Shown: positions 1-64,000 of the stretch, one piece after another | How the letters are laid out: each line of letters begins with the position of its first letter | Position numbering within the stretch: the stretch's first letter is position 1 | NCBI GenBank assembly: GCA_002420145.1 | Contig: DIHL01000021.1 | Span: 13,112 to 77,111 of the forward strand | Source: Bacteroidetes bacterium UBA5697 | Lineage (GTDB): Bacteria; Bacteroidota; Bacteroidia; B-17B0; Aurantibacillaceae | Direction: 5' to 3' | Length of the DNA stretch: 64,000 bases | Program-made: the position numbers and the translations under genes | Notes under the pieces: model-generated | The model's input: only the letters and a program-made list of their open reading frames with translations | Told to the model about the DNA's origin: nothing | The model's database searches: none

Positions 1-850
1 GGCATGCATCATCTTTATCTGCAACACCATCTCCATCTGAATCTGGACATCCTTTAAACATTTCTACACCAGCTACGTCAGGACAAACGTCTAATTCATC
101 AATAATTCCATCTTTATCTCTATCTGGTTTTGGCGCTTCAACTATTGAAATAGCTGACAAATAATAGTAAGATCTTACGGTACCAAAACTTTTTCCACCA
201 CCAACTTTTTCTACTGAATAATTATTTGAAAAACAACCTATAACGGCAAATTTCTCATTTCCAGTTGCTTTGAACTTTGCTTTTAATTCCGTCCAAGTAT
301 TTTTGTCAGTGATTAGTTCAGAAAAAGAAACTTGAGGCGTTACAGTTAACATTTGGTTACTACCTTCTGACAACTGATTATTTGAAAAATATACACCAAA
401 TCCTTTTGTTGCAAATGCAGAGTAATCCGCTAAGCTAATCTTGAATGACATTTCGTATTCTTTTCCAGCTACTAATGCCGTTGGCATTGCTGTTTGAACA
501 TACTCTGCGTATTTATAGTTATTTGTTTTTCCCTCTACAAGCCCACCATTACCAATTGATTTCAAGTCGATATACTTATCTCCTTTGTAAGTAATGATTC
601 CAAAATAGTTATCTCCTTCAACTGCTTCCTGACTTCCCATATAATTGTTGGGAATTGAAAAGTCAGATTTACCATTTTTTCCAAATAAATCTGTGGTTCC
701 GCTATTAGGATTTGAAAAACCTGTGGCTAAATTAACTTGATTAAACCCAGTTGGAGGTAAAACTACAGTAGGTTTCAATTCCATTTTTTGTTGTGCTATA
801 CTCGCAGAAGCAAGAATGATACATCCTGAAATAAATAATTGTTTTTTCAT
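1..850 (-). CDS. OmpA-family outer-membrane protein, N-terminal ~283 codons (3' end runs off the window start)
   Basis: Hand translation of the reverse strand from ATG 848-850 stays open to position 2. It reads [21 protein letters not shown] (signal peptide) ... [39 protein letters not shown]. These are thrombospondin type-3-like Asp-rich repeats that usually precede an OmpA C-terminal domain in Bacteroidota. It is absent from the ORF track because its stop lies outside the window. Confidence 0.7.
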
Positions 851-905
851 TTTTAACTGTTGTTTGTTTATATGTTTGATTTAATTAATATTTTTTTAGT
901 AACTT

Positions 906-1700
906 TTAGTTGACAATCGTCTTTAATTTTTTTATGTTTTCATTTGATTTTGACATATAAAGCATTGCTCCCAATTTCAATAAATTGCTTGCAGTGCCTA
1001 CATCTGTTTGGCCTGAGAAGATAATTACCTTAGTATCTGGGCTAATTAACTTCACTTCTTTTAATACATCGGCCCCACTAATTGTTTCCTCAATGTTATA
1101 GTCTAAAATGACGAAGTCAGGTTTTCTTGATTTTAATTGAGCAAAAAAGTCTTTAGAATGGTTAAATGAATAAACTTCATTTAATGATTCATTTTGCAAA
1201 ACATGTTCAATTGAAAAGGCTGTATTTTTATTGTCATCTAAAACATAAACCAAATTTTTTGAACGTTTGCTGTTTTCTTTTCGTTTTACAGTATTAAAAA
1301 AACTTTGAAGCCAATTTTCATCCTCTTTTTCAAAATCTTTCTTTATAAACTCTACGATGTTTATCGGAAATAACGCGTCTTTTCTAAAATATTCGTTTGC
1401 ACCATAGATAAAGGCATCTTCGAAGGTCTTGATGTCATTTTGTGATGACGTAACAATTATTTTTGCATTTGGAATAAACTCCTTAAATAATGGAATACAA
1501 TCTATTCCATTGGTTTTTTCAAGAAAATGATCAAGGATTATATAATCTGGATTTTCGTTTACTTTTCCTAAAGCATTTTCAACTGATTTAAATGTCAATA
1601 TTTCAGAAGTTGGTAAATTTTTCGATAGTATTTCTGATAACATTTTTACAATTGAATCATTGTCTTCAACTATAAATATTTTAAGGCTTTTCGTTTTCAT
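906..1700 (-). CDS. Response regulator with two tandem receiver (REC) domains and no output domain
   Basis: Two CheY-like units are present: IFIVEDND...YIILDHFL...IIVTSS and VYVLDDNK...FVILDYNI...VIIFSG. Confidence 0.75.
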   Translation of the reverse strand: MKTKSLKIFIVEDNDSIVKMLSEILSKNLPTSEILTFKSVENALGKVNENPDYIILDHFLEKTNGIDCIPLFKEFIPNAKIIVTSSQNDIKTFEDAFIYGANEYFRKDALFPINIVEFIKKDFEKEDENWLQSFFNTVKRKENSKRSKNLVYVLDDNKNTAFSIEHVLQNESLNEVYSFNHSKDFFAQLKSRKPDFVILDYNIEETISGADVLKEVKLISPDTKVIIFSGQTDVGTASNLLKLGAMLYMSKSNENIKKLKTIVN

Positions 1701-2018
1701 GATACAATATTACATAGGTAATTTGCTGTATTTTGAGATTTTCGGTAAGCTGTTGGCTTTCTCGGATAATTGGTAAGGAAAGAAAGATAATTGGGAATGC
1801 TTTGTAGTCCTATATCACAAGGAAATACATACATATTATGGAGATTGCTCAACGTCATATGATGATAGAACCATCGTTATTAGAAACAAAATGAAATAGG
1901 AAATTCGTTTTTTACCACAAATCAAGGACCATGAGCTGGACTCACAGTTCGAGTAATTATTGTCTTAAAAGAGTTGCATTTGGATCAATGAACTCAATGC
2001 ATCCTATTTATTGAATGA

Positions 2019-5000
2019 TTATTGCAACTCTTTCGCTAAAGACGGCAGGATAGTATTAGTTGAATCAGTAACAATTTGAGAATACTCTTCAATCATTTTC
2101 ATGTCATTTCCATTTTCAATTTTGTCGCAAAGTTCCACTAATGGTTGTATCATAAATAACGCATAGCTAGCTTTAATTTTATGTGCTACTTTTCTCGATT
2201 CTGAAATATTACCTTCTTGTACTGCAGTGGTCAACTTTTTTAAGTCTTCAGGTATCCCTGTTAAAAATATTTTAATCATTTCTTTAACAAACTCCGCATC
2301 ACCGCCAGATAATTCATTTATATCACTTAAATCATAATCTGCTTTAACGGTAAGTGTTTTAGGAATACTAACTTCAGATAAAATAACCTCTTCTCCTGAA
2401 CAAAGCAGTTTTATTTTATCAATTAGTTCTTTTGCTTTATAAGGTTTTGAAATGTATTCGTTCATGCCTGTTTGAATACATTTTTCTTTTTCTCCAACTA
2501 AGGAATGTGCTGTCATCGCTATCATTGGGGTTGTTATTTTTAAAACGTTTCTAATAAAAGAAGTAGCCACATACCCATCCATAACAGGCATTTGAAGATC
2601 CATGAGTATAACATCGTATTTGTTATTTTTAAGCATGTCAACAGCAATTTGACCATTTGCCGCAATTTCAACAACCATATTATTTTTCTCTAAAATATGT
2701 TTCGCTAACTTTTGATTCAAATCATTATCTTCTGTTAAAAGAACTTTATAGTTTTTAGATTCACTGTTTCTTTCAATTTTTTCTAATTCAAGTTTATCTT
2801 TTGCTTCAGTAACTTCAAATGGAATGGATACAATAAATTCAGACCCAACGCCTTCTTCACTTTTAATTTCTATTTTACCATTAAATAGTTCCAATAATTT
2901 TTTGGTAATACTTAATCCGAGGCCTGTGCCACCAAATTTTCTAGTGGTATTATCATCAGCCTGTTTAAATCGTTCGAAAACGAGGTCGTATTTGTCTTTA
3001 GGAATACCTATCCCGGTATCCTTTACAATAAATTGTACTATGCAATTATTATCTGATTTATTTAGCACGTTGCAATAGAGTTCAACTTTTCCTTTCTCAG
3101 TGAATTTAATTGCATTTCCCAATAAATTAACCAGTATTTGATTTAAGCGTACACTATCACCCATAACCCATTCAGGCAAGTCATTTTCAATATAAAAATT
3201 AAAGGCTAAATTCCGTTCGTTTGCCTTGTGTATTAATAGTTTTTTAATATTATTAGTAATCTTAATAATACTGATAGGTTGGTGTTCTAAAGTCAATTTG
3301 CCTGAATCAATTTTAGAAAAATCAAGAATGTCGTTGATAATAACCATCAAATTTTCACCTGAATTACTAATAGCTGAAAGATATTCTGTCTGATCATTAT
3401 TAAGATTGGTTGTTTTTAAGATATCAGCAAAACCAAGTATAGCGTTCATTGGTGTTCTAATTTCATGACTCATGTTGGCTAAAAATTGATCTTTCGCAAA
3501 AACACTTTTTTCTGCTTGCAATTTGGCTTTCTTAAGTTCATCTTCCATTTTAACTCTTTCAGTAATATCAATGGCATTACCTATTGCAATTCTTTTATCA
3601 GTAGAGTCATCAACTAGTATGTTTTTATAATACCAAACTTTAGCATCCCCATTTTTATGAAGAACAGACATTAATCCTTCTGCCGCTCCTTTATTATATA
3701 TTTTTTCTAAGTAGTTATCAATCCGTTTCTTCAAATTAATTGGCGTTACATCATATAATGTTTTTTGAAGTAGCTCTTCTGGCGTATAACCAATCAAAGC
3801 GGCACCAGCCTTATTCATGCTTAAGAACTTTCCGGTTTCGTCATGAGTACACATAAGACCTTGAGCATTTTCGAAAAACACTCGGTGTTTTTCTTCACTA
3901 AGCTTTAGCTTATTTTGACTTTCCAAGAATTCTGTTACATCTCTTGCTATACCTAAATATCCCGTTATGTTTTTATCAGAATCAAAAAGAGTTGTTACAG
4001 ACAACTGCACCTTTATACGAATACCATCTTTCTTGATATATGTCCAGTCATTAACATCGGGCGCTCCTGTTTTTGATTTAGCAACAAACACTTCAAAACC
4101 AGGTTCAATCGTTTTATTTAATTCAGTTGATAATACTTTTGCTCTGGCTACTACCTCATCAAGATCATGGAAAATGGCAGGTGAAGATTTATGAATTAAC
4201 TCTTCTGCATTATATCCAAGTAATTCTTCAGCTCCTTTATTAAAATTTACAATAATTCCTTCAATATCTGTAGCAATTATGGCATAATCTGTTCCATTAA
4301 GAATAGCATTTTGAAATTCGGCTAAACCTCTGATTTTCTGTTCGGAAAACACCTGTTCAGTAATGTCATACGAAATGCCAATATATTGATAAGGTTTATC
4401 ACTTCCGTTCATAAAGGGAACAATCGTTGTATCAACCCAATAAAAACTCCCGTTTTTGTTTTTGTTTTTAATTTGTCCTTTCCATATATTACCTGAATTA
4501 ATGTTAGATTTTAGATTCGTTAGAAATTCATTTGAATAATAACCAGAGCTAACAATTACATGATCTTTTCCTATTAACTCTTCCCTTGAGTATTTTGAGA
4601 TTTCACAAAACTTATCATTAACGTAAGTTATTTTAAAATTATCATCTACGATAGAAACAATGGCAGACTCATCAAGTGCTTTTTGTAATTGCTTGGTTTG
4701 ATTTAAAGCAGAAATTAATTCATTTTCTTCTCTTTTTCGTTCTGTAATATCTCTTGCAATAGCATAAATACTACCAGTGGATTCATCAGGGTTGGCCAAC
4801 CAATTTAGCACTGTGTATTCTCCTGATTTTTTAATATAACGATTAACGAAATTAATGGTTTTACTACCATTCGACAGTTTTTTCACCTCCTCAATTGTTT
4901 TTTCTACATCTTCTGGATGAACAAAATCAACGAAAGGCTTTTCCAATAATTCTTTTTCTGACCAGCCTAAAACCATTGAAAAGGCAGGGTTAACACGTTT

Positions 5001-5573
5001 AAAATAACCATCTGTTCCAGTAACACAAACCAAATCAACAGAAGAATAAAATAACTGTTTATAGTCATACAAATCCTGCCTTTCTTTTCTAGCAATAATT
5101 TGCGAAACAACTTCCTGTCCTAAGATTGTTAATGCCCTCTGCTGTTCAGGATTTAATTTCTTAGGCGCTCTGTCAATAACACATAAGGTGCCTAATGCAA
5201 ACCCATTATCATCAATAAGAGGATAACCTGCATAAAATCGTATATCTGGAGCCCCAGTAACAAGTGGGTTATTTTTAAATCGATCGTCGGCAGTGGCATC
5301 ATTAATTTCAAAAATGCTATCACCCATAATGGCGAATTGACAAAAAGAAATATCTCGCGGAGTTTGCGGGGCATCTAAGCCAACCCTCGATTTAAACCAT
5401 TGTCTATCAGAGTCTATAAGGCTAACTAATGCTATGGGCACTCCGCAAATAACGGATGCTAATTCAGTTAAGCGATCAAATTCTTTTTCATTGAGTGTAT
5501 CAAGAATATTATAGCTCTTTAGAGCTTTTAATCGTTCAATCTCATTATCTGGTGTTGGGGTAAGGCTTGCCAT
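2019..5573 (-). CDS. Hybrid sensor histidine kinase (GAF, multiple PAS, HisKA, HATPase_c, REC, HPt)
   Basis: Contains an N-terminal GAF-like region and repeated PAS/PAC units. The H-box is FLANMSHEIRTPMNAILGF and the ATPase G-box is GTGLGLSI. The receiver reads VLLTEDND...ILMDLQMPVMDG and the C-terminal HPt reads AHKIKASYALF. Confidence 0.9.
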   Translation of the reverse strand: MASLTPTPDNEIERLKALKSYNILDTLNEKEFDRLTELASVICGVPIALVSLIDSDRQWFKSRVGLDAPQTPRDISFCQFAIMGDSIFEINDATADDRFKNNPLVTGAPDIRFYAGYPLIDDNGFALGTLCVIDRAPKKLNPEQQRALTILGQEVVSQIIARKERQDLYDYKQLFYSSVDLVCVTGTDGYFKRVNPAFSMVLGWSEKELLEKPFVDFVHPEDVEKTIEEVKKLSNGSKTINFVNRYIKKSGEYTVLNWLANPDESTGSIYAIARDITERKREENELISALNQTKQLQKALDESAIVSIVDDNFKITYVNDKFCEISKYSREELIGKDHVIVSSGYYSNEFLTNLKSNINSGNIWKGQIKNKNKNGSFYWVDTTIVPFMNGSDKPYQYIGISYDITEQVFSEQKIRGLAEFQNAILNGTDYAIIATDIEGIIVNFNKGAEELLGYNAEELIHKSSPAIFHDLDEVVARAKVLSTELNKTIEPGFEVFVAKSKTGAPDVNDWTYIKKDGIRIKVQLSVTTLFDSDKNITGYLGIARDVTEFLESQNKLKLSEEKHRVFFENAQGLMCTHDETGKFLSMNKAGAALIGYTPEELLQKTLYDVTPINLKKRIDNYLEKIYNKGAAEGLMSVLHKNGDAKVWYYKNILVDDSTDKRIAIGNAIDITERVKMEDELKKAKLQAEKSVFAKDQFLANMSHEIRTPMNAILGFADILKTTNLNNDQTEYLSAISNSGENLMVIINDILDFSKIDSGKLTLEHQPISIIKITNNIKKLLIHKANERNLAFNFYIENDLPEWVMGDSVRLNQILVNLLGNAIKFTEKGKVELYCNVLNKSDNNCIVQFIVKDTGIGIPKDKYDLVFERFKQADDNTTRKFGGTGLGLSITKKLLELFNGKIEIKSEEGVGSEFIVSIPFEVTEAKDKLELEKIERNSESKNYKVLLTEDNDLNQKLAKHILEKNNMVVEIAANGQIAVDMLKNNKYDVILMDLQMPVMDGYVATSFIRNVLKITTPMIAMTAHSLVGEKEKCIQTGMNEYISKPYKAKELIDKIKLLCSGEEVILSEVSIPKTLTVKADYDLSDINELSGGDAEFVKEMIKIFLTGIPEDLKKLTTAVQEGNISESRKVAHKIKASYALFMIQPLVELCDKIENGNDMKMIEEYSQIVTDSTNTILPSLAKELQ

Positions 5574-5673
5574 TAAACTGCTTTATTACAATATTATTGA
5601 TTTATCAAAGGTTTCTGAAAAGTTATCGATGATTGGTAAAAATTAGTCGATAAGCTGTAAAATATAAATTACG

Positions 5674-6354
5674 CTATAGTAGATTTAGCTTTTTAAGAAA
5701 ATTGTCTTTATTAGACCTACTAACAGGAAGTAGTTTTCCCTCAATAGAAATTGTATTTTCCTCTATTTCTCTGATTTTATCGAGGCGAACGATGTAAGAT
5801 CGATGAATTCTCATGAAATCTTTTGATGGTAAGTTGCTTTCAACAGCCTTCATCGTAGATAGAATTGTATACCGTTTGCTAGTTGTAAAAATATTTACAT
5901 AGTCTGCAAGCGCTTCCACATAATTCACATCCTTATATTGTATTTGCACCATCTTAGATTCCTGTTTTATATAAAAAAAGTCTTTATTAGATGATTTCAA
6001 GTTTTCAGCAATATTCTCTACTTTTAAAACGGCCTTTTGAAATCGTTCAAACGACACTGGTTTTACAATATAATCCACAACGTCAAAATTAAAAGCCTCA
6101 GCCGCATATTCAGATTTAGAAGAAATAATGACAACATACGGAACATGGTCTAATTTTTTGATAAGATCAAGGCCATTTAAGCCTTCCATTTCCATATCTA
6201 AAAACAATACATCGCAGGAGTTTGTTTTTAAAAAGTCATAAGCTTTTTCGGGGTCACAAAATTCAGCAAGTAAATCTATGGAATTATGTCGTTCAAGGCA
6301 TTTTTTAACGGCCGTAAGCGCCAATATATCGTCATCAATTATTATGCAATTCAT
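5674..6354 (-). CDS. LytR/AlgR-family response regulator (REC + LytTR DNA-binding domain)
   Basis: Receiver reads IIIDDDIL...LFLDMEMEGLNG. C-terminal LytTR motif reads FMRIHRSYIVRLDKI. Confidence 0.85.
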   Translation of the reverse strand: MNCIIIDDDILALTAVKKCLERHNSIDLLAEFCDPEKAYDFLKTNSCDVLFLDMEMEGLNGLDLIKKLDHVPYVVIISSKSEYAAEAFNFDVVDYIVKPVSFERFQKAVLKVENIAENLKSSNKDFFYIKQESKMVQIQYKDVNYVEALADYVNIFTTSKRYTILSTMKAVESNLPSKDFMRIHRSYIVRLDKIREIEENTISIEGKLLPVSRSNKDNFLKKLNLL

Positions 6355-6466
6355 TGTTTTCTGTTTAAAGCGTTAAGTTATAAAAAAAAACTTACTAAGA
6401 CAAAAATGCACAGAAAAATAACTAAATTCGTTTACAAAACACTTAATAAAATATAGCTTAAATTAA

Positions 6467-7525
6467 ATGGACAAACCTTTTTCAGACTTAAAAGTAATTG
6501 AACTCGCTGGTGTTTTAGCAGGACCAGCAGCTGGTTTATTTTTTGCTGAATTAGGTGCAACTGTCATTAAAATTGAGAATCCAAAAACGGGTGGCGATGT
6601 TACTCGTTCTTGGAAATTAAAAACAGAAAATAAAACAGATAATACAAGTGCCTATTTTTGGAGCGTCAATACTGGTAAAGAAATTTTGTTTTTAGATTTA
6701 TCTATTGACAAAGATTTACAATCGTTTTACGAATTAATTAAAACAGCGGATATTTTAATTACTAATTACAAATTAGGCGATGATCTAAAATTAAAAGTAG
6801 ATTACAATACATTAAAAACTTTAAACCCAACTTTAATTTACGCATCCATTAATGGATTTGGGAACACTAGCCCACGCACCGCTTATGATTTAATCTTACA
6901 AGCCGAAAGTGGATTTATGTTTATGAATGGAGAAAAGAACGCAGCTCCATTAAAAATGCCAGTAGCCTTAATTGATATATTGGCTGGGCATCAACTTAAA
7001 GAAGCTATTTTAATTGCCCTATTAAATAAATACAAAACCAATAAAGGCTCACATATTACTGTTTCGTTATTTGATACCGCTATTGCGTCATTAGCTAACC
7101 AAGCAACCAATTGGTTAATAGCGCATCATTTGCCAACTGCTCAAGGCTCTTTGCATCCAAACATTGCTCCCTATGGCGAAATATTTTCAACTAAGGATTA
7201 TCACCAAATTACCTTTGCTATTGGAAGCGATAAGCAATTCAAACATCTGTGTGAGATTTTGAATCTTGATTTATTTTCTCATCCAGATTTTGAAAGTAAT
7301 CAGCTGCGAGTTACAAATAGAGTTGAGTTATTTTCTAAACTTAATCATTGTATTCAATTATTAAACTTCGATGCTTTATTTAATGAATGCATCAAACACG
7401 ATATTCCAATTGGTAAGATTAGAAATCTAAAAGAAGTATTTGAATTACCTGAAGCGCAAACAATGCTAAATACATTTTCAAATATTCAATCTGTTAAATC
7501 AATCAGTTTTAAATTCGAGGAATAA
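6467..7525 (+). CDS. Family III CoA-transferase (CaiB/BaiF-like)
   Basis: The N-terminus DLKVIELAGVLAGPAAGLFFAELGATVIKIENP is typical of CoA_transf_3 proteins. Length is 352 aa. Confidence 0.75.
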   Translation: MDKPFSDLKVIELAGVLAGPAAGLFFAELGATVIKIENPKTGGDVTRSWKLKTENKTDNTSAYFWSVNTGKEILFLDLSIDKDLQSFYELIKTADILITNYKLGDDLKLKVDYNTLKTLNPTLIYASINGFGNTSPRTAYDLILQAESGFMFMNGEKNAAPLKMPVALIDILAGHQLKEAILIALLNKYKTNKGSHITVSLFDTAIASLANQATNWLIAHHLPTAQGSLHPNIAPYGEIFSTKDYHQITFAIGSDKQFKHLCEILNLDLFSHPDFESNQLRVTNRVELFSKLNHCIQLLNFDALFNECIKHDIPIGKIRNLKEVFELPEAQTMLNTFSNIQSVKSISFKFEE

Positions 7526-7619
7526 TCCTATTTATTTTTGAATAAATACCTCTAAATGTCAATATCATTTGATAGTATTTATTTGAGATTATTTGTAAAC
7601 TTGTTACATAATTAACACT

Positions 7620-8261
7620 ATGTCTAGATTTAACATTTGTATACTATTTATTATTTTTTTTGTTTTCAATTCAAAAGCACAATACAAAGACACCATTTTA
7701 TTGATGAATGGTAATTATGTGGTGGAGAAAGTAATTGACACCTTAATTGGTGCTGTAACTATTGTAAATCCAGAAAAAACAACTGAAAAGCTACATTATG
7801 AATATGATGATATTTATTGTGTAAAATATGCTTCAGGTTTTACAGATTATTATTATACACAAGATACTTTAAGAGGAAATTATTTTACTCGCGACGAAAT
7901 GCAATACTATATTTACGGCGAAAGAGATGCTCGTAAAGGATTTAAAGCACGAGGTTCATTAATTGGAGCTGGTGTTGTAGGATTAGCAAGTGGAGGATTA
8001 GGTTTATTTTTTGCCCCTGTATTTCCTTATGGATATATGGCACTAAGTGGTATTCCTAAAGTAAGAATCAAACATAGCACCATCAGTAATCCAAATTATA
8101 TTGACCATGATGCCTATATTTTAGGATACGAAAGGGTTTCCAGAAGTAAAAGAAAGATTCAAGCTTTAATTGGCGGAACCATTGGCTTAGCAGCTGGATA
8201 TGGTTTATATTTTGGTTTATTAAAAGATAAATTACCATCAACAATTACTTTCAGATTTTAA
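7620..8261 (+). CDS. Hypothetical membrane protein (signal peptide, two Gly-rich hydrophobic segments)
   Basis: Long ORF with an N-terminal hydrophobic leader and [16 protein letters not shown] / [16 protein letters not shown] segments. No recognisable family. Confidence 0.5.
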
Positions 8262-8274
8262 ATATTTACAACTC

Positions 8275-9447
8275 ATGAAGCGTCATAAAATTTTACTATT
8301 AGGTTCTGGTGAATTAGGAAAAGAAGTTACAATTGCTTTACAAAGATTAGGTCAATATGTTGTAGCTGTAGATTCATACAAAGATGCGCCTGCTATGCAA
8401 GTTGCTCATGAGTTTGAGGTCATTAATATGCTAGATGGAGATGCTTTAGATGCCGTAGTTGCAAAACATAATCCAGATTTAATAGTTCCGGAAATTGAAG
8501 CCATCAGAACAGAACGTTTTTATGATTATGAAAAACAAGGAATAACTGTTGTCCCAAGTGCTAAAGCTGCTAACTTCACCATGAATCGTAAAGCTATTAG
8601 AGATTTAGCAAGTAAAGAATTAGGCTTAAGAACGGCTAATTATTTATACGCAACCACTTTAGAAGATTTTAAAAAAGCAGTTGCTGTTATTGGAATTCCA
8701 TGTGTGGTAAAACCTTTAATGAGTAGCAGCGGAAAAGGACAAAGTATTATAAAAACAGAACAAGACGTTGAAAAATCTTGGAACTATGCTATGGAAGGTT
8801 CTCGTGGCGATTATAAAGAAGTGATTGTAGAAGAGTTTATAAAATTTAATTCTGAAATCACTTTATTAACCGTTACTCAAAAAAATGGTCATACTTTATT
8901 TTGCCCGCCAATTGGCCACCGACAAGAACGCGGTGATTATCAAGAAAGTTGGCAACCTTGTGCTGTAAGTGATACTGATTTAAAAGAAGCGCAAGATATG
9001 GCAGCTAAGGTAACCAAAGCATTAAGCGGTGCTGGTTTATGGGGTGTTGAATTTTTCTTAACAGATAAAGGCATTTATTTTTCTGAATTATCTCCTCGTC
9101 CACATGATACAGGAATGGTGACATTAGCAAATACACAAAATTTAAGCGAATTTGAATTGCATGCTCGTGCAATTATTGGCTTTCCTATTCCTCAAATACA
9201 ATTACAACAACATGGCGCATCTGCTGTTTTATTAGCGAGTGCAGAAAGTACATCCTATCATTTTACTGGAGTAACCGACGTTTTAAGTAATCCTAATACA
9301 GATGTTCGTTTGTTTGGAAAGCCTACTACTCGTCCGTATAGAAGAATGGGAGTTGTATTAACATATGATAATTTACAATCAGATGTAAATGCCGTGAAAC
9401 AAAGAGCTATAGATTTATCAAAACAAATTTCAATCATTAACAACTAA
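8275..9447 (+). CDS. purT: Formate-dependent phosphoribosylglycinamide formyltransferase (GAR transformylase 2)
   Basis: 390 aa ATP-grasp protein. It starts [14 protein letters not shown], and [10 protein letters not shown] and the overall sequence match my memory of PurT. Confidence 0.88.
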
Positions 9448-9992
9448 TGAAATTAAATTTTCTCATAGCTTTTGTATTACTGAACCTCAATTTATTTTCT
9501 CAACAAATAAACTTTGCTGACCATTTAAAAAAAACAGCCATTGCAAAATTACAAAGTGGCGATTCTCTGGTTTATTACCAGTGCCATGTAGATAGTGCTA
9601 GTCAAGAAATTACAACATCTAACGGTAAAAAAATAAAAACAAAAAAGAAACGAATTACCTTAACGGAAAAGTTTGTGATTTACAAAACAGATACAGTCTA
9701 TCATTGCAAATATTACAACTCATCCATCACAAACTATCCTAACAAAAAATTTCCTTATTTAACTTTAAAAGAAGTTGCTAATTGGGAATTTGAATTAAAA
9801 GAACAAAAACAATTAACTCATACCGAAATATTGATGTTTGCCTTGTTAGAAACAAAGACTCACGCTATTACTCATTACGAACTAAACATAAATAAAACTT
9901 GTCCTAACGAAATTATTATAAAAGGCAAACATATCAATGAGCAATTTATTGTTGAGGGAAATTATATCCTCAGTAAATCATTAAACTATTAA
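9447..9992 (+). CDS. Hypothetical secreted protein
   Basis: 181-aa ORF with a signal-like N-terminus. Its start overlaps the purT stop (TAATG). Confidence 0.5.
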   Translation: MKLNFLIAFVLLNLNLFSQQINFADHLKKTAIAKLQSGDSLVYYQCHVDSASQEITTSNGKKIKTKKKRITLTEKFVIYKTDTVYHCKYYNSSITNYPNKKFPYLTLKEVANWEFELKEQKQLTHTEILMFALLETKTHAITHYELNINKTCPNEIIIKGKHINEQFIVEGNYILSKSLNY

Positions 9993-10051
9993 AGCATAAC
10001 TGTTTGCCCTTCATTATTATTTATTAAAAAAATCATTCTATTTATTTTTAT

Positions 10052-10084
10052 AAAAAAAGCCTTTGCAAATGCAAAGGCTTTTCT
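10052..10084. terminator. Bidirectional rho-independent terminator between convergent genes
   Basis: The sequence aaaaaagcctttgcaaatgcaaaggctttt forms a 10-bp stem flanked by an A-run and a T-run. Confidence 0.75.
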
Positions 10085-10105
10085 AAAACTTAATAATACA
10101 GCTAA

Positions 10106-11182
10106 TTAGATAGCATCAAAATCCACTACTAATTTTTCTGTTAATGGATGTGCTTGACAAGTTAAAATAAAACCATCTTCAACTTCTGCTTCTGTTAATG
10201 CAAAGTTATTATCCATCTTCGCTTTTCCTTCAATAACTTTAGCACGGCAAGTACAACATACAGCTCCTTTGCAACTAAATGGAGCATCTACGCCAGCCTC
10301 AATAGCAGCATCTAAAATAGTTAAACCACCTGTGTTTAATTTCATGGTTGTTTCAATACCGTATTGAATAACCGTTATCTCACTATTTACATCTGCACCA
10401 GTAGGCTCATTGCTAGAAACTTTATTAACCGCATCAACTACAGCACTAAAATATTCGATATGAATTTTTTCATGAGCAATTTTTAAAGTTTCTAATGCTT
10501 GTTTAATATTTTCCATCATTGGTCCTGGACCGCAAATAAAATATTCGTCTGCATTTACACCGCCATAATTTTCTATAATAGCTTTTACTTTGTCAATCGT
10601 TAACAATCCTTTTTGTAAATCACTCACTTGAGTTTTAGGATTATCATAAACATTTAATACTTTTAATTTATCAGAATAATCAGTCGCTAATTTTTCTAAT
10701 TCAGCTTTAAAAATCACAGAATCTTCATCTCTATTAGCATACACTAAAGTAATATGACTTTGTTTCTCAATATATAATACACTTTTTAAAATACTCATCA
10801 TCGGAGTAATACCACTTCCACCTGCAAATAACACATAATGTTTTTTGTTATTTCCAGATAAAATTGAACTAAAGTTTCCCATTGGAGTCATTACCTCAAC
10901 AGTATCACCAGCTTTCCAGCTACGGTTAATTAATGTAGAGGCGCGTCCGTCTTGTACTTCTTTTACGGCAACACGTAATTCTTTTTCGCTATATGGGCTA
11001 GTGCAAATACTATATGAACGACGAATTTCTTCTCCGTTTACATTTAACTTGATGGTTATATATTGTCCTTGTTTAAATTGATATTCGTGTTGAATTGCTA
11101 AAGGAACGTCAAAAGCCACTGATACGGCATCAGCTGTTTCTCTTCGAACATCTTTAACTTTTAAGGTATGAAATCTTGCCAT
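10106..11182 (-). CDS. paaE: Phenylacetate-CoA oxygenase reductase subunit (FNR-like + plant-type 2Fe-2S ferredoxin)
   Basis: 358 aa counted from MARFHTLKV. It has FAD/NAD-binding motifs (RSYSIC, GGSGITP) and a C-terminal CxxxxCxxC...C ferredoxin. It is divergent from paaA. I prefer the internal ATG at 11182 over the track start at 11203. Confidence 0.85.
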   Translation of the reverse strand: MARFHTLKVKDVRRETADAVSVAFDVPLAIQHEYQFKQGQYITIKLNVNGEEIRRSYSICTSPYSEKELRVAVKEVQDGRASTLINRSWKAGDTVEVMTPMGNFSSILSGNNKKHYVLFAGGSGITPMMSILKSVLYIEKQSHITLVYANRDEDSVIFKAELEKLATDYSDKLKVLNVYDNPKTQVSDLQKGLLTIDKVKAIIENYGGVNADEYFICGPGPMMENIKQALETLKIAHEKIHIEYFSAVVDAVNKVSSNEPTGADVNSEITVIQYGIETTMKLNTGGLTILDAAIEAGVDAPFSCKGAVCCTCRAKVIEGKAKMDNNFALTEAEVEDGFILTCQAHPLTEKLVVDFDAI

Positions 11183-11384
11183 TTTTTTGTTTTTAGGTTG
11201 CAAAAATAGATATAAAAAACAAATATATTAGAAAGAGCCTAAAAATTAGCATTTTATCCTTCAATCTCATATAAATCATTGGGTTAATAAGATTTTAGAA
11301 ACATAATTAAACTTCACATGATTTTAGCTGTTTAAATGGTATTAATTTGCTCATAAAAGGTTTGAAAAAAACGCAGCAATAGCT

Positions 11385-11392
11385 TATATTTG
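11385..11392 (+). promoter_or_regulatory. Bacteroidota sigma-A -7 box (TAtaTTTG) upstream of paaA
   Basis: Exact TAnnTTTG match 26 nt upstream of the paaA ATG. Confidence 0.45.
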
Positions 11393-11417
11393 TATAATTC
11401 GTAAACTAAATAACAAA

Positions 11418-12359
11418 ATGGAAGTCAACAAATTTGAAGATGTGTTTGAAGGCAAATTAGCCAAAAACGAAATGGTTGAACCAAAAGATTGGATGCCAGA
11501 CAATTACCGTAAGCATTTAATCCGTCAAATATCTCAACATGCTCATTCTGAAATTGTAGGAATGTTACCTGAAGGAAATTGGATTACACGTGCCCCAAGC
11601 CTTCGTTCAAAAGTGGTTTTATTAGCTAAGGTACAAGATGAAGGTGGACACGGTTTATACCTATACACAGCTGCTGAAACTTTAGGCATTAGCCGCGATG
11701 AATTATTAGATAATTTACACACTGGTAAAGCAAAATATTCGTCAATATTTAATTATCCAACTTTAACATGGGCCGATATTGGCGCTGTAGGTTGGTTAGT
11801 AGATGGCGCTGCTATCATGAACCAAGTGATGTTGCAACGTACATCTTATGGGCCTTATGCTCGTGCAATGGTTCGTATTTGTAAAGAAGAGAGTTTTCAT
11901 CAACGTCAAGGTTTTGAAATCATGACTCGTTTAGCTTTTGGAACAGAAGATCAAAAAGCAATGGCGCAAGATGCATTAAATCGTTGGTGGTATCCAACCA
12001 TGATGATGTTTGGTCCGCCAGATGCAGAATCACCAAATAGCGAAAATGCTATGAAATGGAGAATTAAGCGTGAAACAAACGACCAGTTACGTCAACGTTT
12101 TGTAGACCAAACAGTTCCTCAAGTTCAGTATTTAGGATTAACAGTTCCTGATGCAAATTTAAAATGGAACGAAGCCAAAAAAGGATACGATTTTAGCGAA
12201 CCAAATTGGGTTGAATTTAAAAACGTGATTAGCGGAAATGGACCTTGTAACAAAGAACGTTTAGCAGCTCGTAACAAAGCTCATAACGATGGCGCTTGGG
12301 TAAGAGAAGCGGCGCAAGCATTTGCAAAAAAACGTAACGAAATTTACGTGGCTGCATAA
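11418..12359 (+). CDS. paaA: 1,2-phenylacetyl-CoA epoxidase catalytic subunit A
   Basis: 313 aa with di-iron ferritin-like motifs ([14 protein letters not shown]). Sits in paaABC order. Confidence 0.9.
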
Positions 12360-12450
12360 AAAAGAGATAAGTTATACGTTTTGAGTTATTAGATTTAAAT
12401 AATTTCAAAAAACAAACAACAACATTCAAACAACCAATAACTAATTTAAA

Positions 12451-12738
12451 ATGAGTGATAATCAAGGCCCAGTTTGGGAAATATTTTTACAAAAAAAAGC
12501 AGGTCAACCATTTGTGCACTGCGGCAGCTTACATGCATTTGATAAAGAAATGGCTTTACAAAATGCAAGAGATTTATACACACGTCGTAATGAAGGGGTT
12601 TCTATTTGGGCAGTTCCATCTAATGCAATTGTAGCAAGTAGCCCTGAAGACATTGGTCCTTTCTTTGAACCAGCGAATGATAAAGTTTATCGTCATCCAA
12701 CATTTTATCAAATTCCGGATGCTATAGGCCATATGTAA
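12451..12738 (+). CDS. paaB: 1,2-phenylacetyl-CoA epoxidase subunit B
   Basis: 95 aa. VWEIFLQ...HCGSLHA...ALQNARDLYTRR is typical of PaaB. Confidence 0.88.
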   Translation: MSDNQGPVWEIFLQKKAGQPFVHCGSLHAFDKEMALQNARDLYTRRNEGVSIWAVPSNAIVASSPEDIGPFFEPANDKVYRHPTFYQIPDAIGHM

Positions 12739-12757
12739 TTATTAATTGAAAGATTTT

Positions 12758-12784
12758 GTCACTTCGAGCGAAGTCGAGAAGTGT
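12758..12784 (+). repeat. Family A GC-rich repeat arm (GTCACTTCGAGCGAAGTCGAGAAGTG)
   Basis: The same 23-25-mer, or its complement, recurs at 24303, 42609/42653, 48624, 59680/59724 and partly at 63142. Confidence 0.85.
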
Positions 12785-12819
12785 TCTTTAAAAATTAAAT
12801 ATTATACCATTAAAAAAAG

Positions 12820-12843
12820 ATGCTGAAACAAGTTCAGCATGAC
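12820..12843 (+). repeat. Family B hairpin repeat (ATGCTGAAACAAGTTCAGCATGAC)
   Basis: 8-bp stem hairpin. Its exact reverse complement and a CCCTGAAACAAGTTCAGGG variant occur at 17478-17533. Confidence 0.8.
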
Positions 12844-12909
12844 ATTAAAACACTCAGCAACCTTTGCGAAAAACCTTTGTGTTCTTTGCGGTTAAAGAAA
12901 AAAAATAAA

Positions 12910-13668
12910 ATGACAACACAAGACGCATTATTTCAATATACACTTCGATTAGGCGATACTAATTTAATTTTAGGTCAGCGCTTAAGTGAGTGGACTGGTC
13001 ATGGACCATTTTTAGAAGAAGACTTAGCATTAACTAATATAGCATTAGATATTACTGGTACTGCAAAATCATTATTAGAATACGCAGCTAGCATTGAAGG
13101 TAAAGGAAGAACAGAAGATGATTTAGCCTATTTTAGAAACGATAGACAATATTTTAATGCTCAAATTACGGAACAACCAAACGGCGATTATGCTAGAACG
13201 ATTGTTCGTCAAGCGATCATAGATTGCTTTGATTTTTATTTTTATAATGAATTAGCAAAAAGTAAAGATGAAACTTTAGCTGGCATTGCTCAAAAATCAA
13301 TCAAAGAAGTCACTTATCATTTACGTCATACATCATCTTGGGTAGAACGTTTTGGAGATGGCACAGAAGAAAGTCATAACAAAGCTCAAACAGCTGTAAA
13401 CGAATTATGGCAATATACTGGAGAGTTATTTGAAATGAATGAAGTGGATGCTGTTTTAATAAAAGAAGGCATTGCTGTTGATTTAAATATCGTGAAAGCA
13501 AAGTGGGAAAAACATATTACTGAATTATTAGAAAAATCTACTTTAACAAAACCAGAAAATGTATTCATGCAAACTGGTAGTCGTAAAGGAATTCATACAG
13601 AACATTTAGCGTATATCTTAGCAGAAATGCAAGCATTGCCTCGTATGTATCCTGATGCAAAATGGTAA
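12910..13668 (+). CDS. paaC: 1,2-phenylacetyl-CoA epoxidase subunit C
   Basis: 252 aa counted from MTTQDALFQYTLRLGDTNLILGQRLSEW, which matches PaaC length and its N-terminus. The 30 upstream codons in the track (MLKQVQHD...) are encoded by intergenic repeat units. Confidence 0.85.
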   Translation: MTTQDALFQYTLRLGDTNLILGQRLSEWTGHGPFLEEDLALTNIALDITGTAKSLLEYAASIEGKGRTEDDLAYFRNDRQYFNAQITEQPNGDYARTIVRQAIIDCFDFYFYNELAKSKDETLAGIAQKSIKEVTYHLRHTSSWVERFGDGTEESHNKAQTAVNELWQYTGELFEMNEVDAVLIKEGIAVDLNIVKAKWEKHITELLEKSTLTKPENVFMQTGSRKGIHTEHLAYILAEMQALPRMYPDAKW

Positions 13669-13721
13669 AATCAAAGTAGTTTTAATAAGAAGTTAATCAT
13701 TTAATACTAAAACAATATACC

Positions 13722-14069
13722 ATGAAACATTTTTTATTAATTCTTTTTTCGTTTTTTACTTTAGCAATTTATTCTCAGGTTGCGCCTACTCCAAAAATAA
13801 AAATTGCCAGATCGCAATTTACAAAAGCAAAAACGATACGCGAAATCCTTCCGTCATTTCCAAAAAATTGTCCTATTAGTGAATATAGATTTGCAATAGA
13901 AACACCACAATTAAAAAAATCAATTACAATAAAAAATAATAAAATTACCTCAGACCTTAAATCAATTGTTAAAAGCATGAAGGCTGGACAAAAATTTTAT
14001 ATCGAAAACATCAAATCAAATTGTAAAAGTCCATTTAAAACTAAACATATATTCGTTATTACCAAATGA
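13722..14069 (+). CDS. Small secreted protein of unknown function
   Basis: 115 aa with a signal peptide (LAIYSQ). Weak similarity to the next ORF. Inserted between paaC and paaD. Confidence 0.55.
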   Translation: MKHFLLILFSFFTLAIYSQVAPTPKIKIARSQFTKAKTIREILPSFPKNCPISEYRFAIETPQLKKSITIKNNKITSDLKSIVKSMKAGQKFYIENIKSNCKSPFKTKHIFVITK

Positions 14070-14121
14070 GCTTTAAAATTTAATACAAATTATTTTTGAT
14101 TACATATAACACAAGCGAAAC

Positions 14122-14475
14122 ATGAAAAAACTACTTTCAATTTTCTTAGTATTTATTTCTTCATTTCTTTTTTCTCAAACAAAAGAGTCTAATGAAACAA
14201 AAATTTCTGTAGAAAACTTTAAAAAAGCTGTATATGTAAAAGATATAGTTCCTGAATTACAATCTAATTATGATGTTATTCACGCTGAATATACGTTCTT
14301 GAAAAAAGGCATTAAGCACCAAGAAGCTGCTGTAGGCAACAAACTACCTATATCCCTATTAAATTACACTTTCAGTTCAGGTAATATTATTTATATTGAA
14401 TTAAAGGTAAAGGTTTCAGACAATACAAAATCACCTAAAATTTTAGCGATAACTAAAAAAATAACTATAGAGTAA
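14122..14475 (+). CDS. Small secreted protein of unknown function (weak paralogue of 13722-14069)
   Basis: 117 aa with a signal peptide (SFLFSQ). Size and spacing of hydrophobic positions resemble the preceding ORF. Confidence 0.55.
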   Translation: MKKLLSIFLVFISSFLFSQTKESNETKISVENFKKAVYVKDIVPELQSNYDVIHAEYTFLKKGIKHQEAAVGNKLPISLLNYTFSSGNIIYIELKVKVSDNTKSPKILAITKKITIE

Positions 14476-14585
14476 TGTCATCATTTAAAGAATCTTGGAA
14501 AAAACTATCACCTTACTTTGTTGATATATGGCAGTACATTGTCATTATCGTAATTATGATTATAGCTGCTATTTTTATTCTTTAA
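14475..14585 (+). CDS. Candidate 36-aa single-pass membrane micro-protein
   Basis: Hand translation gives MSSFKESWKKLSPYFVDIWQYIVIIVIMIIAAIFIL. Its ATG overlaps the upstream stop (TAATG) and its stop lies 3 nt before the paaD start. It is below the ORF-track length cut-off. Confidence 0.35.
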   Translation: MSSFKESWKKLSPYFVDIWQYIVIIVIMIIAAIFIL

Positions 14586-14588
14586 ATT

Positions 14589-15080
14589 TTGAGCTATACT
14601 AAAGAACATATCCTTTCTCTACTTTCCGAAATTCCAGATCCTGAAATTCCAGTCATCTCAATTATTGAATTAGGTGTAATTAGAGACATTGATATTACTG
14701 ATGATTCTACTATTGCTTTAAAAATCACTCCTACCTACTCTGGCTGCCCGGCCATGAAACAAATAGAGGATGATGTGAGGAAAAAATTGACAGAAAATGG
14801 GTTTACAACTATTACAATTAACACCATTTTTTCTCCTCCATGGACAACCGATTGGATAACTCCAGAAGCCAAAGAAAAATTAAGAATTTACGGAATTGCG
14901 CCTCCTGAACATAGTACTGAAGATAAAAGCTGGTTAACAGGCAAAACAAAATCAATAGCGTGTCCTCGATGCAAATCACAAAACACTAAATTAATCTCTC
15001 AATTTGGCAGCACCGCTTGTAAAGCACTTTATCAATGTCAGGATTGCTTGGAGCCATTTGACTATTTCAAGTGCATTTAA
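14589..15080 (+). CDS. paaD: Phenylacetate-CoA oxygenase subunit PaaD (PaaJ in some nomenclatures)
   Basis: 163 aa. Has a DUF59-like N-terminus (DPEIPVISIIELGVIRD) and a C-terminal Cys cluster CPRC...CQDC. The start codon is TTG. Confidence 0.8.
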   Translation: MSYTKEHILSLLSEIPDPEIPVISIIELGVIRDIDITDDSTIALKITPTYSGCPAMKQIEDDVRKKLTENGFTTITINTIFSPPWTTDWITPEAKEKLRIYGIAPPEHSTEDKSWLTGKTKSIACPRCKSQNTKLISQFGSTACKALYQCQDCLEPFDYFKCI

Positions 15081-15152
15081 ACTAGGATTATTCGACTAAA
15101 CTTTATTTTTATATTACGAAATAAGCATTATCTTAGCTTAAAGTATTTTGCC

Positions 15153-16658
15153 ATGATAAGTAAGTCTTTTTTTAATCTCCTCGTCAATAATTTTCTTGAG
15201 CATGTTTTTGTTTTAAATAGTAAAAAAGAAATTACTTTTCAAACAGAAAACAACTCTTCTCTTTTAGGCTTTACAAATGATGAAATTCTAAAAAAAGGAT
15301 TTCAATCTTTATTTATCAATCCTCAATTCTCATTAAATGAAATATTAGACAAGGCTAAAAAATATGGGGAATTTTACGGAACAGAAAATTTTGAACACAA
15401 ATCAAAAAAATATATTAATGTAGCTTTTCGTGTTTTATATCAAGAAGATGAGCCCTCAAAAGAGCAGATGTTTGTTTTTTATTTAAGAGACAATACTCAA
15501 CAAAATTTGGTTAGAAAAGATATTATCAAAAAAAGCTTAACTATTGAAAATCTCTCTAAATCACGTAAAATTAGAGATGGAAAAATTAATGAAGCGATTT
15601 ATGAAATACTAGAATCTTCATCCAGAGCTATGCATGTAACGAGAGTAAATGCATGGTTGTTTGATAAAGATAAAACAGAAATTCAATGTATCGGAAATTT
15701 TGATTCAAGAGAAAATAAATTAGTTCCTCAAAGCTCTTTGCCTCGAATTGCGATGCCGTTATATTTTAATTTATTTGAAACAGAAAAAATTATTATTACC
15801 CGAGATACTTTTAATGACCCAAAAATAATTGAGTTGTTAGATTTTTATTTAAAGCCACACGACATACAATCTTTAATGGACTTTCCTGTTCGTATAGAAG
15901 GTGAAATGGTTGGGGTAATTTGTTTTGAAAATGTTGGAGCTCCAAGAGAATGGAGTTTACAGGAACAAAAATATGGTTTAGTAGCAGCTCAAATGCTATC
16001 TCTTACTATTGAATCACATAATAAACAACTTGCTAAAAAAGCGCTAGAATTAGCATTAGAAGAACAAACTATTTTATTACAAGAAGTTAATCATCGTGTA
16101 AAAAACAATTTAAGTATTGTGGCTAGTTTAATGAATTTACAAAGCGAAAAATCACATGATGATTACCATAAGCAATTATTTATGGAATGTAGAAATCGTT
16201 TAGATTCTATTGCTTCTGTTCACGAACTAATTTACAAAGCTAAATCATATTCACACATCAACTTTAAAGAATACCTTAATCAAATTATTGAGCACATTTC
16301 TAATTCCTACAAATCATTCAATCATATCAAAATTGTAAAAGGTATTACTGATGTTCATGTAGATATTTCATCAGCCATTCCAATGGCATTAATTGTGAAT
16401 GAATTAATTACTAATGCCTACAAACATGCTTTTACTAATAAAACAGATGGCGTTATTGAGGTTTCTCTTTTAGAAAACAATAATCAAGTTTTCTTAACTA
16501 TCAAAGATAACGGTAATGGATTTGACAAAACGATTATTCCTAAAAATTCCATTGGTATGGACATTTTAAGTGGACTCATTGATCAAATTGAAGGAACTTG
16601 CAATTTAACAAGCGACGATAAAGGAACTGTATATAAAATTTCTTTTTCCAAAAAATAA
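15153..16658 (+). CDS. Cytoplasmic sensor histidine kinase (PAS, GAF, HisKA_2/HWE-type kinase core)
   Basis: H-box is EVNHRVKNNLSIVASLMNLQ. The ATPase region reads NELITNAYKHAF...DNGNGF. A GAF-like segment lies in the middle. Confidence 0.8.
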   Translation: MISKSFFNLLVNNFLEHVFVLNSKKEITFQTENNSSLLGFTNDEILKKGFQSLFINPQFSLNEILDKAKKYGEFYGTENFEHKSKKYINVAFRVLYQEDEPSKEQMFVFYLRDNTQQNLVRKDIIKKSLTIENLSKSRKIRDGKINEAIYEILESSSRAMHVTRVNAWLFDKDKTEIQCIGNFDSRENKLVPQSSLPRIAMPLYFNLFETEKIIITRDTFNDPKIIELLDFYLKPHDIQSLMDFPVRIEGEMVGVICFENVGAPREWSLQEQKYGLVAAQMLSLTIESHNKQLAKKALELALEEQTILLQEVNHRVKNNLSIVASLMNLQSEKSHDDYHKQLFMECRNRLDSIASVHELIYKAKSYSHINFKEYLNQIIEHISNSYKSFNHIKIVKGITDVHVDISSAIPMALIVNELITNAYKHAFTNKTDGVIEVSLLENNNQVFLTIKDNGNGFDKTIIPKNSIGMDILSGLIDQIEGTCNLTSDDKGTVYKISFSKK

Positions 16659-16690
16659 ATCCCAATTTTAGCTCATTAAATAAACCTATT

Positions 16691-17467
16691 ATGAGCTACA
16701 TACTTTCAGAATTAAAAGATAAAGTCATGGTTATTACCCTTAACCGTGCAGATAAATTTAACAGCTTTAATCGCGAAATGGCACTAGAGCTTCAGAGCAT
16801 TTTAGATAAAGCTGAAACTGATGAAAATGTTAGAGCAATAGTTTTAACTGGAACAGGAAAAGCATTTTGTGCTGGACAAGATTTAGCAGAAGCTATAGAT
16901 CCAAACGGACCTGGAATTGCTAAAATTGTGGATGAGCATTACAATCCAATTATTTTAAAAATCCGTAAAATAGAGAAGCCAATTATAGCTGCCGTAAATG
17001 GCGTAGCTGCTGGTGCTGGTGCTAATATTGCTTTGGCTTGCGATATAGTTACAGCAACAAACTCTGCCTCTTTTATCCAAGCATTTAGTAAAATTGGATT
17101 GATTCCTGATAGCGGTGGCACGTTCTTTTTACCTCGCTTAGTAGGTTTTCAAATGGCGACTGCTTTAATGATGACTGGTGATAAAGTAACTGCAACCGAA
17201 GCTCAGCAAATGGGCATGATTTATAAAGTTTTTGCTGATGATTCATTTATGAATGATGTGTTGGTCTTTGCAAATAATTTAGCCAATATGCCAACAAAAG
17301 GCTTAGGATTAACTAAACGTTTATTAAACGAAAGTTTATTCAATACTCACGAAAAACAACTAACACGTGAAGGCATTATACAAGTAGATGCCGCTAACAC
17401 ATACGATTATTCGGAAGGAGTAAATGCCTTTTTAGAAAAACGCAAGCCTGATTTTAAAGGAAAATAA
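16691..17467 (+). CDS. paaG: 2-(1,2-epoxy-1,2-dihydrophenyl)acetyl-CoA isomerase (crotonase family)
   Basis: 258 aa. FCAGQDL, AAVNGVAAGAGANIALACD and FSKIGLIPDSGGT closely resemble E. coli PaaG as I remember it. Confidence 0.82.
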   Translation: MSYILSELKDKVMVITLNRADKFNSFNREMALELQSILDKAETDENVRAIVLTGTGKAFCAGQDLAEAIDPNGPGIAKIVDEHYNPIILKIRKIEKPIIAAVNGVAAGAGANIALACDIVTATNSASFIQAFSKIGLIPDSGGTFFLPRLVGFQMATALMMTGDKVTATEAQQMGMIYKVFADDSFMNDVLVFANNLANMPTKGLGLTKRLLNESLFNTHEKQLTREGIIQVDAANTYDYSEGVNAFLEKRKPDFKGK

Positions 17468-17477
17468 TTGGTATAGA

Positions 17478-17533
17478 GTCATGCTGAACTTGTTTCAGCA
17501 TCTCATCAGACCCTGAAACAAGTTCAGGGTGAC
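17478..17533 (+). repeat. Composite family B repeat (two oppositely oriented hairpins)
   Basis: The sequence is GTCATGCTGAACTTGTTTCAGCATC ... ACCCTGAAACAAGTTCAGGGTGAC. The two cores are reverse complements of each other. Confidence 0.8.
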
Positions 17534-17616
17534 TTCACTTTATTAAACTACTTATTGTTTACAATTTTCTTGTATCTCTCCTGCAAAAAAGACGTTATAA
17601 GCTTAATTTTACTCTT

Positions 17617-19362
17617 ATGACAAAAAAATCCTATTTCTTATTCATATCATTTATATTCTTAGCTTTTGTTTCATTAGCTCAACCAAAAAAAGAATATTAT
17701 GATAGCGAACAAACAAAACTAAAATCTGAAACAAATATTGTAAAGGGTATGCCTCATGGCCGACATGTTGAATATTTTAAAAATGGCAACATCTCTCGTA
17801 AAGGCTCTTTTTATAACGGAAAAGAAGATAGTACCTGGTATTTCTTTTATGAAAATAAAACATTAAAAGCTACAGAGAATTACAATCGCGGTAAAAAAAA
17901 CGGTCATAATTTTTACTATTTCAAAACAGGTGAATTAGCTCAAGAAACTGTATTCAATCAAAATTTAGCTGATAGTATTTGGACTTCTTATTACGAAAAT
18001 AAAACCGTAAAAAGTCGCGAGTCTTTTTCTAAAGGCAAAAAGCAAGGCGAGTGGTTGTATTATTTTGATAACGGGCAATTAGAAAGTTCAGGGAAATTTT
18101 TAAATGATTTAAAAGAAGGTGAAGTGAAAACCTTTTATAAAGATGGAAAAGCAGCTAGCGTTTCTAATTTTTGTAAAAACAAACCATGTGGTAAAAACAT
18201 GGAATATTATGAAAATGGTCAACAAAAATTTGAGAAAGAATATATTGATTCTGTTACATTTTTACTTCACAGTATGTGGGACGAAAAAGGAAAACCTATT
18301 ATCGCTAATGGAAATGGAACCTTAACTGCTCAATACACTAGTGGAATTATTAAAGCTCAAGGAAGTTATCAAAATGGCTACATGCATGGTTTATGGCGTT
18401 ATTTTCATCCAAACGGAGAATTAGACTATGAAGCAACATACGAAAAAGGCATTTTAAATGGTTATTACTCTTCATACTACCAAAATCACAAAATTAAAAG
18501 TGAAGGCCCTTTTGTAAACGGAAAGAAAAATGGCGTTTGGAAATTTTACACCGAAAAAGGTGAAAAAGAAATGGAGGGTACTTTAAAAGATGGCCTAAGA
18601 ACAGACAAATGGACTTACTATTACGGTAATGGAAATAAAGAATCTGAAGGGTATTTTTTAGACGACAAACAAACAGGCACTTGGGAATATTTTTATCCAA
18701 CTACCGAAAAATGGAAGCAAGGAAATTTTGAAAATGATTTAAAAACTGGCATTTGGACTACTTGGTTTGAAAACGGCAAAAAATTACAAGAAGGTCCTTA
18801 TACCGTAGGCAAAGAAAATGGACAATGGCAAAGCTGGTATATTAATGGACAATTAAAAGATCAGGGAAGTTTTAAAAACGCTCAAATATCAGGCTTATGG
18901 GAAGGTTGGTACATCAACGGAAAACCAAATTATAAGGGAGAATACAACGAAAAAGGCAAAAAACAAGGGCTTTGGGAATATTGGTATGAAACCGGACAAT
19001 ATCGCGAAAAAGGTTCTTATGTAAGTGGCATTAAACACGGGCATTGGACCAGTTACCACGAAAAAGGCAACTTTGTTGATAGTGAAGGAAATTACAGTAA
19101 AGGGAAACAACATGGTACATGGACCTATTACTACGAAACTGGTGGCATTATGAAAACCCAAAACTTTAAAGACGGTCGTCTCTCTGGAAAATCTATCAGT
19201 TATTATTCAAACAATAAAATTCAATCTGTGAGCAATTACAAAGTAATAAGCGAGAAACGAAAAGGGAAAAAACAAAGTGTGGCAGATGGAGATTGGATAT
19301 TTTATGATAAAACAGGCAATGAAATTAGTAGAATTACCTACAAAAATGGTGTGAAAAAGTAA
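17617..19362 (+). CDS. MORN-repeat (YwqK-like) repeat protein, secreted
   Basis: 581 aa with a signal peptide. It has about 20 iterations of a G.W..Y(Y/H).NG... motif. Confidence 0.75.
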   Translation: MTKKSYFLFISFIFLAFVSLAQPKKEYYDSEQTKLKSETNIVKGMPHGRHVEYFKNGNISRKGSFYNGKEDSTWYFFYENKTLKATENYNRGKKNGHNFYYFKTGELAQETVFNQNLADSIWTSYYENKTVKSRESFSKGKKQGEWLYYFDNGQLESSGKFLNDLKEGEVKTFYKDGKAASVSNFCKNKPCGKNMEYYENGQQKFEKEYIDSVTFLLHSMWDEKGKPIIANGNGTLTAQYTSGIIKAQGSYQNGYMHGLWRYFHPNGELDYEATYEKGILNGYYSSYYQNHKIKSEGPFVNGKKNGVWKFYTEKGEKEMEGTLKDGLRTDKWTYYYGNGNKESEGYFLDDKQTGTWEYFYPTTEKWKQGNFENDLKTGIWTTWFENGKKLQEGPYTVGKENGQWQSWYINGQLKDQGSFKNAQISGLWEGWYINGKPNYKGEYNEKGKKQGLWEYWYETGQYREKGSYVSGIKHGHWTSYHEKGNFVDSEGNYSKGKQHGTWTYYYETGGIMKTQNFKDGRLSGKSISYYSNNKIQSVSNYKVISEKRKGKKQSVADGDWIFYDKTGNEISRITYKNGVKK

Positions 19363-19425
19363 CCGAAAAATAATATGCCTATTTTTTAAAAAAAAGTATC
19401 TTTACTTAAATTATAATTACCCAAT

Positions 19426-20256
19426 ATGTTTTTAAATATTAAATCATTTGTATTGATTAGTTCTGCAGCATTTATTTTAAGTGCTTGTGGCGGAAGTAAA
19501 CAAGAAGAAGTGGATGCTTCAGATGATGGAGCGGCTGTAGTAGGATTAGATTCTCAAAAAATTTCTGCTCAAAATGTATTTAATACAATCCCTTCAAGAG
19601 ATGTTCTTCTTGACCTTATTAAACAAGCTAATACTGAATACAATGTGCAGTATTTAAATAATCCTGACGATGTGAGTAAATATTTTTTGGAAAGTAGTAG
19701 AGCATTAAACTTAGGGGTATATGGCGCCGATTTAAATGTAGCAAGCATCTATGATCAAACCCAAGAATCAATGTTATTCTTTAAATGTGTGAATGTAATT
19801 GCAAAAACCATTGGTGTTAGCAATTCATTTGACGAGAATATGGGTGATAGAATGAATGCTAATCAATCCAACAGAGATTCGACTTTAAATATTATTTCTC
19901 AAGCATTTAAAAGTGCTGATAATACCTTAAGAAAAAATGGTCGTCCTGGAACATCATCATTACTAGTAGCAGGAGCATGGATTGAAGGTTTATACATTGC
20001 TTGCCAAACGGCTAAGGAAACTAAAAGCGAAGCTATGATTAAAGAAATTTTTAATCAAAATGAATCGTTAACTAACTTAATTGAACTAATAGAAGTATCA
20101 AAAGTGACTAGCGAAGCCCAATATGTTCTTACAGATTTAAAATCAGTAAAAAAAATCATCGAATCAAAAACTGATAAAGTATTTACAGTAGATGCTTTAA
20201 AAGAATTAGATACTAAAATTACAGAAATTAGAACTAAAATTATTTCTACAAAGTAA
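19426..20256 (+). CDS. Hypothetical lipoprotein
   Basis: 276 aa with the lipobox LSACGGS. No recognisable family. Confidence 0.55.
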   Translation: MFLNIKSFVLISSAAFILSACGGSKQEEVDASDDGAAVVGLDSQKISAQNVFNTIPSRDVLLDLIKQANTEYNVQYLNNPDDVSKYFLESSRALNLGVYGADLNVASIYDQTQESMLFFKCVNVIAKTIGVSNSFDENMGDRMNANQSNRDSTLNIISQAFKSADNTLRKNGRPGTSSLLVAGAWIEGLYIACQTAKETKSEAMIKEIFNQNESLTNLIELIEVSKVTSEAQYVLTDLKSVKKIIESKTDKVFTVDALKELDTKITEIRTKIISTK

Positions 20257-20260
20257 TCGC

Positions 20261-20794
20261 ATGGCTTTTATCTTACCCGTTAATGGAATTGAACCTAGTT
20301 TAGGAAAAAACACCTTTGTAGCTCCTAATGCAACTATTGTTGGCGATGTGATTTGTGGTGACGATTGCAGCTTTTGGTTTAATGCCGTAGTTCGTGGCGA
20401 TGTAAATTCTATTCGTTTAGGAAATAAAGTTAACATTCAAGATGGAGCAGTCATTCATTGCACTTATCAAAACCTGCCTGCCGGTCAGGCAGGAACAAAA
20501 ACCATTCTAGGTAATAATGTATCTGTTGGGCATAATGCCATTGTGCATGGCAGTTTGGTTCACGACAATGTATTAATTGGCATGGGCGCTATTGTGATGG
20601 ATAATTGCGAAATTGGCTCAAACTCTATTATTGCAGCAGGTGCCGTATTAACAGAAGGCACTAAAGTGCCAAGTGGATGTATTTATGCTGGTGTACCTGC
20701 CAAAAAGGTAAAGGATATCTCTGAAGAATTAATTAATGGCGAAATCAATAGAATTGCCAATAATTACTTAATGTACAGCACTTGGTTTAAATAA
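20261..20794 (+). CDS. Gamma-carbonic-anhydrase-like left-handed beta-helix protein (hexapeptide repeat; YrdA/PaaY-like)
   Basis: 177 aa. The motifs are FVAPNATIVGDV, WFNAVVRGDVNSIRLGNKVNIQDGAVIH and VGHNAIVHG. Confidence 0.8.
   Translation: MAFILPVNGIEPSLGKNTFVAPNATIVGDVICGDDCSFWFNAVVRGDVNSIRLGNKVNIQDGAVIHCTYQNLPAGQAGTKTILGNNVSVGHNAIVHGSLVHDNVLIGMGAIVMDNCEIGSNSIIAAGAVLTEGTKVPSGCIYAGVPAKKVKDISEELINGEINRIANNYLMYSTWFK
20473..20493 (+). repeat. Family C GC-rich palindrome (CCTGCCTGCCGGTCAGGCAGG) inside the gamma-CA-like CDS
   Basis: Perfect 8-bp stem with a 5-nt loop, 21 nt long, so it preserves the frame. It encodes PAGQAG. It is 17/21 identical to an intergenic copy at 63122-63142. Confidence 0.75.
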
Positions 20795-20797
20795 GCA

Positions 20798-20983
20798 CTA
20801 AATACCACAAGAAGTATCCGAAGTAGAAAGAGACTCGCAATGCTTTTTAGCATCACTTTTAGTAGCCTCAACCGTTCCAGCTGTATAAGAGCCATTAGAA
20901 TTTGTGCAAATGCACGTATAGTCTTTTTTGCAAGAAACCACCACAAAGGCAAAAAACAATAGGCAAATTCTTATTACTTTCAT
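20798..20983 (-). CDS. Small Cys-rich lipoprotein (61 aa)
   Basis: Sequence MKVIRICLLFFAFVVVSCKKDY... has a lipobox and four further Cys. An overlapping 62-aa ORF in another frame is less plausible. Confidence 0.45.
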   Translation of the reverse strand: MKVIRICLLFFAFVVVSCKKDYTCICTNSNGSYTAGTVEATKSDAKKHCESLSTSDTSCGI

Positions 20984-21052
20984 TTTTTTAGATTTACTGC
21001 TAAAATAAACAATTAAATGCTAATAAAATTTGGATTTTAGGGAAATAGCCTA

Positions 21053-21060
21053 TATATTTG
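21053..21060 (+). promoter_or_regulatory. -7 box TAtaTTTG (with TTTG at 21029-21032) upstream of rpsU
   Basis: Exact TAnnTTTG match 33 nt upstream of the ATG. A TTTG lies about 20 nt further upstream. Confidence 0.55.
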
Positions 21061-21092
21061 CAGCCCAATTTATAAATTAATAAACTTATATA

Positions 21093-21290
21093 ATGTTAAT
21101 AGTAGCAGTAAAAGAAGGTGAAAGCATTGAAAAAGCTTTAAAAAAGTTCAAAAAGAAATTTGAAAAAACAGGTGTTGTAAAACAATTACGTACTCGTAAA
21201 AATTTCGAAAAACCATCTATCACAAACAGACAAACTCGCATTAAAGCTGTTTACAAGCAAAAAATGCAATTAGGTTTAGCTGCTGAATAG
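21093..21290 (+). CDS. rpsU: 30S ribosomal protein S21
   Basis: 65 aa. The sequence reads MLIVAVKEGESIEKALKKFKKKFEKTGV... Confidence 0.92.
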   Translation: MLIVAVKEGESIEKALKKFKKKFEKTGVVKQLRTRKNFEKPSITNRQTRIKAVYKQKMQLGLAAE

Positions 21291-21323
21291 TTAGTTTCCC
21301 CTTTTTCACAAAAATTATATTAT

Positions 21324-21378
21324 AACCTAAGGTTATTGCGATATTTTAAAGTAATTTCGTAGTAACCTTAGGTTTTTT
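21324..21378 (+). terminator. Long hairpin plus T-run between rpsU and xerC
   Basis: AACCTAAGGTTATTGCGA (16-nt loop) TCGTAGTAACCTTAGGTT pairs at 16/18 positions. It is followed by TTTT and directly abuts the xerC ATG. Confidence 0.55.
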
Positions 21379-22269
21379 ATGTTCAATAAGCAGATAGACT
21401 CTTTCTTTGATTACTTAACGTATGAGAAAAAGTATTCTGTTCATACGATAACCTCCTACAAAAACGATATTAACCAGTTTTTAGCCTTTATTAACCCAAA
21501 TGATGAGGTTTTTATTGTTGGTGACATAAACTATCAACAAATTAGAGCTTGGGTGGCTAGCCTTATTAAAGATAAAATAGCAGCCAGATCTGTTAATCGT
21601 AAATTATCTTCTCTTAAATCATTCTTTAAATATCTGCAACGCCAGCAAATCATTGATGTAAACCCAATGGCTAAAATTTCGGGGCCAAAAACACCTAAAC
21701 GCCTACCCGTTTTTGTGGATGAACATCAAATGGAAGATTTGTTTGCTGAAGTAAAATTTGAAGAAGGTTTTAATGGATTAAGAGATTGCTTAATATTAGA
21801 TTTATTTTATCAAACAGGTATTCGTCGTTCAGAACTCACTCATTTAAAAGAACTTGACGTAGATTTATTTAATTCTACTATCAAAGTTTTAGGTAAGCGA
21901 AATAAAGAACGAATAATTCCAATTTCTTTAGCCTTAAAACGTAACCTTGAAAGCTATTTACAAGTAAAAAAGGAACTAAACTTATCAAATACTATGTTGT
22001 TGGTTAGCGAGAAAGGACATACACTAAGCGAACAATCTGTTTACAATACTGTAAAAAAGTATCTTTCTCAAGTTACGACCATACAAAAGAAAAGCCCACA
22101 TGTTTTGCGCCACTCATTTGCAACCCATTTATTAAATAACGGGGCAGATATTAACGCCGTGAAAGATTTATTAGGGCATGCAAATTTAAGTGCCACACAA
22201 GTATATACGCATAACACCATAGAAAAACTAAAGAAATCATACAAACAAGCACACCCAAGAGGTGATTAA
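21379..22269 (+). CDS. xerC: Tyrosine recombinase XerC/XerD family
   Basis: 296 aa. It has an N-terminal SAM-like domain and catalytic R...[12 protein letters not shown]...ATQVYTH. It sits in the rpsU-xerC-hpf arrangement common in Bacteroidota. Confidence 0.8.
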
Positions 22270-22324
22270 ATACATTACAATTAACAGAGTATAAACTAAA
22301 AACACAAAAACAGGAGGATTTATT

Positions 22325-22645
22325 ATGACAACGAACATCCAATCAGTGCATTTTGATGCAGACAAAAAGTTAATTGAATTTGCAAACGAAAAAATGAATA
22401 AACTTAAAACCTTTCATGATGGTTTAATAAATGGCGAAGTCATTATGCGTTTAGATAAATCATCTAATAGCGAAAATAAAGTAGCCGAAATAAAAATATT
22501 AGCAAAGGGACAAGAATTGTTTTCAAAAAAACAATCTGCTTCATTTGAAGAATCGATTGATTTAGCTTGCGAAGCTTTAAAATCTCAAATTAAAAAACAT
22601 AAAGAAAAACAAGCTGGTGCGAGAATAAATACAGATGATTTATAA
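22325..22645 (+). CDS. hpf: Ribosome hibernation promoting factor (HPF/RaiA, short form)
   Basis: 106 aa. IQSVHFDADKKLIEF...KL is typical of the sigma-54 modulation protein/S30EA family. Confidence 0.8.
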   Translation: MTTNIQSVHFDADKKLIEFANEKMNKLKTFHDGLINGEVIMRLDKSSNSENKVAEIKILAKGQELFSKKQSASFEESIDLACEALKSQIKKHKEKQAGARINTDDL

Positions 22646-22664
22646 ATTCTAAATCGTATCTTTT

Positions 22665-22695
22665 AAAAAGGAGCTAAATAATTAGCTCCTTTTTT
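22665..22695 (+). terminator. Rho-independent terminator after hpf
   Basis: GGAGCTAA-ataa-TTAGCTCC followed by TTTTTT. Confidence 0.8.
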
Positions 22696-22718
22696 ATTGC
22701 AAAAAAATCACAATCTTT

Positions 22719-24296
22719 TTGATATATTTGGGTGTGCAACAAAAACCAAAAATCAATATCATAGGCGCTGGCATTTCGGGCTTATCGGCAGGCTGCTATT
22801 TACAAATGAATGGTTTTGAAACTCAAATTTTTGAGAAACATTCTATTCCTGGTGGTTTATGCACTAGTTGGGAAAATGGAGGTTACACCATTGATGGCTC
22901 CATCCATTGGATTTTAGGTTCCAAAAAAGGGAGTGGTTTTTACAAAATGTGGTCGGAATTAATGGATCTTGAAAAAGTTCCTTTTCATAACCACGATGTA
23001 AGAATGCACATTGAAGTAAAAAACTCTGCTGACAAATACGGTAACAAAGTTTTTAAATTGTATACCAACTTAGATAAATTAAAAGCCTACATGCTTGATT
23101 TATCTCCTGAGGATAGTGCAGTGATTAATGAAATCATTCAGGACATTAGAAACTTACAGCAATTTGAATTACCGCCAGTAATGTACAAATTGCCTTTAAT
23201 TCCTTCTATCATCAGAAGTATTAAAATGGCTCGTTATCTTAAGTTTTTAATGTACCTCACAAAACAAAAAAAGATTACAAACTTTGATATTGCCAAAAAA
23301 TTTAAAAGTCCATTTTTAAAAGAAAGCTTCGAACTGTTATTTGACGGAGATGAAATTAAAATGATGGTGATTAATTTTCCGATGGCTTTTTTTGATCAGC
23401 AATGCGCGGGCTATCCAATTGGAGGCTCTTTAAGCTGGGCAAATCGTATTGCCGAAAATTATATTTCATTAGGCGGAAAAATACATTACAATACTCCTGT
23501 CAAAAAAATATTAGTAGAAAACAATGAAGCCAAAGGATTACTTGTTAGAAATGATGTGATTCATAAAAGCGATATGGTTTTATCGACGGCCGATTGGTAT
23601 AAAACGGTGTTTGAATATTTAGATGGCAAATATGTAAATGATACGATTTTAAATTTAAAAGATGGTAAAATATTAGATGTGTACTACTCTATTCTATTGG
23701 TTTCTTTTGGATTAAAAAAATCATACAAAGAGTATCCTCATTTTTCGAGATTCCCAACCGAAGTAAAATTAGAATCTCCTTGTGGGAAAACATGGGACAG
23801 ATTAGAAACTCATTTTTATAACTACGACCCAACATTAGCACCTGAAGGGAAAACAGTAATGGCTTGTAGTTTTTACACTACCAACGGACAATATTGGATT
23901 GATTTAAGAAAAAATGATCGTCCAAAATACAGAGCAGAAAAAAAGAAATTTACAGATTCATTAATTGAATTGTTAAATGTAAAATATCCAGGCATTAAAG
24001 ATGAAATTGAAGTGGTTGATTTTGCGACTCCTGCTACAGTACTGAGATATACCAATAATTGGAAAGGAAGTGCGCAAGGTTGGTTGCCAGGAAAAAACAT
24101 GGCAGCTGCATCTCCTGTAAAATTTACATTACCGAATTTAAAAAACTTTTACTACGCTAGTCATTGGGGAAGAGCTGGTGGCGGCATTCCTATATCGTTA
24201 ATTCAAGCAAGAAACGTGGCAAATTTAATTTGCAAAAAAAATAAGATGGAATTTGATCCTCAAAAAGGTATGAATTCAGGATGGAGTATGAAGTAA
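22719..24296 (+). CDS. NAD(P)/FAD-dependent oxidoreductase, phytoene-desaturase (CrtI)-like
   Basis: Rossmann motif INIIGAGISGLSAGCYL...FEKH. About 520 aa. The start is uncertain (TTG 22719 or GTG 22734). Confidence 0.7.
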   Translation: MIYLGVQQKPKINIIGAGISGLSAGCYLQMNGFETQIFEKHSIPGGLCTSWENGGYTIDGSIHWILGSKKGSGFYKMWSELMDLEKVPFHNHDVRMHIEVKNSADKYGNKVFKLYTNLDKLKAYMLDLSPEDSAVINEIIQDIRNLQQFELPPVMYKLPLIPSIIRSIKMARYLKFLMYLTKQKKITNFDIAKKFKSPFLKESFELLFDGDEIKMMVINFPMAFFDQQCAGYPIGGSLSWANRIAENYISLGGKIHYNTPVKKILVENNEAKGLLVRNDVIHKSDMVLSTADWYKTVFEYLDGKYVNDTILNLKDGKILDVYYSILLVSFGLKKSYKEYPHFSRFPTEVKLESPCGKTWDRLETHFYNYDPTLAPEGKTVMACSFYTTNGQYWIDLRKNDRPKYRAEKKKFTDSLIELLNVKYPGIKDEIEVVDFATPATVLRYTNNWKGSAQGWLPGKNMAAASPVKFTLPNLKNFYYASHWGRAGGGIPISLIQARNVANLICKKNKMEFDPQKGMNSGWSMK

Positions 24297-24302
24297 CACT
24301 TG

Positions 24303-24351
24303 TTCTCGACTTCGCTCGAACTGACATGTTACTTCGTGTGAAGTCGGAAAG
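24303..24351 (-). repeat. Family A repeat (complement-orientation arm plus a degenerate second arm)
   Basis: TTCTCGACTTCGCTCGAACTGACA is followed by TTACTTCGTGTGAAGTCGGAAAG. It lies between convergent genes. Confidence 0.8.
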
Positions 24352-24356
24352 CTTTA

Positions 24357-25376
24357 TTACAACTCACTATAATGTTTCACTCCCTTTACAAAGTGTGTAA
24401 ACACAATATTATTTTCATACACGCCAGTTGTCGAATCTCTAAATTCACTCATTAAACGCATCTCATCACGTTTTTTTAACGTAGATGGTAAATGCTTATA
24501 AAAAGAAAAATGTGCTTTAATAACAGCGAAAAAATGAGAACCATTTCCTTCAAACAAAAACTTAAAGGCTGCTACTCCATCTAAAATCATTCGGTAAATG
24601 ATTTTAAAAAACAAGAACCTTGGCGATGCGTTTTTAGTAAGTGTAATTAAATTATTTCTGAAATTTAAGAATGTTTTTACAGGACTTAATTTATTAAGCG
24701 TTCCTCCTCCAACATGATAAATCACTGATTTTGGTTCTACATAAATTTGGTAGCCAATATTTTTCATTCTCCAACACACATCAATTTCTTCCATGTGAGC
24801 AAAATAATCACCATCAAAACCACCCACTTTCCAAAACGCTTCGGCTCTCACAAACATACATGCTCCTGTTGACCAAAATACCTCAACTGCGTCATTGTAT
24901 TGTCCTTTATCTTCTTCTAACACATTAAATATTCTGCCCCTGCAAAATGGATAACCATATTTATCCATAAATCCACCAGCAGCGCCAGCATATTCAAATT
25001 TAGTTTTGTGATTATAATCTAAAATTTTTGGTTGGCATGCAGCAATTTTAGGATTTGAATCCATTAATTGAATAATAGGATTCAACCAATTAGCCGTTAC
25101 CTCAACATCTGAATTAAGCAACACATAATATTCTGCAGTCACCTGTTTTAATGCTAAATTATAGCCTTGTGCAAAACCATCGTTAGATGGGTTTACAACA
25201 ACAGTCACTTGAGGAAAATGATTCTTTAAAAATTCAACGCTATCATCTGTAGATTGATTATCAGCAACAATAATTTGAGCCTCTTCAGAAAACTTTAAAA
25301 CGATAGGCAAAAACTTTTCGATAAAAGATTTTCCGTTCCAATTTAAAATAACGACAGCTACTTTATTACTCAACAT
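24357..25376 (-). CDS. Family 2 glycosyltransferase
   Basis: The N-terminus VAVVILNWNG...ADNQSTDDS and a DxD-like NSD are typical of GT2. Confidence 0.8.
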   Translation of the reverse strand: MLSNKVAVVILNWNGKSFIEKFLPIVLKFSEEAQIIVADNQSTDDSVEFLKNHFPQVTVVVNPSNDGFAQGYNLALKQVTAEYYVLLNSDVEVTANWLNPIIQLMDSNPKIAACQPKILDYNHKTKFEYAGAAGGFMDKYGYPFCRGRIFNVLEEDKGQYNDAVEVFWSTGACMFVRAEAFWKVGGFDGDYFAHMEEIDVCWRMKNIGYQIYVEPKSVIYHVGGGTLNKLSPVKTFLNFRNNLITLTKNASPRFLFFKIIYRMILDGVAAFKFLFEGNGSHFFAVIKAHFSFYKHLPSTLKKRDEMRLMSEFRDSTTGVYENNIVFTHFVKGVKHYSEL

Positions 25377-25379
25377 AAA

Positions 25380-26849
25380 TTAGCGCGGGGTATTAAAGTT
25401 TTCATCCATATTGCTACCAAAAGTTTTTCCCGGCTTTGTGTCATCAATATTTGTAGACTGCTGCGAACGATTTACTAATTTAAATCTCCATCTCTCGTCA
25501 TACATTTCTCCTTTAACATCGCTATGAATCAGTTCGTAACAATCATCGGCAATAGCAAAATTTGCAAACACAAATCTTTTATTTGTAAAGAAACGTTTGG
25601 TTGCTCTATCGTAAATTCTGTAATACTGCCATATTTCGTATGGATACGTATTAGGCTCACTATTTACTTGATTGCGTTGATCTGGTTTACCATATTGCAA
25701 ATATACTCTACCTCTATCAGTATAATATCCTTTTTGTTTACCACACTTTAATAAAGCGTTTGTTTCAAGTACTTCTTTATAATACGAGTACCACAATTGC
25801 AGAGAGTTAGTAGTATCTCCAGCCTGAGTTTTCCAATAATCAACTAAATAACCTCTCATTAAATTTGGCTCTTTGTTCTTTATTTGAATTTGTTGCCATT
25901 CTCTTTCTTTAGTAGAAGATACAGGCCATAAGCATTCTACAAATTGTTTTAAAGAATCTATATTTTGAACTGAATTAAAAAAGTCTTCAATTGTTCTTAT
26001 ATCAGTATTATGAGCAATATTAACTGCATCACTTTGACGTTGGAAGAACCATTTTTTTTGTGATTGCACTTTGTTTAATGAGTCTTTTACTTCAATCACT
26101 AAATTATAATTACCAGAAGGCAATTGAGTGATATCAAACTGAGCTAAAAGTGGGTTAATACGGTTAGCTGATTGTTTTTGAAATCCTGAAAAACCAAATT
26201 GTTTTTCTAAATTCTCATTGTTTTCGATATAATAGAAATAAACAAACTTAGTTCCTTTGCCAATTAGCGTATCCAAATTATATGTTTCCATATAAAATTT
26301 AAGCGCATTTTGTCTTTTAGGAAAGTAATTAATGTTATAAGGAATCAAATCATAACCACTTTTAGTTAATAGTGATGCTGCTGTAGATTTTTTGTAAGAC
26401 TCTAAGATCTGAATATCTGAATTATAGATTTTCTTATCTCTATTAAATGAGATATTGATTTTTTGAGCATGACTCGTTTTTTGATCAGGCTGAGCGTTAT
26501 CTGTAATAACCAACTCTAAATTATATTGTCCGTTATCAAGCGAAAATCTTTGATTATCGATAAAAGATGGCAACTGAAGCGAATCTGTAGTAATAGGACT
26601 TAATAAGTTATAGCTAGATGATTTTACAAGCTCAGCACCTTTAAAAATTTTCCAAGAGATATTAATATTGGCTTGCAATCCACCCGCTACTGGCGAAAAT
26701 TTAACACTATTGCCCGAAATTGTTAAATAGGTTTCCAAATAAGGTTTATTATTTGAGGTGTTAAATACGCCATAATTGAAATAAACTGTAATTGTTGAAA
26801 AAACAGTTTTATAAAAAATGGTTAAAAGGAGAATTAAAAAATATCGCAT
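25380..26849 (-). CDS. GWxTD domain-containing protein
   Basis: The C-terminal region has KGYYTDRGRVYLQYGKPD. A signal peptide is present. It lies 3 nt upstream of the GT2 gene, so probably in the same operon. Confidence 0.7.
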   Translation of the reverse strand: MRYFLILLLTIFYKTVFSTITVYFNYGVFNTSNNKPYLETYLTISGNSVKFSPVAGGLQANINISWKIFKGAELVKSSSYNLLSPITTDSLQLPSFIDNQRFSLDNGQYNLELVITDNAQPDQKTSHAQKINISFNRDKKIYNSDIQILESYKKSTAASLLTKSGYDLIPYNINYFPKRQNALKFYMETYNLDTLIGKGTKFVYFYYIENNENLEKQFGFSGFQKQSANRINPLLAQFDITQLPSGNYNLVIEVKDSLNKVQSQKKWFFQRQSDAVNIAHNTDIRTIEDFFNSVQNIDSLKQFVECLWPVSSTKEREWQQIQIKNKEPNLMRGYLVDYWKTQAGDTTNSLQLWYSYYKEVLETNALLKCGKQKGYYTDRGRVYLQYGKPDQRNQVNSEPNTYPYEIWQYYRIYDRATKRFFTNKRFVFANFAIADDCYELIHSDVKGEMYDERWRFKLVNRSQQSTNIDDTKPGKTFGSNMDENFNTPR

Positions 26850-26945
26850 AGTATTGATTTACAAATTACTGGGGGATGTAAATTTGCATAAAGTTAGTGA
26901 TAAAAAATATTTTATAAAAATTAGTTGTAGAATAAAAAAAATTAC

Positions 26946-26953
26946 TATTTTTG
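26946..26953 (+). promoter_or_regulatory. -7 box TAttTTTG immediately upstream of tRNA-Ser
   Basis: Exact TAnnTTTG match ending 8 nt before tRNA position 1. Confidence 0.5.
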
Positions 26954-26961
26954 CATCCTCT

Positions 26962-27046
26962 GGAGAAATGGCAGAGTGGTCGATTGCGGCAGTCTTGAAA
27001 ACTGTTGAACCGTGAGGTTCCTGGGGTTCGAATCCCTATTTCTCCG
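26962..27046 (+). tRNA. tRNA-Ser (anticodon UGA)
   Basis: Folded by hand. Acceptor GGAGAAA/TTTCTCC, D-stem GCAG/TTGC, anticodon stem GCAGT/ACTGT with loop CT-TGA-AA. Long variable arm GAACC-gtga-GGTTC. T-arm TGGGG-TTCGAAT-CCCTA. Discriminator G. Confidence 0.92.
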
Positions 27047-27050
27047 CTGA
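26986..27050 (+). repeat. attL: 65-bp direct repeat (3' 61 nt of tRNA-Ser plus CTGA)
   Basis: Letter-for-letter identical to 33531-33595. Confidence 0.9.
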
Positions 27051-27057
27051 ATACTCT

Positions 27058-27091
27058 AAACCCCTAGTAAATACTGGGGGTTTTGTTTTTT
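27058..27091 (+). terminator. Terminator-like hairpin after the intact tRNA-Ser (element-borne)
   Basis: AACCCC-(11 nt)-GGGGTT followed by TTGTTTTTT. Confidence 0.55.
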
Positions 27092-27100
27092 ACTACCCTT

Positions 27101-27173
27101 TAGGTGTCGCTAAAATGCACCTCAAAAGACACCATTGCGACACCTATTGATGTATAAAAAGTGGTGTCGCTAA
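27101..27173. promoter_or_regulatory. Putative integrase arm-type sites (TAGGTGTCG / GGTGTCGCTAA, two direct and one inverted)
   Basis: GGTGTCGCTAA occurs at 27103 and 27163. CGACACCTA (inverted) occurs at 27138. The same 9-mer recurs at the other end of the element (33470). Confidence 0.55.
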
Positions 27174-27208
27174 GCTCAGCATAAACTAATTTGTAAACTG
27201 AATTTGTT

Positions 27209-28426
27209 ATGCTTGATCATCTCATTACGCACTTCTACTTGCCTAAAAACAAGAGACTTAAATCTGGTGAAGTTCCTGTTTATTGCAGAATTACATTAAA
27301 TGGAAACCGTGCTACTTTTAGTACAGGCATTTATGTTTATGAAGATTGTTGGAACGCTAAAATCAAACAGGTACACCCAACAGATGCATCAGCGCATTTG
27401 GTTAATCCACGGCTTTTTAAAATTCAGGAGAAAGTGCAGCAAACCTACTTTAAGCTAGAGAGCTTGAATAAAGAGATAACTGCAGCTACACTGGTAGACA
27501 ATTTACTGAACAGAAAGAAAAAAGAAGAGAAAGCAAGAAGCCTGTTTGCACTCTTTGAGAATCATAACAAGAAAGTAAAATCACTTGTGCCTGCAGAGTA
27601 TGCACCTGGTACTTATGAAAGATACTGCACCAGCTTAAAACATATAAGGGATTTTGTAAAGATCAAGTACAAGGCAAATGATTATGCTCTTGTTGATGTA
27701 AACCATGAATTCATAACTGAGTTTGACTACTACCTAAGAGCAACAAGGAAGTGCAACAATAACAGTACGGTGAAATACCTAAAAAACTTTAAGAAGATTA
27801 TACGTATTGCACTTGCAAATAATTGGATTGAGAAAGACCCTTTTGTCAATTACAAAAACAAGCTGGAAAAAGTTGATAGAGGTTACCTAACTGTTGATGA
27901 ACTAAACAAGTTGTGCCAAAAACATTTTACTATCATCCGGCTTGAATTAGTGAAGGATTTATTTGTCTTCCAATGCTTCACAGGTCTTGCTTACGTCGAT
28001 ACTCAAAAACTAACAGAGGAGCACTTGGTTAAAGATGAAAATGGAATAATGTGGATTAGAACTAGGAGAAAAAAAACTGATATTGCAATAAATATTCCAT
28101 TACTGCCTAAGGCAGCTGAAATAATAAATAGGTATAAAGGCTCTATCAAAAATGGTCAACTGTTACCAAAACTAAGCAACCAAAAGATGAATGCCTACTT
28201 AAAAGAGATTGCTGACTTATGTGGTATTGAGAAAAATTTAAGTAGCCATTTGGCCCGCCATACATTTGCCACAGTAGTAACTCTTGCCAACGGAGTAAGT
28301 ATCGAATCCGTTAGCAAAATGCTTGGTCATACTAATCTCAATACAACCAAGATTTACGCACGCATGCTTGATAGCAGGGTTTTGGAAGAGATGCAATTAC
28401 TTACAAAGAAGTTGCAGGATAAATAA
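27209..28426 (+). CDS. int: Tyrosine-type site-specific integrase (Bacteroidota type with N-terminal arm-binding domain)
   Basis: 405 aa. The C-terminal catalytic region reads HLARHTFATVV...LGHTNLNTTKIYAR. Confidence 0.9.
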   Translation: MLDHLITHFYLPKNKRLKSGEVPVYCRITLNGNRATFSTGIYVYEDCWNAKIKQVHPTDASAHLVNPRLFKIQEKVQQTYFKLESLNKEITAATLVDNLLNRKKKEEKARSLFALFENHNKKVKSLVPAEYAPGTYERYCTSLKHIRDFVKIKYKANDYALVDVNHEFITEFDYYLRATRKCNNNSTVKYLKNFKKIIRIALANNWIEKDPFVNYKNKLEKVDRGYLTVDELNKLCQKHFTIIRLELVKDLFVFQCFTGLAYVDTQKLTEEHLVKDENGIMWIRTRRKKTDIAINIPLLPKAAEIINRYKGSIKNGQLLPKLSNQKMNAYLKEIADLCGIEKNLSSHLARHTFATVVTLANGVSIESVSKMLGHTNLNTTKIYARMLDSRVLEEMQLLTKKLQDK

Positions 28427-28429
28427 TTG

Positions 28430-28474
28430 TGCAGGAGTGTTTATTAGCATGTAAACACCTCCTGCATTTTTTTT
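28430..28474 (+). terminator. Rho-independent terminator after int
   Basis: TGCAGGAGTGTTTA...TAAACACCTCCTGCA (one bulge) followed by T8. Confidence 0.8.
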
Positions 28475-28780
28475 AAGTAAGTAAACAAGAAAGATTTAAA
28501 CTTCATGCATTTACTTCATTACATAGCTAGTTTTAAACATTAAAAGTTTATGCGGATAAAAAAGTTGAGCGTGTAATCCTATGCTAGTACTCCACTATTT
28601 CATAGTCCCCCTAGTTAATACAAAAGGGTGTACCCCCCTCGGTGATTTAAATTAGCTGAACTCAATTCATGGTAAATCTAACATGAATTTTTTCTGGCAA
28701 AAAACAAAGTCTTTTTTTCTTCTGCCATCGCAAAAATCTTCCCACCTATTTCTTAAACATCTATCGTGTGATTAAAAACT

Positions 28781-29236
28781 ATGGAAAGCACATCACACTT
28801 TATTAATGAGTTAGCTATAACATATTCACGCAAGGAGATAAGCCACAACTCTATTAAAAACTCTAATGCTGTATATCAACTTATAAAAGATATATACAGC
28901 AACACTCAATCTGAAATTGAACTCAAGGAGTACTTCTTCATGATCCTTCTCAACCGTGCTAACAAAGTTATTGGCTACTATAAACTTTCTGAAGGAGGCA
29001 TATCAGGTACTGTTGTTGACCTGCGCTTGGCTTTCGGAACAGCTTTAAAGGGTCTAGCATCAGGCATTATAATGGCGCACAACCATCCTTCAGGTAACCT
29101 TTGTCCTTCTGAAGAAGACAAGCGCCTCACTAAAAAGTTTGTTGAAGCAGGTAAACTACTTGACATCGCTGTGCTAGATCATTTGATTGTAACTAACGAT
29201 GGCTATTACTCATTTGCAGATGAGGGCTTAATTTAA
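28781..29236 (+). CDS. RadC-like JAB/MPN domain protein
   Basis: 151 aa with the JAMM motif AHNHPSGNLCPSEEDKRLTKK. Confidence 0.85.
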   Translation: MESTSHFINELAITYSRKEISHNSIKNSNAVYQLIKDIYSNTQSEIELKEYFFMILLNRANKVIGYYKLSEGGISGTVVDLRLAFGTALKGLASGIIMAHNHPSGNLCPSEEDKRLTKKFVEAGKLLDIAVLDHLIVTNDGYYSFADEGLI

Positions 29237-29317
29237 AGCACAAGGCACACATGTGCTTTGTAAAAGCTATTTCTTAAACATCAATGGTGCTTGTATTAAC
29301 CTTAAAACTTATAAATC

Positions 29318-30214
29318 ATGAACAAAATTAACAAGGCAGCAAGGAACCGCTGCAAAATCAAAATGGCTGTACAAGGAGCTTCAGGTTCAGGCAAAACTTA
29401 TTCTGCATTGTTACTTGCATATGGTCTTACGCAAGACTGGTCAAAAGTTGTTGTCATAGATAGCGAGAACGGCTCAGCTAATCTTTATGCAGAACTTGGA
29501 GATTATTCTGTATTAAATCTTGCAGCACCGTACACACCAGAAGCCTATTCAGAAGCAATAGATTTAGCAGCTAAAAATGGTTTTGAATGTATAATCATAG
29601 ATAGCCTATCTCATGAGTGGTCAGGGCAAGGAGGTGTATTAGATATACACAGTAACATACCCGGGAACTCCTTCACTGCTTGGGCAAAAGTCACGCCACG
29701 GCATAATGCTTTTGTACAGAAAATCCTGCAAACTGATTTACACATTATCTCTACAATGCGTAGTAAAACAGAGTATGCTATGTCGGAGAAAAATGGTAAG
29801 CAAGTTCCAGAGAAGCTTGGCTTGAAAGCTGTGCAGCGTGAGGATACTGAGTACGAATTTACCATTGTGTTTGAGCTCAATCAAAGACATCAGGCAACAG
29901 TTAGTAAAGACCGCACTGGTTTATTCCGTAACAAGCCTGAGCTAACACTAACTGCTGATGTAGGAAAAGTAATAGCAGACTGGTGTAATATCAGCACAAT
30001 AAAAGCTAATCCTGAAATTGTGGCGCAGAAGAAAGAAGTACCTCAGGATGATTTTGTAACACGCATTAATCAGTGTGCAACAATGGAGGACTTAATAAGC
30101 TTATTCAACAGTAATCCGGCTCAACAACAACAGCACCGAGATAACTTTATCTCACGAAGAAATCACATCAATGTTCAATCTAAAAACTTTTTAAACAATG
30201 GAGTTCATCATTAA
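29318..30214 (+). CDS. RecA-fold P-loop ATPase, AAA_24 / phage Sak4-like
   Basis: Walker A is VQGASGSGKTYSAL and Walker B is CIIIDSLSHEW. Size and layout match phage AAA_24 proteins. Confidence 0.7.
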   Translation: MNKINKAARNRCKIKMAVQGASGSGKTYSALLLAYGLTQDWSKVVVIDSENGSANLYAELGDYSVLNLAAPYTPEAYSEAIDLAAKNGFECIIIDSLSHEWSGQGGVLDIHSNIPGNSFTAWAKVTPRHNAFVQKILQTDLHIISTMRSKTEYAMSEKNGKQVPEKLGLKAVQREDTEYEFTIVFELNQRHQATVSKDRTGLFRNKPELTLTADVGKVIADWCNISTIKANPEIVAQKKEVPQDDFVTRINQCATMEDLISLFNSNPAQQQQHRDNFISRRNHINVQSKNFLNNGVHH

Positions 30215-31196
30215 CAACCAAGAAGTGCTGGCGCAGTTGCCGGCACTTCAACCAAACGGAATAGGTATCTCATCTAGTAGTCAACCGTTCATTGAGGCTA
30301 ATACCATTCAAATGCCTGTTCAAGAAATGAAAGACCAACACATCATTCCCGTTTGGGCATCAAGTAATGAGCCGCTGATTAGTCACTCGGAGTTCATAGA
30401 AGCTACTTGGGAGCAGGTGCATAAACAATTTAGGAATGAGACCATTCTTAAACCCAATATTAGAGTAAGTCATCCTATAAAAGGAAGAATCCCGGAAGCC
30501 AAGCACAAAGCGGCAAAAGACTTAGAACCTTGGGAGCAAACAATATACTATGAACGTATGATGTTTGTAATAGAGTTGCCAAGCATAAGAGATGAAGTGA
30601 ATGGCAATTTACTATCATTAACAATCGGTGGAGTGAAGTCCTACAGTTTGGATAACCTTTACAGCAAAAGACCAAGCGGAGATCAACACTTTCAACTGTT
30701 TATCGGCTTTCAAAATAAAGTCTGCTGTAACCTTTGTGTATCAACGGATGGTTTTAAACATGAACTGGGAATCAAATCAGCTAGTCAGTTAAAGTACGCT
30801 GTGGAAAATCTGATTAACCAGTACAATGCCAGTAAGCATCTTAACAGGATGAAGTCTATGACCAATATGGAACTAATGGAATCAGAGTTTGCGCAAGTGA
30901 TTGGAAGAAGCAGAATGTATAAGCACCTGCCTGAGTATTCGCGTAAAGACATCCAACCCATGCTATTCGGTGACCAACAAATTAGTACTGTTGTACTGGA
31001 CTATTACAAGGATGCAAACTTTGGAACTGAAATCGGTGGAAGTATAAGTACATGGCAGTTCTACAACTTACTTACAGGAGCAAACAAGTCAACCTACATC
31101 GACAGCTTCCTGGTAAGAGGAGTAAATGCCACAGACTTTACTGCTGAAATCATCCAACACAAGATGGGGACAAAGCGAAGTTGGTTTATGGGTTAA
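30198..31196 (+). CDS. Conserved mobile-element protein, DUF3871/DUF932-like
   Basis: 332 aa. FIEANT, RVSHPIKGR, YYERMMF, GGVKSY..NLYSK and FIGFQNKVCCNLCVSTDG resemble my memory of DUF3871 proteins of Bacteroidota. It overlaps the upstream gene by 17 nt. Confidence 0.45.
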   Translation: MEFIINNQEVLAQLPALQPNGIGISSSSQPFIEANTIQMPVQEMKDQHIIPVWASSNEPLISHSEFIEATWEQVHKQFRNETILKPNIRVSHPIKGRIPEAKHKAAKDLEPWEQTIYYERMMFVIELPSIRDEVNGNLLSLTIGGVKSYSLDNLYSKRPSGDQHFQLFIGFQNKVCCNLCVSTDGFKHELGIKSASQLKYAVENLINQYNASKHLNRMKSMTNMELMESEFAQVIGRSRMYKHLPEYSRKDIQPMLFGDQQISTVVLDYYKDANFGTEIGGSISTWQFYNLLTGANKSTYIDSFLVRGVNATDFTAEIIQHKMGTKRSWFMG

Positions 31197-31675
31197 GCAA
31201 GAGCCTGGGAGAAATCCTGGGCTTTATATTACCTTTTAATTTGTCCTTGTTTTACAAAAGCTCATGCTGGAAGTTTACTACAAGAAAATAACTAGGTAGG
31301 GAAAAGGTAGATGTTGATAAAACTTGCACCTTACACATATTAACATTTTTCAGCCTAAAATGTCAATATTATTTTTTGGTCGGGATTGAAAGATGAATTA
31401 ATTTTGTAAAAGTACAGCGCAGTACTACCTTCTGCAGAAGGAACATATCTTCTCCTTAAGGCATTAAGGAGTCAATTTTGAAAGCGGATTAGTAATAATC
31501 TGAGTTAGCTAAATCTAGCAAAGTCGTAAGGCTTGATGTATAAAGTAACGGTTGTATATATATTATACAGATAAACTGCTTTATATATGTCTGTTAAACA
31601 ACAAGTTATTCTTAACCATTTTGGAAGTTGTGCAGCTGAAATTGCACCAACTTCCAAATTTAAAAAAACAAAGAC

Positions 31676-32137
31676 ATGAGTAATTATTCATTACCCAAAA
31701 GCGGGACTGTGTTTATGCCTGTGGCAAGATTTCAACCAATTATCAGTTATGACTTTAATGGTAATCCTTCTGTATACAAAAATGATGTGGACTTTAAAAA
31801 AGTTGGGCTAAGTGATGACTTTTTGAAAAACTTAATGAGCAACATTTCATTAACGGATATTGATATCCGGATTATGTTGTATATCATGCATAATTTACAA
31901 AGAGATTCTGACGAGGTGGTGTTAAATCCTACCATTATTAAAAGATATATTAACTGGGGGCACAGTTCAATAAGTGCATCCCTGATTAGACTTTGTAATG
32001 CAGGTTATATTATGCCTATAACAGGGAGAGGATCTGGTAGATGCAAATATCAGGTGAATGTATTAAATATGTTTTATGGCAACAGGATTGAGTTTCTGGA
32101 AAATATTGACCCAAAGTTAATACAGAGGGTTATATAA
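31676..32137 (+). CDS. Small protein with probable winged-helix DNA-binding domain (regulator or replication initiator)
   Basis: 153 aa. LTDIDIRIMLYIMHNL...SSISASLIRLCNAGYIMP looks like a wHTH. It is preceded by a 14-bp-stem hairpin. Confidence 0.4.
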   Translation: MSNYSLPKSGTVFMPVARFQPIISYDFNGNPSVYKNDVDFKKVGLSDDFLKNLMSNISLTDIDIRIMLYIMHNLQRDSDEVVLNPTIIKRYINWGHSSISASLIRLCNAGYIMPITGRGSGRCKYQVNVLNMFYGNRIEFLENIDPKLIQRVI

Positions 32138-32217
32138 AATCTGAAACATCAACTTGTGTTTATAGCCAGTTAAGGAATTTAGGTTAATCTTGAATATATT
32201 TTACATAAATTAGCCTA

Positions 32218-33360
32218 ATGGATCAAGGTTTAAAACAGAACGGTTTTTATTATGCTAATTTTCTTAAATCTGTTGATGGAGAAAATAGACTAACCTTCCT
32301 TGTTGTGTTCAGAGTAGGTGATTACTTATGTATGGATATTACTCCATCAGAGGAATCGGTAGTAGTTGATCAAGGTTTAATTGAGCACATCAAGGAGTGG
32401 AAGTCTTTGATTGTTGAAGCAATTAAAGATGGAAGCATTGATTCTGAAGAAGCTAAAGAGAAGTTTGCAAAATGCGAGCAATTAAGTACGGGGGTGCTTG
32501 AAGGTGTTTTTAAAGCAGGTAGCTTGTATCAGAAATTAACACTCACGTCAGCATTCAATAAAATTTCCGCAAGCCTTGAATCAAAAGGTTTTAGACCATT
32601 GCTTGGTAAGGAGGTCGTCAATACAATTTTCTCTGGTCTATTGTTGGATTTTCAGGAGACTGAAATACTTAATTATAAAACCATAGTTGAAAAGCTAAGC
32701 CCTAAAAATACCCAAGCTGAGTTAGCTAAACCAACTAATCAATTTGAGAAAAATGCAACGGAGTCTTTTTTTGAAAAGTATAGCACATATATATTACCCA
32801 GTCTAATTGTTGGCATGCTGATTCTACTATTTGTTTATTTAATCTTCTCATCAAAATCTAGTAAGTATAGTGACAATGATTACGCAAAAGCGGCAGCAAT
32901 AGCTGATTCAGTAGTTCAAGACTTAGTGTTAAATCAAGATTCCATTATTCAGGCAAGTAAGTATTATGAAGACTCAATTGCTGCAGAAGCAAATAAAGCA
33001 AGGGAAAGAATTTTAGGAGAACAAGAGGCAAGAAAAGCTGAAATGAGAAAGACAAGTTCGTATATGGAGGAGTATTCAGAGGATTTTCCATTTGAATACC
33101 ATGTTCCAAGTTGTCCAAATCAGGCTGAAACTAGTCTCCCTTCAGGAAAATGTTGGTTAGTGCTTTACTATGCTAAGCCAGGTAACCAAAATTGGCAAGA
33201 AGTAGGAGGAACTATTGTAGGTGTAAAAGCTGGAATTGATAATACGTTTCACTTTTTTGGCAAGAAGGGATGGAAATATGCATATTCCTGGGACGCGGGA
33301 AATTCCAGACCAATAAAACTTAAGCCTATAAACGTAAAGCAAACTTGGAGTGCGCAATAA
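32218..33360 (+). CDS. Single-pass membrane protein of unknown function (element cargo)
   Basis: 380 aa. It has one hydrophobic helix (YILPSLIVGMLILLFVYLIF), a coiled-coil-like stretch and a ~100-aa C-terminal domain with two Cys. Confidence 0.6.
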   Translation: MDQGLKQNGFYYANFLKSVDGENRLTFLVVFRVGDYLCMDITPSEESVVVDQGLIEHIKEWKSLIVEAIKDGSIDSEEAKEKFAKCEQLSTGVLEGVFKAGSLYQKLTLTSAFNKISASLESKGFRPLLGKEVVNTIFSGLLLDFQETEILNYKTIVEKLSPKNTQAELAKPTNQFEKNATESFFEKYSTYILPSLIVGMLILLFVYLIFSSKSSKYSDNDYAKAAAIADSVVQDLVLNQDSIIQASKYYEDSIAAEANKARERILGEQEARKAEMRKTSSYMEEYSEDFPFEYHVPSCPNQAETSLPSGKCWLVLYYAKPGNQNWQEVGGTIVGVKAGIDNTFHFFGKKGWKYAYSWDAGNSRPIKLKPINVKQTWSAQ

Positions 33361-33398
33361 ATTATTTACTAGAAACAAATTGTGCAAGTTAATAGTTC

Positions 33399-33406
33399 TA
33401 TATTTG
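33399..33406 (+). promoter_or_regulatory. Outward-facing -7 box TAtaTTTG at the right end of the element
   Basis: Exact TAnnTTTG match, with TTG at 33380-33382. It points towards attR, and no ORF follows inside the element. Confidence 0.45.
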
Positions 33407-33469
33407 CAGCAATCAGGAGGAAGAAGGTCTTTCTCCTGAAAAGAAATTGCTGAGCTAAAGGCACCAAAT

Positions 33470-33499
33470 CGACACCTAGCATGCTTAAAAACTGGTGTC
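33470..33499. promoter_or_regulatory. Right-end arm-type sites (CGACACCTA, GGTGTC)
   Basis: CGACACCTA at 33470-33478 is identical to 27138-27146. GGTGTC occurs at 33494-33499. Confidence 0.45.
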
Positions 33500-33530
33500 T
33501 TTTGGAGGGTACTGGGGAATAGTAGATTTT

Positions 33531-33595
33531 GCGGCAGTCTTGAAAACTGTTGAACCGTGAGGTTCCTGGGGTTCGAATCCCTATTTCTCCGCTGA
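33531..33595 (+). repeat. attR: 65-bp direct repeat (tRNA-Ser 3' fragment, not a functional tRNA)
   Basis: Identical to 26986-27050. It lacks the acceptor 5' strand and the D-arm. Confidence 0.9.
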
Positions 33596-33602
33596 TAAAT
33601 GT

Positions 33603-33629
33603 AAAAAGCGCCCTTGAGGCGCTTTTTTA
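33603..33629 (+). terminator. Rho-independent terminator (probably the original tRNA-Ser terminator)
   Basis: AGCGCC-cttga-GGCGCT followed by TTTTTT. Confidence 0.75.
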
Positions 33630-33852
33630 TTTTCCGAAATGTCCGAAAACTTGTTTTCAAGGACATAAAGGGAAATAAAAAAACAGATGCGAAGGATTTG
33701 GCTTTTTACATTATGACTCTGGGAGCTTTGGGGATCAGCGAAGCTAATCCTTCATTTAAATCGTGCGTCAAAGATGTGGAAAAATAAAAAGAATCCCATT
33801 GCACGGGATGCTTTTTACCCTATGACTCTGAAAGTATAGGGGATCAAAAAAT

Positions 33853-34242
33853 TTAATCCCTCCCTCCTCTAGCAATAATTCTTTTACGATGCTTTGTCCC
33901 CCATTTATGTAATTCCATAATTAATGGTTTTAATGTTTTGCCATAAGTTGTTAATTCATACTCCACAGTAACTGGAGATGTATCATAAACTTTTCTACTC
34001 GCTAATTCGTTTATTTCAAGCTCTTTTAATTCTTTCGATAACATCTTTGGTGTTAATCCTGTGATTTCTCTTTGAATTTGTTTAAATCGTTTTTTACCAA
34101 ATGTAAGAGATAGAATAATTTGCAGTTTCCATTTTCCACTTAAAATATCTAAAGCATCTTTTACTGGAAGTAATTGCTTAGTGCACTCTCCTGTTGAAAG
34201 ATGATTGGGACATTTTCGTTTATCGTTATCGGTAGTTTCCAT
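33853..34242 (-). CDS. HxlR-family winged-helix transcriptional regulator
   Basis: CP....C...L....DILSGKWKLQIILSL...RFKQIQREI..LTPKMLSKELKELE is typical of HxlR. I place the start at METTDND because a TAnnTTTG box overlaps the upstream ATG. Confidence 0.8.
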   Translation of the reverse strand: METTDNDKRKCPNHLSTGECTKQLLPVKDALDILSGKWKLQIILSLTFGKKRFKQIQREITGLTPKMLSKELKELEINELASRKVYDTSPVTVEYELTTYGKTLKPLIMELHKWGTKHRKRIIARGGRD

Positions 34243-34261
34243 TTGATATAAAATTATAATA

Positions 34262-34269
34262 CAAATATA
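34262..34269 (-). promoter_or_regulatory. -7 box TAtaTTTG for the HxlR gene
   Basis: Exact match on the minus strand, 19 nt upstream of ATG 34242. Confidence 0.45.
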
Positions 34270-34392
34270 CATTAGTATAAAGTATCTTTTTTATACTGCT
34301 TTCCTAGAGTATACCGATATCCTTTAGGAAAGTGATACCTTTTGTATATCCATTCTCCATAGTTTTGCTTTCTAATCTATAAAAACAAACGT

Positions 34393-34758
34393 ATGTCAAC
34401 AAAAACAAAACGAATCATTTCCATTGTACTAATGGTCATTCCTTCACTCATACTTATAATGAGCGCAGTAATGAAATTAATTGGAGCAGAACAAGTAGTA
34501 ACAGGTTTAACTAAAATAGGACTAGGCAACTATATTAAATCACTAGGCATTATTGAGTTAGTCTCCGTTGCACTATTTATATTTCCAAAAACTCATAAAA
34601 TTGGATTTTTATTAATTTGTAGCTACTTAGGTGGTGCACTTTCAATTGAATTGGCATCCGCGCAACCACCGTCAGCTGCCATTTTCTTATGTATTATATG
34701 GATTTCTGTTTTCTTAAAAGATAAAATGATGTTCTTAAGCTCTTCTGAAAATAAATAA
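34393..34758 (+). CDS. DoxX-like small integral membrane protein
   Basis: 121 aa with 3-4 hydrophobic helices. It is divergent from an HxlR gene, a common pairing. Confidence 0.55.
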   Translation: MSTKTKRIISIVLMVIPSLILIMSAVMKLIGAEQVVTGLTKIGLGNYIKSLGIIELVSVALFIFPKTHKIGFLLICSYLGGALSIELASAQPPSAAIFLCIIWISVFLKDKMMFLSSSENK

Positions 34759-34798
34759 AACCTTAACAGCATTCGTTAAATCGGATGCCGTTATATTT

Positions 34799-36214
34799 TT
34801 AATCAAATCTAAACTCGAAAGCAGTTCCTTTATTACTTTTTATTTCAACTTTCGCATCAATTTGTTCGGCTAATAAATCTATTAATTGTAATCCAAAACT
34901 TGCATTTGTTTTTTTGGTAGAGCTTCTAAAAATCCCAATACCATTATCAGAAATTATTAAAATATTCTTAGAAAAAGAAATACATATTTCTCCATTTTTA
35001 TTTGGGAAAGCATATTTAAAAGAATTACTCAATACCTCATTAATAATAAGTCCAACAGGTATCATTTTATCTATTTCAAAATAAAAATCTCGAGGAATTT
35101 TCAACTTTAACTTTACTAAATTTTGACTATAAGTATTTTGCAATTTTTCAAATAATGATTTTGAATAAGCTGCTAGATTAATTTTGCTTAAATCAGAATT
35201 AGCATACAGCATTTCATGAATTAAAGCCATTGATACAATACGGTTTTGACTTTCCTCAACTAAAGCTGAAAAATGTCGATCATTTGATTTATCAGCATGT
35301 AACTTTAATAAGCTTGAAATTATTTGAAGATTATTTTTTACTCGGTGATGTATTTCTTTTAAAAGAGTTTCTTTTTCTTTTAAAGTATGGTTAATCTTTT
35401 CTTCTATTTTCTTTCTTTCAAAAAACAAAGGAACATCATACTTTTTTTTTGTTTTTAATTTCTGTTCCTCTTTAGTTAAATATTTTTCAATTTTATGAGG
35501 AGGAGCCATGATAAATGTACAATGCTTATCTCCTTTTGCACGACAAGATATCTCAACCGATGTTAATTCAATACCATAACTTTGTTCACACCAACCAGAT
35601 GAATATCCTGCATTCATAGAACATACTGGAAAATCTGTTTTTTCTTTTGATTTAATCCATGAGTCTGCTTCAAAGGAATATGGGTGATGATATTTCAAGA
35701 AAAAATTATCATCCGGGGTTGGTTTACTTTCTGGCAAAATATCTACAAATGCCCAGCCTGTATATGCAAAATGAATAGGACCTGCCGAAAGTTTAGCTAA
35801 AGGATTTTTCAATTTCATTTTTTTATGAAAGTTTTTCGCATCCTCTATTCCAATTAAATGAGCAAAATCAAATAATAAATTTCTTCCAATTTTAATGGCC
35901 TCAGATTTTGACCTATCAGAATATAAATTCAAAATATTTTTAAAGAAATCATTAGCCAACGACTCTGCGCGCATTAACACGTATCGTTGTCCATTAACTT
36001 CAATTTTTGATAAACTAGGATCAGCATTAAAAGTCTGAAAATAATTTTTTACAATTTCGGAAGCTTTGTCAAAAATCGGCGCAATTTCACTAGGTGCTTT
36101 TACCGTTTTTTTTGTTGTAAAAAAAACATCTTTCTTTTTTTTAAGAAGTTGGTTTTCTTTTTCAAGTTCCTTAATTCTCTTTTTTAAAGATTGAATATTT
36201 TCTTCAGACTTCAT
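34799..36214 (-). CDS. Sensor histidine kinase with V4R-like ligand-binding domain and HisKA_2/HWE kinase core
   Basis: The V4R-like region reads GYSSGWCEQSYG...SCRAKGDKHCTFIM. The H-box is EIHHRVKNNLQIISSLLKLH. The ATPase region reads NEVLSNSFKYAF...DNGIG. Confidence 0.65.
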   Translation of the reverse strand: MKSEENIQSLKKRIKELEKENQLLKKKKDVFFTTKKTVKAPSEIAPIFDKASEIVKNYFQTFNADPSLSKIEVNGQRYVLMRAESLANDFFKNILNLYSDRSKSEAIKIGRNLLFDFAHLIGIEDAKNFHKKMKLKNPLAKLSAGPIHFAYTGWAFVDILPESKPTPDDNFFLKYHHPYSFEADSWIKSKEKTDFPVCSMNAGYSSGWCEQSYGIELTSVEISCRAKGDKHCTFIMAPPHKIEKYLTKEEQKLKTKKKYDVPLFFERKKIEEKINHTLKEKETLLKEIHHRVKNNLQIISSLLKLHADKSNDRHFSALVEESQNRIVSMALIHEMLYANSDLSKINLAAYSKSLFEKLQNTYSQNLVKLKLKIPRDFYFEIDKMIPVGLIINEVLSNSFKYAFPNKNGEICISFSKNILIISDNGIGIFRSSTKKTNASFGLQLIDLLAEQIDAKVEIKSNKGTAFEFRFD

Positions 36215-36267
36215 TTATTAAAAGTATAATAATTTCCCATCATAAAAAAATTACTCCACTAATAAGA

Positions 36268-37014
36268 TTAATAAACATGCTGCCCTCCATTAATGCTATA
36301 ATTAGCGCCAGTAACAAAACTTGTTTCTTCGCTTGCTAAAAAAGACACTAAGTGCGCCACTTCATGTGTGCCTCCTAGTCTTCCCATTGGCACTTGAGCT
36401 ACAATTTGATTCAATACTTTTTCGGGAACCGCCATAACCATATCTGTACCAATATAACCTGGAGAAATTGTATTTACGGTTACTCCGTATTTTGCAACTT
36501 CCATCGCTAATGATTTAGTGAAACCATGCATGCCTGCTTTAGCAGCCGAATAATTAGTTTGTCCAAATTGTCCACGTTGACCATTTACAGAAGAAATATT
36601 AATGATACGTCCAAAATTACGATCAATCATTCCTTGAATCACTTGACGAGTACAATTAAATACAGAATTTAAATTAGTATTAATAACAGCATGCCAATCT
36701 TCTGGTTTCATATTAATTAAACGTCCATCGCGAGTAATACCTGCATTATTTACTAGAGTATCAATATGACCATATTTAGCCTCAATTTCAGCAATCATTT
36801 TACCAATGCTCTCATAATCACTCACATCACCATAAAATAGTTCAATAGTAAAGCCTTCAGCTTTCATTTGCTCCATCCATTTATCAGCTTTTTCTTTGGT
36901 GTGATAGTTTCCAACAACTGTATAACCATCTTTATATAATTCTTTACACATAGCGGTTCCTAAACCACCAGTAGCTCCTGTTATTAATACAGTACGTTTG
37001 TTCGATTTTTCCAT
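36268..37014 (-). CDS. phaB: Acetoacetyl-CoA reductase (SDR)
   Basis: 248 aa. TGATGGLG, NISSVNGQRGQFGQTNYSAAKAG.HGFTK and GVTVNTISPGYI closely resemble PhaB. Confidence 0.85.
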   Translation of the reverse strand: MEKSNKRTVLITGATGGLGTAMCKELYKDGYTVVGNYHTKEKADKWMEQMKAEGFTIELFYGDVSDYESIGKMIAEIEAKYGHIDTLVNNAGITRDGRLINMKPEDWHAVINTNLNSVFNCTRQVIQGMIDRNFGRIINISSVNGQRGQFGQTNYSAAKAGMHGFTKSLAMEVAKYGVTVNTISPGYIGTDMVMAVPEKVLNQIVAQVPMGRLGGTHEVAHLVSFLASEETSFVTGANYSINGGQHVY

Positions 37015-37124
37015 AATTGTATCTTTCTTTTAAATATAATAGTTACGAATCTGTTCGAATTTACGAATCTCATTATGAGTTAGTGTAAACTCATTCGTAT
37101 ATCCGTATTATTAATTCGTAAATA

Positions 37125-37529
37125 TTATATTTTATCCATATTCATTACTGTAGCTTCGCCACTAGTACATACGTTACCAGTTGTTTTATCTTTTATAAGA
37201 GTTTCAATCACTGCACGATGTTTGTCTTTTAAAACTTCTCTTACAGTAAAAATAGCCTCATATTCAACCTCCACATACATTGGTTTTAAAAAGCTTAACG
37301 ATTGTTTTAAATAAATAGTTCCTTCGCCTGGAAACAATACACCAAACACTTTACTAAACAAGGCTGCTCCTAGCATTCCGTGCATAATTGGTTTTTTAAA
37401 CATTGTTTTTGCTGCAAAATCTGCATCAATATGAACTGGGTTTTTATCTCCAGTTACTTCTGCAAAACGATTGACTTCATCTTGCGTAAATTTGAAATCA
37501 TGTGAATAAGTTTGTCCAGTTTCTATCAT
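37125..37529 (-). CDS. phaJ: MaoC-like (R)-specific enoyl-CoA hydratase
   Basis: 134-aa hot-dog fold. The motif is FAEVTGDKNPVHIDADFA...IMHGML. Confidence 0.7.
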   Translation of the reverse strand: MIETGQTYSHDFKFTQDEVNRFAEVTGDKNPVHIDADFAAKTMFKKPIMHGMLGAALFSKVFGVLFPGEGTIYLKQSLSFLKPMYVEVEYEAIFTVREVLKDKHRAVIETLIKDKTTGNVCTSGEATVMNMDKI

Positions 37530-37775
37530 AGGGCTTAGTTTTCAGTAATTTTCAAAAAAAAATATCACAATGTCAAGTTTTCTAAAACTTATTTCGATTT
37601 AGACCAATTAATCTATTTTTACGACAATTTAACACAAAATTAATACGAATTTACTTGACACGTATAGTAAAAAATGACGACATTTGCACCGGATTTGAAA
37701 ACAAGCCTTTAAACCGTTGATTTTCAAGTAATAAGCTGAATTTACTAAATTATATATATCAATAAGCTCAAAAAA

Positions 37776-39146
37776 ATGAAAACAAACAACCCAATTATCG
37801 ACAACATGATGGATGCTCAAGCTAACGCCATGAACACTTGGATGGATTCTGCAAAGAAATTCCAATCTGCATTTGCTAATGGTAACGCAATGGCTGACGG
37901 CCAATCTATCTATAAAGATATGATGGAAAAACAAGCTGCTATGTTTAGCGGTATGAATGCAAACCCTTTTGGTGCAAATCCTTTTATGAATAACAATTCT
38001 AAACCAGAAGAATTTTTAAAAAATTGGTATAACCAACAAATGGCTGGTTTAAAACAAATGACTGATTTTAACCAAAGTATTTACAATTCAATGGTTAATT
38101 ATGGTAAAAACGCTAATGATTATAACAATAGCTTTTCTACTATGAATAATGCATGGACAAACATCTACAATAGCTGGATGAATACCATGAATACTTCTTA
38201 CGATACATTTTCTCAAACTATCAAAAATCCATTTAATGCTGATATGTTTAAAAACATGTATGAAGGCGGTCAAATGTATATGAAAGTTCAAGAGATGTTT
38301 CAACCAATGATGACTGCTATTAAAAACTCTGATTTTAGCGTTGAAACTTGGAAAAACATTTACTCTCAAGAAAATTATAAAAAAATGACTGAACAAATTT
38401 TTGGTTCATTTTTCAATAATGCTAGCTTAAAAGAGGTTTATGATAATGCTACTAAGCAAATGCATAACTTTTTCGTAAATCAAAATGGTTTAGGAAAAGA
38501 ATACTATGAGCAAATGAAAAACATGTCTGCTCAATTCCCTGAAATGTTTTCGGGTGATGCTGAGCACATGAAAGATTTATATGCTAAAATGAATAATGTA
38601 TTTGGTAAAACATTTGAGCCATTATTAAAATTAGCTAACCCAGGAAAAGAAAAAGAAAATGTTGAAGCAACTATTGCTTTATTAGATAAAGTAACTGAAT
38701 ATAGCATTAAACAATCTGAGTTACAATCTCAATTGTATAAAACAATGCAAGCTTCAATGGAATCTTTAGCTAAAGAAACTCAAGAAAAATATAAAAACGT
38801 ACAAGCTGGCGATTTTAAAATGCCAACGGCTACTGAATTATATAATGAGTGGGTAAAAACTAACGAAAAAATGTTTTCTGAGTTATTTGCTACAGATGAA
38901 TTTAGCAAAGTAAAAGCAGAAGCCTTAAACTTAAGCATGGATGTGAAAAAACATTTTGAAAAACAATTTGAAAATGTGTTTGAACAATACCCAATTGCAT
39001 TTAAGAGCGAAATGGAAGAGATTTACAAAACCATGCACGATCTTAAAAAAACAGTAAAAGATTTACAAACTAAATTAGCGATGCAAAATGCTGCTTCTGT
39101 AGAATTATTTGAAGAAGGTACTGGCGCAAAAGCTAAAAAGAAATAA
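37776..39146 (+). CDS. phaE: Class III PHA synthase subunit PhaE (long, N/M/Q-rich form)
   Basis: It lies directly upstream of a class III phaC. The N-terminus (MDAQANAMNTWMDSAKKFQSAF) resembles PhaE. The protein is alpha-helical and low in complexity. Confidence 0.55.
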   Translation: MKTNNPIIDNMMDAQANAMNTWMDSAKKFQSAFANGNAMADGQSIYKDMMEKQAAMFSGMNANPFGANPFMNNNSKPEEFLKNWYNQQMAGLKQMTDFNQSIYNSMVNYGKNANDYNNSFSTMNNAWTNIYNSWMNTMNTSYDTFSQTIKNPFNADMFKNMYEGGQMYMKVQEMFQPMMTAIKNSDFSVETWKNIYSQENYKKMTEQIFGSFFNNASLKEVYDNATKQMHNFFVNQNGLGKEYYEQMKNMSAQFPEMFSGDAEHMKDLYAKMNNVFGKTFEPLLKLANPGKEKENVEATIALLDKVTEYSIKQSELQSQLYKTMQASMESLAKETQEKYKNVQAGDFKMPTATELYNEWVKTNEKMFSELFATDEFSKVKAEALNLSMDVKKHFEKQFENVFEQYPIAFKSEMEEIYKTMHDLKKTVKDLQTKLAMQNAASVELFEEGTGAKAKKK

Positions 39147-39179
39147 AATCGCCTTTGTGTTCATAGCACAATAATAAGA

Positions 39180-39214
39180 GGGCTGCCAATGTGTTTGTGG
39201 GCAGCCTTTTTTTT
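39180..39214 (+). terminator. Rho-independent terminator after phaE
   Basis: GGCTGCC-(12 nt)-GGCAGCC followed by T8. Confidence 0.75.
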
Positions 39215-39273
39215 AATTTCATTTTTTATAAATACGAAAACATTGTAACTTAACGGCATATAAAACAAGTCCT

Positions 39274-40320
39274 ATGGAAAAAAAGTTAGTAGAAGAAATG
39301 CAAAACATGAGCTCTAAATTAATGAAGAGCTATGAAACATTTAGTGCAATTAATGAAGTAGATATTGCTACATCTCCAAAAACCGCTGTATACAACGAAG
39401 ATAAATTAACGCTTTATAAATACGACAGAACTTCTGAACCGACTTATAAAACACCCGTTTTAATTGTTTACGCCTTAGTAAACACCTATAAAATGTTGGA
39501 CATTCAACCAGACAGAAGTTATATCAGAAACTTATTAGAAGCTGGATTAGATGTGTATTTAATTGATTGGGGTAATCCAACTAAAATAGATAAATACTTA
39601 AGCATTGATGATTATGTAAACGGATACATCAACAATTGTGTTGATTTTATTAGAAAGAAAAACAGAGTAGAAAAAATAAACATTTTAAGTATTTGCCAAG
39701 GCGGTACTTTAAGCGTTATTTATAGCTCTTTATATCCTAACAAGGTGAAAAATTTAGTAACACATGTTACTCCTATTGATTTTAGTACAAATGATGGTTT
39801 ATTATTCCGTTGGAGTAAAGACATGGATTTTGACAAAATTGTAGAAGGCTTTGGTGGTTTAATACCAGGTGATTTCTTAAATCAAGGCTTTGATATGTTG
39901 AAACCAATGATGAAATTACAAAAGCAACAAACATTAACAAATTCATTAGACGATAAAGATAAGTTGATGAACTTTTTACGCATGGAAAAATGGATTAGCG
40001 AAAGTCCTGACCAGGCTGGTGAATGCTTTAAAGAATTTATGAAAGGTTTTTATCAAGAAAATAAATTAGTAAAAGGAGAATTAGAAATAGGTGGTAAAAA
40101 AGTAAATTTAAAAAACTTAACCTCCAACTTATTAAACATTTATGCAACTGAAGATCATTTAGTGCCTCCTGCAGCTACAATCCCATTAAATGACTTAGTT
40201 GGCAGTAAGGATAAAGAATTATATAGTTTTAAAGGCGGGCACATTGGAGTGTTTGTAGGAAGTAAATCTCAAAAAGAATTAGCTCCAGCAGTAACTAGTT
40301 GGTTAAAGAAAAGAGATTAA
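39274..40320 (+). CDS. phaC: Class III poly(R)-hydroxyalkanoate synthase catalytic subunit
   Basis: 348 aa alpha/beta hydrolase with the lipase-box variant ILSICQGGT (G-x-C-x-G). The size is typical of class III/IV PhaC. Confidence 0.8.
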   Translation: MEKKLVEEMQNMSSKLMKSYETFSAINEVDIATSPKTAVYNEDKLTLYKYDRTSEPTYKTPVLIVYALVNTYKMLDIQPDRSYIRNLLEAGLDVYLIDWGNPTKIDKYLSIDDYVNGYINNCVDFIRKKNRVEKINILSICQGGTLSVIYSSLYPNKVKNLVTHVTPIDFSTNDGLLFRWSKDMDFDKIVEGFGGLIPGDFLNQGFDMLKPMMKLQKQQTLTNSLDDKDKLMNFLRMEKWISESPDQAGECFKEFMKGFYQENKLVKGELEIGGKKVNLKNLTSNLLNIYATEDHLVPPAATIPLNDLVGSKDKELYSFKGGHIGVFVGSKSQKELAPAVTSWLKKRD

Positions 40321-40336
40321 TAATTTATCTCATTTA

Positions 40337-40375
40337 AAATCCCTTTAAGTTTTGCTTAAAGGGATTTTTATTTTA
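40337..40375 (+). terminator. Rho-independent terminator after phaC
   Basis: AAATCCCTTTAAG-(5 nt)-CTTAAAGGGATTT followed by a T-rich run. Confidence 0.8.
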
Positions 40376-40425
40376 CTTCAAAAAACATTTTACTATATTA
40401 TCTGTTAAACTATTAAACATTATTT

Positions 40426-41028
40426 ATGAAATATTTCATTGCAAGCATTTTTATTTTAGTTAGCATCCTATCAAATGCTCAAACAGATTCAATTATCAAA
40501 CAATTCGATAGCAGAAAAAATAAGCTAAACCATAATGGAATGATTGTTTTAACTTCGTGGGCAAGTGCCAATATTGTAGGAAGTGGAATTGGTTATGCTT
40601 TAACAAAAAGCGAAGAGGAAAAGAATTTTCATTTAATGAACGCTTCCTGGGGAATTGTGAATTTAGGAATTGCATTGCCAGGTTTATTAGCAAAAGAAAA
40701 AACATCCGCTACAATGTATGATTTACAAAAAAGTCAAACCCAAGCCGAAAAACTATTTTTAGCAAATGCTATTTTAGATGTCGTTTATATCTCGGGAGGA
40801 TTTTACATGAAAGAATATGCCAATAATCAAACAGATTTAAAAAAGCAAGAACGTTTTAATGGCTTTGGAAATTCAGTAATCATGCAAGGTGCCGGATTAA
40901 TGGTATTTGATTTAGCGATGACTATTTTAAACAATAGAAATAGAAAAAAGCACTTAGATCCTTTCTTAAAAAAAGCTAGTATTTCATTTACAGGAAACTA
41001 CATTAAACTAGGCTATAGATTTAATTAA
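40426..41028 (+). CDS. Hypothetical membrane protein
   Basis: 200 aa with a signal peptide and several hydrophobic segments. No recognisable family. Confidence 0.5.
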   Translation: MKYFIASIFILVSILSNAQTDSIIKQFDSRKNKLNHNGMIVLTSWASANIVGSGIGYALTKSEEEKNFHLMNASWGIVNLGIALPGLLAKEKTSATMYDLQKSQTQAEKLFLANAILDVVYISGGFYMKEYANNQTDLKKQERFNGFGNSVIMQGAGLMVFDLAMTILNNRNRKKHLDPFLKKASISFTGNYIKLGYRFN

Positions 41029-41101
41029 TTCCGTTAATCTAAGATTACGACCAATAAAATAAATCACGTTAAATACGTGTAATTTTATTTACCTTTACTT
41101 T

Positions 41102-41827
41102 ATGGAGCCCATTATTGAGTTAAAAGACATCAAAAAAGAATACAAAATTGGTACTGAAGAAATTCATGCCTTAAGTGGTGTTACTCTTAATATTTACAAA
41201 AACGAATATGTTGCCTTAATGGGACCAAGCGGAAGCGGAAAATCTACCCTCATGAATATGTTAGGCTGTTTAGATTCTCCCACTTCTGGCGAATACATCC
41301 TCAATAAATTAGCCGTTGCTCAAATGAGTGATAATGAATTGGCAGAAGTTAGAAACAAACAAATTGGCTTCGTCTTTCAAACCTTTAATTTATTACCACG
41401 CTCTACAACATTAGAAAATGTTATGTTGCCATTAGTTTACGCAGGCATTGAAAAAAGCAAACGAGAAGAAATGGCGACAAAAGTATTAGAACAAGTTGGA
41501 TTAGGAAACCGTATGACTCACAAACCAAATGAATTATCGGGTGGTCAGCGACAACGTGTGGCTATTGCTAGAGCTTTAGTAAATAATCCTGCTATTATAT
41601 TAGCAGATGAACCTACAGGAAACTTAGATAGTAAAACATCCATTGAGATTATGGGTTTACTAGAAGATATTCATAAAAATGGCAATACGATTATTTTAGT
41701 TACCCATGAAGAAGATATTGCAGCCCATGCTCACCGTATTGTTCGTTTAAAAGATGGAAAGGTTGAATCTGATAATGAGAATAAAAATATCACTACCTAC
41801 AAATCAAGAATGGAAAGTTATAGTTAA
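41102..41827 (+). CDS. ABC transporter ATP-binding protein (MacB/LolD-type)
   Basis: Walker A is GPSGSGKST, the signature is [15 protein letters not shown] and Walker B is [11 protein letters not shown]. Confidence 0.88.
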
Positions 41828-41921
41828 ATAGCTTTAGAAAAGACAGTCTTTATAATTTCTCATTCAAAACAACAAGTTAAATAATTTACTACTTTTACAG
41901 GGTAAATTTCTTTAATCTATT

Positions 41922-42566
41922 ATGTTAATTATTGGTATATGCGGCGGCACAGGTTCAGGTAAAACGACTGTAGTCAATAAAATACTAGATATACTGCCTG
42001 TTGATCATGTTGCTATTCTTTCTCAAGATTCGTATTACAAAGACAATTCAGATATCTCGATTGAAGAACGAAAACATATCAATTTCGACCATCCTGATTC
42101 TATTGAGTTTGACTTATTGTACAATCATATCAATGAATTAAAAAAAGGTCATAGCATCGAAAAACCAATCTATTCATACATAACTTGTACGCGCTCTTCA
42201 GAAACGATTCATATCGATAGTAAAGATGTGATTTTAGTAGAAGGGATATTATTGTTTACAGATAAACGTATACGAGATATTTGTAACGTAAAAGTTTTTG
42301 TGGATGCTCCTGCCGACGAACGTTTGTTAAGAGTAATTAAACGCGACATTATAGAGCGAGGAAGAAATGTAGAGCAAACTTTGGACAGATACATAAATAC
42401 TGTAAAACCAATGCACGAACAATTTATTGAACCAACTAAACGCTTTGCGGACATCATTGTTCCATTAGGTGGAGAAAACATGGTAGCTATTAATATTTTA
42501 GCTTCAACTATTCGTCAAAAATTAGGCTTAAACAAAGACCAAGATATTAATTCTGTTTTTCATTAA
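41922..42566 (+). CDS. udk: Uridine kinase
   Basis: IGICGGTGSGKTT...QDSYY...NFDHPDS.. is typical of Udk. Confidence 0.88.
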   Translation: MLIIGICGGTGSGKTTVVNKILDILPVDHVAILSQDSYYKDNSDISIEERKHINFDHPDSIEFDLLYNHINELKKGHSIEKPIYSYITCTRSSETIHIDSKDVILVEGILLFTDKRIRDICNVKVFVDAPADERLLRVIKRDIIERGRNVEQTLDRYINTVKPMHEQFIEPTKRFADIIVPLGGENMVAINILASTIRQKLGLNKDQDINSVFH

Positions 42567-42569
42567 AAC

Positions 42570-42607
42570 AAAAAAACTCCTACTAAAAGCAGGAGTTTTT
42601 TGTTTTT
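42570..42607 (+). terminator. Rho-independent terminator after udk
   Basis: AACTCCT-(9 nt)-AGGAGTT followed by a T-run. Confidence 0.7.
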
Positions 42608-42608
42608 T

Positions 42609-42675
42609 GTCACTTCGAGCGAAGTCGAGAAGCGTTCTATAAATCTTTGTGTTCTCGACTACGCTCGAACTGACA
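42609..42675 (+). repeat. Complete family A element (two ~23-nt inverted arms around a ~20-nt spacer)
   Basis: GTCACTTCGAGCGAAGTCGAGAA ... TTCTCGACTACGCTCGAACTGAC. The arms are complementary except at 2 positions. The structure matches 59680-59748. Confidence 0.88.
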
Positions 42676-42684
42676 AGATTAATA

Positions 42685-44613
42685 TTAAGCTAACTTTGAA
42701 CTCAAATCTTCCCACTTAGCCATTTCATTTTCTAATTCTTTCTTCAAGGTATTATATGAAGTAAAAAAATGAGGATCTTTAGTTAAAGCTTCGTAAGCTT
42801 CTGGAATCGCTAATTTGTCGTCCAATAGTTTTATTTCTGCTTCTAAACGAGTGATATTTTCTTCGACTTTTTTTATTTGAGAAGCAATTTGCGTTTGTTG
42901 TTTTTTCTTTTCGGCAGCTTCAAAATCAGAAGGGGCAGCCACTTTTTTCTCAGCAACCTGAACAGCTTTCACACCTGACTTATCCAAATCTAATTGATTT
43001 AAACGCTCCACTTTACGAATTTCCATGAACTCTTTAATATCACATAAATATTCTTTGACGTGTCCATCTCTAAATTCAAATAAACGATCACACATCCCTG
43101 TCATAAAATCTCTATCATGACTTACCATCACAATGGTTCCTTCATAATCAATCAATGCTTGCTTTAATACTTCTTTTGATTTAATATCTAAGTGATTGGT
43201 TGGCTCATCTAATAATAATAAGTTATATGGCTCTAATAACAATTTACATAATGCTAAACGTCCACGCTCACCTCCACTCAATACCTTCACCTTCTTATCA
43301 ATATCTTCTCCTCCAAACAAAAACGAACCCAATAAACTACGCACCTGACGTCGAACATCACCAACCGCTAATTCATCAATGGTTTCAAAAACCGTTTTAT
43401 CTAAATTTAATTTTTCTTCTTGATCTTGCTCAAAATAACCCATCAACACACTATGACCTAATTGCACAGTTCCATCAAACTGGATTTTCTTCGCAATCAT
43501 TTTCATCATGGTTGATTTTCCTTCTCCGTTACGTCCAACTAAACCAATTTTTTCTCCTTTAGTAATAATGAAATTAGCATCAGAAAAAATTTGTTTCTCT
43601 CCATATTTTTTTCCTGCGTGTTCTGCTGTAATCACAATTTTTCCGCTATGCGCTGGTGCAGGAAAACGAAAGCGAACAGACGCTGTATCTACATCGTCTA
43701 CTTCTACTCTATCCATTTTATCCAACTTCTTAATTAACGATTGGGCAAAGGCTGCTTTACTAGCTTTCGCTCTATTCTTATCAATTAATGTTTCGTATTG
43801 GTTAATGATGCGTTGTTGGTTTTTAGCGGCGTTTTCTTGTTGTTCTTTACGCTCTGCTCTTAATTCTAAGTAGTGCGAATAATTGGTGCGGTAATCGTAA
43901 ATTTTTTGATTCACAATTTCAATGGTACGTTTTGTAACCGTATCTAAAAATGTTTTATCGTGACTGATTAAAACAACAGCGCCGCTAAAGGTTTCCATAA
44001 ATTCTTCTAACCATTGTATCGCTTCAATATCTAAATGGTTAGTAGGCTCATCAAGCATTAATACATCTGGTTTTTGTAATAATAATTTAGCTAACTCAAT
44101 TCGCATTCTCCAACCACCACTAAATTCTGATGTTTGACGAGTAAATTCTCTTCTCTCAAAACCTAAACCGCCTAATATCTTCTCAATTTCTTCTGTTGTG
44201 TTACTAGCACCAACAATATCTAAACGTGTATTAATTTCCGTTAAATCTTCGATCAATTTCATGTAAGCATCACTTTCGTAATCTGTACGTGTTTCTAATT
44301 GATGATTGATATCATCTAGGCGAGCTTGCATGGCTTTAATTTCTGCAAAAGCAGATTCTGTTTCCTCAAAAACAGTTCTCCCATGTTGATGCGTCATATC
44401 TTGAGGTAGATACCCAATTTTACAATCTTTAGGAATGGTAACTTCTCCTTTGGTTGGAGACTGATGACCTGCTAATAGTTTAAGCATGGTACTTTTACCA
44501 GCACCATTTTTACCAGCTAAACCAATTCTATCCTTCGGATTGATTAAAAAAGATACGTTGTCAAATAAATTGTATCCTCCAAACGAAACCGTAACACTAT
44601 TAACAGAAACCAT
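42685..44613 (-). CDS. ABC-F family ATPase (two ABC domains, no membrane domain)
   Basis: 642 aa. It has two Walker A/signature/Walker B sets (GKNGAGKST, GRNGEGKST) and a C-terminal coiled coil. Confidence 0.88.
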   Translation of the reverse strand: MVSVNSVTVSFGGYNLFDNVSFLINPKDRIGLAGKNGAGKSTMLKLLAGHQSPTKGEVTIPKDCKIGYLPQDMTHQHGRTVFEETESAFAEIKAMQARLDDINHQLETRTDYESDAYMKLIEDLTEINTRLDIVGASNTTEEIEKILGGLGFERREFTRQTSEFSGGWRMRIELAKLLLQKPDVLMLDEPTNHLDIEAIQWLEEFMETFSGAVVLISHDKTFLDTVTKRTIEIVNQKIYDYRTNYSHYLELRAERKEQQENAAKNQQRIINQYETLIDKNRAKASKAAFAQSLIKKLDKMDRVEVDDVDTASVRFRFPAPAHSGKIVITAEHAGKKYGEKQIFSDANFIITKGEKIGLVGRNGEGKSTMMKMIAKKIQFDGTVQLGHSVLMGYFEQDQEEKLNLDKTVFETIDELAVGDVRRQVRSLLGSFLFGGEDIDKKVKVLSGGERGRLALCKLLLEPYNLLLLDEPTNHLDIKSKEVLKQALIDYEGTIVMVSHDRDFMTGMCDRLFEFRDGHVKEYLCDIKEFMEIRKVERLNQLDLDKSGVKAVQVAEKKVAAPSDFEAAEKKKQQTQIASQIKKVEENITRLEAEIKLLDDKLAIPEAYEALTKDPHFFTSYNTLKKELENEMAKWEDLSSKLA

Positions 44614-44700
44614 TGCAATTAATTATAAATTTTTAAGGGCGCAAAGATAGTGAAAAAATAGGTGGATTTGGAGAAAATATTAGCATAAACTAAATGCCAT

Positions 44701-44734
44701 AAAAAAAGCCCCCGCCAGCTGGCGGGGGCTTTTA
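44701..44734 (-). terminator. Rho-independent terminator after the 102-aa gene
   Basis: AGCCCCCGCC-agct-GGCGGGGGCT with flanking A and T runs. Confidence 0.8.
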
Positions 44735-44737
44735 AAA

Positions 44738-45046
44738 TTATCTAGGTTTTTTAACATCTGCCACTATCGGAGGGTTTCCTTTAGGTCTGTCAATTAAAAT
44801 ATAGGTTACACTATCTCCTACTACAAAAGTAACTTGTGCTCCTGGGTGAATAAATTCGACAATCTCTCCAGTTGTGTTATCAACTGCTTTAACGTTATTT
44901 CCTGTAATTTCTGTAACTGTACCACTACTAATACGGTCATTTGAATTCCCAACTTGTTGTGTACTAGCAGAATTTTGTGCGAATACTGATGTACTTAGCA
45001 TAAAACAGCTAAATACAGTCAATGCTAAAATTAATGTCTTTTTCAT
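44738..45046 (-). CDS. Small secreted protein, unknown function (paralogue A)
   Basis: 102 aa with a signal peptide (SVFAQ). The C-terminal 45 aa are similar to 45202-45411 (GAQVTFVVGDSVTYILIDRPKGNPPIVADVKKP versus GAQVSFQPGDSVNYMLITFPNGKPPVVIEVKRP). Confidence 0.65.
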   Translation of the reverse strand: MKKTLILALTVFSCFMLSTSVFAQNSASTQQVGNSNDRISSGTVTEITGNNVKAVDNTTGEIVEFIHPGAQVTFVVGDSVTYILIDRPKGNPPIVADVKKPR

Positions 45047-45072
45047 ATTTATTATTTTTTTATTTTATTCAG

Positions 45073-45123
<51 letters not shown>

Positions 45124-45141
45124 CAAAGCAATAATTCCTGT

Positions 45142-45182
45142 AAAATAAAATGCCCCCATTTAGTGTAAACTTTATGGGGGCA
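45142..45182 (-). terminator. Rho-independent terminator after the 69-aa gene
   Basis: On the minus strand, TGCCCCCAT-(14 nt)-ATGGGGGCA is followed by TTTTATTTT. Confidence 0.7.
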
Positions 45183-45201
45183 GTCAATTTTGGATCTTTT
45201 A

Positions 45202-45411
45202 TTAAGTTGGCCTTTTAACCTCAATTACTACTGGCGGCTTTCCATTAGGAAATGTAATTAACATATAATTTACACTATCACCAGGTTGAAAAGAAACTTG
45301 CGCTCCCTTTTGATAAAAGTCTCTTGTTGCACCTGTTCCATCTTCGATAAGATCCGCTGTATCAGCATCGAAAATCGTATTAATTTTACCTGTTTTTGGT
45401 TCTGCTGCCAT
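45202..45411 (-). CDS. Small protein, unknown function (paralogue B, no signal peptide)
   Basis: 69 aa. It corresponds to the mature part of 44738-45046. Confidence 0.55.
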   Translation of the reverse strand: MAAEPKTGKINTIFDADTADLIEDGTGATRDFYQKGAQVSFQPGDSVNYMLITFPNGKPPVVIEVKRPT

Positions 45412-45464
45412 AATTTTGTATTTTTAAGATTTATATTAGGATAAATATATATTAATATTCCTTT

Positions 45465-47438
45465 ATGCACAAATTTATATCCATTATATTTTTCTTGTCT
45501 CCTCTCTTCTTGTTTAGTCAAAATAGTTCTCAAATAGATTCGTTAACGTCTCTTATTGAAAATTCAAAAAACGACACCAATAAAATTAATTTACTTCACC
45601 AAATTGTTTCTTTATCTCAGGGTAGCGATCCTGCAAAGGCCATTGAATTTTCTTTAGAAGAAGTACGACTCAGTTTAATTTTAAAACATAAATTAGAAAC
45701 AAGTTATGATGACCTCGCTTGGTTATACAAAAACACTGGCGACTATGTAAAAAGTTTAAATATTTATTTTGAGGCTGAAAAATATGCTCAAAACTTTAAA
45801 TCTCCAAAAAAAGAAAAAATTTTAGCGGAAATTTATAATGGTTTATCGAGCGTTTATAGTAGACTTAATAATTACAATTTAGCTATTTCAACCTCTAATA
45901 AAGCTATTGAGTATTACACAAAAGTTAATGATACTTTAGGTATAGCTATCGCAAACCTTAATTTAGGCATGTATTTATATAATAAAGGTGATTATAAGAA
46001 TGCTTACTCTAAGTATAAAATTGCGGAGAATGATTTTATAAATCATAATGATTCTTTTTATTTACCCAGTTGTTATAATTGTTTAGGAGGTGTTACATAC
46101 CAACTAAAAAATCATAAAGAAGCGTTAAACTATTATAATAAATTTTATGAACTATCTTTGAAAAACAATCCTAATGATTTATATAATATTGCAGTTGCCT
46201 TGCAAAATATTGGGCAAGTAAATGCTGAACTAGGAAATTTTGAAGGTGGGATAACTAATTGTTTAGATGCATCAGATTTATTTATTAAACTAAATGATAT
46301 AAGAAACCTATATAATACATATGAATCTATCGCAAATTATTATACAAAAATCGGTGACTTCAAAACTTCTAATTTATATTATAGTAAATATGTTCACCTA
46401 AAGGATTCTATTTTTGATGATGACACTAAAAAAACCATTCATGAAATGTCAATTAAATACGAATCAGACAAAAAAGAACAGGAAAATCAGGTATTAACCT
46501 TAGGGAACAAAAACAAACAACTTACCATTTACTTTGCATTGGGCGGTTGCTTTTTATTATTAGGTCTTTTGTTTTTCATATTCAAAGGATATAAAAATAA
46601 ACAAAAAGCTAATAAAGAATTAGAGATTAAAAATGAAATTATTCAGCAACAAAAAACTATTGTTGAAGAACAACATGAAGATATTAAAGACAGTATTAAA
46701 TATGCGCAACGCATACAAGGTGCTATTTTACCACCAAAAAACATGTGGAAAAAAATTTTACCAAACTCTTTTTTATTATACATGCCAAAAGATATTTTAA
46801 GTGGGGATTTTTATTGGGTAGAAGAAACTAAAGATTACGTTTATGTGGCAGCAGCAGATTGTACTGGGCATGGTGTTCCTGGCGCTTTAATTTCTATTGT
46901 CAATTTTAATTTATTAAATAAAGCTGTTTTAGAGAAAGACCTTGTTACACCTTCAGAAATATTAGACGCCGTTAATATTTGGCTAACAGAAAGTCTTCAT
47001 CAAACTTATGGCGAAAGTGCTGTGAGAGATGGAATGGATGTGGCTTTAATTGCTATTCACAAACACTCTAACGAAGTATTATTTGCTGGGGCCAATAATC
47101 CCATTTATCATATTAGCAATGGGGAGCTTCACCAAATAAAAGGAGATAAATTTCCTGTAGGTGCTTTTATTGAAGATAAAATTCAAAAATTTACAACTAA
47201 ACGTTTTACAGTTGAAAAAGGAGATAGTATTTACTTATTTTCTGATGGTTATGCCGATCAATTTGGTGGACCAAAGGGGAAAAAATACAAATACGCTCAG
47301 TTCCAAGAAAAATTAAAAACAATACAAAACTTTCCACTTACTCAACAGCATGAAATTATGCGTAAAGAATTTTTAGACTGGAAAGGTTCTCACGAACAAG
47401 TAGATGACGTTTTGTTAGTTGGCATTAAAATAGCCTAA
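45465..47438 (+). CDS. TPR-repeat, membrane-anchored PP2C/SpoIIE-family protein phosphatase
   Basis: It has a signal peptide, about 7 TPR-like units and a TM helix (IYFALGGCFLLLGLLFFIF). The C-terminal SpoIIE domain reads SGDFYW...AADCTGHGVPGAL...SDGYADQFGG. Confidence 0.78.
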   Translation: MHKFISIIFFLSPLFLFSQNSSQIDSLTSLIENSKNDTNKINLLHQIVSLSQGSDPAKAIEFSLEEVRLSLILKHKLETSYDDLAWLYKNTGDYVKSLNIYFEAEKYAQNFKSPKKEKILAEIYNGLSSVYSRLNNYNLAISTSNKAIEYYTKVNDTLGIAIANLNLGMYLYNKGDYKNAYSKYKIAENDFINHNDSFYLPSCYNCLGGVTYQLKNHKEALNYYNKFYELSLKNNPNDLYNIAVALQNIGQVNAELGNFEGGITNCLDASDLFIKLNDIRNLYNTYESIANYYTKIGDFKTSNLYYSKYVHLKDSIFDDDTKKTIHEMSIKYESDKKEQENQVLTLGNKNKQLTIYFALGGCFLLLGLLFFIFKGYKNKQKANKELEIKNEIIQQQKTIVEEQHEDIKDSIKYAQRIQGAILPPKNMWKKILPNSFLLYMPKDILSGDFYWVEETKDYVYVAAADCTGHGVPGALISIVNFNLLNKAVLEKDLVTPSEILDAVNIWLTESLHQTYGESAVRDGMDVALIAIHKHSNEVLFAGANNPIYHISNGELHQIKGDKFPVGAFIEDKIQKFTTKRFTVEKGDSIYLFSDGYADQFGGPKGKKYKYAQFQEKLKTIQNFPLTQQHEIMRKEFLDWKGSHEQVDDVLLVGIKIA

Positions 47439-48610
47439 ACATTGCGTTTGGGAGGCTCCCAAGCACTTTCATTGGTGGCTGAAATAAATTTTATATAACC
47501 AATCAATAAAGCAAAATTCATTAAAATAAAATGACCTAATGAATTTACTAAAGGTAATTTAATGTTTACTTTCTCTAAGTAGATAGTTAATGCTGGCAAT
47601 ACTATCAACAAGCTATACCCCAAGCTTACAAGAATAAAAAAAGAGAAATAAAAACTCACTGCATACGATAAAAAGAAAGAAAACACTAAAGCAAAAGGCG
47701 TAAACCAACGCAATACTTTGTGAGAGAAAAAAGCAAAACCAAAACCTTGATGAATAGGAAACAATAAATGTTTGTAAAATTTTAAGTTTCTAAAATTACC
47801 TAATGAAATTCTTATTTTTCGTTTAAACTCTATCATCGGAGCATCGTTCACATCTTCATAACAAACTGCTTCGGGCTCAAATAACACTTTTCCTTTTTTC
47901 TCAATCACATCTAGAGTGATAAAAAAATCATCCATTAAAAAACCATCAGGTACTTTCACAAAACTAGATTTTAAAATAGCATAACAGCCTCCTTCTACTC
48001 CCACACAAAAACCATATTTTAAACTCTCGTGATATTTTAATTGATTTTCGAAATTCATGTAAAAAATTTCTTGATCAGAAATACCTTGATTTTTAGGGGA
48101 GAATTTTAAAATATTTCCACACACCATTTTTGCATCCTTCGCAATTAAATTATACACTAAAGCTTTTAAAGTCAAGGGCTCAAAAAACACATTGGCATCC
48201 GTAAACACTAAATGTTCTGTAGATGTCATATCTACTAATTCATTAATAATTTTTAGTTTACCGTTACGAGTTTCTTTTTTTATTAATGTGATGTTTGAAT
48301 TTTGAGCAACAAACTCTTCAATAATTTGATGCGTTTGATCAGTTGAATTATCGGAACCTATTAAAATTTGTAATTTATCTTTTGGATAATCTGAATTTAA
48401 AAGTGATTCTAACTTTCTTCTGATGACTTTTTCTTCGTTAAATACAGAAAACACAATCGTTACAGAAGGCCATTCGGTAATTGACGAATAATTGTTTTTT
48501 GAACGAATAATATTCATGACTGATAATTTCATATACCATGGAAAAATCACATAGCTGAATATTGGCACCAATAAACACAACAAAAAAAGTATCAGAAAAA
48601 AATAACCCAT
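47435..48610 (-). CDS. Membrane-bound family 2 glycosyltransferase
   Basis: It has an N-terminal TM helix, a GT2 core (VTIVFSVFNEE...GSDNSTD...TDAN) and C-terminal TM helices. Confidence 0.72.
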   Translation of the reverse strand: MGYFFLILFLLCLLVPIFSYVIFPWYMKLSVMNIIRSKNNYSSITEWPSVTIVFSVFNEEKVIRRKLESLLNSDYPKDKLQILIGSDNSTDQTHQIIEEFVAQNSNITLIKKETRNGKLKIINELVDMTSTEHLVFTDANVFFEPLTLKALVYNLIAKDAKMVCGNILKFSPKNQGISDQEIFYMNFENQLKYHESLKYGFCVGVEGGCYAILKSSFVKVPDGFLMDDFFITLDVIEKKGKVLFEPEAVCYEDVNDAPMIEFKRKIRISLGNFRNLKFYKHLLFPIHQGFGFAFFSHKVLRWFTPFALVFSFFLSYAVSFYFSFFILVSLGYSLLIVLPALTIYLEKVNIKLPLVNSLGHFILMNFALLIGYIKFISATNESAWEPPKRNV

Positions 48611-48613
48611 TTC

Positions 48614-49783
48614 TTATAACGTATTCTCGACTTCGCTCGAACTGACAGAAGAATAATCCTTAACGATATTGTATAAAGTATCTCTTTCTACCGGTGTACG
48701 TTTCACTTGAGTAATTAAATCAACTAATTCCTGAGTAGTTAGTTTTGGATTTTGTTCCTCAGCACCAGCCATACTATAAATTTTTGTTGTATCATCAATG
48801 GTTCCATCCATATCATCTACTCCAAAATTTAAAGACAATTGAGCAGTGCTTCTTCCAATCATTGCCCAATAAGCTTTTATATGATCAAAATTATCTAAGT
48901 AAATTCTGCTAATGGCATAATTTCTTAAATCTTCTATCACACTTACTTCAGGCACATCCGACATATCATTATTTCCATTTCTAAATTTCAAAGGAATGAA
49001 CGCATTAAAGCCTTTTGTTTTATCTTGTAACTGACGTAATCTTTCTAAATGATCTACACGATGTGCGAACGTTTCTATGTGTCCGTACAACATCGTCGCA
49101 TTTGATTGCATTCCCATGCCATGCCAAATTTCATGAATGCTTAACCATTCTTCGGCACTACATTTTCCACCAGCAATTTTATCTCTAATTTCTTTATCAA
49201 AAATTTCGGCGCCACCACCAGGCATCGAATCTAAGCCTGACTCTTTCAATAACTTCATACCTTCTTCGTAAGTTACTTTAGCTTTTTTAAAGATATAATG
49301 ACATTCTACTGGGGTTAATGCTTTTACATGCAAATCAGGACGATGAGTCTTAATTGCTTTGAATAAAGACGTATAAAAAGTTAAATCTTGTTTTGGAATA
49401 ACACCACCTGTAATATGAACTTCGGTAACATGTTGTCCATCATATTTTTTAATCAAGTCCATCATTTGCTCAATGGATAATTCCCAACCTTCTTCGCGTT
49501 GTTTTATTAAACGAGAATAAGCACAAAACGAGCACGTGTAAACACAAATATTTGTTGGTTCAACATGAAAGTTGCGATTAAAAAAAACAAAATTCTTGTT
49601 CTTTTTTTCTCTTACATAATTAGCTAAAGTGCCTAAATAAGAAAGATTAGCATGCTCATATAAATAAACACCTTCATCAAAGGTAATACGTTCGCCTTTA
49701 AATACTTTTTTAGCAATGTTTTTTAATTCATTACTTAATTGAGAAGATTGTAATATTAATTGTTCAGGGTTTTCTAAAATCAT
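48614..49783 (-). CDS. Radical SAM enzyme of the futalosine menaquinone pathway (MqnE/MqnC, CofH-like)
   Basis: The CxxxCxxC cluster is NICVYTCSFCAY. The 389-aa length and overall sequence resemble aminofutalosine synthase. The last ~9 codons and the stop come from a family A repeat. Confidence 0.7.
   Translation of the reverse strand: MILENPEQLILQSSQLSNELKNIAKKVFKGERITFDEGVYLYEHANLSYLGTLANYVREKKNKNFVFFNRNFHVEPTNICVYTCSFCAYSRLIKQREEGWELSIEQMMDLIKKYDGQHVTEVHITGGVIPKQDLTFYTSLFKAIKTHRPDLHVKALTPVECHYIFKKAKVTYEEGMKLLKESGLDSMPGGGAEIFDKEIRDKIAGGKCSAEEWLSIHEIWHGMGMQSNATMLYGHIETFAHRVDHLERLRQLQDKTKGFNAFIPLKFRNGNNDMSDVPEVSVIEDLRNYAISRIYLDNFDHIKAYWAMIGRSTAQLSLNFGVDDMDGTIDDTTKIYSMAGAEEQNPKLTTQELVDLITQVKRTPVERDTLYNIVKDYSSVSSSEVENTL
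48624..48648 (-). repeat. Family A repeat arm embedded in the 3' end of the Mqn-type CDS
   Basis: TTCTCGACTTCGCTCGAACTGACAG. On the coding strand it reads S-V-S-S-S-E-V-E-N. Confidence 0.85.
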
Positions 49784-49815
49784 GGAGTAAAGTTACAATT
49801 ATTAAAATTTATCTT

Positions 49816-50826
49816 CTAATAATTAGCTTTTTTTCCTATTCTATTATAATAATCAACAATTGGTTTATACGGACCGTATTTATGTTGAGATTCAGAAAAT
49901 GAATCCAAATATGGGCCTTTATCATAATCAATAGGCTTATGGCTTAAGCTTGGGTAATCACTATCCGTAACAGGAACAGGTCTTTTATGAATCGTATCAT
50001 TATTTATAAATGCCACCACATCATAGGCTTCTTCAATGGTTAATTTAGGATTATTGTACGTAGCAATTTTGTTTGGCATATTGGCATAAACAAAAGGTGC
50101 CATTTTAATTAAGCGATGAACACTGCTACCCGATTGGTAACTTTTGTCGCCCCATAACGGGGGATATTCATAACATACATTATCAGCTCTCATTTTCCCT
50201 TCTCCATTAGCTCCATGGCAAACTAAACATTCTCTTTTATACACTTCCTCGCCTTTTTTAGGATCTGCTGCCCTTGTGGGAAAATCTATTTTAATAGGGC
50301 CATCGCCTGCAACATGACCATTTACTGGAACATTTTCACCTAACCATTTCATGTAAGAGATAATCGCAATCATTTCTTTACTATCAAGTGGTAAATGCTT
50401 TCCAATATGAGGTCTTTCAATACAATTATTTACTCTATCTGATAGTGACAAAATTTTGTTTTCTCGTGCGCGATATTGAGGATACCTAGCATGTGTACTA
50501 TAAAAATTTAAGGCGTATGGTTTTGTTCCAGCATCTAAATGACAATTGGTACAATTCATTTTATTACCTAAAAACTTGCCAACTTTTCCTTCTGGTCCAA
50601 TATAATATGCTGTATTAATAATTAATTCTCTTCCATATCTTACAATATCTCCAAACTCATCATGAGGAATAGTACTAGTATCTGGTGCAATCCAAAGAGT
50701 TGTTTTAAAAACACTATCTTTTGAATTATTTATCACTAAATTGTTATTTTCTTTTATATACTCTGAATCATTGCATGAAAAAAATAAAGAAAAAGGAACA
50801 AGAATACATATTTTTTGAATCATCAT
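49816..50826 (-). CDS. Di-haem c-type cytochrome lipoprotein (TsdA/SoxA-like layout)
   Basis: It has two CxxCH motifs (CTNCH, CLVCH) and the lipobox LFFSC. A conserved-looking Cys lies 39 residues after the first haem His (RVNNCIERP). Confidence 0.65.
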   Translation of the reverse strand: MMIQKICILVPFSLFFSCNDSEYIKENNNLVINNSKDSVFKTTLWIAPDTSTIPHDEFGDIVRYGRELIINTAYYIGPEGKVGKFLGNKMNCTNCHLDAGTKPYALNFYSTHARYPQYRARENKILSLSDRVNNCIERPHIGKHLPLDSKEMIAIISYMKWLGENVPVNGHVAGDGPIKIDFPTRAADPKKGEEVYKRECLVCHGANGEGKMRADNVCYEYPPLWGDKSYQSGSSVHRLIKMAPFVYANMPNKIATYNNPKLTIEEAYDVVAFINNDTIHKRPVPVTDSDYPSLSHKPIDYDKGPYLDSFSESQHKYGPYKPIVDYYNRIGKKANY

Positions 50827-50898
50827 CTTATTATTAAGTATATCAAATTTGATACAAAAAAAATTCTAAAACAAGAATAAAAATTAATCAAAACTGTA

Positions 50899-50932
50899 AA
50901 AAAAAAGTCCTGCTTTTTCGCAGGACTTTTTT
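50899..50932. terminator. Bidirectional rho-independent terminator
   Basis: AGTCCTGC-tttttc-GCAGGACT flanked by an A-run and a T-run. Confidence 0.8.
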
Positions 50933-50948
50933 AAAGAAGAAAAAAATA

Positions 50949-51932
50949 TTATTTGTTTAATACTACTTTTTTAACTGATTTTTCTTTACCATTTGTAATA
51001 GTTACAAAGTAAACACCATTATTATTATTAGACAAATCAACTGAAATAGATTCAGAAGGTGTGAAGTTTTTGTTAGTTACAATTTGTCCGATAGCATTAG
51101 TAATTGTTACATTAACATCATTATTTGATTTTAATGTAATATTAAAAATACCATTAGAAGGATTTGGACTGATAGTAGCAAAATTAATTGCTAAATCTTT
51201 AACACCAGTAATAATTTCAGCGGTAACAATTGGAAAAATAGCTAAATCTGTAGAAGTGAATCCCCAACCAGCTGGAGAAGCAGTTGTAAATGATTGCCAA
51301 GAGTTATCTCCTAATTGTTCATTAGATCCATTTACTGTGTTCGCAGAACATCCATCATGAGTTTGAGCAACAATAACAGTATCTCCAGTTGCAGCATTAG
51401 TTGTAGAAAAATCTAAGGCAACGTGAAAAACAGTTGAAGTTAAATTAACTGCAGATGCAAATGCAAATGTTGTGTAAGTTGCAGTATTAACTGAAGATAA
51501 AAGAACTGGAATACTTGTACCTAATAAAGTACCAGGTAAACCAGATGCATCAGCATAAACCTTAGCTGTTACACTTCCTGTTCCAGTAACATAAGGAATA
51601 ATCATTGCTACGCCACTACAAGTTGCAGGTAAACCTAAAGTATAAGTAGCTAAATCATATTTTTGAGATTTAGCTTTATCTCCATAAGCATTTGTTCCAG
51701 CAACATATCCATCAGCGCCAGCACCGTAAGTAGTTACTGTACATCCTGAAGTTGCTCCAAAAGAAGCTGGTTGTAAAGCTGTAGTTGTAGGGGTAACAGC
51801 ACTATTAAGAACTGAAGGATTAAGTGCAGAAATTGATACATTTCTTGTTTCAGCTGTTTTATTAGCTTTTCCTTGTGCATTAGCAGTAATAGTTAACGCT
51901 AATAAACCAATAATTGAGTAAATTTTTTTCAT
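50949..51932 (-). CDS. Secreted protein with T9SS type A C-terminal sorting domain
   Basis: The signal peptide is MKKIYSIIGLLALTITANAQ. The C-terminus (ISPNPSNGIFNI...NGVYFVTITNGKEKSVKKVVLNK) is typical of Por_Secre_tail. The start is set at the internal ATG 51932. Confidence 0.78.
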   Translation of the reverse strand: MKKIYSIIGLLALTITANAQGKANKTAETRNVSISALNPSVLNSAVTPTTTALQPASFGATSGCTVTTYGAGADGYVAGTNAYGDKAKSQKYDLATYTLGLPATCSGVAMIIPYVTGTGSVTAKVYADASGLPGTLLGTSIPVLLSSVNTATYTTFAFASAVNLTSTVFHVALDFSTTNAATGDTVIVAQTHDGCSANTVNGSNEQLGDNSWQSFTTASPAGWGFTSTDLAIFPIVTAEIITGVKDLAINFATISPNPSNGIFNITLKSNNDVNVTITNAIGQIVTNKNFTPSESISVDLSNNNNGVYFVTITNGKEKSVKKVVLNK

Positions 51933-52111
51933 ATAGTTTTTTATAATTTTGAGTTTCCACAAATCTAATGTTTTTATCTTAAAAAACTTTAATTACAGAA
52001 TTTATACATTTTCTATAGTGCAAAATTCTTTAGCTTAATACTTTTAGTTATTTATTGTGGAAAAAATAGTTTTTTTACATCTATATACTAAAATATTTAG
52101 GTATATTTAGG

Positions 52112-52119
52112 TATATTTG
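52112..52119 (+). promoter_or_regulatory. -7 box TAtaTTTG for the giant gene (last unit of a 2.8-copy 10-mer tandem repeat)
   Basis: Exact TAnnTTTG match. It overlaps the TTG start of the ORF track at 52117, which argues for ATG 52165 as the real start. Confidence 0.45.
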
Positions 52120-52164
52120 ACATTGAATCTGAATCAAATTAGACATATCTTTCATACAAGTGGT

Positions 52165-55100
52165 ATGCGTTTAAGCTATTTATTCTTGTTTTTAGCAATT
52201 TTCTATTGCTCAGATTCTTATTCCCAAATAAAAAACGAAGACGATTTAAAAAAACAAGCCGAAAAACATTTTGAAGATGAAGATTATAATTTAGCCTATA
52301 AACTCTACGCACAATTAGTATCCTTATACCCAAAAGATCCTGAATATAATTACAGATTAGGTGTTTGTATGCTTTATACAGAACCTGACAAAAAGAAGCC
52401 TTACTCCTATTTACAAATTGCCACTAAAAATCCTGCAACTGCTCCAAAAGACGCCTTATTTTATCTAGCCAAAACCTATCACATCAATTATCGATTTGAT
52501 GAAGCAATAAAATTATATACAGATTATAAAAAAATAGGTAGCTCTTCTTCTATCAAAAAATTAGAAGTTGATAGAGAAATACAAGCTTGTAAAAATGGTA
52601 AACGATTATTATCGAATTTATCAGATTTAGTAATCATCAGCAAAAAACAATTAAACGAAGCAGATTACTATAGAGGCTACGACGTGAAAGAAATTGGTGG
52701 AAAATTATTAGTAAAACCCGACGATTATAAAACAGGTTATGATAAAAAGAAAAAAGACAAATCCGTTGTATATCTTCCAAAAAGTGGCGAAAGGCTTTAT
52801 TACTCAAGTTACGGAGAAGGAGGAAGCAATGGAAGAGATATTTATTTTGTAAACAGATTACCTAACGGCAGTTGGAGTAAAGCACAAATATTACCTTCAT
52901 CTATTAACACAGAATTTGACGAAGACTACCCTTTTTTACATCCTAACGGTAAGACACTTTACTTTAGCTCTAAAGGTCATAACAGCATGGGTGGTTACGA
53001 TGTATTTAAAACTACATATGATGACGGCACTCAATCTTGGAGTAAACCAGAAAATTTAGAATTTCCTATCAACTCACCCGACGATGATATTTTATTTGTA
53101 ACCGACTCTCTTGAAAAAACAGCTTTCTTTAGTACTGGTAGATACAGCCCCTATGGAAAACTAGATGTTCTAAAAGTAAACACCGAACGTCGACCAATGA
53201 ACTCTGCAGTGATTAAAGGAACTGTAGTTAAAGAAGATGCAAATCAGAGTTTGAAATCAAAAATTACAGTTAAGAATATGGCCAATGGAGAAATTGTTGG
53301 CACATTTCAAGCAGCAGATAATGGCGATTACAATATGGAATTACCTAACGGTGGAAAATTCTTATTCACTGTTGAAACGCCTGGAATTAATACACAATCA
53401 GATGCCGTTAATATTCCAGTGGCTTATACATTAAAACCGTATAAACAAATGATTGCTTATGAAAATAAAATTCTAAAAATCACGAATTATTTTGATGGAA
53501 AAGTAGATGATGAAAACTACGCCATGATGATAGATTTTATTGAGAAAAAAGCTAAACTAGAGGTTAATGAAATGGAACCTTACAACAATAGCTTAATAAA
53601 GGATCCTAAAAATCAAAATGCGAATAACAACGAAAATAATTTAAATTCTGTTTCCACTAATAATCCAACAGCTCAAGGCAATGATGGAAACACTGTAAAA
53701 AACAACACTAACAAAAATGTTACAAACGAGCAATTATTAGAGATAGCTAAATCAGATGCCAAAGAAGCTAGCGACGAGGCTGCAAAATTAAAACAAGAAG
53801 CTCAAGATGCTTTTGGATTAGCTACTCAAAAAACAGCAGAGTCGGTTGAGAAACAAAAGGCTGCTGACGAAGCTTTAGCAAATGCAAATTCTATTTCGGA
53901 TGTTGTGAAAAAGAATGAAGAATTAACAAAAGCTAATCAATTAAAAGAAGAAGCTAAAATAGCCACTAGTGTTGCTAATACCGCTACCAACATGGCTAAA
54001 AAACTAGAAGTGGATGCTAGTATACAACAAAAAGAAGCTGATTTAACCAACCAATACATTAGTCAGTTAGAAGCTGTGACTAAAAACAAAAACAATAAAG
54101 AAGCTTTAACTAAGCTTGAAGAAATTCAAAAGGAATTAGATAATATATCGAAACAAAAAAATCAATCAGATGAGTTATTTACTTCTTTAAAAGCAGAATC
54201 AGAATTAAAACAACAAGAACTAGTCAATACACAAAAGAAAAACAGTTCTATTTCTAACGAAATCAATGCCATTAAAAATGAAACTGAAACTTTAGAAAAA
54301 GATTTAGCAAACGAAACCGATAAATCAATTAAAGAAAATATATCGGCTCAAATTAGAGAACTAAACAACGAAATTGAAATTAAGAATAAAGAGATTACTG
54401 CCAATAACCAAAAAATTAATACTCTACAAAATGAAGTAGACGGTGTTAACCAAGAATTATTAGTAGCTGCTAAAATTTTAAATGAATCTACGGAAGGCAT
54501 TAACGTTAAAAACAACAATATTGTTTATGACGAGAATAACAACAATAACGAAGTTTCCACTAATAACAACAATGCTAGCACTTTATCATACGAAGGCATT
54601 ACTAATAAATACAGTGATAAAGTAAACTCTCCTGTTGACAAAACAAATAAAGAAAGCATCACTCAACAAAATGAAGTTTACAAAAACTACAACAAAGAAA
54701 TTAGCGACTTAATTGCCCTAAATAAAAATGAAGTATCAAAAACAAAAGATGCGACTCAGAAAAAGAAATTAAACGAGGAAATAAAACAATTAGAAAAACA
54801 GAAAACAGAAAACGACAAAGCTATTGCTTTAAATAATACAACAATCAAACAATTAGACGCTTCCATAGCGAACAACAACAACGAATCTAATACAACTATT
54901 GTTTCTAATGAAACATCGAATAACAACAATGCTAATGCAACTAATACAGCTACTACAAATGCTGTTTCAAATAACAATGCTAATGAAGTAACAAATAATA
55001 ATGTTGCTGTAACTAATGCAACCGAAAACAACAATACATCAATTACCAATAATGTTATTTCAAATAATACTGAAACAAACAAAAACCAAGACCCAACTGT

Positions 55101-58100
55101 TACCAATAACATTGCAAGCGACAACACACCAATAAAAACATTAAATACTGCCGCTAGCAATAATCCGGAAGTGTTATTAAACGAACTTTCTAATGTAAAA
55201 GAAAGCTTAACAGCTAATACTAATGCCGCTAAGGATATCGTATCTTATAATAACTACAAAGAAAGTACCTCAGTAACTTTAAAGGATGCTGTCACTCAAA
55301 AATTTGAAATTGCCAAACAAAACGAAATCAACTTAAATAATCTCATTACTAGTACTGAAAGTTCTCTTCAAAATTCTTCTAATCAAAACCCTGAAATTTT
55401 ACTAAACGAAGCAGATGCTTTAAACAACAAGGCTTATGAACAAAGAAAAGAATCTGCTACTAAAACTGGAGAAGAAAAAGAAAATTTAATGAAGCAAGCA
55501 ACTGAAAACGAAAAAATTTCGGTTGAGAAAAAGCTACAAGCTTCGACATTAGCGCAAACTCAAAACAAAGCAAAATTTGATAACAATATTTTAAACCTTA
55601 CTGAATTACAAAAATTAACTGGACAAAAAACAAGTAATGAGATTTCTCAAGCTAACATGTTAATTGATGAAGCAGCTATTAACTTTAAGCAAGCTCAAAA
55701 AATTCGCCAGGAAGCTGATGCGTATCCAAATGGTGCAGCTAAACTAGGTGGCTTAAACAATGCTGAAGAAAAAGAAAATGAGGCTTTAGCAAAACAACAA
55801 AAAGCTTTAGAGATTTTAAGCAAAACAAATCCAACATATAAAGTACAACCTTTAAATACAGGGGGAGTTAATTCCACTGAATCTATTGCTAATATAAACG
55901 AACAAATTAAAAAAACATCTTTATCACAGGTTGACGCCTATTTAGCATTAAGTAAAGTCAATCAAAACGAATTAAATGCTCAAAGCAGTAAATTAGCAAA
56001 AGACCCTGCTTTTCAAAATCCTGCAAATAAACCAGCACAAGAATTAAAAACAAATGCTGATAATTTAAATAATGAAGCAAAAGTTTTAATCGGACAATCT
56101 GTTACTGCTCAAAATCCAACCGAAAAAGCAAACTTATTATTAAAAGCTAATGAAAAAGAAATAGCGGCCTTAAAAGCTTTAAATGAAGCTACCGAATTAA
56201 CTAAATCAAACACTGCTGCTATTGCTAACAACAATGTGACAAATAACAATAATGAAGTAGCTATTTCAAATAATAATAACGCCACTGAAACAAATACCGT
56301 TGCTGCCAACAATAATAATAGTAGTCGAACTAATGGAGGAAACAATGAAACCAATAATGCCTCCAACGTTACAAATAATAATGAAAACGTAACGAATAAT
56401 GCTGCTAATAATGAAAATGTAACAAACAACAACGTATCAAACAATAACGAAAATGCAAGTAATAATAATGTTACTGCTAATAACGAAACTATAACTAATA
56501 CAAACTCAAATAATACTTCTGGAAATGGAGTAAAAGATGAAGTCGCTAAAATTAAAACAGATTTAAATAATCCTAACGAATCAAAAATATTAACCTTCAA
56601 TCCATATTTAGATCAAGAAGCTTCTGATTTAAAAAACAAAGCAACCGAAAAAATTAATGCCGCTATTAGTGAAGACAAAAATATTATCGCTTCTTTAGAT
56701 AATGTGAATCAAGCTGCTAGTTCGGGCGGTTCATTAAACCAAGGAAACATTACCGCCCTTTTAAATGAAGCCGACAATTTAAATACTGAAGCATTTAATT
56801 TAAGAAAAAATGCAGCAACCAAAACAGGAACTGAAAAAGAAACAGATATTAATACTGCCAAAAACTTAGAAGCTAATGCCGTAGCAAAAAAATTAGACGC
56901 AGCTAACAAACAACAACAATTAAACACAGCTACTTATGAAGCTAATAAACAAAGTTTAGAAGAATTAGCTACCATGGCAAAAGGTAAAAACTTTGCTGAT
57001 TTAAATTCGGCAGATATGTTAACTAACGAAGCCGCTTTATTTTTAAAACAAGCTAGTAACTTAAGAACTGAAGCAAATGCTTATCCAAGTGATGCCGCAA
57101 AATTAGGTGGTTATAGTAATGCCGAAGAAAAAGAAAATCAAGCCATTGCAAAACAACAAGCCCTTTTAGATTTATACAAAAAACATTTCCCTAACTACGT
57201 TCCTAAAAAAGCAAACATTGCATCAGAGAATACAGATGCTGTAGCTAAGTTAAATGAAGCTAAAAATAACTTAAATACTAATAACCAAACACACGTTGAT
57301 GGTTTATCATTATTAATTCAAGCAAACGATAAAGAGTACAGTTCTCGTTTAAATTCAGTTCCTGCAAATTTAACTCCTGAACAAACTAATTTAAAAGATA
57401 AAGCACAAACTTCTTATAGTAAAAAAGATGCGTCTGTTGCAAAAGCAAATCAAACAAATGATTTAAGTGTCAAGAAAAATTTATTAATTGAAGCCAACAA
57501 ACATGGAGTGGAAGCTTTAAGTAACTTAAATAAAATCACTAATCCAGACGCTGCTGCAATTACTTTCTCAAACGAAAACGAATCAAATACCACTATTGCA
57601 AATAACGCCAACAATAACAACGCTACAAACAATAATGTAGCTACTAATAACGCAAACAATAACAACGTAACTAATAACAATGCTGCCAATAATAATGCAG
57701 CAAACAACAACGCCACTAACAATAATGCGACAAATAATAATGTAACTAACAATAACGCAAACAATAATACGTCCACTAACAATACAAATGCAACTAACGC
57801 TACAAATACAAACGCAACTAACGCTACAAATACAAACGCAACTAATACTACTAAAATAAAAGTAGAAGGTTTAGAAGTTAAAAATAACAATGCATACACT
57901 GCAGCTAAGCCAATTCCTATTGACGAAAAAATGCCTGATGGCCTTGTATTTAAAGTGCAAATTGGAGCCTTTAAAACACCTTTACCAAATAATACATTTA
58001 AAGGTTTAAGTCCAGTAGTTGGGCAAACAACTCCTAATGGCTACATTCGTTATATGGCTGGTAATTTCGAACAATATAATAGTGCTAATGCTGTTAAAAA

Positions 58101-59112
58101 CGATTTACGCAATTTAGGCTATAATGATGCCTTTGTAGTAGCCTACTATAACGGTGTTCGTATTAATTTAAACGAGGCTACTGAAAAAGCTAAAGCAGCA
58201 GGACAAACGGTTGAACCTACTGCAAATACTAGCGCTGGTTTAACAAGCAATGCTAATGTTCCTAAAAACACATTTACACCAGCTACAACTAATAACGTTG
58301 CTACTAACAATACAATAGATACACAACCAGCTGAAATTACCAACGAGTTAGAAAAAATGAATGGCTTGTTATACACTGTTCAAATTGGTGTTTACTCAAA
58401 ACAAGTTACACGTGGGCAATTATACAATTTAAAACCTATTTACTCTGAAAGATTACCTAACGGATTATACAGATACACAGCAGGTATTTATAACCAATCT
58501 AGTAAACTATTGGAAGATAAACGTAAAGTAGTTGATCTTGGAGTAAAAGATGCCTTTGTATCTGCTTATTACAATGCTAAACGTATTCCATTTGCTGAGG
58601 GACAAAAACTACAAACAGAAAACAATAATTTGAAAATGGAAACTGAAAATCCAATTATTTTTAATGGTGCTTCAGTTCCTACTCCAACTGCTACTAATAG
58701 CAATTCAGTCATTGTTATTGATATGAATAGCATTCCTGGTCCAGGTGCTACTAATACACCATCTGTTACTCCATTTACAAATGGCGTTACGAGTGGCCCA
58801 ACTCCTACTGCTGATAATGGTGTAAAAACAGATGATGCTGGTATTTCATATAAAGTGCAAATTGGAGCTTACAAAAACCAAGTGCCAAATGAGGTAGCTT
58901 CTAAATTCTTAAATATTAAAACATGGCCTGTGCAAAATGTGGTTATAAACGGACTATATATATACACCATTGGTAATTTTACTTCGGCAGCCTTTGCTAA
59001 AAAATTAAAAGATGAAGCTGTTGCTGTAGGTATAAACGATGCTTACATCACCGTTTATAAAGACGGTAAAAAATTATATGGCGCTGAGGCTACTCAATAT
59101 CTTACTAGATAA
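52165..59112 (+). CDS. Giant (2315 aa) envelope protein: signal peptide, TPR, PD40 beta-propeller repeats, CarboxypepD_reg-like domain, ~1400-aa Asn/Lys/Glu-rich coiled-coil/low-complexity spacer, three C-terminal SPOR domains
   Basis: Signal peptide MRLSYLFLFLAIFYCSDSYSQ. PD40-like DEDYPFLHPNGKTLYFSS. AVIKGTVV...DYNMELPNGGKFLFTV. Three (F/Y)KVQIGA(F/Y)-type SPOR units lie at about 57940-58175, 58366-58600 and 58841-59080. Confidence 0.8.
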   Translation: MRLSYLFLFLAIFYCSDSYSQIKNEDDLKKQAEKHFEDEDYNLAYKLYAQLVSLYPKDPEYNYRLGVCMLYTEPDKKKPYSYLQIATKNPATAPKDALFYLAKTYHINYRFDEAIKLYTDYKKIGSSSSIKKLEVDREIQACKNGKRLLSNLSDLVIISKKQLNEADYYRGYDVKEIGGKLLVKPDDYKTGYDKKKKDKSVVYLPKSGERLYYSSYGEGGSNGRDIYFVNRLPNGSWSKAQILPSSINTEFDEDYPFLHPNGKTLYFSSKGHNSMGGYDVFKTTYDDGTQSWSKPENLEFPINSPDDDILFVTDSLEKTAFFSTGRYSPYGKLDVLKVNTERRPMNSAVIKGTVVKEDANQSLKSKITVKNMANGEIVGTFQAADNGDYNMELPNGGKFLFTVETPGINTQSDAVNIPVAYTLKPYKQMIAYENKILKITNYFDGKVDDENYAMMIDFIEKKAKLEVNEMEPYNNSLIKDPKNQNANNNENNLNSVSTNNPTAQGNDGNTVKNNTNKNVTNEQLLEIAKSDAKEASDEAAKLKQEAQDAFGLATQKTAESVEKQKAADEALANANSISDVVKKNEELTKANQLKEEAKIATSVANTATNMAKKLEVDASIQQKEADLTNQYISQLEAVTKNKNNKEALTKLEEIQKELDNISKQKNQSDELFTSLKAESELKQQELVNTQKKNSSISNEINAIKNETETLEKDLANETDKSIKENISAQIRELNNEIEIKNKEITANNQKINTLQNEVDGVNQELLVAAKILNESTEGINVKNNNIVYDENNNNNEVSTNNNNASTLSYEGITNKYSDKVNSPVDKTNKESITQQNEVYKNYNKEISDLIALNKNEVSKTKDATQKKKLNEEIKQLEKQKTENDKAIALNNTTIKQLDASIANNNNESNTTIVSNETSNNNNANATNTATTNAVSNNNANEVTNNNVAVTNATENNNTSITNNVISNNTETNKNQDPTVTNNIASDNTPIKTLNTAASNNPEVLLNELSNVKESLTANTNAAKDIVSYNNYKESTSVTLKDAVTQKFEIAKQNEINLNNLITSTESSLQNSSNQNPEILLNEADALNNKAYEQRKESATKTGEEKENLMKQATENEKISVEKKLQASTLAQTQNKAKFDNNILNLTELQKLTGQKTSNEISQANMLIDEAAINFKQAQKIRQEADAYPNGAAKLGGLNNAEEKENEALAKQQKALEILSKTNPTYKVQPLNTGGVNSTESIANINEQIKKTSLSQVDAYLALSKVNQNELNAQSSKLAKDPAFQNPANKPAQELKTNADNLNNEAKVLIGQSVTAQNPTEKANLLLKANEKEIAALKALNEATELTKSNTAAIANNNVTNNNNEVAISNNNNATETNTVAANNNNSSRTNGGNNETNNASNVTNNNENVTNNAANNENVTNNNVSNNNENASNNNVTANNETITNTNSNNTSGNGVKDEVAKIKTDLNNPNESKILTFNPYLDQEASDLKNKATEKINAAISEDKNIIASLDNVNQAASSGGSLNQGNITALLNEADNLNTEAFNLRKNAATKTGTEKETDINTAKNLEANAVAKKLDAANKQQQLNTATYEANKQSLEELATMAKGKNFADLNSADMLTNEAALFLKQASNLRTEANAYPSDAAKLGGYSNAEEKENQAIAKQQALLDLYKKHFPNYVPKKANIASENTDAVAKLNEAKNNLNTNNQTHVDGLSLLIQANDKEYSSRLNSVPANLTPEQTNLKDKAQTSYSKKDASVAKANQTNDLSVKKNLLIEANKHGVEALSNLNKITNPDAAAITFSNENESNTTIANNANNNNATNNNVATNNANNNNVTNNNAANNNAANNNATNNNATNNNVTNNNANNNTSTNNTNATNATNTNATNATNTNATNTTKIKVEGLEVKNNNAYTAAKPIPIDEKMPDGLVFKVQIGAFKTPLPNNTFKGLSPVVGQTTPNGYIRYMAGNFEQYNSANAVKNDLRNLGYNDAFVVAYYNGVRINLNEATEKAKAAGQTVEPTANTSAGLTSNANVPKNTFTPATTNNVATNNTIDTQPAEITNELEKMNGLLYTVQIGVYSKQVTRGQLYNLKPIYSERLPNGLYRYTAGIYNQSSKLLEDKRKVVDLGVKDAFVSAYYNAKRIPFAEGQKLQTENNNLKMETENPIIFNGASVPTPTATNSNSVIVIDMNSIPGPGATNTPSVTPFTNGVTSGPTPTADNGVKTDDAGISYKVQIGAYKNQVPNEVASKFLNIKTWPVQNVVINGLYIYTIGNFTSAAFAKKLKDEAVAVGINDAYITVYKDGKKLYGAEATQYLTR

Positions 59113-59173
59113 AAATCAATCACTAGCCCATAGGGGCTTAACATGATTAATAATCAGAATCCCCATATAACCA

Positions 59174-59277
59174 TTGCTCCATCGGAGCAAAACATTGAAA
59201 AATATACGTTTGGCTACTCTGTAGCCATATTTTATTTATATATGTTTTATTAATAAGATTTTGCTCCTCTGGAGCAA
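59174..59277 (+). repeat. Family D mini-hairpins (TTGCTCC-nnn-GGAGCAA x2, plus TGGCTAC-tct-GTAGCCA)
   Basis: The hairpins are at 59174-59190, 59211-59227 and 59261-59277. All have 7-bp stems and 3-nt loops. Confidence 0.7.
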
Positions 59278-59372
59278 TTTATGTAAAAGTTGAGTAATTT
59301 TTAATCATATCTGAACATAAAAATGCAATAAATAAACAAGCTCTGCATGGCATTATTTATTAATTTTGTAAT

Positions 59373-59660
59373 ATGATTACGAATAATTATACCGACACAG
59401 AAGAGTTACTTGAACTCGATGTCATTACAAAAGAAAAGAAAGAAAACAACATCATTTTATTTAATGATGACGTGAATACTTTTGAGTGGGTGATTGAATG
59501 CTTAACCAAATATTGCGGACATGATACCATACAAGCCGAACAATGCGCAACACTTGTGCATTATACCGGAAAGTGTGCCGTAAAGCAAGGTCCTATTAAT
59601 AAATTAAAACCTATTTGCGAAGCCCTTTTAGAAAAAGGATTAAGCGCAGAAATCAATTAA
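59373..59660 (+). CDS. clpS: ATP-dependent Clp protease adaptor ClpS
   Basis: 95 aa. LFNDDVNTFEWVIECL...H...QAEQCATLVHYTGKC is typical of ClpS. Confidence 0.85.
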   Translation: MITNNYTDTEELLELDVITKEKKENNIILFNDDVNTFEWVIECLTKYCGHDTIQAEQCATLVHYTGKCAVKQGPINKLKPICEALLEKGLSAEIN

Positions 59661-59679
59661 AATATATTTATATACAAAT

Positions 59680-59748
59680 GTCACTTCGAGCGAAGTCGAG
59701 AAGCGTTATTAAACTTCTTTTTTGTTCTCGACTCCGCTCGAACTGACA
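59680..59748 (+). repeat. Complete family A element (second full copy)
   Basis: GTCACTTCGAGCGAAGTCGAGAAGCGTT...GTTCTCGACTCCGCTCGAACTGACA. The architecture is the same as 42609-42675. Confidence 0.88.
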
Positions 59749-59762
59749 AAAAGCTTTATACT

Positions 59763-60566
59763 ATGAAAAAATTAATAATCTCTGCTTTTGTTTTAGCAGC
59801 CATATTCATTGCTTGTCAAAAAAATGCCATCACAGGTCGTCGCTCCATGAGTTTAATTCCTGAATCAGAAATGATAGGCATGAGCTTAACGGAATACGAT
59901 AAATTTTTAGCAGAACATAAACCCTTACCTGCAACCGACAAAAGAACCATTATGGTTAGAGAAGTTGGAACAAAAATTCAAAAGTCTGTAGAAAAATATT
60001 ACGCTGATAAAGGTTTAAGCTCATCATTGGATGGATTTAAATGGGATTTTAATGTGGTTGACGAAGCGGTTGTTAATGCTTGGTGCATGCCAGGTGGTAA
60101 AGTAGTAGTATACACTGGCTTATTACCTGTAACACAAGACGAAGCAAGTTTAGCGGTGGTAATGGGGCATGAAATTGCTCATGCCATTGCACGTCATGGT
60201 AACGAACGTATGAGCCAAGGGATGATGGTGCAATTTGGCGGCTTAGTATTATCAACAGCTATGCAACAAAAGCCAGCAGTTACTCAAGGCTTATTTCAGC
60301 AAGCTTATGGTTTAACTACCACTTTAGGTGTTTTAAAATATAGCCGTACTCACGAAACAGAAGCGGATAAAATGGGATTAGTATTTGCTGCCATGGGCGG
60401 TTATAATCCTGAAGCTGCCGTTAGCTTTTGGGAGAGAATGGCAGCAGCTGGTGGCGGACAAAAACCACCCGAGTTATTAAGTACTCATCCTAGCGATGCC
60501 ACTCGTATAGCTGATTTAAAAGCCTTTATGCCAGAAGCCTTGAAATACTATACGCCGGCAAAATAA
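59763..60566 (+). CDS. M48-family zinc metallopeptidase lipoprotein
   Basis: Lipobox AIFIACQ. The HExxH motif is VMGHEIAHAIARH, with a downstream E (HETEADKMG). Confidence 0.82.
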   Translation: MKKLIISAFVLAAIFIACQKNAITGRRSMSLIPESEMIGMSLTEYDKFLAEHKPLPATDKRTIMVREVGTKIQKSVEKYYADKGLSSSLDGFKWDFNVVDEAVVNAWCMPGGKVVVYTGLLPVTQDEASLAVVMGHEIAHAIARHGNERMSQGMMVQFGGLVLSTAMQQKPAVTQGLFQQAYGLTTTLGVLKYSRTHETEADKMGLVFAAMGGYNPEAAVSFWERMAAAGGGQKPPELLSTHPSDATRIADLKAFMPEALKYYTPAK

Positions 60567-60586
60567 AATACTAAAACTTTATTATA

Positions 60587-60620
60587 AAACTCATCTATCA
60601 AATAGTAGATGAGTTTTTTT
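60587..60620 (+). terminator. Rho-independent terminator after the M48 gene
   Basis: AAACTCATCTA-(8 nt)-TAGATGAGTTT followed by a T-run. Confidence 0.8.
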
Positions 60621-60751
60621 GTGCTTAAAAAATTTATATATTTATAAAAGCATAAAGATGAGTAAAACTAGAGGAATAACTCAAAATGCGTACACTTCCT
60701 CTAATAAAATTCATCATATAATTACGTTAGCAGTAATTCATCTAAACGACA

Positions 60752-61252
60752 ATGAACTTTAAGTACATAAAAATATATACGATTATAATATTGTTCATGT
60801 TGTTTTTTAGCTGTGCTAGTTCAGACAATGACAAAATCGATAACAAACAAAAAGAAATAGTAAAAACTAAGGTCGACAATTTAACATCGTTTCAAAGAGA
60901 ATGGTACGAAATGAAATCAAAATGCAATATTTTAGTTATAAAAAAATTTTATCTCGACCCTAAGACAAATGTACTTAGAACTTTTTCAGGTGAAATCTGG
61001 AAAGACTCAATAGACAATGCGCAAAAAATCAATCAATTCAGACAACTATTTACTGACTCTATTGACGGCGGTTATTGTTGTTGTCCATTTGGTCACTATT
61101 CAATTACATTTTATAAAGACACAGTTAAAATGGGGCAATACTATATTGACACGGTAGACATAGACAATAAGGCACTATTTTATGACAACAACTATCAAAC
61201 TTCGTTTCGTGTAGACCTAGCAAAATGGAATGAATTTTTGAAAAGAAAATGA
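60752..61252 (+). CDS. Hypothetical lipoprotein
   Basis: 166 aa with the lipobox LFFSCASS. No recognisable family. Confidence 0.5.
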   Translation: MNFKYIKIYTIIILFMLFFSCASSDNDKIDNKQKEIVKTKVDNLTSFQREWYEMKSKCNILVIKKFYLDPKTNVLRTFSGEIWKDSIDNAQKINQFRQLFTDSIDGGYCCCPFGHYSITFYKDTVKMGQYYIDTVDIDNKALFYDNNYQTSFRVDLAKWNEFLKRK

Positions 61253-61282
61253 ACTACTGCTAACACAATCTTAAAACAAATC

Positions 61283-62206
61283 CTATCTCAACATTGCTCC
61301 TCGTTTTGCTAAGTATGTTTGAAGAACTAAGTCAAAGCCTTGGTTAATGTCGGCCTCTACAAAATCAATTTTATATTGTCCACATTTGAGTTTAATGGCC
61401 TCCGTGTATTCATGTATTTTTTTTAAATACATCTCTTTTACTTCGTTAGGATTTAATTTTATTTCTTGCTTAGTTTCAATATCAATAAAATGATGTGGAC
61501 GATTTTCAAATTCAAAATCTAATTCCTGTTTTTTATCGGCTACATGAAATAATACCACATCATGCTTTTTATATTTTAAATGTTGCAGAGCCGAAAAAAT
61601 AGATTCTAAGTTCGATTGATCTTCGAACATATCACTAAAAATAACAACCAAAGATCGTTTATGAATAATTTCAGCTACTTGGTCTAAAGCCTTAGCCGAC
61701 TCAGTAGTTGAAGCTTCTTCATAAACAGTTTTATTTAAAAGCTCTTCTAACTCATGGTACATTAATTTTTGTTGAGTAGGATTACTTTTAGCAGGATAAT
61801 GTTTATGAATTTCTTTATCAAAAAAAGTAATACCAATGGCATCACGTTGATTTTTTAATAATTGTATTAAGGCCGCTGCAGCATAAACCGAAAATGATAA
61901 TTTATTCATCGCTCCTTCCTTTTTATCCAAAGGAAACAACATGGAGTTAGATGTGTCAATAATAATTTGGCAACGTAAATTGGTTTCTTCTTCGTAACGT
62001 TTAATAAAGAGCTTATCGGTTTTACCAAATAATTTCCAATCGATATGTTTAGTGCTTTCTCCTTTATTATAAATACGATGTTCGGCAAACTCCACCGAAA
62101 ATCCATGAAATGGACTTTTATGTAACCCTGTAATAAAACCCTCTACCACTTGTTTAGCAAGTAGCTCAAGTTTTGAGAAAGGCTCTATGAGTTCGCGGTT
62201 AATCAT
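61283..62206 (-). CDS. DUF58 (vWA-like, MoxR-associated) protein
   Basis: HKSPFHGFSVEFAEHR.Y..G......IDWK...K.....IK.YEEE is the typical DUF58 N-terminal motif. Length is 307 aa. Confidence 0.75.
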   Translation of the reverse strand: MINRELIEPFSKLELLAKQVVEGFITGLHKSPFHGFSVEFAEHRIYNKGESTKHIDWKLFGKTDKLFIKRYEEETNLRCQIIIDTSNSMLFPLDKKEGAMNKLSFSVYAAAALIQLLKNQRDAIGITFFDKEIHKHYPAKSNPTQQKLMYHELEELLNKTVYEEASTTESAKALDQVAEIIHKRSLVVIFSDMFEDQSNLESIFSALQHLKYKKHDVVLFHVADKKQELDFEFENRPHHFIDIETKQEIKLNPNEVKEMYLKKIHEYTEAIKLKCGQYKIDFVEADINQGFDLVLQTYLAKRGAMLR

Positions 62207-62273
62207 TGATATAAAAGTACGATTTAATTAGGGTTTATAAAATTCTATAAACTTAAAATTCACTAATTATTTT

Positions 62274-62411
62274 AACCACATAGATTCATAGTTTTTAAAA
62301 GAAATAGAGTTAATGAAATTAAGAGAACATAGTCGGGAAGCGATGCTTCCCTTATGTGTAGCTTAAACCATACTCTTACTTCAGCACTTTCATCTATGTT
62401 TCTATGTGGTT
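62274..62411. other. 138-nt element closed by an 18-nt imperfect inverted repeat (candidate structured ncRNA or MITE)
   Basis: AACCACATAGATTCATAG ... CTATGTTTCTATGTGGTT gives 10 bp, a 2-nt mismatch, then 5 bp. The internal hairpin is GGGAAGC-gat-GCTTCCC. The element lies between the HU terminator and the DUF58 start. Confidence 0.35.
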
Positions 62412-62452
62412 GAAAACTACCCCAACTTCCTCTCAGAGAGCTAAAATAATGC

Positions 62453-62482
62453 AACAAAAAAACCCCCCGCATTGCGGAGGGC
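62453..62482 (-). terminator. Rho-independent terminator after HU
   Basis: On the minus strand, CCCTCCGC-aat-GCGGGGGG is followed by T8. Confidence 0.8.
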
Positions 62483-62507
62483 TTCTTTGATTAATTAGTT
62501 TTGCTAA

Positions 62508-62789
62508 TTATTTTCCTTTGTTAACGTTAGTTGCTAACTCAGTACCAGCTTTAAATTTAACTACTTTTTTAGCAGCAATTTTAATTTCTTTACCAGTTTG
62601 AGGGTTACGACCAATACGTGCAGCACGTTTAGCAACTGAGAAAGAACCGAATCCTACTAAAGAAATTCTGTCTCCTTTTTTTAATGCTTTTGCAACTGCT
62701 TCGATAGTTGAATCTAATGCACGACCTGCATCAGCTTTAGTTAATTTTGATCCGTTTGCGATTGCTTCGATTAATTCTGCTTTGTTCAT
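62508..62789 (-). CDS. hup: HU-family DNA-binding protein
   Basis: 93 aa. The sequence reads [11 protein letters not shown]...[31 protein letters not shown]. Confidence 0.92.
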
Positions 62790-62835
62790 TTTGTTTTGTT
62801 TTTAAGGGTTAAACTTTTTTAAATTAATTACAATA

Positions 62836-62843
62836 CAAATGTA
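62836..62843 (-). promoter_or_regulatory. -7 box TAcaTTTG upstream of HU
   Basis: Exact TAnnTTTG match on the minus strand, 47 nt upstream of the ATG. Confidence 0.45.
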
Positions 62844-63121
62844 TACGCTAATCGCTATTTGTCAAGTGTTTTATAAAAAAAAGTGCTGGTTTTGTTAATA
62901 AAACGGCACTTTGTTAATAAATATGCCCTGTATCTCTATTATAATGGGACTTTCGCCTCCAACAAATCTCTAAAATGTCTAATAATAACCCTTTTCAACC
63001 CTCAATAAGTGTGATTTACTATTAATAAAGCGTTTACTATATATAAGTATACCTTATATAATATGTACATATATATACGTAAAGAAATTCTTGTTATTAT
63101 TTTTCATTCACTTCTCTACTC

Positions 63122-63155
63122 CCTGTCTGCCGACAAGGCAGGCGCTCGAAGTGAC
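63122..63155. repeat. Chimeric repeat: family C palindrome fused to a truncated family A arm
   Basis: CCTGTCTGCCGACAAGGCAGG is 17/21 identical to 20473-20493. It overlaps by one base (63142) with GCGCTCGAAGTGAC, the complement of GTCACTTCGAGCGC. The element lies just downstream of fmt. Confidence 0.7.
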
Positions 63156-63191
63156 ATGCCTTGAAATGCAGTAATAACAAACAATTACAGA

Positions 63192-64000
63192 CTAGATGAA
63201 TTTAAAACCATCATCTAGTTTAAAGCCACGTAAAAATTCTTCAACGAGCATTCTTTTTTTACCAGCCATTTGCAATTCTTTAATATGTATAAAGCCATTG
63301 CTACAAGCCACTTTCAAAAAGGTTTTACCGTCACTCTTCACCTCACCTGCATTATGCGTACGTTGCGTTTCTTCAATCTCTGATGTAAATATTTTCACAC
63401 CCAATGTTTGATTGTTCTTATCCACAAACTCTGTAAAGGCAGCTGGATAAGGCGATAAGCCTCGTATTAAATTATATATTTTTTCGGCAGGATTGTTCCA
63501 ATTAATTTTGCAAGTCTCTTTAAATAATTTTGGTGCATGAATACTTTGCGAATCGTCTTGTGGTTTTAATTCATAATTACCACTCTCTATTGCTTTCACT
63601 GTTTTTAAAATAACCTCTGCTCCTACTTTCATTAAAGTATCATGCAATTCGCCCGCAGTCGTCGTTTTAGTAATCGGTGCTTTTTCTTGAAACAACATAT
63701 TACCTGTATCAATCTCATGCTTTAATTTAAAGCTTGTCACCCCACTTTCTGTTTCTCCATTAATCACTGCCCAATTAATAGGCGCAGCACCTCTGTATTT
63801 AGGTAATAAAGAACCATGCAAATTATAAGTGCCTAGTGGCGGCATATTCCAAACCACTTCGGGTAACATTCTAAAAGCAACCACAATTTGTAAATCAGCT
63901 TTTAATTCTTTGAGTTCATTAATAAATGCTTCGTCCTTTAGTTTTTCGGGTTGCAAAACTTTTAGACCTTTTTCTAAAGCATATTTTTTTACAGCCGATT
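63192..64000 (-). CDS. fmt: Methionyl-tRNA formyltransferase (5' end beyond the window)
   Basis: The motifs are NLHGSLLPKYRGAAPINWAVINGE and the C-terminal Fmt domain. The reading frame stays open upstream of the track start to position 64000 (..SAVKKYALEKGLKVLQPEKL). Confidence 0.9.
   Translation of the reverse strand, partial: SAVKKYALEKGLKVLQPEKLKDEAFINELKELKADLQIVVAFRMLPEVVWNMPPLGTYNLHGSLLPKYRGAAPINWAVINGETESGVTSFKLKHEIDTGNMLFQEKAPITKTTTAGELHDTLMKVGAEVILKTVKAIESGNYELKPQDDSQSIHAPKLFKETCKINWNNPAEKIYNLIRGLSPYPAAFTEFVDKNNQTLGVKIFTSEIEETQRTHNAGEVKSDGKTFLKVACSNGFIHIKELQMAGKKRMLVEEFLRGFKLDDGFKFI

Follow-up and report, generated by a model that had tools for sequence, protein, structure and literature searches.

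A gene for a gamma-carbonic-anhydrase-like (gamma-CA-like) protein carries, at 20473-20493 of the window, 21 nt that nearly all of its orthologues lack. The window is the whole stretch of DNA analysed here, 64 000 nt long (13112-77111 of contig C3), and its source genome, G000, from a Chitinophagales-like member of the Bacteroidia, comprises 95 contigs and 3.53 Mb. We read these 21 nt as a copy of a very small hairpin-forming DNA unit, itself non-autonomous, that entered an uninterrupted gene and, judging from sequence comparison, we give this explanation as a whole a probability of roughly 0.6. The unit would enter DNA as a hairpin or at one, and a cut-and-fill or copy-in step would add only the unit itself. 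Within ORFs, selection would then keep only copies of length 3n in a phase free of Cys and stop codons. Less certainly, a GIY-YIG cassette would supply and move the hairpin, and the D-loop-like loop of a second repeat, E1, would be its preferred nest.

The hairpin and its host protein

The unit (E2, Q-type; forward strand) reads CCTGCCTGCCGGTCAGGCAGG, which resolves into CCTGCCTG-CCGGT-CAGGCAGG, a perfect 8-bp stem closed by a 5-nt loop. Its G+C content is 76% (16/21), compared with 32.3% for the genome. Folded as single-stranded DNA, the site gives -9.6 kcal/mol with a z value of -6.0, and none of 200 shuffles equals it. A second copy of the family, the E1-type 21-mer CCTGTCTGCCGACAAGGCAGG, lies between genes at 63122-63142 on the forward strand and matches the first at 17 of 21 positions. 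Scanning the window for the unit with up to three mismatches gave no further match, and none is expected by chance (0 in 100 shuffles). An Rfam search of the whole window at the gathering threshold returned one tRNA and nothing for E1 or the 21-mer; thus, neither is a curated RNA family.

The host ORF (20261-20794, forward strand) is intact and encodes 177 amino acids, which Pfam and PDB comparisons assign to the gamma-carbonic-anhydrase-like, left-handed beta-helix proteins with hexapeptide repeats. The Pfam Hexapep match has an E-value of 8e-20, and the PDB matches are gamma-CAs, the best of which (9gva, 4e-54) aligns with a gap of seven residues at the insert. His66, His91 and His96, which we take to be the metal ligands from what is known of the gamma-CA family, are invariant among 44 orthologues. 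The insertion point lies between the second and third bases of a Lys codon (AA^A becomes AAC ... GGA), by which Lys70 is changed to Asn and the insert forms residues 71-77 (LPAGQAG). An earlier note on this DNA had described a GC-rich perfect 8-bp palindrome, a 17/21 intergenic copy and an in-frame position encoding N-LPAGQAG-T; the composition, the sequence of the second copy and the ORF translation agree with it on all three points. The note had also suggested a structure model as a check for a surface loop. In the AF2 model, residues 67-80 form a coil between the beta-helix strands 64-66 and 81-83, and the pLDDT of block 71-80 is 56, compared with 76 and 85 in the neighbouring blocks and a mean of 68 for the whole model. 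The insert is therefore placed in a coil between two beta-strands, and the length of this loop differs among the solved homologues. We infer that this surface loop, which is variable, tolerates the seven residues as a passenger.

Filled and empty sites in orthologues

Among 30 orthologues from 41 related genomes, the gene is 531 nt long in G000 and in G008 alone, whose proteins are 98% identical, and 507-510 nt long in the others. The short proteins read ...HCTYQK-TKT... at the position where the filled ones read ...HCTYQN-LPAGQAG-TKT.... At the DNA level, the empty target region is TATCAAAAAACAAAAAC; the site itself reads TATCAAAA^AACAAAAAC, to which the filled allele adds precisely 21 nt. 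Exactly these 21 nt are missing in 28 of the 30 orthologues of related genomes and in 78 of 80 from named genomes, a set made up mainly of Chitinophagaceae-type genomes and unclassified Bacteroidia MAGs; overall, the site is empty in 104 of 108 orthologues. The loop in homologues had been given in the earlier note as about seven residues shorter, and the alignment that it proposed finds precisely these seven codons to be extra. Comparison of the filled and empty alleles revealed no target-site duplication at the gamma-CA insertion, since the number of A residues is the same in both. The short loop is found in every other family of the class and in the closest solved structure, 9gva, so the short form is ancestral. 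The alignments of orthologues thus show that the 21 nt are an exact, derived insertion into a formerly uninterrupted gene.

The G008 copy at this site, CCTGTCTGCCGGACAGGCAGG, differs from that of G000 at two positions. Decayed seven-codon inserts are also found, in frame at the identical place, in two orthologues that are more distant: TTAGCGGCCGGTCAGCCCGGT (NLAAGQPG) in L075 (80% identity) and CTTGCAGCAGGTCAACAAGGA (NLAAGQQG) in L082 (77%). Chimeric reads can yield short palindromes; however, with an independent genome filled at the same site in a slightly different sequence, and with decayed in-frame copies at the same place in two further genomes, the chance that the insert is an assembly or sequencing artefact is negligible. 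To place the four filled genes, a maximum-likelihood gene tree was calculated from 106 orthologues with the insert columns left out; the gene is short and the tree partly resolved. The filled genes do not form one clade in it. L082 groups with an empty-site sister (support 100/94), and L075 lies within a different empty-site clade. The well-supported branches require at least three gains or losses and so show, at the level of the gene tree, that the gamma-CA position changed between filled and empty three or more times, in separate lineages. The filled sites of G000 and G008 may well share one event.

Copies elsewhere in the genome

The inserted sequence had been proposed to be a dispersed repeat, and a search of the genome finds it so, with copies both inside CDSs and between genes. 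With up to four mismatches, 25 21-mers were found in G000; together with 11 20-nt versions (CCTGCCTGTCGGCAGACAGG type), all of which are intergenic, the family has about 36 copies in 3.53 Mb. About a quarter of the 21-mers (7-8 of 25) lie in ORFs, and the seven in long ORFs all share one frame, LP[AST]G[KQ]AG. Apart from the gamma-CA-like gene at 20261-20794 of the window (C3), the hosts are a conserved protein of ~260 amino acids (C4), a T9SS substrate, in its C-terminal sorting domain (C6), a beta-barrel protein of the outer membrane, in which the insert directly follows the signal peptide (C21), the Lys-rich tail of an adenylate kinase (C22), a multi-pass membrane protein (C35) and the Lys-rich tail of a NUMOD4/HNH protein (C47).

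We compared the in-ORF sites with those of five close relatives; the Lys-rich tails on C22 and C47 are too repetitive to align. Five of the sites are empty in close relatives. For example, the C4 site is filled in G000 alone and is empty (GGTGA^TAAAAAC) in all five relatives, although the proteins are 97-99% identical; judged by this comparison, the C4 site was filled recently. On C6 and C21, both G000 and G008 have the insert, and four relatives have the empty site. At the C35 site, G000 has the perfect consensus, G005 and G013 have decayed copies and three relatives are empty.

Codon phase and the fate of inserted copies

The same peptide recurs outside G000. In genomes G112, G176 and G102, ~20 of ~24 copies in long open frames are in the LP..AG phase. 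Among the cross-phylum matches listed for the K-type, 30 of 58 in-frame copies encode LPAGKAG and 11 encode PALPAGR, which is the sole other Cys-free frame of this type. For the Q-type, 49 of the 60 in-ORF copies among the matches listed are in phase 2, 22 of them in one orientation and 27 in the other. The Q-type is nearly symmetric, and its other phases contain TGC (Cys) or, in one case, a TGA stop. The two orientations are equally common and yet one phase prevails; together with the restriction of in-ORF copies to 3n versions, this points to selection on the encoded peptide. We infer that inside genes only 3n-long copies survive, in the Leu-Pro-x-x-(Lys/Gln)-Ala-Gly phase, and that the peptide reflects this filter. 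A frame-aware insertion mechanism was considered and rejected, given the equal use of both orientations of a near-symmetric unit in one codon phase. The insertions have a purine at -1, and those of the K-type are A-rich on the 3' side. A target in a Lys-rich, exposed segment probably helps.

Once inserted, the copies appear to change freely. In the three inserts shared by G000 and G008, 9 of 63 positions differ (14%), compared with 191 of 1437 (13%) in the flanks; concerted evolution or DNA-level conservation of the inserted copies was rejected on this equality. The older copies (L075, L082, G005 and G013) have lost the stem. These comparisons show that the copies drift like ordinary DNA after insertion and decay towards AT. 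They also bear on the idea that the seven codons or the RNA hairpin are a selected feature of the gene, either as a peptide motif or as an mRNA structure tuning translation or stability. The intact ORF and perfect hairpin in G000 would suit such a role, as would the recurrence of an identical peptide in many proteins. Nevertheless, it is very unlikely: 104 of 108 orthologues do without the insert, orthologous copies lose the stem, inserts diverge as fast as their flanks, and identical DNA, whose codons are GC-rich in a genome of 32% GC, turns up in intergenic regions and in other phyla as well as in unrelated genes.

Nesting in the E1 repeat

E1 is a repeat of ~26 nt with ~100 copies, TGTCA-NNNN-GAGCG^NAGTCGA-N'N'N'N', and has a conserved 12-nt loop. 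The stem (4-5 bp) differs among copies and yet stays complementary (gttc/gaac, cttc/gaag, cact/agtg and ccct/aggg). As a stable hairpin, E1 is unsupported, with a folding z of about 0. The genome census gives ~94 plain E1 copies in G000, and the E1 loop cores of the window are at 12766, 24306-24317, 42617 / 42655-42666, 48627-48638 and 59688 / 59728-59739. At least 12 further E1 copies carry a 21-mer, exactly between GAGCG and NAGTCGA and in one orientation (12/12). The nested 21-mers are a slightly different variant, that of the second copy in the window, which occurs at no fewer than 12 loci of G000 besides 63122-63142 and always in E1. The copy in the window belongs to a composite on the reverse strand (63108-63156), tcacttc-tctactc-[21-mer]-cgctc-gaagtga-ca, which has TCTACTC where E1 has TCGACTC. 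Nesting of E1 in E1 is also present in G000.

A composite of E1 and the 21-mer is inserted in frame in panC (C49:22992-23036, 45 nt). At this site, G021 has a 24-nt E1 only, that is, the composite minus precisely the 21 nt, and four other genomes are empty; the 21-mer is thus a separate indel unit. The elements TGTCA...GAGYG...GTCGA of E1 match, in order, the 5' part and D-loop of tRNA-Ser, and from this likeness E1 may descend from a tRNA fragment. Around two GIY-YIG genes (C15:3300-4300 and C69:2800-3700), E1-like arms enclose a different palindrome, AAATTTGC-N9-GCAAATTT, and ACGCCNNGGCGT is found in several E1 left arms elsewhere. The variety of palindromes in E1 loops implies that several unrelated mini-palindromes nest in E1.

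Distribution across genomes and phyla

The unit is sporadic. It occurs in 6 of 53 genomes of the genus, with 19 copies in G000, 17 in G042 and 1-4 in the others. In the family, 24 of 185 genomes, from 5 of the 11 genera, have it, and three other genomes show bursts of 14-19 copies; the reversed-sequence control gave 0 in both surveys. Among species-representative genomes, at least 120 exact matches each were obtained for CCTGCCTGCCGGCAAGGCAGG, which is the commonest variant, and for the 21-mer of the window; by our arithmetic, chance would give any one 21-mer ~0.3 exact matches in 596 Gb. The matches listed come from Patescibacteria, Omnitrophota, Planctomycetota, Ignavibacteria, Nitrospirota, Acidobacteriota, Thermodesulfobacteriota, Spirochaetia, Proteobacteria and many Bacteroidota. 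The letter-for-letter identity across Patescibacteria, Planctomycetota, Acidobacteriota and Bacteroidota implies a shared source or enzyme. It is hard to square with free drift after insertion unless a conserved source reissues the unit.

Seven uncultivated viral contigs (IMG/VR) contain the exact unit, and a search of cultured phages gave matches at chance level only. In two of the IMG/VR contigs (L322:632-673 and L324:2003-2044), two 21-mers stand back to back in opposite orientation as a 42-nt dimer. At ~10 cross-phylum loci among the matches listed (L202, L211, L213, L214, L222, L231, L255, L291, L297 and L303), the exact 21-mer lies within tandem arrays of 7-nt repeats. The heptamers (GGAAATT, CGAAATT, CGGATTT, GAGATTT, GGACTTT and others) vary by genome and the hairpin is constant; some of these arrays fall in very long open frames.

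Candidate movers

G000 has eight small GIY-YIG genes of the tRNA-side type. At C70:4480-5014, a duplicated 5' part of tRNA-Ser is followed by a GIY-YIG gene and then by the intact tRNA-Ser; the duplicate holds a 20-mer in its D-loop, TGTCAGAGTG^GTCGAA. The GIY-YIG gene on C15 has a 20-mer 200 nt upstream, amid E1-like arms, that on C60 is flanked on both sides by inverted E1 copies, and that on C95 adjoins tRNA-Met and a tRNA duplicate with another GC palindrome. Seen from the nuclease, the link is strong: of 11 homologous GIY-YIG loci elsewhere, eight adjoin a tRNA gene and six have a family hairpin within ~70 nt. At three homologous nuclease loci a copy of the tRNA-Leu 5' part has the hairpin in its D-loop (GGTAGA^CGCGC), and at one the hairpin lies in the T-arm of a duplicated tRNA 3' part. 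The cassettes are found at tRNA genes for Ser, Leu, Met, Arg and Glu (C70; also L446, L448, L449, L450 and L454). An intact tRNA remains, together with a partial duplicate whose D-loop or T-arm contains a GC palindrome of 16-20 nt. In Christiangramia antarctica (L448), two cassettes stand in tandem.

From this association, the small tRNA-side GIY-YIG cassette is the most likely source and mover, an assignment that we make tentatively and at less than even odds. At the insertion point, the E1 loop (GAGCG^NAGTCGA) resembles the tRNA-Ser D-loop (GAGTG^GTCGAA), and E1 as the preferred nest would follow from this likeness. Seen from the solo 21-mers, the link is weak: a GIY-YIG gene lies within 8 kb at 9 of the 240 loci listed and within 250 nt at two, a density near the listed copies of ~2x background; the contig of the window, C3, has no GIY-YIG gene. 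Further against the assignment, most hairpins of the cassettes belong to the 20-nt TGTC...GACA variant, unlike the 21-mer of the window, and the in-gene targets (A-rich, with a purine at -1) are unlike the D-loop-like target of E1 and tRNA.

A wider reading is possible, though we consider it rather doubtful: the 19-21-nt hairpins would be a portable module of pan-bacterial GIY-YIG cassettes that parasitise tRNA genes. The nuclease would cut DNA that resembles a D-loop and also, with lower specificity, A-rich DNA; repair would then close the break with a precise hairpin copy. In this way one enzyme would seed tRNA duplicates, E1, heptamer arrays and, with identical 7-codon inserts, protein genes across phyla. 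If this were true, few mobile units known would be as small as these hairpins, and they would act as a general supplier of loop insertions to proteins.

Insertion of a single-stranded hairpin by a Y1 transposase (IS200/IS605-type, RAYT), which would make the unit a REP/REPIN-like element, is unlikely. Hairpin shape, small size and the lack of a target-site duplication are what is established for Y1 HUH enzymes (see also the REP survey, PMC3733652), and G000 encodes Y1_Tnp proteins (four matches). However, the complete RAYT-like Y1 gene of G000 (C35:39556-39900) is flanked on both sides by GCTCC-N4-GGAGC hairpins, some with a GTAG/CTAC loop, and not by E1 or the 21-mer. The 21-mer units have no GTAG or CGTC tag, and there is no conserved tetranucleotide 5' of the insertions, just the purine at -1. 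Moreover, Y1 ORFs lie near 0 of 120 and 1 of 120 listed cross-phylum copies of the two variants, that is, near 1 of 240. On the hairpin family at the G000 gene and on this count, Y1/RAYT was rejected as the mover. Together with its hairpins, the Y1 gene on C35 looks like an ordinary REP-RAYT pair that has nothing to do with the 21-mer; a further Y1 gene lies at the contig end, just past the window (C3:86024-86368). We also considered the 21-mer as the fused ends of a larger IS, and rejected this because G000 has no convincing pair of half-sites 30-6000 nt apart.

Spread by host repair and recombination with no dedicated enzyme, as discussed for yeast mitochondrial GC clusters, is likewise improbable. 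Its routes would be ectopic templated break repair, hairpin-primed synthesis and the passing of filled alleles from one related species to another. At three sites, G000 and G008 have filled alleles in common while not being clear sisters in the gene tree, the units merge and nest as in yeast mitochondria (PMC4478555), and most copies have no enzyme gene nearby, all as this account would have it. Nevertheless, recombination passes on filled alleles and cannot make an exact 21-nt insert at a new site without flanking homology; the same gamma-CA site was hit in distant lineages; and the fixed point and orientation in E1 (12/12) indicate a sequence-specific step. The insertion of a non-autonomous hairpin unit, with the GIY-YIG cassette as a concrete and testable candidate mover, remains our preferred reading.

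Comparison with known systems

If the preferred reading holds, the gamma-CA-like gene offers a clean and well-polarised one-step gain of seven residues from selfish DNA, with the empty site in more than 100 relatives, and the 21-mer stands at the lower size limit of mobile-like DNA. The survival of Cys- and stop-free frames only would give a simple account of why the same peptide recurs, for the Rickettsia elements as well. In practice, gene callers and aligners should allow for such units, which give rise to spurious ORFs and to false extensions at the N-terminus.

REPs of 20-40 bp, GTAG- and CGTC-tagged, have been catalogued inside ORFs (Di Nocera et al. 2013, PMC3733652). Like the 21-mer, they are small imperfect palindromes that are mostly intergenic, with a minority wholly in ORFs for known proteins, where they add a few residues in loops or linkers (PMC3733652). 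At 21 nt, with an 8-bp stem and -9.6 kcal/mol, the unit falls within the 20-40-nt range of stem-loop palindromes that defines REPs. In contrast to the tagged REPs (PMC3733652), no GTAG or CGTC is found in or directly beside the K-, Q- and E1-type units. REPs number at least 100 per genome and are overwhelmingly extragenic, whereas the present family has ~36 copies and about a quarter of its 21-mers in ORFs. No RAYT gene is flanked by 21-mers, unlike in REP/RAYT systems, and the hairpins at the Y1 gene on C35 are others. Finally, the 21-mer is identical across many phyla and nested at a fixed point of another repeat, which sets it apart from REPs.

The Rickettsia palindromic elements (RPEs) are ~100-150 bp long, restricted to Rickettsia and inserted in frame in functional genes (summarised in PMC10969869 and PMC3733652). 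The 21-mer shares with them a palindromic sequence, an in-frame position in unrelated genes and a constant encoded peptide, and its range of in-frame hosts is RPE-like: gamma-CA, a T9SS domain, an OMP barrel, adenylate kinase, NUMOD4/HNH, two unassigned proteins and PanC. It differs in its unit of 21 nt and seven residues, in its pan-phylum distribution and in a peptide that Cys- and stop-free frames can explain. The earlier note had suggested a Bacteroidota analogue of the RPEs. The in-frame insertion into unrelated genes stands, but an identical 21-mer in many phyla does not fit an element of the Bacteroidota; with 21 nt as against 100-150, the unit does not belong to the RPE family itself.

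The GC clusters of yeast and fungal mitochondria, likewise GC-rich palindromes, spread through a very AT-rich genome, turn over rapidly, merge and pass from species to species (Wu and Hao 2015, PMC4478555). The 21-mer resembles them as a GC-rich palindrome in an AT-rich genome (76% versus 32%), in its sporadic occurrence (6/53 and 24/185), in its turnover and crossing of species and in the nesting of its family in E1, tRNA duplicates and heptamer arrays. The clusters are organellar and a putative target-site duplication has been reported for them (PMC4478555), whereas the 21-mer is found on contigs of bacterial chromosomes and shows no duplication. A link to a tRNA-side nuclease cassette is not described in the GC-cluster paper (PMC4478555). 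Miniature (PATE-like) elements derived from IS200/IS605 insert 3' of a fixed tetra- or pentanucleotide and make no target duplication. Comparison with them gives a mixed picture: the unit has no target duplication, and its 5' flank has a purine at -1 and is A-rich, with no fixed word.

Small GIY-YIG ORFs by or in conserved (tRNA) genes, with a part-duplicated target and an intact gene left, are reminiscent of free-standing GIY-YIG homing genes. Classical homing copies the nuclease gene itself into the empty allele. Unlike this, if the link is real, a 19-21-nt hairpin would also be deposited alone at many unrelated sites. We found no description of such hairpin deposition by GIY-YIG genes in the searchable literature; a search for the 21-mer sequence and its peptide gave nothing relevant, and one for GIY-YIG, tRNA and palindrome led to fungal mitochondria only. 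In summary, elements of this kind are already in print as intragenic REPs, RPEs and yeast mitochondrial GC clusters, and the 21-nt unit lacks the defining features of each of these families; the parts that deserve follow-up are its identity across phyla and its link to tRNA-side nucleases.

Follow-up and report, generated by a model that had tools for sequence, protein, structure and literature searches.

What kind of element occupies the tRNA-Ser(UGA) gene of this Bacteroidota genome, and how could it have spread without virion, conjugation or transposition genes? The first-pass annotation of the 64-kb window (the whole stretch of DNA analysed) had proposed a satellite-like or defence-type island there. 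The complete tRNA-Ser(UGA) at the left end was called by both ARAGORN and Rfam, and its 3' 64 nt belong to attL, which recurs as attR at a spacing of 6,545 bp with an identity of 67/67 (Table 1). The repeat had been read as 65 nt from 26986; the pair is indeed exact, but its real length is 67 nt, from 26984. As annotated, each att copy is followed by its own terminator. A further ARAGORN call, a “tRNA-Arg” at 33504-33592, was rejected as spurious: it reflects the incomplete tRNA in attR.

An empty site, of the kind that the first-pass annotation had suggested seeking, was found in a relative (L152) that has the same tRNA-Ser and in which the flanking GWxTD protein is 91% identical. There the attR-side terminator and flank come immediately after the tRNA-Ser, without the island, and the element-borne terminator is missing. 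This exact empty site shows that the insertion in tRNA-Ser is true and precise, and it backs mobility. The GC content is higher inside the element (36.6%) than in the left and right flanks (32.2% and 31.1%), as had been estimated, and arm-type repeats do lie at both ends: GGTGTCGC occurs without mismatch three times in the whole 64 kb, each time inside 27103-27170 near attL, and a copy with one mismatch lies near attR. The element, which had been said to look intact, is indeed intact and bounded, with exact att repeats, an integrase carrying the family-invariant residues, clustered arm sites, and JAB and Walker motifs that have been kept. In the mechanism that we propose, the IntDOT-type tyrosine integrase would insert a ~6.5-kb circle within the 3' portion of tRNA-Ser(UGA), using the clustered arm-type sites beside both att copies; insertion would duplicate 67 nt, restore tRNA-Ser and bring a new terminator.

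Table 1. Positions of the features of the element in the window
Feature	Position	Strand	Size	Basis and remarks
Complete tRNA-Ser(UGA), anticodon tga	26962..27047 (ARAGORN); 26962-27046 (Rfam)	+		Rfam tRNA, 55 bits
attL, exact direct repeat, tRNA 3' part + CTGA	26984..27050	+	67 nt	Repeat search, length computed
Element-borne terminator for regenerated tRNA-Ser	27058..27093	+		Terminator scan; 11-bp stem then T tract; hairpin 27058-27083
Three arm-type-like sites, (T)AGGTGTCGC	27103-27110, 27137-27144, 27163-27170	+, -, +		Motif search and sequence
IntDOT-type tyrosine integrase	27209..28426	+	405 aa	Pfam Arm-DNA-bind_5, Phage_int_SAM_5, Phage_integrase; phrog_1 E 9e-38
Intergenic region	28427..28780	+		Hairpin then T run right behind int stop; holds first CTATTTCTTAAACATC copy
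RadC-like JAB metallopeptidase	28781..29236	+	151 aa	Pfam RadC E 8e-38
Second exact CTATTTCTTAAACATC copy	29267..29282	+		Upstream of AAA_24 gene; repeat and motif search
Phage-type AAA_24 ATPase	29318..30214	+	298 aa	Pfam AAA_24 E 6e-18; phrog_1366 E 2e-83
DUF3871 protein	30198..31196	+	332 aa	Pfam DUF3871 E 1e-112; 17-nt overlap with AAA_24 gene
Hairpin-rich non-coding region	31197..31675	+	479 nt	Inverted repeats; candidate origin, regulatory or oriT region
Winged-helix DNA-binding protein (p153)	31676..32137	+	153 aa	Small family, distantly RepL/Rep_3-like
Single-pass membrane protein, putative cargo	32218..33360	+	380 aa	
Arm-type-like site TAGGTGTCGA, attR side	33469..33476	-		1 mismatch; 53 nt before attR
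attR, second repeat copy, partial tRNA-Ser	33529..33595	+	67 nt	Repeat search, length computed
Original chromosomal tRNA-Ser terminator, now 3' of attR	33603..33637	+		Terminator scan; hairpin 33603-33627

All six ORFs between the att repeats (integrase, RadC, AAA_24, DUF3871, the 153-aa winged-helix protein and the 380-aa membrane protein) lie on the + strand where they had been annotated, and Pfam profile searches agreed with the families that had been assigned to the first four. The integrase keeps every residue that is invariant in the integrases of nine relatives (R287, K289, R350, G373-H374 and Y383). The int-radC intergenic region holds the first copy of a 16-nt motif, CTATTTCTTAAACATC, at 28746-28761. 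In the RadC-like protein the HxHx7SxxD motif is intact, reading HNHPSGNLCPSEED in the translation, and the protein is 46% identical over 103 aa to LfgB/YfjY of the Escherichia coli CP4-57 island.

Judged by its sequence relatives, the AAA_24 protein is of phage type: its Walker A (GASGSGKT) and Walker B (IIIDS) motifs are intact, it shares 45-47% identity with proteins from Pseudomonas, Acinetobacter and Erwinia phages and 37% with phi105 ORF8, and its phage relatives sit in recombination/replication modules, for example, in phi105, beside Gam, SSB and primase. The DUF3871 protein is predicted to have a DUF932-like fold, its AF2 model (pLDDT 84) matching DUF932/TIGR03299/DUF945 phage proteins in Foldseek at probability 1.0; structure comparison found no related solved structure in the PDB, and our literature search found no functional account of DUF3871 or DUF932. 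The “DUF3871/DUF932-like” guess gains some support from this fold similarity. The two genes are adjacent in 74 of 80 genome loci and 69 of 80 metagenome loci. The pair is not restricted to this type of island, because a same-strand integrase of the tested lineages was found within 7 kb in only 20 of the 70 loci having enough upstream sequence.

By gene content, the element is the smallest member found of a widespread and apparently undescribed family of small Bacteroidota islands. Eight close relatives have the order tRNA-int-(RadC)-AAA_24-DUF3871 followed by variable cargo and lie at tRNA-Arg, Asn, Met, Ala or Val, so the module does occur at other tRNAs, at five further species, where the first-pass annotation had suggested looking for it. 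The delimited relatives span about 7.7-12.2 kb: the one at tRNA-Arg (7.7 kb) has the same gene order and is bounded by the tRNA and an exact 69-nt repeat, those at tRNA-Asn, Met and Ala (9.9-12.2 kb) likewise show this order between the tRNA and an exact repeat, and two further relatives lie at tRNA-Val. This bears on whether the element could be what deletion has left of a larger prophage or conjugative element, no longer mobile, as its small size and lack of transfer genes might suggest. We consider that very unlikely, given the exact 67-nt att repeats, the intact integrase, the arm sites, the exact empty site in a close relative and the same compact architecture at six tRNA species in different genomes; among the matches listed, none of phage structural or Tra gene remnants was seen.

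What recurs across the family is limited to int, AAA_24, DUF3871 and RadC (or two small ORFs); all else varies. The left-hand backbone consists of the integrase, (RadC) and the phage-type AAA_24 gene overlapping DUF3871, and the right-hand part is variable cargo. The relatives' cargo is mostly defence: type I and IIG restriction-modification (R-M), including a complete type I system and the MmeI-type IIG form, Septu/Gabija-like ATPases (AAA_15/AAA_21 PtuA/GajA-like), AAA_13, Mrr and HNH proteins. PADLOC recognised no defence gene in the studied element, so “defence-type” holds for the relatives but not for this copy. The RadC-AAA_24-DUF3871 trio could itself be a defence or anti-defence payload, the island then being integrase plus defence genes. 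Defence systems typically contain ATPase and peptidase modules, the trio is located in defence-rich islands, and for RadC-like LfgB protease activity on an antitoxin has been reported (PMC10846083). We nevertheless hold this unlikely: the trio has no PADLOC match, it is invariant whereas the recognised defence systems vary, and the closest AAA_24 relatives are in phage recombination/replication modules. The radC-AAA_24-DUF3871 operon may rather be a recombination/replication-type module borrowed from phages, which after excision would process, multiply or establish the excised DNA.

Downstream of the DUF3871 gene, at 31197-31675, lies the 479-nt hairpin-rich gap that had been noted. Its DNA fold is better than that of 100/100 shuffles (z = -4.2), no Rfam family matched, and it has no nucleotide match at any related locus. 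The p153 protein that follows has a weak HTH_27 match as its sole Pfam family match, and its AF2 model (pLDDT 91) matches the generic winged-helix fold. It had been guessed to be RepL-like. This guess finds some support in its family (26 representatives found), in which relatives match Pfam RepL (8/25), Rep3_N (5/25) and Phage_rep_O (3/25), although these matches to RepL, Rep3_N and phage O initiator models are weak and the RepL-like signal is sub-threshold; profile search gave no such signal for p153 itself. A p153 homologue sits on another integrase-bearing contig, of 6 kb. The hairpin-rich region and p153 may together form an origin or control module. The 380-aa membrane protein, probably cargo, matched no family in profile searches that included Pfam, PHROG and PADLOC; it has only 2 homologues among 5.8e9 proteins, one of which is encoded at the end of a type I R-M island.

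The earlier statement that virion, conjugation and transposition genes are absent was borne out, none of the six proteins matching relaxase, capsid, terminase, transposase or PADLOC models. Nor did we find packaging, capsid-remodelling, AlpA/Stl-type or primase genes in the element, a helicase or recognised initiator among its genes, or a recognisable excisionase or AlpA-type regulator; among the matches listed for the delimited relatives and their neighbouring genes there were no relaxase, T4SS, capsid or terminase families. Since the island has no transfer genes, we infer that it spreads by hitch-hiking, and our preferred reading, with a probability of about 60%, is an intact non-autonomous integrative island with a phage-derived backbone. 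The vehicle would most likely be helper-phage particles (satellite-, VEIME- or tycheposon-like) and, less likely, a co-resident conjugative element or vesicles.

A stronger version, that the element is a true phage satellite, we regard as possible but tentative. A helper phage would trigger excision, AAA_24/DUF3871 would drive replication or concatemer formation, and the 6.5-kb DNA would be packaged as multimers in helper capsids, as in marine VEIMEs, without capsid or terminase genes of its own. Size and the absence of structural genes are as in VEIMEs (PMC9618062); AAA_24 is of phage type, DUF3871 resembles phage proteins in fold, and anti-phage cargo is found in the relatives. A GenBank scaffold from human faeces labelled “Bacteriophage sp.” contains a homologous AAA_24-DUF3871-RadC block, and homologous blocks are also present on 45 IMG/VR contigs. 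However, the IMG/VR and virome matches are either fragments or loci of integrated type that end in att sequence, and none of the 80 metagenome and 45 IMG/VR loci gave a circular or concatemeric contig for any family member. The six proteins have no terS, cos/pac, capsid-remodelling, AlpA/Stl-like or primase matches, and no helper phage was identified. Two apparent circles were rejected: the ends of a single DTR contig are att sequence, and a 6,538-bp Logan contig is a k=31 graph artefact.

Rather unlikely, in our judgement, is a relaxase-less mobilizable island (an oriT-only IME) that uses a co-resident Bacteroidota conjugative element, with the hairpin region serving as oriT for a helper relaxase/T4SS and RadC, AAA_24 and DUF3871 acting early in the recipient in “establishment” or anti-defence. 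The strong hairpin structure would fit, integrative islands of other phyla, such as CP4-57, also combine RadC-like JAB with DUF932 proteins, and Bacteroides NBU2 uses a tRNA-Ser site and requires CTn helpers. Yet the element has no relaxase or Mob gene, whereas to our knowledge every characterised mobilizable element of Bacteroides has its own; a survey of the 10 kb around the module in 10 loci, and of 13 delimited elements, showed no recurring conjugation families, and the 479-nt region is not conserved in any relative.

Whether the preferred reading, a hitch-hiking island, has precedents was judged by comparison with known systems. The claim that no equivalent has been described fails for the concept, tycheposons and VEIMEs being of the same kind, but our literature search found no description of an integrase + RadC/AAA_24/DUF3871 backbone. 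On the best reading, the concept (tycheposon, VEIME, satellite-like) is known and the backbone is an uncharacterised one. PICI, cfPICI, P4-like elements, PLE and PICMI share with the element a terminal integrase, one-directional genes, small size, interference or defence cargo and sometimes a tRNA site; it has none of the hallmark gene sets of these classical satellites, no helper-sensing regulator, primase-helicase, terS or capsid-size/capsid gene being recognised. NBU1 and NBU2 are likewise Bacteroidota integrative elements of ~10 kb at tRNA 3' ends (NBU2 at tRNA-Ser) and helper-dependent, but the studied element has none of the Mob relaxase, oriT and primase-like protein that NBUs carry.

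The ssrA-integrated CP4-57-type island of E. coli K-12 (intA, alpA, yfjI, abpAB, rnlAB, yfjQ, lfgA, lfgB) resembles the element in being integrase-bounded at a small-RNA gene and in combining a DUF932 protein (YfjQ) and a RadC-like JAB protein (LfgB/YfjY) with anti-phage cargo; it differs in its 22-kb size, P4-type integrase and AlpA, and in having no AAA_24. YfjQ and DUF3871 have no detectable sequence-profile similarity, so any relationship would be at the level of fold only.

VEIMEs, virion-encapsidated integrative mobile elements packaged as concatemers (PMC9618062), are also small and integrase-bearing and lack capsid genes; RecA-like recombinases, R-M and Abi genes occur in some of them, and some were found integrated in Flavobacteria (PMC9618062). 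They are defined by concatemers found in virions, whereas the studied element is known from integrated sequence alone, and the terms “RadC,” “AAA” and “DUF” are absent from the main text of the VEIME paper (PMC9618062). Tycheposons, from Prochlorococcus and other marine bacteria (bioRxiv 10.1101/2020.12.28.424599), have as hallmarks an integrase, an excisionase and primase/helicase-type replication genes; the studied element lacks primase/helicase-type genes, has RadC, AAA_24 and DUF3871 instead, and belongs to another host phylum and another integrase family (IntDOT-type, Arm-DNA-bind_5). Both are compact and cargo-bearing, enter the 3' portion of tRNA genes, tRNA-Ser(tga) among them, by means of a tyrosine recombinase, leave partial-tRNA repeats and lack conjugation and virion genes, tycheposons spreading in vesicles or phage particles. 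A further likeness to the present family is that in tycheposons the choice of tRNA is set by integrase lineage (bioRxiv 10.1101/2020.12.28.424599).

The tRNA-Ser gene at the left end of the element, for which ARAGORN and Rfam agree (anticodon tga), is complete, and an exact direct repeat (67/67 nt) that begins within it recurs at a spacing of 6,545 bp. The first-pass annotation had reported an exact tRNA/att repeat 2 bases shorter than this; the repeat itself stands, and its length is 67 nt. Six ORFs, all on the + strand, lie between the two copies, and GC content is 36.6% inside the element versus 32.2% and 31.1% in the flanks. A terminator scan found a terminator-like hairpin 3' of each att copy, and the arm-type-like sequence GGTGTCGC occurs in exactly three copies in the 64 kb, all from attL to the integrase start, with a one-mismatch copy 53 nt upstream of attR. 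The original description of the tRNA, the repeats, the six same-strand genes, the raised GC, a terminator per att copy and arm-type repeats at both ends was thereby confirmed as a whole. The tRNA-Arg(gcg) called by ARAGORN around attR is an artefact, made up of the partial tRNA-Ser copy and upstream element sequence, and represents no gene.

An empty tRNA-Ser site, which the first-pass annotation had suggested seeking in related genomes, was present in GCA_030153465.1 (L152). The gene for the GWxTD protein left of the tRNA has a 91% identical homologue there, and the interval from this gene to the histidine kinase gene, which in the window lies right of the island, is 470 bp. This interval contains the same tRNA-Ser followed directly by TAGATGTAAAAAGCGCCCTTGTGGCGCTTTTTT, the sequence and terminator found after attR in the window. 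Because L152 aligns on the left with the attL flank and on the right with the attR flank, and its tRNA-Ser joins the two without the island, we concluded that L152 carries the unoccupied attB. The terminator downstream of attL, which serves the regenerated tRNA, came with the element. The 405-aa integrase matched Arm-DNA-bind_5, Phage_int_SAM_5 and Phage_integrase in Pfam, with a PHROG match as well, and keeps all residues that are invariant in an alignment of nine relatives, including R287, K289, R350, H374 and Y383. The locus thus shows features by which integrative islands are defined (a tyrosine recombinase with its catalytic residues, att repeats with an intact tRNA and an unoccupied attB in a relative), and the island is a real, precise, integrase-mediated site-specific insertion at tRNA-Ser. 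The predicted attP junction reads GGGGAATAGTAGATT-[67-nt core TTGCGGCAG...CTCCGCTGA]-ATACTCTAAACCCCTAG, and a repaired attB would have TAAATGTAAAAAGCGCCCTTGAGG directly after the full tRNA-Ser. A 6,538-bp Logan contig (SRR1302010) that might have been taken for the excised circle consists of the unique segment plus 30 nt of the repeat at each end; it reflects a break in the k=31 assembly graph and is therefore uninformative on excision.

Positions of the features of the element, its flanks and related sequences
Feature	Sequence	Positions	Strand
tRNA-Ser(tga)	window	26962-27047	
attL	window	26984-27050	
Terminator of the regenerated tRNA	window	27058-27083	
16-nt motif, first copy	window	28746-28761	
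16-nt motif, second copy	window	29267-29282	
Hairpin-rich non-coding region	window	31197-31675	
p153 gene	window	31676-32137	+
p380 gene	window	32218-33360	+
tRNA-Arg(gcg) call (artefact)	window	33504-33592	
attR	window	33529-33595	
~53-nt unit, first copy	window	33701-33753	
~53-nt unit, second copy	window	33810-33862	
HxlR-like gene and 121-aa ORF	window	33853-34758	
p380 homologue	L156/L157	about 8570-9730	
Faecal 'Bacteriophage sp.' scaffold	L001	1-4253	
Terminal repeat, left copy	L127	1-83	
Terminal repeat, right copy	L127	13661-13743	
Contig with p153 homologue	L161	1-5999	

Profile searches with Pfam, PHROG and PADLOC upheld the family assignments first made for the six proteins. The RadC-like JAB (PF04002) protein (151 aa; RadC E 8e-38 in Pfam) retains in its translation an intact HxHx7SxxD metal site, HNHPSGNLCPSEED, and is 46% identical to LfgB/YfjY of the Escherichia coli CP4-57 island. 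The 298-aa AAA_24 ATPase (PF13479, E 6e-18; phrog_1366, E 2e-83) has Walker A and Walker B motifs and matched the Sak4 family phrog_124 only at E 3e-6, over residues 3-99. Pseudomonas, Acinetobacter and Erwinia phages encode its best phage matches (45-47% identity), and in phi105 the homologue is part of a recombination/replication module, with Gam on one side and SSB/primase on the other; Pfam found no SSB gene among the element's six proteins. An exact 16-nt motif, CTATTTCTTAAACATC, ends ~20 nt 5' of the radC start codon and again 36 nt 5' of the AAA_24 start codon, has no other exact copy in the window and extends to 23 nt at 91% identity. We regard it as a candidate promoter or operator for the backbone operon; a sigma-70 promoter scan gave nothing above chance, with a model that is unsuited to Bacteroidota.

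The fourth backbone gene, which shares 17 nt with the ATPase gene, encodes a 332-aa DUF3871 protein (Pfam E 1e-112). When its AlphaFold2 model (pLDDT 84) was compared with BFVD by Foldseek, there were 21 matches at E<=1e-3, with probability 1.0 and TM scores of 0.36-0.66, and the named ones include predicted structures of phage DUF932, TIGR03299 and DUF945 proteins. As judged from these models, DUF3871 shares its fold with the DUF932 superfamily (DUF932/TIGR03299). No relative was found in the PDB by sequence or by fold, the top matches being noise at a TM of about 0.1, and hhalign against the E. coli DUF932 protein YfjQ gave no signal (probability 0.2). A literature search found no functional study of DUF3871 or DUF932.

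Downstream of the backbone, a 479-nt hairpin-rich gap folds better than 100 of 100 shuffled sequences (z = -4.2), has no Rfam match and is a candidate oriT. The gene for p153 comes directly after it. This protein matched only HTH_27, weakly (E 0.014), and its AlphaFold2 model (pLDDT 91) has a generic winged-helix fold with MarR, SarA and TubR matches. Its family numbers 26 representatives, and among the relatives weak matches to initiator models were found for RepL (8/25, best E 3e-6), Rep3_N (5/25) and Phage_rep_O (3/25), alongside matches to MarR and TrmB. A homologue 55% identical to p153 lies on L161, a 5,999-bp metagenome contig with a 114-nt direct repeat at both ends, which encodes an IntDOT-type integrase and small ORFs without RadC, AAA_24 or DUF3871 and may be another type of tiny integrative or circular element. 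Given the family, the winged-helix model and a homologue on an integrase-bearing 6-kb contig, we took p153 to be a DNA-binding protein of mobile elements that could serve as initiator or as regulator. The last gene product, p380, has one predicted membrane span, no family match and only two homologues among 5.8 billion proteins. One of them, in L156/L157, is encoded by the terminal gene of a type I restriction-modification (R-M) island abutting metG, so that an edge-of-island position is common to both. The same island also carries a trypsin-like protease and a 580-aa protein without assignment. Neither the 479-nt region nor p153 nor p380 is conserved in related islands.

DUF3871 has >7,000 homologues in the protein collection searched, and we fetched 80 genome loci from across the Bacteroidota, including Chitinophagaceae, Spirosomataceae, Sphingobacteriia, Flavobacteriia and Bacteroidia MAGs. 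In 74/80 of these, and likewise in 69/80 metagenome loci, DUF3871 is directly preceded by the AAA_24 gene. In the closest relatives (DUF3871 57-87% identical), the order tRNA-int-(x)-RadC-AAA_24-DUF3871 is as in the window and is followed by unrelated genes. The first-pass annotation had suggested looking for the module at other tRNAs, and we found it at tRNA-Arg(tct) (L149/L165; 7.7 kb, with a 69-nt exact repeat), tRNA-Asn (L008, 9.9 kb; L086, 10.4 kb), tRNA-Met (L009; 9.9 kb, without RadC), tRNA-Ala (L090; 12.2 kb) and tRNA-Val (L092 and L006, neither delimited); distant family members reach 13-18 kb. When the ORFs of 12 delimited elements were clustered with the window's six proteins, only integrase, AAA_24, DUF3871 and RadC (the last in 7/13) recurred, and the rest were element-specific. 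In a more distant subgroup (5/13), two small ORFs flank the AAA_24-DUF3871 pair in place of RadC; these conserved accessory ORFs have no Pfam match. The same backbone is combined with two integrase lineages that share only ~22% identity, and the parts are therefore modular. Such an integrase lies within 7 kb in only 20 of the 70 loci with enough upstream sequence, showing that the pair is broader than this island type.

The 13.7-kb IMG/VR 'viral' contig L127 ends on both sides in an 83-nt repeat made up of a tRNA 3' end and terminator, and what was classified as a virus is thus an island of this family bounded by att sites. AAA_24-DUF3871-RadC also occurs on L001 (MT839478.1), a scaffold from human faeces (Mexico) entered in GenBank as 'Bacteriophage sp.', at about 49%, 50% and 40% identity to the window, respectively; in this gut Bacteroides-type variant RadC is downstream of the pair, not upstream, and the trio is preceded by a 352-aa and an 89-aa ORF, neither with a Pfam match.

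The variable part of the relatives is rich in defence genes, and one has a complete type I R-M system. The cargo also includes an AAA_13 ATPase, MmeI-type IIG R-M, Mrr, an N6 methylase, HNH/NUMOD4 endonucleases and AAA_15/AAA_21 proteins that match the PtuA/GajA/AriA models; primase/helicase PHROGs were matched by two proteins of the relatives' cargo. The proposal of a defence-type island holds for these relatives, with their R-M and PtuA/GajA-like systems, but not for the window copy, in whose six proteins PADLOC found no system-defining protein, the single match being an insignificant P-loop. The island is intact, with a conserved backbone and swappable cargo, and its family, large and coherent, moves defence genes.

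As first proposed, the six proteins include no virion, conjugation or transposition functions: capsid, terminase, relaxase, type IV secretion system (T4SS) and transposase models were unmatched, and a PHROG scan found no capsid, terminase, portal, tail or lysis genes such as set prophages apart. Unlike IMEs and ICEs, the element has no relaxase and no relaxase with a T4SS. We rejected a prophage or ICE remnant: the element has no structural or Tra genes, and among the 25 commonest families listed, no conjugation or virion families occurred in the 13 delimited relatives or in 146 neighbouring ORFs at ten other loci, where the neighbours were chromosomal genes together with R-M and Abi genes; a lone weak match to a relaxase in one of the relatives could lie outside these lists. 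At the nucleotide level, the element has only trivial matches to phages and plasmids. The hallmark sets of PICI, P4, PLE and PICMI satellites were not recognised in it, and Pfam and PHROG matched none of the PICI/PICMI hallmark genes, which the first-pass annotation had likewise failed to recognise. Like tycheposons, the element has a tRNA-specific tyrosine recombinase and cargo bounded by partial tRNA repeats, but their replication hallmarks (primase, primase-helicase, helicase) and excisionase had no match in its six proteins. VEIMEs are conceptually the same kind of element, and the combination of integrase, DUF932, RadC and anti-phage genes in E. coli CP4-57-type islands is echoed here. 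We found no description of a RadC/AAA_24 island backbone in the Bacteroidota literature. The earlier view that the phylum has no described equivalent is thus too strong for the concept, which is that of tycheposons and VEIMEs, and agrees with our search as regards the backbone. The category, a tRNA-integrated genomic island, is ordinary; the backbone is unusual and uncharacterised.

After excision, the radC-AAA_24-DUF3871 operon would process, multiply or establish the circular DNA, and the hairpin-rich region and p153 might act as an origin or control module. As the island itself encodes no transfer functions, it would presumably spread by hitch-hiking, with phage particles as the most likely vehicle, followed by conjugative mobilisation via the oriT-like region and then by vesicles. 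Phage particles rank first on account of the phage-type AAA_24 ATPase, the modelled fold match of DUF3871 to phage proteins, the defence cargo of relatives, a VEIME-like size and the distant homologous block on the faecal phage scaffold. There is evidence against reading the element as a phage satellite: it has no genes for packaging, for a regulator or for a primase. Pfam and PHROG matched none of its six proteins to packaging or capsid-redirecting functions (terS, cpm/ppi, sid/psu, capsid), and these were also absent from the 25 commonest families listed for the relatives' cargo. None of 125 virome and metagenome loci (80 metagenome and 45 IMG/VR) was a circular or concatemeric contig, and the only direct terminal repeat among them, that of L127, is att. 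We consider a satellite rather unlikely. A bolder proposal, which we think improbable, is that the backbone defines an unrecognised Bacteroidota-wide class of phage-dependent hitch-hikers in which the translationally coupled AAA_24/DUF932-fold pair is a new replication or concatemer-forming machine. If true, the pair would convert islands of 6-15 kb into multimers of capsid length, which would make such islands a main vehicle for defence-system exchange in Bacteroidota.

Bacteroidota dominate gut, freshwater and soil communities. To our knowledge, the routes known for defence genes in this phylum are by large conjugative transposons and by mobilizable elements that encode Mob. The tRNA-integrated islands described here are a much smaller vehicle (6.5-12 kb among the delimited members of the close clade) inserted at many tRNA genes, and R-M, Septu/Gabija-like and other defence systems recur as cargo of the family. 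They also give a genomic context to two large orphan families, DUF3871 and, by its predicted fold, DUF932; we suggest that these proteins, with AAA_24 and RadC, may serve the post-excision life of hitch-hiking islands. With six genes and an exact empty site, the element is a minimal natural example for dissecting excision, replication and transfer.

Just right of attR, the window has two copies of a ~53-nt unit, GCTTTTTACmyTATGACTCTG...GGGGATCA...TAATCC, whose 21-nt core has no further match in the 64 kb at <=3 mismatches. The unit has no Rfam match and may represent a small repeat element or encode an sRNA; two similar units lie at the same place in L152. Between attR and the histidine kinase gene are an HxlR-like gene (139 aa, - strand) and a 121-aa ORF, neither of them in L152, and in L153, an 83% relative, GyrI-like, DinB, WYL and DUF5655 genes adjoin the tRNA instead. 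Since flank gene content differs among the window, L152 and L153, the tRNA-Ser flank is a variable hotspot, independent of the island.

Follow-up and report, generated by a model that had tools for sequence, protein, structure and literature searches.

A conserved AAA_24/DUF3871 gene pair with a short RadC-JAB gene in the backbone of a small tRNA-Ser-integrated island of a Bacteroidota genome

In a 6.5-kb island of Bacteroidetes bacterium UBA5697, the integrase gene and three genes behind it, encoding a short RadC-like JAB/JAMM protein, an AAA_24 ATPase and a DUF3871 protein, form the conserved backbone of the island and are not part of its cargo. Relatives with 69-80% DUF3871 identity retained int-RadC-AAA_24-DUF3871. 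The genes downstream varied among these relatives (type I RM, secreted Por_Secre_tail proteins, Fic and AAA_13), as did the targets (tRNA-Ser, Asn, Val, Ala and tmRNA). Because close relatives keep the four genes and exchange both cargo and tRNA target, the module belongs to the backbone. Across Bacteroidota, its robust core is the AAA_24/DUF3871 pair, with RadC as a frequent member. The window, i.e. the whole stretch of DNA that was analysed, comprises 64,000 nucleotides of contig DIHL01000021.1; positions refer to this window and the features are listed in Table 1.

Table 1. Features of the island and its insertion site, in order of position in the window
Feature	Position	Strand	Basis
tRNA-Ser(TGA), integration target	26962-27047	+	ARAGORN; Rfam tRNA 55.4 bits
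attL, 3' part of tRNA-Ser, direct repeat	26984-27050	+	Repeat family D1
Tyrosine integrase	27209-28426	+	Pfam; phrog_1 integrase E=9e-38
23-mer copy 1, CTATTTCTTAAACATC(T/A)AT(C/G)GTG, upstream of radC	28746-28768	+	Repeat family D8, 91% identity
Short RadC-like JAB/JAMM protein, 151 aa	28781-29236	+	PF04002 E=7.8e-38
23-mer copy 2, upstream of AAA_24 gene	29267-29289	+	Repeat family D8
AAA_24 RecA-core-like ATPase	29318-30214	+	PF13479 E=6.4e-18
DUF3871 protein, predicted distant member of the DUF932/TIGR03299 superfamily	30198-31196	+	PF12987 E=1e-112
Non-coding, hairpin-rich region, 479 nt, part of conserved block	31197-31675		DNA comparison; ssDNA fold
orf153, weak winged-helix candidate	31676-32137	+	HTH_27 E=0.014, below cut-off
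orf380, element-specific cargo	32218-33360	+	No family match (Pfam, PHROGs, NCBIfam, PADLOC)
attR, exact 67-nt copy of tRNA-Ser 3' part	33529-33595	+	Repeat family D1; sequences read

The island is inserted in a tRNA-Ser gene and its edges are an exact 67-nt direct repeat with a spacing of 6545 nt. At attR, ARAGORN miscalled a tRNA-Arg(gcg) (33504-33592). The integrase has Bacteroidota-type domains: Arm-DNA-bind_5 (E=2.5e-15), Phage_int_SAM_5 (E=9.2e-18) and Phage_integrase (E=3.6e-16) in Pfam. At the other end of the island, orf153 was kept only in the closest relative element (L046/L047; 70% amino acid identity in tblastn), and a homologue of orf380 was found neither in the 97 DUF3871 loci described below nor in metagenome relatives. 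Neither of these two ORFs had a match in PHROGs or NCBIfam. In searches of the island with Pfam, PHROGs and NCBIfam, no gene for a relaxase, an oriT protein, a primase or packaging turned up, and none of its 6 ORFs matched the primase/replicase, packaging or capsid-redirection families that mark PICI-like satellites. Likewise, relaxase, coupling protein and T4SS genes were not found in the element with Pfam and NCBIfam, and they were absent from the 25 commonest Pfam families among 148 neighbour proteins of related islands. A 6538-bp Logan contig was considered as an excised circle and rejected: both of its ends lie 30 nt inside the att repeats, as an assembly break at k=31 would leave them, and so do not point to a circle.

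At the DNA level, the region from radC to orf153 was 70-87% identical to L046; most of the integrase gene was 47-67% identical, with up to 74% at its 3' end. The cargo showed 40-55% identity, which is the background of unrelated sequence, and similarity ended at approximately position 32150. The non-coding region behind the DUF3871 gene is part of the conserved block, positions 31401-31700 being 77-80% identical to L046, the level of the flanking genes. Folded as ssDNA it had a z of -4.2 relative to shuffled sequences, and no Rfam family was found in it. This stretch may hold a terminator together with an ori, an oriT or a regulatory region. A 23-mer repeated upstream of both radC and the AAA_24 gene is a candidate common promoter or operator; its 15-mer core was also present upstream of radC in L046 and L047.

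The three ORFs that the earlier note had read on the plus strand are real genes, and its family assignments held in HMM searches, with PF04002 (129.6 bits, cut-off 22.1), PF13479 (65.7 bits, cut-off 27) and PF12987 (376.6 bits, cut-off 27; 303 of the 318 model positions covered) all above their Pfam cut-offs. The overlap of 17 nt between the last two genes was likewise correct: the ATG of DUF3871 is at 30198 and the AAA_24 stop codon at 30212-30214. The genes also occur together outside this genome. In a sample of 97 DUF3871 loci, each from a different Bacteroidota species, AAA_24 was located directly upstream of DUF3871 on the same strand in 77, and about 35 (about 38%) had a RadC homologue not more than a few genes away, at no fixed position. 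Approximately 10 of the loci contained DUF3871 without an adjacent AAA_24 gene. The co-occurrence of AAA_24 and DUF3871 is far above chance, the pair is conserved across several orders, and the overlap between the two genes was mostly 14-26 nt (heuristic start calls).

The proposed three-gene module was correct in its exact order for the clade of the window; elsewhere, the core is the AAA_24/DUF3871 pair, as a rule with a small gene on each side, and the position of RadC is variable. The usual order was an OB-fold (SSB-like) protein, AAA_24, DUF3871, an 81-aa protein and then often RadC. RadC-AAA_24-DUF3871 was found only in the window, in L054-L056 and in the metagenome loci L037-L039 and L046-L049, and this clade lacks both small genes; in the window neither c3, the usual upstream gene, nor c5 was found by tblastn. 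The c3 gene adjoined the ATPase gene in 42 relatives. The model of its product, with beta1-3/alpha/beta4-5, has the OB topology, followed by a disordered, acidic C-terminal tail, and nearly all of its top 50 PDB fold matches were SSB or PriB, although these matches were weak (TM approximately 0.3). For c3 and c5 there was no match in Pfam or PHROGs. A recurrent protein of 573 aa had no match in PHROGs, and for a 686-aa homologue of it Pfam gave only a C-terminal NUMOD1 and a sub-threshold GIY-YIG.

The RadC protein of the island has an intact metal site (HNHPSG...PSEED) and lacks the N-terminal HhH domain. It aligned to PDB entry 2qlc (E=3.3e-20), and the JAMM motif HNHPSGNLCPSEED (H-x-H...S-x-x-D) was conserved in both. 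It failed the models of canonical chromosomal RadC, NF000642 (114 bits vs 180) and TIGR00608 (100.5 vs 133.85), and matched only positions 78-212 of the NCBIfam full-length RadC model. A second RadC (50% identity) is present elsewhere in the same genome.

In the translation of the AAA_24 gene, Walker A (GASGSGKT) and Walker B (IIIDS) are intact. For the label of a Sak4-type ATPase, a match to phrog_124 (Sak4-like) was obtained at E=2.7e-6, but it is weak and covers residues 3-99 only; the strong match was to phrog_1366, a family of unknown function (E=2.4e-83). The ATPase was matched by 417 phage records at approximately 45-47% identity. Among the phage homologues are 'RecA-like recombination' proteins of early operons, placed in the recombination slot of a lambdoid early-left operon and beside cro.

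For the DUF3871 protein, an AF2 model was obtained with a pLDDT of 83 and a pTM of 0.80. A fold search of PDB with this model gave TM values below 0.2 throughout and no solved relative, one sequence search and two profile searches of PDB gave noise only, and PHROGs and NCBIfam were without a match. A Foldseek comparison with the BFVD viral models gave 26 matches at E<1e-3 (TMq 0.34-0.57; best E 2.4e-8, probability 1.0), several of which are annotated DUF932 or TIGR03299. In weak agreement with this, hhalign aligned 145 columns of DUF3871 and DUF932, among them the VCxN motif (probability 64%, E=6.6e-5; DUF932 profile from 4 sequences only). The earlier note's term 'DUF932-type' is therefore supported by the viral models, with a weak profile-profile agreement, but not by Pfam, which gave no DUF932 (PF06067) match for the window protein at E<=10; a Pfam DUF932 match (E=0.13) was seen in 1 of 41 diverse DUF3871 members. 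Because no acidic residue is invariant in a diverse DUF3871 alignment, no enzymatic mechanism can be proposed. At least 570 matches to the DUF3871 module were obtained in a collection of species-representative genomes. In the literature, DUF3871 was mentioned in one paper, where it stands in a table only, and a functional study of DUF932 was not found.

Based on these data we tentatively prefer, at somewhat short of an even chance, an early or establishment role in which the module handles single-stranded DNA and recombination for the element itself, as in the early recombination operons of phages and the leading regions of plasmids. The module would act on island DNA after its excision or on its first entry into a cell. 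As a RecA-core, Sak4-like ATPase, the AAA_24 protein would bind and pair single-stranded or gapped element DNA; most relatives encode a small SSB-like OB-fold protein immediately before it. The overlapping start would supply DUF3871 in fixed stoichiometry, possibly as a partner of the ATPase on the element DNA, and the short RadC-JAB metallo-hydrolase may remove or process a protein that otherwise blocks establishment. Through this the element would be recircularised, recombined, converted to double-stranded form or protected, with no service to the host. The backbone status, the overlap of AAA_24 and DUF3871, the phage homologues in recombination slots, the SSB-like c3 neighbour, the presence of DUF932 in a plasmid leading region and the failure of PADLOC to match the module all argue for this role. 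Against it stand the partial Sak4 match, the low TM value of c3 and its absence from the window, the lack of invariant acidic residues in DUF3871, the separate location of DUF932 and AAA_24 genes in phages, the failure to find any of the above mobilisation, primase and packaging genes in the island, and the loci in which DUF3871 has no AAA_24 neighbour. A stronger version is unlikely, namely that AAA_24 and DUF3871, joined in most relatives by the SSB-like and 81-aa proteins, are a self-contained engine, free of primase and helicase, by which small Bacteroidota islands establish from single-stranded or excised DNA. If true, it would be the first function for the DUF932 superfamily, and one that the first-entering genes of conjugative plasmids share.

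There is perhaps one chance in several that the module is instead an anti-defence set, its proteins disarming the immune functions of a newly entered host (restriction, SOS or abortive systems), with RadC as a protease directed against a host defence or regulatory protein. Plasmid leading regions are known to carry anti-defence proteins such as ArdA, KlcA and PsiB. An IncF plasmid has DUF932 together with ssb and psiB in its leading region, where one gene (SLT transglycosylase) separates it from traM; in three phages, DUF932 genes sit among small accessory early genes. The RadC-JAB gene lfgB of E. coli CP4-57, which also has a DUF932 gene (yfjQ), shares its operon with a putative antirestriction gene, and degradation of the antitoxin MqsA by LfgB has been reported (PMC10846083). 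However, a RecA-core ATPase for which an SSB partner is likely resembles DNA metabolism rather than an inhibitor, and no known anti-defence family was matched. Conservation of the AAA_24/DUF3871 pair over several orders is also unlike the usual anti-defence genes. Such genes are typically small and fast-evolving. The anti-defence and DNA-handling roles overlap and are compatible with each other.

Quite unlikely is an autonomous replication module of a satellite- or plasmid-like excised circle, in which DUF3871 would initiate replication at the structured region downstream, with AAA_24 as its loader or motor. The conserved and significantly structured 479-nt region behind DUF3871 recalls the rep-ori layout of satellites, and Pfam found no other replication gene in the element. 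Moreover, a circular Bacteroides finegoldii record of 15.5 kb with two integrases and DUF3871 was deposited as a plasmid, and a faecal virome contig of 4.25 kb has AAA_24-DUF3871-RadC. The non-coding region is, however, missing in the close relatives L048, which has a gap of 75 nt, and L037, where a convergent gene takes its place. DUF3871 was found in just 2 of 50,697 phage records and in 1 IMG/VR contig, the island has no capsid, terminase or interference genes, and a repeat search detected no iterons. In addition, the phage homologues of the ATPase are in slots for recombination and not for replication initiation. A role in anti-phage defence or abortive infection, with the ATPase as sensor and DUF3871 and RadC as effectors carried as cargo like the neighbouring RM genes, is very improbable: related islands are rich in defence cargo (type I RM, BREX BrxC and DNA methylases) and many defence systems pair an ATPase with proteins of unknown function, but PADLOC-DB 2.0 gave only a noise-level typeIV_DinG match to the P-loop (E=0.0026), the module stays constant in islands whose cargo changes and adjoins the integrase rather than the variable end, and phages have closely homologous ATPases of their own.

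Genes for DUF932-type and short RadC proteins rank among the commonest uncharacterised ones on plasmids, phages and integrative elements; by matches to YfjQ, DUF932 occurs in at least 5000 plasmids of enterobacteria, of which 4360 are conjugative. The link in Bacteroidota between a DUF932-like protein and a RecA-core ATPase, usually with an SSB-like protein, would give both families a biochemical context, the handling of ssDNA. A universal partnership of DUF932 and AAA_24 was considered and dropped, as the DUF932 genes did not adjoin AAA_24 genes in the three phages examined, so the pairing of AAA_24 with DUF3871 may be peculiar to Bacteroidota. B. thetaiotaomicron, which has an integrase/DUF3871 locus, BT0947-BT0948 (PMC10434189), offers a tractable model. 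The islands bearing the module are small and widespread. As they ferry RM and other defence genes, the way in which they are transferred bears on the spread of immunity genes in Bacteroidota of soil, water and gut.

Small cargo-carrying islands in tRNA genes include the tycheposons of Prochlorococcus, a probable parallel, and the '10K' island of Riemerella (PMC6764341). They have in common with the present island a tyrosine integrase, integration at the 3' end of a tRNA gene, short direct repeats and variable cargo on a conserved backbone. The Riemerella island could not be confirmed as a described member of the present group, since no ORF of AAA_24 or DUF3871 size was found in its gene table. 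The RadC protein resembles E. coli LfgB/YfjY, YeeS and YkfG, which are JAB-only proteins of approximately 150 aa with an intact JAMM motif on tRNA- or tmRNA-integrated islands. LfgB is reported as a protease (PMC10846083); unlike the island gene, its E. coli gene has an antirestriction gene and a toxin-antitoxin pair as operon partners, and no ATPase gene. The Sak4 and SSB modules of phages (for example hkaL/hkaK of HK620, whose Sak4 requires its cognate SSB; PMC5928155) share with the Bacteroidota module an AAA_24-type ATPase consisting of the RecA core only, an early operon and, in the usual Bacteroidota arrangement, an adjacent small OB-fold protein with an acidic tail. They differ in that the best PHROG of the island ATPase is phrog_1366, that its gene overlaps a DUF932-like gene which the phage modules lack, and that the host is an integrative island and not a phage, with no OB-fold gene in the window. 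Finally, DUF3871 differs from the DUF932/TIGR03299 'phage/plasmid-like protein' (E. coli YfjQ and YafZ, and the oriT-proximal leading-region ORF of IncF plasmids) by having no sequence match at the Pfam level, by its confinement to Bacteroidota in the loci recovered and by its pairing with an ATPase; the two are alike in their predicted fold, in a VCxN motif seen in the weak profile alignment, and in being carried by mobile elements, sometimes, as in CP4-57, alongside a RadC-JAB gene.

The three genes lie inside a 6.5-kb island with a G + C content of 0.36–0.37, compared with ~0.31 in its surroundings (see Table). The island is bounded by an exact direct repeat, of which attL is the 3' part of a tRNA-Ser gene, and it also carries a tyrosine integrase gene, a 479-nt non-coding stretch, orf153 (weak winged-helix hint, E=0.014) and orf380, for which no family match was found. 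The element is present in one copy in the genome. A 6538-bp Logan contig corresponds to the element, and was rejected as proof of a circle since both of its ends lie 30 nt inside the repeats, which represents an assembly break. The 'tRNA-Arg(gcg)' called by ARAGORN at 33504-33592 was likewise discarded; it is an artefact and not a gene, made up of the attR repeat of the 3' part of tRNA-Ser together with island sequence. A 53-nt direct repeat (33701-33753/33810-33862, 75% identity) was observed close beyond attR, in the stretch that separates the island from an HxlR-type regulator gene.

Table. Features of the island, in window numbering
Feature	Position	Strand	Remarks
tRNA-Ser(TGA)	26962-27047		at island edge
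Direct repeat, copy 1	26984-27050		67 nt, tRNA-Ser(TGA) 3' part
Tyrosine integrase, Bacteroidota-type	27209-28426		between repeats
RadC-JAB	28781-29236	+	151 aa; Pfam RadC E=7.8e-38
AAA_24 ATPase	29318-30214	+	298 aa; Pfam AAA_24 E=6.4e-18
DUF3871	30198-31196	+	332 aa; Pfam DUF3871 E=1e-112
Non-coding region	31197-31675		479 nt
Direct repeat, copy 2	33529-33595		exact 67-nt recurrence

As the earlier note had described, the three ORFs are consecutive and on the same strand, and the last two overlap, the ATG of DUF3871 lying 17 nt ahead of the AAA_24 stop. The proposed family assignments were borne out by Pfam, with all scores well over the curated cut-offs. The RadC protein retains the JAMM motif (HNHPSG...PSEED) and could be aligned to PDB 2qlc (E=3.3e-20). 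It belongs to the short type that consists of JAB alone; models of the complete RadC scored below their cut-offs and matched only with their C-terminal part. A second RadC gene is present elsewhere in the genome. In the AAA_24 protein, the Walker A and B motifs read GASGSGKT and IIIDS.

The DUF3871 family is large (more than 7000 proteins matched in 90% clusters, 684 in 50% representatives) and patchily distributed, with a single match in each of 18 of the 401 sampled Bacteroidota genomes. ORFs were called and clustered in 97 loci, comprising 16 of the 17 regions from the sampled genomes (the fragment-only L035 was excluded), the window, and 80 loci taken from the at least 570 relatives found on scanning species-representative genomes. 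In 77 loci AAA_24 was located immediately 5' of DUF3871 and in the same orientation, and ~70 of these pairs overlap, mostly by 14–26 nt. A small protein of 115 aa (c3) was present in 58 loci and occupied position -2 in 42 of them, and an 81-aa protein (c5) in 47, with position +1 in 35; RadC was found in ~35 loci, in most of them between +1 and +3, and an integrase in 41. Based on these position counts, the usual module is c3, AAA_24, DUF3871, c5 and often RadC. The claimed three-gene unit thus holds as co-occurrence, but the conserved core is the AAA_24/DUF3871 pair and not the trio; similarly, the order RadC-AAA_24-DUF3871 is real in the window but clade-specific, as RadC at -2 without c3 and c5 was seen in the window's clade only. 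A tRNA or tmRNA gene of highly varied type was found within 10 kb in ~30 of the 52 loci tested.

The AAA_24 protein matched phrog_1366 (unknown function, E=2.4e-83) and, weakly, the Sak4-like phrog_124, and tblastn retrieved 417 phage records at ~45–47% identity. In Erwinia phage 59 the homologue is downstream of N in the early-left operon, the slot of recombination functions, and in Pseudomonas phage KLEP17-4 it adjoins cro. The Sak4 protein of HK620 consists of a RecA core only, and its annealing activity is stimulated by the cognate SSB (PMC5928155). The AF2 model of c3 (pLDDT 87) shows the OB topology together with a disordered tail, and the sequences of this tail are acidic; nearly all of its best 50 PDB fold matches were SSB or PriB, though weak (E ~1e-2, TM ~0.3). 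The confident DUF3871 model (pLDDT 83, pTM 0.80) had no counterpart in the PDB. Against viral models it gave 26 matches with E<1e-3, several annotated as DUF932 or TIGR03299, and a profile-profile comparison with DUF932 (four proteins on the DUF932 side) yielded E=6.6e-5 with a common VCxN motif aligned; the suspected kinship of the two families is supported by the structural matches and, weakly, by the profile comparison.

Phages hardly ever carry DUF3871 itself: of 50,697 records 2 matched, both of them small virome contigs. It was further found in one IMG/VR contig and one plasmid record. A 4253-bp human faecal virome sequence deposited as 'Bacteriophage sp.' (MT839478.1) carries AAA_24 (1836-2627), DUF3871 (2857-3765) and RadC (3795-4223), and could be island DNA reaching virus-like particles, or contamination. 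The plasmid record, Bacteroides finegoldii 'plasmid 58' (NZ_OY725960.1), is a 15.5-kb circle with DUF3871, two tyrosine integrases, an Eco57I-type RM methylase and a serine recombinase. It has no annotated replication gene, and probably represents an island that had been excised and was assembled in circular form.

We tentatively favour a module for establishment or recombination, which would handle ssDNA or excised DNA of the island itself. There are three rival readings. A putative anti-defence set, which overlaps with the establishment or recombination reading, is rather unlikely. Less likely again is a putative replication initiator with its origin, and a putative defence system is the least probable. 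As ssDNA, the non-coding region folds significantly better than shuffled sequences (z=-4.2), and its conservation in the related locus L046 (77–80% identity over 31401-31700) matches that of the flanking genes; it has no Rfam match and is missing in other close relatives. A 23-mer, CTATTTCTTAAACATC(T/A)AT(C/G)GTG, is found ahead of radC (28746-28768) and of the AAA_24 gene (29267-29289) and may serve both genes as an operator or promoter; its 15-mer core recurs 5' of radC in L046 and in a second related locus, L047. A hairpin is located at ~29236-29262, between radC and the AAA_24 gene.

When Pfam families were tallied for 148 proteins encoded nearby on related islands, variable defence and housekeeping genes were found. 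Relaxase, T4SS, primase and virion families were not among the most frequent hits of this tally. The arrangement int-RadC-AAA_24-DUF3871 recurs in metagenomic and genomic relatives (DUF3871 identity 69–80%) with differing cargo 3' of DUF3871 (type I RM, HigB-like toxin, T9SS-secreted proteins, Fic or AAA_13 ATPase) and differing integration targets (tRNA-Asn, Val, Ala or tmRNA). Aligned to L046, the DNA from radC through orf153 (28700-32150) is 70–87% identical and the integrase gene 47–67% over most of its length, up to 74% at its 3' end; beyond 32150 identity drops to 40–55%, the background for unrelated sequences. In this widespread family of small Bacteroidota islands that integrate at tRNA genes, the module is the part that stays invariant, and we read it as serving the element; we found no description of the family in the searchable literature.

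Other proteins recur on the related islands. About 10 encode a 490–690-aa protein (e.g. L093:6505-8226, L023:11023-13083, L019:6924-8393) with conserved D(I/V)xNSQP and (I/V)HDSI motifs, in some fused to GIY-YIG and NUMOD domains. It may be polymerase-like or primase-like; a 573-aa representative had no PHROG match, and Pfam matched only the fused domains of a 686-aa form. Protein clusters k6 (25 loci), k9 (10) and k13 (6), judged from their sequences alone, appear to be XRE-type HTH repressors, excisionase-like HTH proteins and an S24 (LexA/UmuD-like) peptidase, which hints at phage-like, possibly SOS-linked, regulation of the islands.

Among known systems, at least 5000 plasmids of enterobacteria encode DUF932, and 4360 of these are conjugative. 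The leading region of an IncF plasmid contains it along with ssb and psiB, an SLT transglycosylase gene alone separating it from traM. Both a DUF932 gene, yfjQ, and a RadC-JAB gene, lfgB, are found on E. coli CP4-57; LfgB has been reported to be a protease (PMC10846083).

Follow-up and report, generated by a model that had tools for sequence, protein, structure and literature searches.

A giant exported protein of uncultured Bacteroidota combines a TPR-PD40 head with three C-terminal SPOR domains

The gene described here encodes a genuine, strongly conserved, exported protein of 2,315 residues from an uncultured member of the Bacteroidota. It lies in a window of 64,000 nucleotides (contig DIHL01000021.1 of Bacteroidetes bacterium UBA5697), to which all coordinates refer, on the plus strand unless otherwise stated. 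A head of TPR, PD40 and CRD domains is joined by a long middle region to three SPOR domains. On balance, and with modest confidence, we favour the reading of a soluble periplasmic scaffold whose tail would sit on peptidoglycan and whose head would hold a protein partner. A literature search retrieved no paper describing such an architecture, in agreement with the original prediction, which knew of no characterised protein of this kind.

The gene is a single intact open reading frame (52165-59112), as first proposed, with its ATG at 52165 and its stop codon at 59110-59112. With the window's own base composition, the chance of a random frame remaining open for 2,315 codons is about 1e-80. A TTG located 16 codons 5′ of the ATG is a possible alternative start; the hydrophobic signal begins at the ATG. 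The −7 promoter consensus of Bacteroidota is TAnnTTTG, and a box read from the sequence 46 nt 5′ of the ATG, TATATTTG (52112-52119), matches this consensus, a consensus match only. A sigma-70 scan upstream of the gene gave nothing above shuffled sequence. Two terminator-like hairpins, at 59211-59227 and 59261-59277, are located 3′ of the stop codon; the terminator scan returned three sites compared to 0.2 expected in shuffles, the hairpin at 59261-59277 being read on both strands.

The first 21 residues (52165-52227) constitute a signal peptide with a predicted signal peptidase I (SPI) cleavage site, SYS/Q, which places Gln at position +1. Such a Gln is the hallmark of the Bacteroidota 'Q-rule' for SPI substrates. 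In an alignment of 49 homologues, [AS]-Q follows the hydrophobic stretch and Cys15 is not conserved; a lipoprotein like PorE is ruled out by the unconserved Cys15 and the conserved Gln after the SPI site. [quoted passage not shown] Taken together, the SPI signal and the absence of a lipoprotein signal and of a T9SS sorting domain predict a soluble protein that should remain in the periplasm.

The head shows the domain order announced by the original prediction. The TPR domain (aa 25-149, 52237-52611) was identified by profile, AF2 and Foldseek: the head profile matches consensus TPR proteins (E 2e-6), and the helices are modelled with a pLDDT of ~90 and superimpose on designed TPRs with a TMt of ~0.8. 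It is followed by a short PD40/TolB-like β region (aa 153-343, 52621-53193) with about three recognisable PD40 repeats, detected by Pfam (36 bits vs a cut-off of 20.9) and NCBIfam and modelled with a pLDDT of only 50-87. The third element is a CarboxypepD_reg or transthyretin-like β-sandwich (CRD; aa 347-442, 53203-53490). Its Pfam CarboxypepD_reg score of 22.4 bits is under the cut-off of 32.3; the AF2 model has a pLDDT of 90-94 and Foldseek matches it to the transthyretin-like domains 4v4c_B and 2h0e_B. The head further aligns with the NCBIfam models CHU_0125_OmpA and T9SS_PorE over aa 204-420, starting at aa 204-207, with 95-98 bits against cut-offs of 600-620. By its sequence, it is thus a distant relative of PorE/CHU_0125-type proteins. 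A head of this kind recurs in over 1,677 clusters of proteins similar in length to the giant. Within the giant, the head is the best-conserved part, ahead of the helices.

The middle had been described as one Asn-rich coiled-coil spacer of ~1,400 residues. A long spacer with helical and Asn/Thr-rich parts is present, and aa 520-770 are heptad-like; the single coiled coil gives way to a helical segment, two helical bundles and disordered linkers. In the predicted helical segment H1 (aa 520-900, 53722-54864), the heptad-like part of ~250 residues has a heptad score of 0.72 and the whole region one of 0.64, compared to 0.49 ± 0.03 in shuffles of aa 520-900. This part lies within a stretch devoid of Pro between aa 502 and 822, and the segment is collinear among homologues. 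The two bundles are copies of a module A, copy 1 at aa 1001-1345 (core 1006-1343; 55165-56199) and copy 2 at aa 1453-1797 (core 1458-1792; 56521-57555). These internal duplicates of ~340 aa are paralogous (36% identity, E 6e-24), and AF2 folds copy 2 into eight helices of 25-50 residues with a pLDDT of ~90. No Pfam or PDB family matched module A, a previously undescribed helical bundle. Among the 44 homologues with a match to it, 43 contain two copies and one contains three. A likeness of copy 2 to the ClyA family (Foldseek E 4e-3, best 3.8e-3) was rejected as insignificant, with a TM of ~0.16 and an rmsd of ~36 Å. Such Foldseek scores are usual for any long-helix bundle.

Low-complexity Asn/Thr sequence represents about a quarter of the protein. 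Linker 1 (aa 901-1000, 54865-55164; Asn/Thr-rich, 36% Asn) fails to align between homologues, and in-frame indels relative to the nearest relative are located there. Linker 2 (aa 1346-1452, 56200-56520), assigned as Asn/Thr-rich and disordered by composition, ranges from 0 to 158 aa across homologues and its composition tracks genome G+C. Linker 3 (aa 1798-1897, 57556-57855; Asn/Thr/Ala-rich, pLDDT ~30) contains imperfect in-frame tandem repeats whose periods span 15-45 nt (57601-57845) and carries indels relative to the relatives L001 and L002. Indels among relatives are restricted to the linkers, whose length and composition are free to vary. The AF2 confidence pattern and this variation indicate that the middle is flexible, with folded helical modules modelled between disordered linkers of ~100 aa.

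The tail begins with a conserved segment (aa 1898-1925, 57856-57939; KVEGLEVK..NAY.A.KPIPIDEK.PDG) in which an alignment of 37 homologues reveals invariant and near-invariant columns, including PIP. It precedes unit 1 (aa 1926-2012, 57940-58200), unit 2 (aa 2067-2150, 58363-58614) and unit 3 (aa 2226-2315, 58840-59109), which ends the protein. As anticipated by the original prediction, these three units are clearly SPOR domains. Pfam is marginal for each unit alone (21.9 bits, no match and 21.8 bits, respectively, for a cut-off of 21), and is matched by 43 of 69 homologous units; unit 2 shares 30-35% identity with units 1 and 3. A profile of the three units matches the CwlC SPOR 1x60 (E 1.3e-6). 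Moreover, units 1 and 2 are modelled with a pLDDT of ~90, unit 3 adopts the β-α-β-β-α-β order in AF2, and Foldseek recovers the SPOR fold (1x60, probability 1.0, TMt 0.71). The Gln equivalent to FtsN Q251 (VQIG in unit 1) is invariant across the SPOR units; the Arg equivalent to R285 (RY) is present in units 1 and 2 and is Ile in unit 3. Roles in SPOR domains have been assigned to FtsN Q251 and R285, the Gln contacting MurNAc (PMC6895207). Units 1 and 2 are modelled without the first SPOR helix. Glycan binding could therefore differ by unit, helix 1 being missing from two and the Arg from the third.

The gene is under strong purifying selection. Compared with four relatives, dN/dS is 0.008-0.05 in the head, 0.02-0.09 in the SPOR region and 0.05-0.22 in the A modules. 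In the survey of homologues and spacers suggested at the outset, three SPOR units are present in every one of the 50 intact homologues taken from species-representative genomes. The SPOR profile matches and the intact gene in relatives thus decide in favour of the original prediction the two points that it had named as able to refute it. Giants of other Bacteroidia families also combine the head with three SPOR units, and another genome encodes a second giant architecture with OmpA, five A-like modules, PD40 and CRD. Small secreted proteins made of the A-module core alone occur in many A-carrying genomes. The named homologue records are all MAGs. Of the 185 genomes surveyed in the order, 172 contain the A module, whereas some complete ones lack it (e.g. 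G148, G087 and G009); the giant is therefore dispensable. The gene is interrupted at a small number of homologous loci (L006, L011, L032 and L055). It is frameshifted in L032 and L055 and has an in-frame stop codon in L011, and all three contigs bear 'tig...' names in the style of long-read assemblers; judging from these names, assembly error is a likely cause of the three breaks.

The divergent neighbour of the giant gene (50949-51962, minus strand) encodes a T9SS cargo protein with a type A sorting domain (Pfam Por_Secre_tail, 52 bits) and an N-terminal domain without family. A member of this neighbour's family lies immediately upstream in 42 of 67 loci, even in distant loci without other synteny, and is thus a recurrent neighbour, which does not imply membership of a common system. 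The genome also encodes about 20 TPR-PD40-CRD paralogues, at least 10 of which end in OmpA, as expected from the original comparison of the head with OmpA-ending TPR-PD40 proteins. For six of the 20, a PorP/SprF gene is found 23-162 nt away on the same strand; none adjoins the giant. In three short paralogues, a SPOR domain of the giant's type replaces OmpA_C, and the same subtype is found on a 726-aa protein and on an Amidase_3 enzyme. The latter combination is the classical CwlC-like arrangement. From these sequences, the wall-binding end is exchangeable, being OmpA in some paralogues and giant-type SPOR in others.

In the favoured scaffold reading, the protein would be exported by Sec, cut by SPI and, having no lipid anchor, retained in the periplasm. 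The three SPOR domains would grip the glycan of the wall, presumably, as for all SPOR domains tested so far, on strands from which amidases have removed the peptides, and their linkers of ~50-70 residues would allow multivalent, high-avidity binding. According to PMC6895207 and the abstracts of related studies, every SPOR domain tested to date favours denuded glycans, a form enriched at septa; from this we infer a possible preference for the septum. The head, as a diverged docking module of the PorE/CHU_0125-type tethers between outer membrane and wall, would hold a candidate partner, for which an association with the outer membrane is most likely and a link to the T9SS possible. For P. gingivalis PorE, PMC12773672 implicates the WD40 domain in PorP binding and reports that the end that binds the wall is essential. 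The PD40 sequence of the giant is about half that of its short, PorP-adjacent paralogues and no PorP/SprF gene adjoins it; the partner may therefore be of another kind. The coiled-coil-like segment of ~250 residues and the two rigid bundles of ~340 residues, joined by linkers of ~100 residues, would give the head a reach of tens of nanometres from its anchor, much beyond the distance between outer membrane and wall. Against the scaffold reading, the periplasm is far narrower than this span, and a plain outer-membrane-to-wall strut needs less.

The same exchange of wall-binding ends lends itself to another explanation, unlikely in our view and still the strongest competitor: a general envelope-integrity tether, Pal-like in the style of CHU_0125 and distributed around the whole cell, with SPOR as the lineage's alternative wall anchor. 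Since the swap for OmpA_C also occurs in short paralogues, the SPOR units may be general rather than septum-specific anchors. Deletion of CHU_0125, whose 'outer membrane integrity' family is the head's top NCBIfam match, weakens outer-membrane integrity (PMC5891637), and no canonical TolB or Pal equivalog was found in the 99.9%-complete genome. However, the septal glycan preference reported for tested SPOR domains, the retained Gln and Arg of the glycan-binding face and the oddity of a flexible chain of 2,300 residues as a short staple argue against such a tether.

A periplasmic polymer or cytoskeleton-like element, self-assembling into filaments or a mesh along the wall and affecting shape or stiffness, appears distinctly improbable. 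The Pro-free heptad-like stretch and an extended length well above the periplasm width would suit a filament, which the three wall-binding domains would pin to the sacculus and with which the small A-core proteins might co-assemble. CrvA of Vibrio is a periplasmic coiled-coil protein that offers a comparison. However, nothing in the analysis supports self-association, three disordered linkers of ~100 residues oppose a stiff filament, and conservation peaks in the partner-docking head rather than in the helices. Less credible still, and very improbable, is a role outside the cell, on the walls of other cells, as a secreted or surface-exposed protein such as an adhesin or a factor resembling pore-forming toxins: the weak ClyA-family matches and the T9SS cargo gene next door would favour it, but the poor superposition of those matches, the lack of an NCBIfam match in the last 419 aa, of a Pfam sorting-domain match and of a lipoprotein signal, and a head from a periplasmic scaffold family oppose it. 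Finally, a non-functional, decaying or chance frame swollen by low-complexity repeats, to which the Asn/Thr content and the few interrupted loci might point, is refuted, as far as computation goes, by conservation and selection, with an improbably long open frame, dN/dS well under 1 throughout the folded parts and 50 intact species-level homologues.

Among known systems, PorE of the P. gingivalis T9SS (PG1058/PGN_1296; NF052230) shares the order TPR, PD40/WD40 and CRD followed by a wall-binding end, aa 207-407 of the giant aligning to model positions 289-480. PorE pairs with PorP (PMC12773672), and the giant's genome likewise has paralogues beside PorP/SprF genes. The giant itself, unlike PorE, has no lipoprotein signal and no adjoining PorP, reaches 94.6 bits where the cut-off is 600, has a PD40 region of about half the length and contains ~1,400 inserted residues of helices and linkers. 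The CHU_0125-type 'Pal-like' proteins (NF053607; PMC5891637), matched with 97.7 bits over aa 204-420 for a cut-off of 620, resemble the giant as TPR and PD40 scaffolds with a wall-binding end and are implicated in outer-membrane integrity. In contrast, CHU_0125 has 656 aa, ends in OmpA_C and lacks both the helical middle and SPOR. The SPOR fold and signature, including the MurNAc-contacting Gln, are shared with FtsN, DamX, DedD and RlpA (E. coli, Pseudomonas) and with CwlC of Bacillus subtilis (1x60). Each of these carries a single SPOR domain, whereas the giant has three in tandem, two without modelled helix 1, set on a PorE-like head without a transmembrane anchor, amidase or lytic transglycosylase domain. 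The E. coli Tol-Pal system acts at the division site. The giant has a faint likeness to the TolB and YbgF models and carries SPOR in place of OmpA_C, and it unites in a single chain the kinds of module that Proteobacteria distribute over CpoB (TPR), TolB (PD40 propeller) and Pal (OmpA_C).

The 2315-aa giant protein is encoded by a single open reading frame on the + strand, which starts with the ATG at 52165 and ends with the stop codon at 59110-59112. With the base composition of the window, the probability of an open frame of this length occurring by chance is about 1e-80. The sequence TATATTTG at positions 52112-52119, 46 nt 5′ of the ATG, matches the Bacteroidota -7 box, and hairpins resembling terminators are located 3′ of the stop codon. 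The gene thus looks monocistronic. In the signal peptide, a Gln residue directly follows the [AS] cleavage site and is conserved among homologues, as in the signal-peptidase I pattern (the 'Q-rule') typical of Bacteroidota. Reading the signal as that of a lipoprotein (FYC/S) was rejected, since Cys15 is missing from many homologues. No type A or type B C-terminal sorting domain was matched by NCBIfam models in the last 419 aa, at E values up to 1, and the Por_Secre_tail family of Pfam gave no match to the protein.

The C-terminus consists of three SPOR units, as the original prediction had proposed. In the whole protein, the Pfam SPOR model (PF05036) reaches 16.9 bits for a gathering threshold of 21. 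Scanned alone, units 1 and 3 score 21.9 and 21.8 bits respectively, marginal values for a threshold of 21, and unit 2 gives no match. Across homologues, 43 of 69 units individually match Pfam SPOR (E < 0.01). The profile search was clear: the best PDB match of a profile built from the 69 units is the SPOR domain of CwlC (1x60), with an E value of 1.3e-6. All three units are modelled by AlphaFold2 with a pLDDT of about 90. Unit 3 displays the canonical β-α-β-β-α-β order, and a loop takes the place of helix 1 in units 1 and 2. In a Foldseek search, 1x60 was matched with a probability of 1.0 and a TMt of 0.71. In FtsN, Q251 and R285 touch the MurNAc of denuded glycan (PMC6895207). The Gln equivalent to Q251, carried by the VQIG strand, is invariant (69/69 units); the Arg equivalent to R285 is conserved in units 1 and 2 (≥90%) and is replaced by Ile in unit 3. 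Profile, Pfam matches of the homologous units, fold and conserved Gln all agree on three C-terminal SPOR domains.

At the other end of the protein, a TPR, PD40 and CarboxypepD_reg/transthyretin-like sandwich (CRD) head had also been proposed, and the three parts were found in this order. Within the first 480 aa, Pfam detects PD40 at 36 bits (cut-off 20.9), together with CarboxypepD_reg (22.4 bits) and several TPR models under their respective cut-offs. Consensus TPR proteins were matched at an E value of 2e-6 by a profile of 38 homologous heads. The AlphaFold2 model of the head (overall pLDDT 78.6) comprises TPR helices (aa 25-149), a β region corresponding to PD40 (aa 153-343), a confident β-sandwich (aa 347-442) and a helix (aa 449-463). 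The Foldseek search with this three-domain model gave domain-level, low-TM matches only, in which the parts were matched individually to TPRs (TMt ~0.8), β-propeller-containing sensors and transthyretin-like sandwiches. The PD40 region is shorter than that of the paralogues encoded in the same genome.

The region between head and tail had been described as a single long coiled-coil spacer. This description is ruled out by an internal duplication and by the AlphaFold2 model, and the middle is composite. Its first part is a helical segment (aa 520-900) with a heptad score of 0.64, compared with 0.49 ± 0.03 in shuffles of the same region; residues 520-770 are free of Pro and score 0.72. It is followed by two copies of a helical-bundle module of about 340 aa, module A, at aa 1006-1343 (A1) and 1458-1792 (A2), which share 36% identity (E 6e-24). 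A2 is predicted to form eight long helices, with a pLDDT of about 90. Searches of Pfam, NCBIfam and the PDB with the middle region found no relative, and module A has none in Pfam or the PDB. A likeness of module A to ClyA and pore-forming toxins was discarded as a generic Foldseek match (TM 0.16, rmsd ~36 Å).

The two long linkers flanking A2 range from 0 to 171 aa among homologues, with a median of about 100 aa; the survey of spacer length in relatives called for by the original prediction thus reveals variable linkers within a conserved architecture. They are Asn/Thr-rich solely in low-G+C genomes. Asn-richness as a functional trait was rejected, the linkers being rich in Ala, Lys, Val and Ser in genomes of 43-48% G+C. 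Their variable length and G+C-dependent composition indicate that they are spacers and not sequence-specific elements. The segment at aa 1797-1896, the sole Asn/Thr-rich stretch folded, is disordered in the model (pLDDT ~30). The Asn/Thr/Ala linker 5′ of SPOR unit 1 (window 57601-57845) is built from tandem repeats that keep the reading frame but are imperfect; their periods are 15, 18, 24, 30 and 45 nt. This linker is also the site of in-frame indels relative to the closest relatives. As judged from the sequence, this pattern fits a slippage-driven variation in length.

The possibility that the gene is split or decayed in close relatives was not borne out. Intact open reading frames of 1,870-2,970 aa were found at 50 loci of species-representative genomes, and all 50 homologues end in exactly three SPOR units. 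At a few loci (L006, L011, L032 and L055) the reading frame is broken, either by an in-frame stop or by one or two frameshifts; three of the contigs concerned bear names in the style of long-read assemblers. Comparison with four relatives gave low dN/dS values: head 0.008-0.05, SPOR region 0.02-0.09, helical segment 0.02-0.18 and A modules 0.05-0.22. The indels between the window and L001, its nearest public relative (PNMI01000018.1, labelled 'MAG Sphingobacteriaceae bacterium FW.025'), almost all keep the frame and fall within the low-complexity linkers. Module A was detected in 44 homologues, 43 with two copies and one, of 2,971 aa (L026:7875-16790, + strand), with three; its copy number can therefore change. 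The head is shared by more than 1,677 clusters of similarly long proteins, and the best 120 listed clusters are 74-100% identical to it across 94-100% of its length.

Within the GTDB order of the window, which consists of a single family, module A is present in 172 of 185 genomes, and in 116 of the 123 of high quality. An even sample of the class yielded it in 53 of 401 genomes and 24 of 202 genera. Of 12 stretches fetched from other families, 11 contain a giant open reading frame that retains the full head and three SPOR units. All named carrier records among the returned matches are MAGs; a complete chromosome that carries the gene belongs to a Vicingaceae MAG. A search of 1.8 billion proteins with the module A profile returned 291 representative clusters only, composed of giant proteins and of small proteins of about 200-390 aa with one or two module A cores. 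Small A-core proteins (P0154-P0268) carry the motif R.EA.A....AK.G..SNAEEKE..A..KQ, are encoded in many Bacteroidia genomes and have no Pfam family. The one encoded in the genome of the window (C51:38169-39308, + strand; C-numbers designate contigs of this genome) has a hydrophobic N-terminus, belongs to no Pfam family and is surrounded by genes that look, by eye, like unrelated housekeeping genes. In another Bacteroidia family, a 2,867-aa protein (L104:5779-14382 on G345:C64, + strand) contains an OmpA domain near its N-terminus, followed by five A-like modules, PD40 repeats and a CRD. Compared with the giant protein, it shows that A modules, the scaffold and a wall-binding domain are paired in at least two arrangements.

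The TPR-PD40-CRD scaffold has about 20 paralogues in the genome of the window. At least 10 of these end in OmpA, three end in a single SPOR unit of the giant's subtype (C35:1736-3724, C15:47339-49408 and C52:5230-7368), and about four have no recognised domain C-terminal of the CRD. SPOR units of this subtype are also found in an Amidase_3 enzyme (one unit; C15:322-2019, + strand) and at the end of a 726-aa protein (three units; C58:24510-26690, - strand) that has Asp-rich repeats and whose N-terminal half is unrecognised. The closest paralogue of the head (35% identity) is a 981-aa protein (C4:321591-324536, - strand) in which the head module is repeated in tandem; its sequence breaks off inside a PD40 repeat, and the stop codon is followed by a further open reading frame of 146 aa. 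An FtsN-like HU-N/SPOR protein is encoded at C4:326836-327915, 2.3 kb from this paralogue.

The genome contains 20 PorP/SprF genes, and for 6 of the 20 short paralogues such a gene lies 23-162 nt away on the same strand (C52:44478-47354, C47:46870-49960, C9:92372-95568, C91:9152-12165, C43:16189-18704 and C9:2805-5730). From gene order, these pairs look like a repeated PorP-PorE-like cassette. In contrast to these six, no PorP/SprF gene adjoins the giant gene, and the best PorE-like gene of the genome is C22:2022-3968 (474 bits). An operon with ClpS/M48 downstream or with cytochrome c/MqnE/GT2 upstream was rejected, as this synteny is confined to close relatives. The immediate upstream gene (50949-51962, - strand) encodes a T9SS cargo protein with a type A sorting domain; its N-terminal domain has no match in Pfam or the PDB. 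A member of this cargo family occupies the same position in 42 of 67 loci (flanks of L001-L080), usually in divergent orientation, and the pairing is kept in distant relatives where all other synteny is gone. This recurrent neighbour hints at a possible link of the giant protein to the T9SS.

These results point to a soluble protein of the periplasm whose three SPOR domains anchor it to peptidoglycan. Its head would be a docking unit like that of PorE and CHU_0125, carried on a long chain with joints and disordered stretches; by analogy with these two proteins, the giant protein probably ties a partner to the wall. SPOR is the module by which other bacteria find the wall of the division site, and the septum is its classical place of action. 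The repeated exchange of OmpA for SPOR among the scaffold proteins of this genome suggests that the giant protein may act all over the cell.

A more specific alternative would make it a division-site envelope coupler of Bacteroidia that lack canonical TolB/Pal. In this reading, the three SPOR units of the tail would grip septal glycan that amidases have processed, and an outer-membrane partner would be held by the head, which resembles CpoB/TolB. The middle, made of linkers and bundles, would be an entropic spring allowing the outer membrane to follow the constricting wall. Module A would be a new periplasmic domain, a rod or a spring, that small secreted proteins use on its own. No gene of this 99.9%-complete genome reaches the equivalog cut-offs for TolB (TIGR02800) or Pal (TIGR02802), and all its OmpA_C domains lie within larger multidomain proteins. 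The giant protein is absent from the weak TolB matches of the genome. We consider the coupler, with its spring-like middle, an improbable reading.

The proposed periplasmic wall tether is made of known types of domain, arranged in a way not described before, together with an undescribed helical module. As anticipated, our literature search found no description of an architecture made of this head, a helical middle and a triple SPOR tail, and source records name the homologues only 'hypothetical', 'PD40 domain-containing' or 'WD40-like beta propeller containing'. A docking head has been recombined with SPOR and stretched by about 1,400 residues, which include a helical domain absent from family libraries. 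Nearly all members of one uncultured order have the family, and the other Bacteroidia families that carry it are often met in freshwater, groundwater and wastewater. Should the three SPOR units direct the protein to septa, it would be a candidate for coordinating outer membrane and division in these TolB/Pal-less bacteria; if not, SPOR domains would serve as general wall anchors. In either case, both SPOR domains and the PorE scaffold would prove to have wider uses than those known so far.

In Bacteroidota, the outer membrane, type IX secretion and the gliding machinery are tied to the wall by PorE/Pal-like multidomain proteins. To our knowledge, the tethers of this type studied so far are all short and OmpA-ended. 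PorE requires its wall-binding residues and probably touches PorP through its WD40 domain, and PorE homologues that are not lipoproteins, as well as copies of PorP, are numerous in gliding Bacteroidota (PMC12773672). CHU_0125 keeps outer-membrane integrity (PMC5891637). The CHU_0125_OmpA model of NCBIfam matches aa 204-420 of the giant protein weakly (97.7 bits, cut-off 620). The order TPR, PD40, CRD is that of PorE; however, the T9SS_PorE model (NF052230) scores 94.6 bits with the head, far under its cut-off of 600, and gives no match when the whole protein is scanned. Unlike PorE, a lipoprotein with a lipobox Cys, the giant protein has no conserved Cys and carries an [AS]-Gln signal-peptidase I site instead. 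It also differs from the TolB/Pal system in having no Pal/OmpA_C domain. Where PorE has OmpA, for which no match was found in the giant protein, the C-terminus is formed by three SPOR units that share the profile and fold of the CwlC domain.
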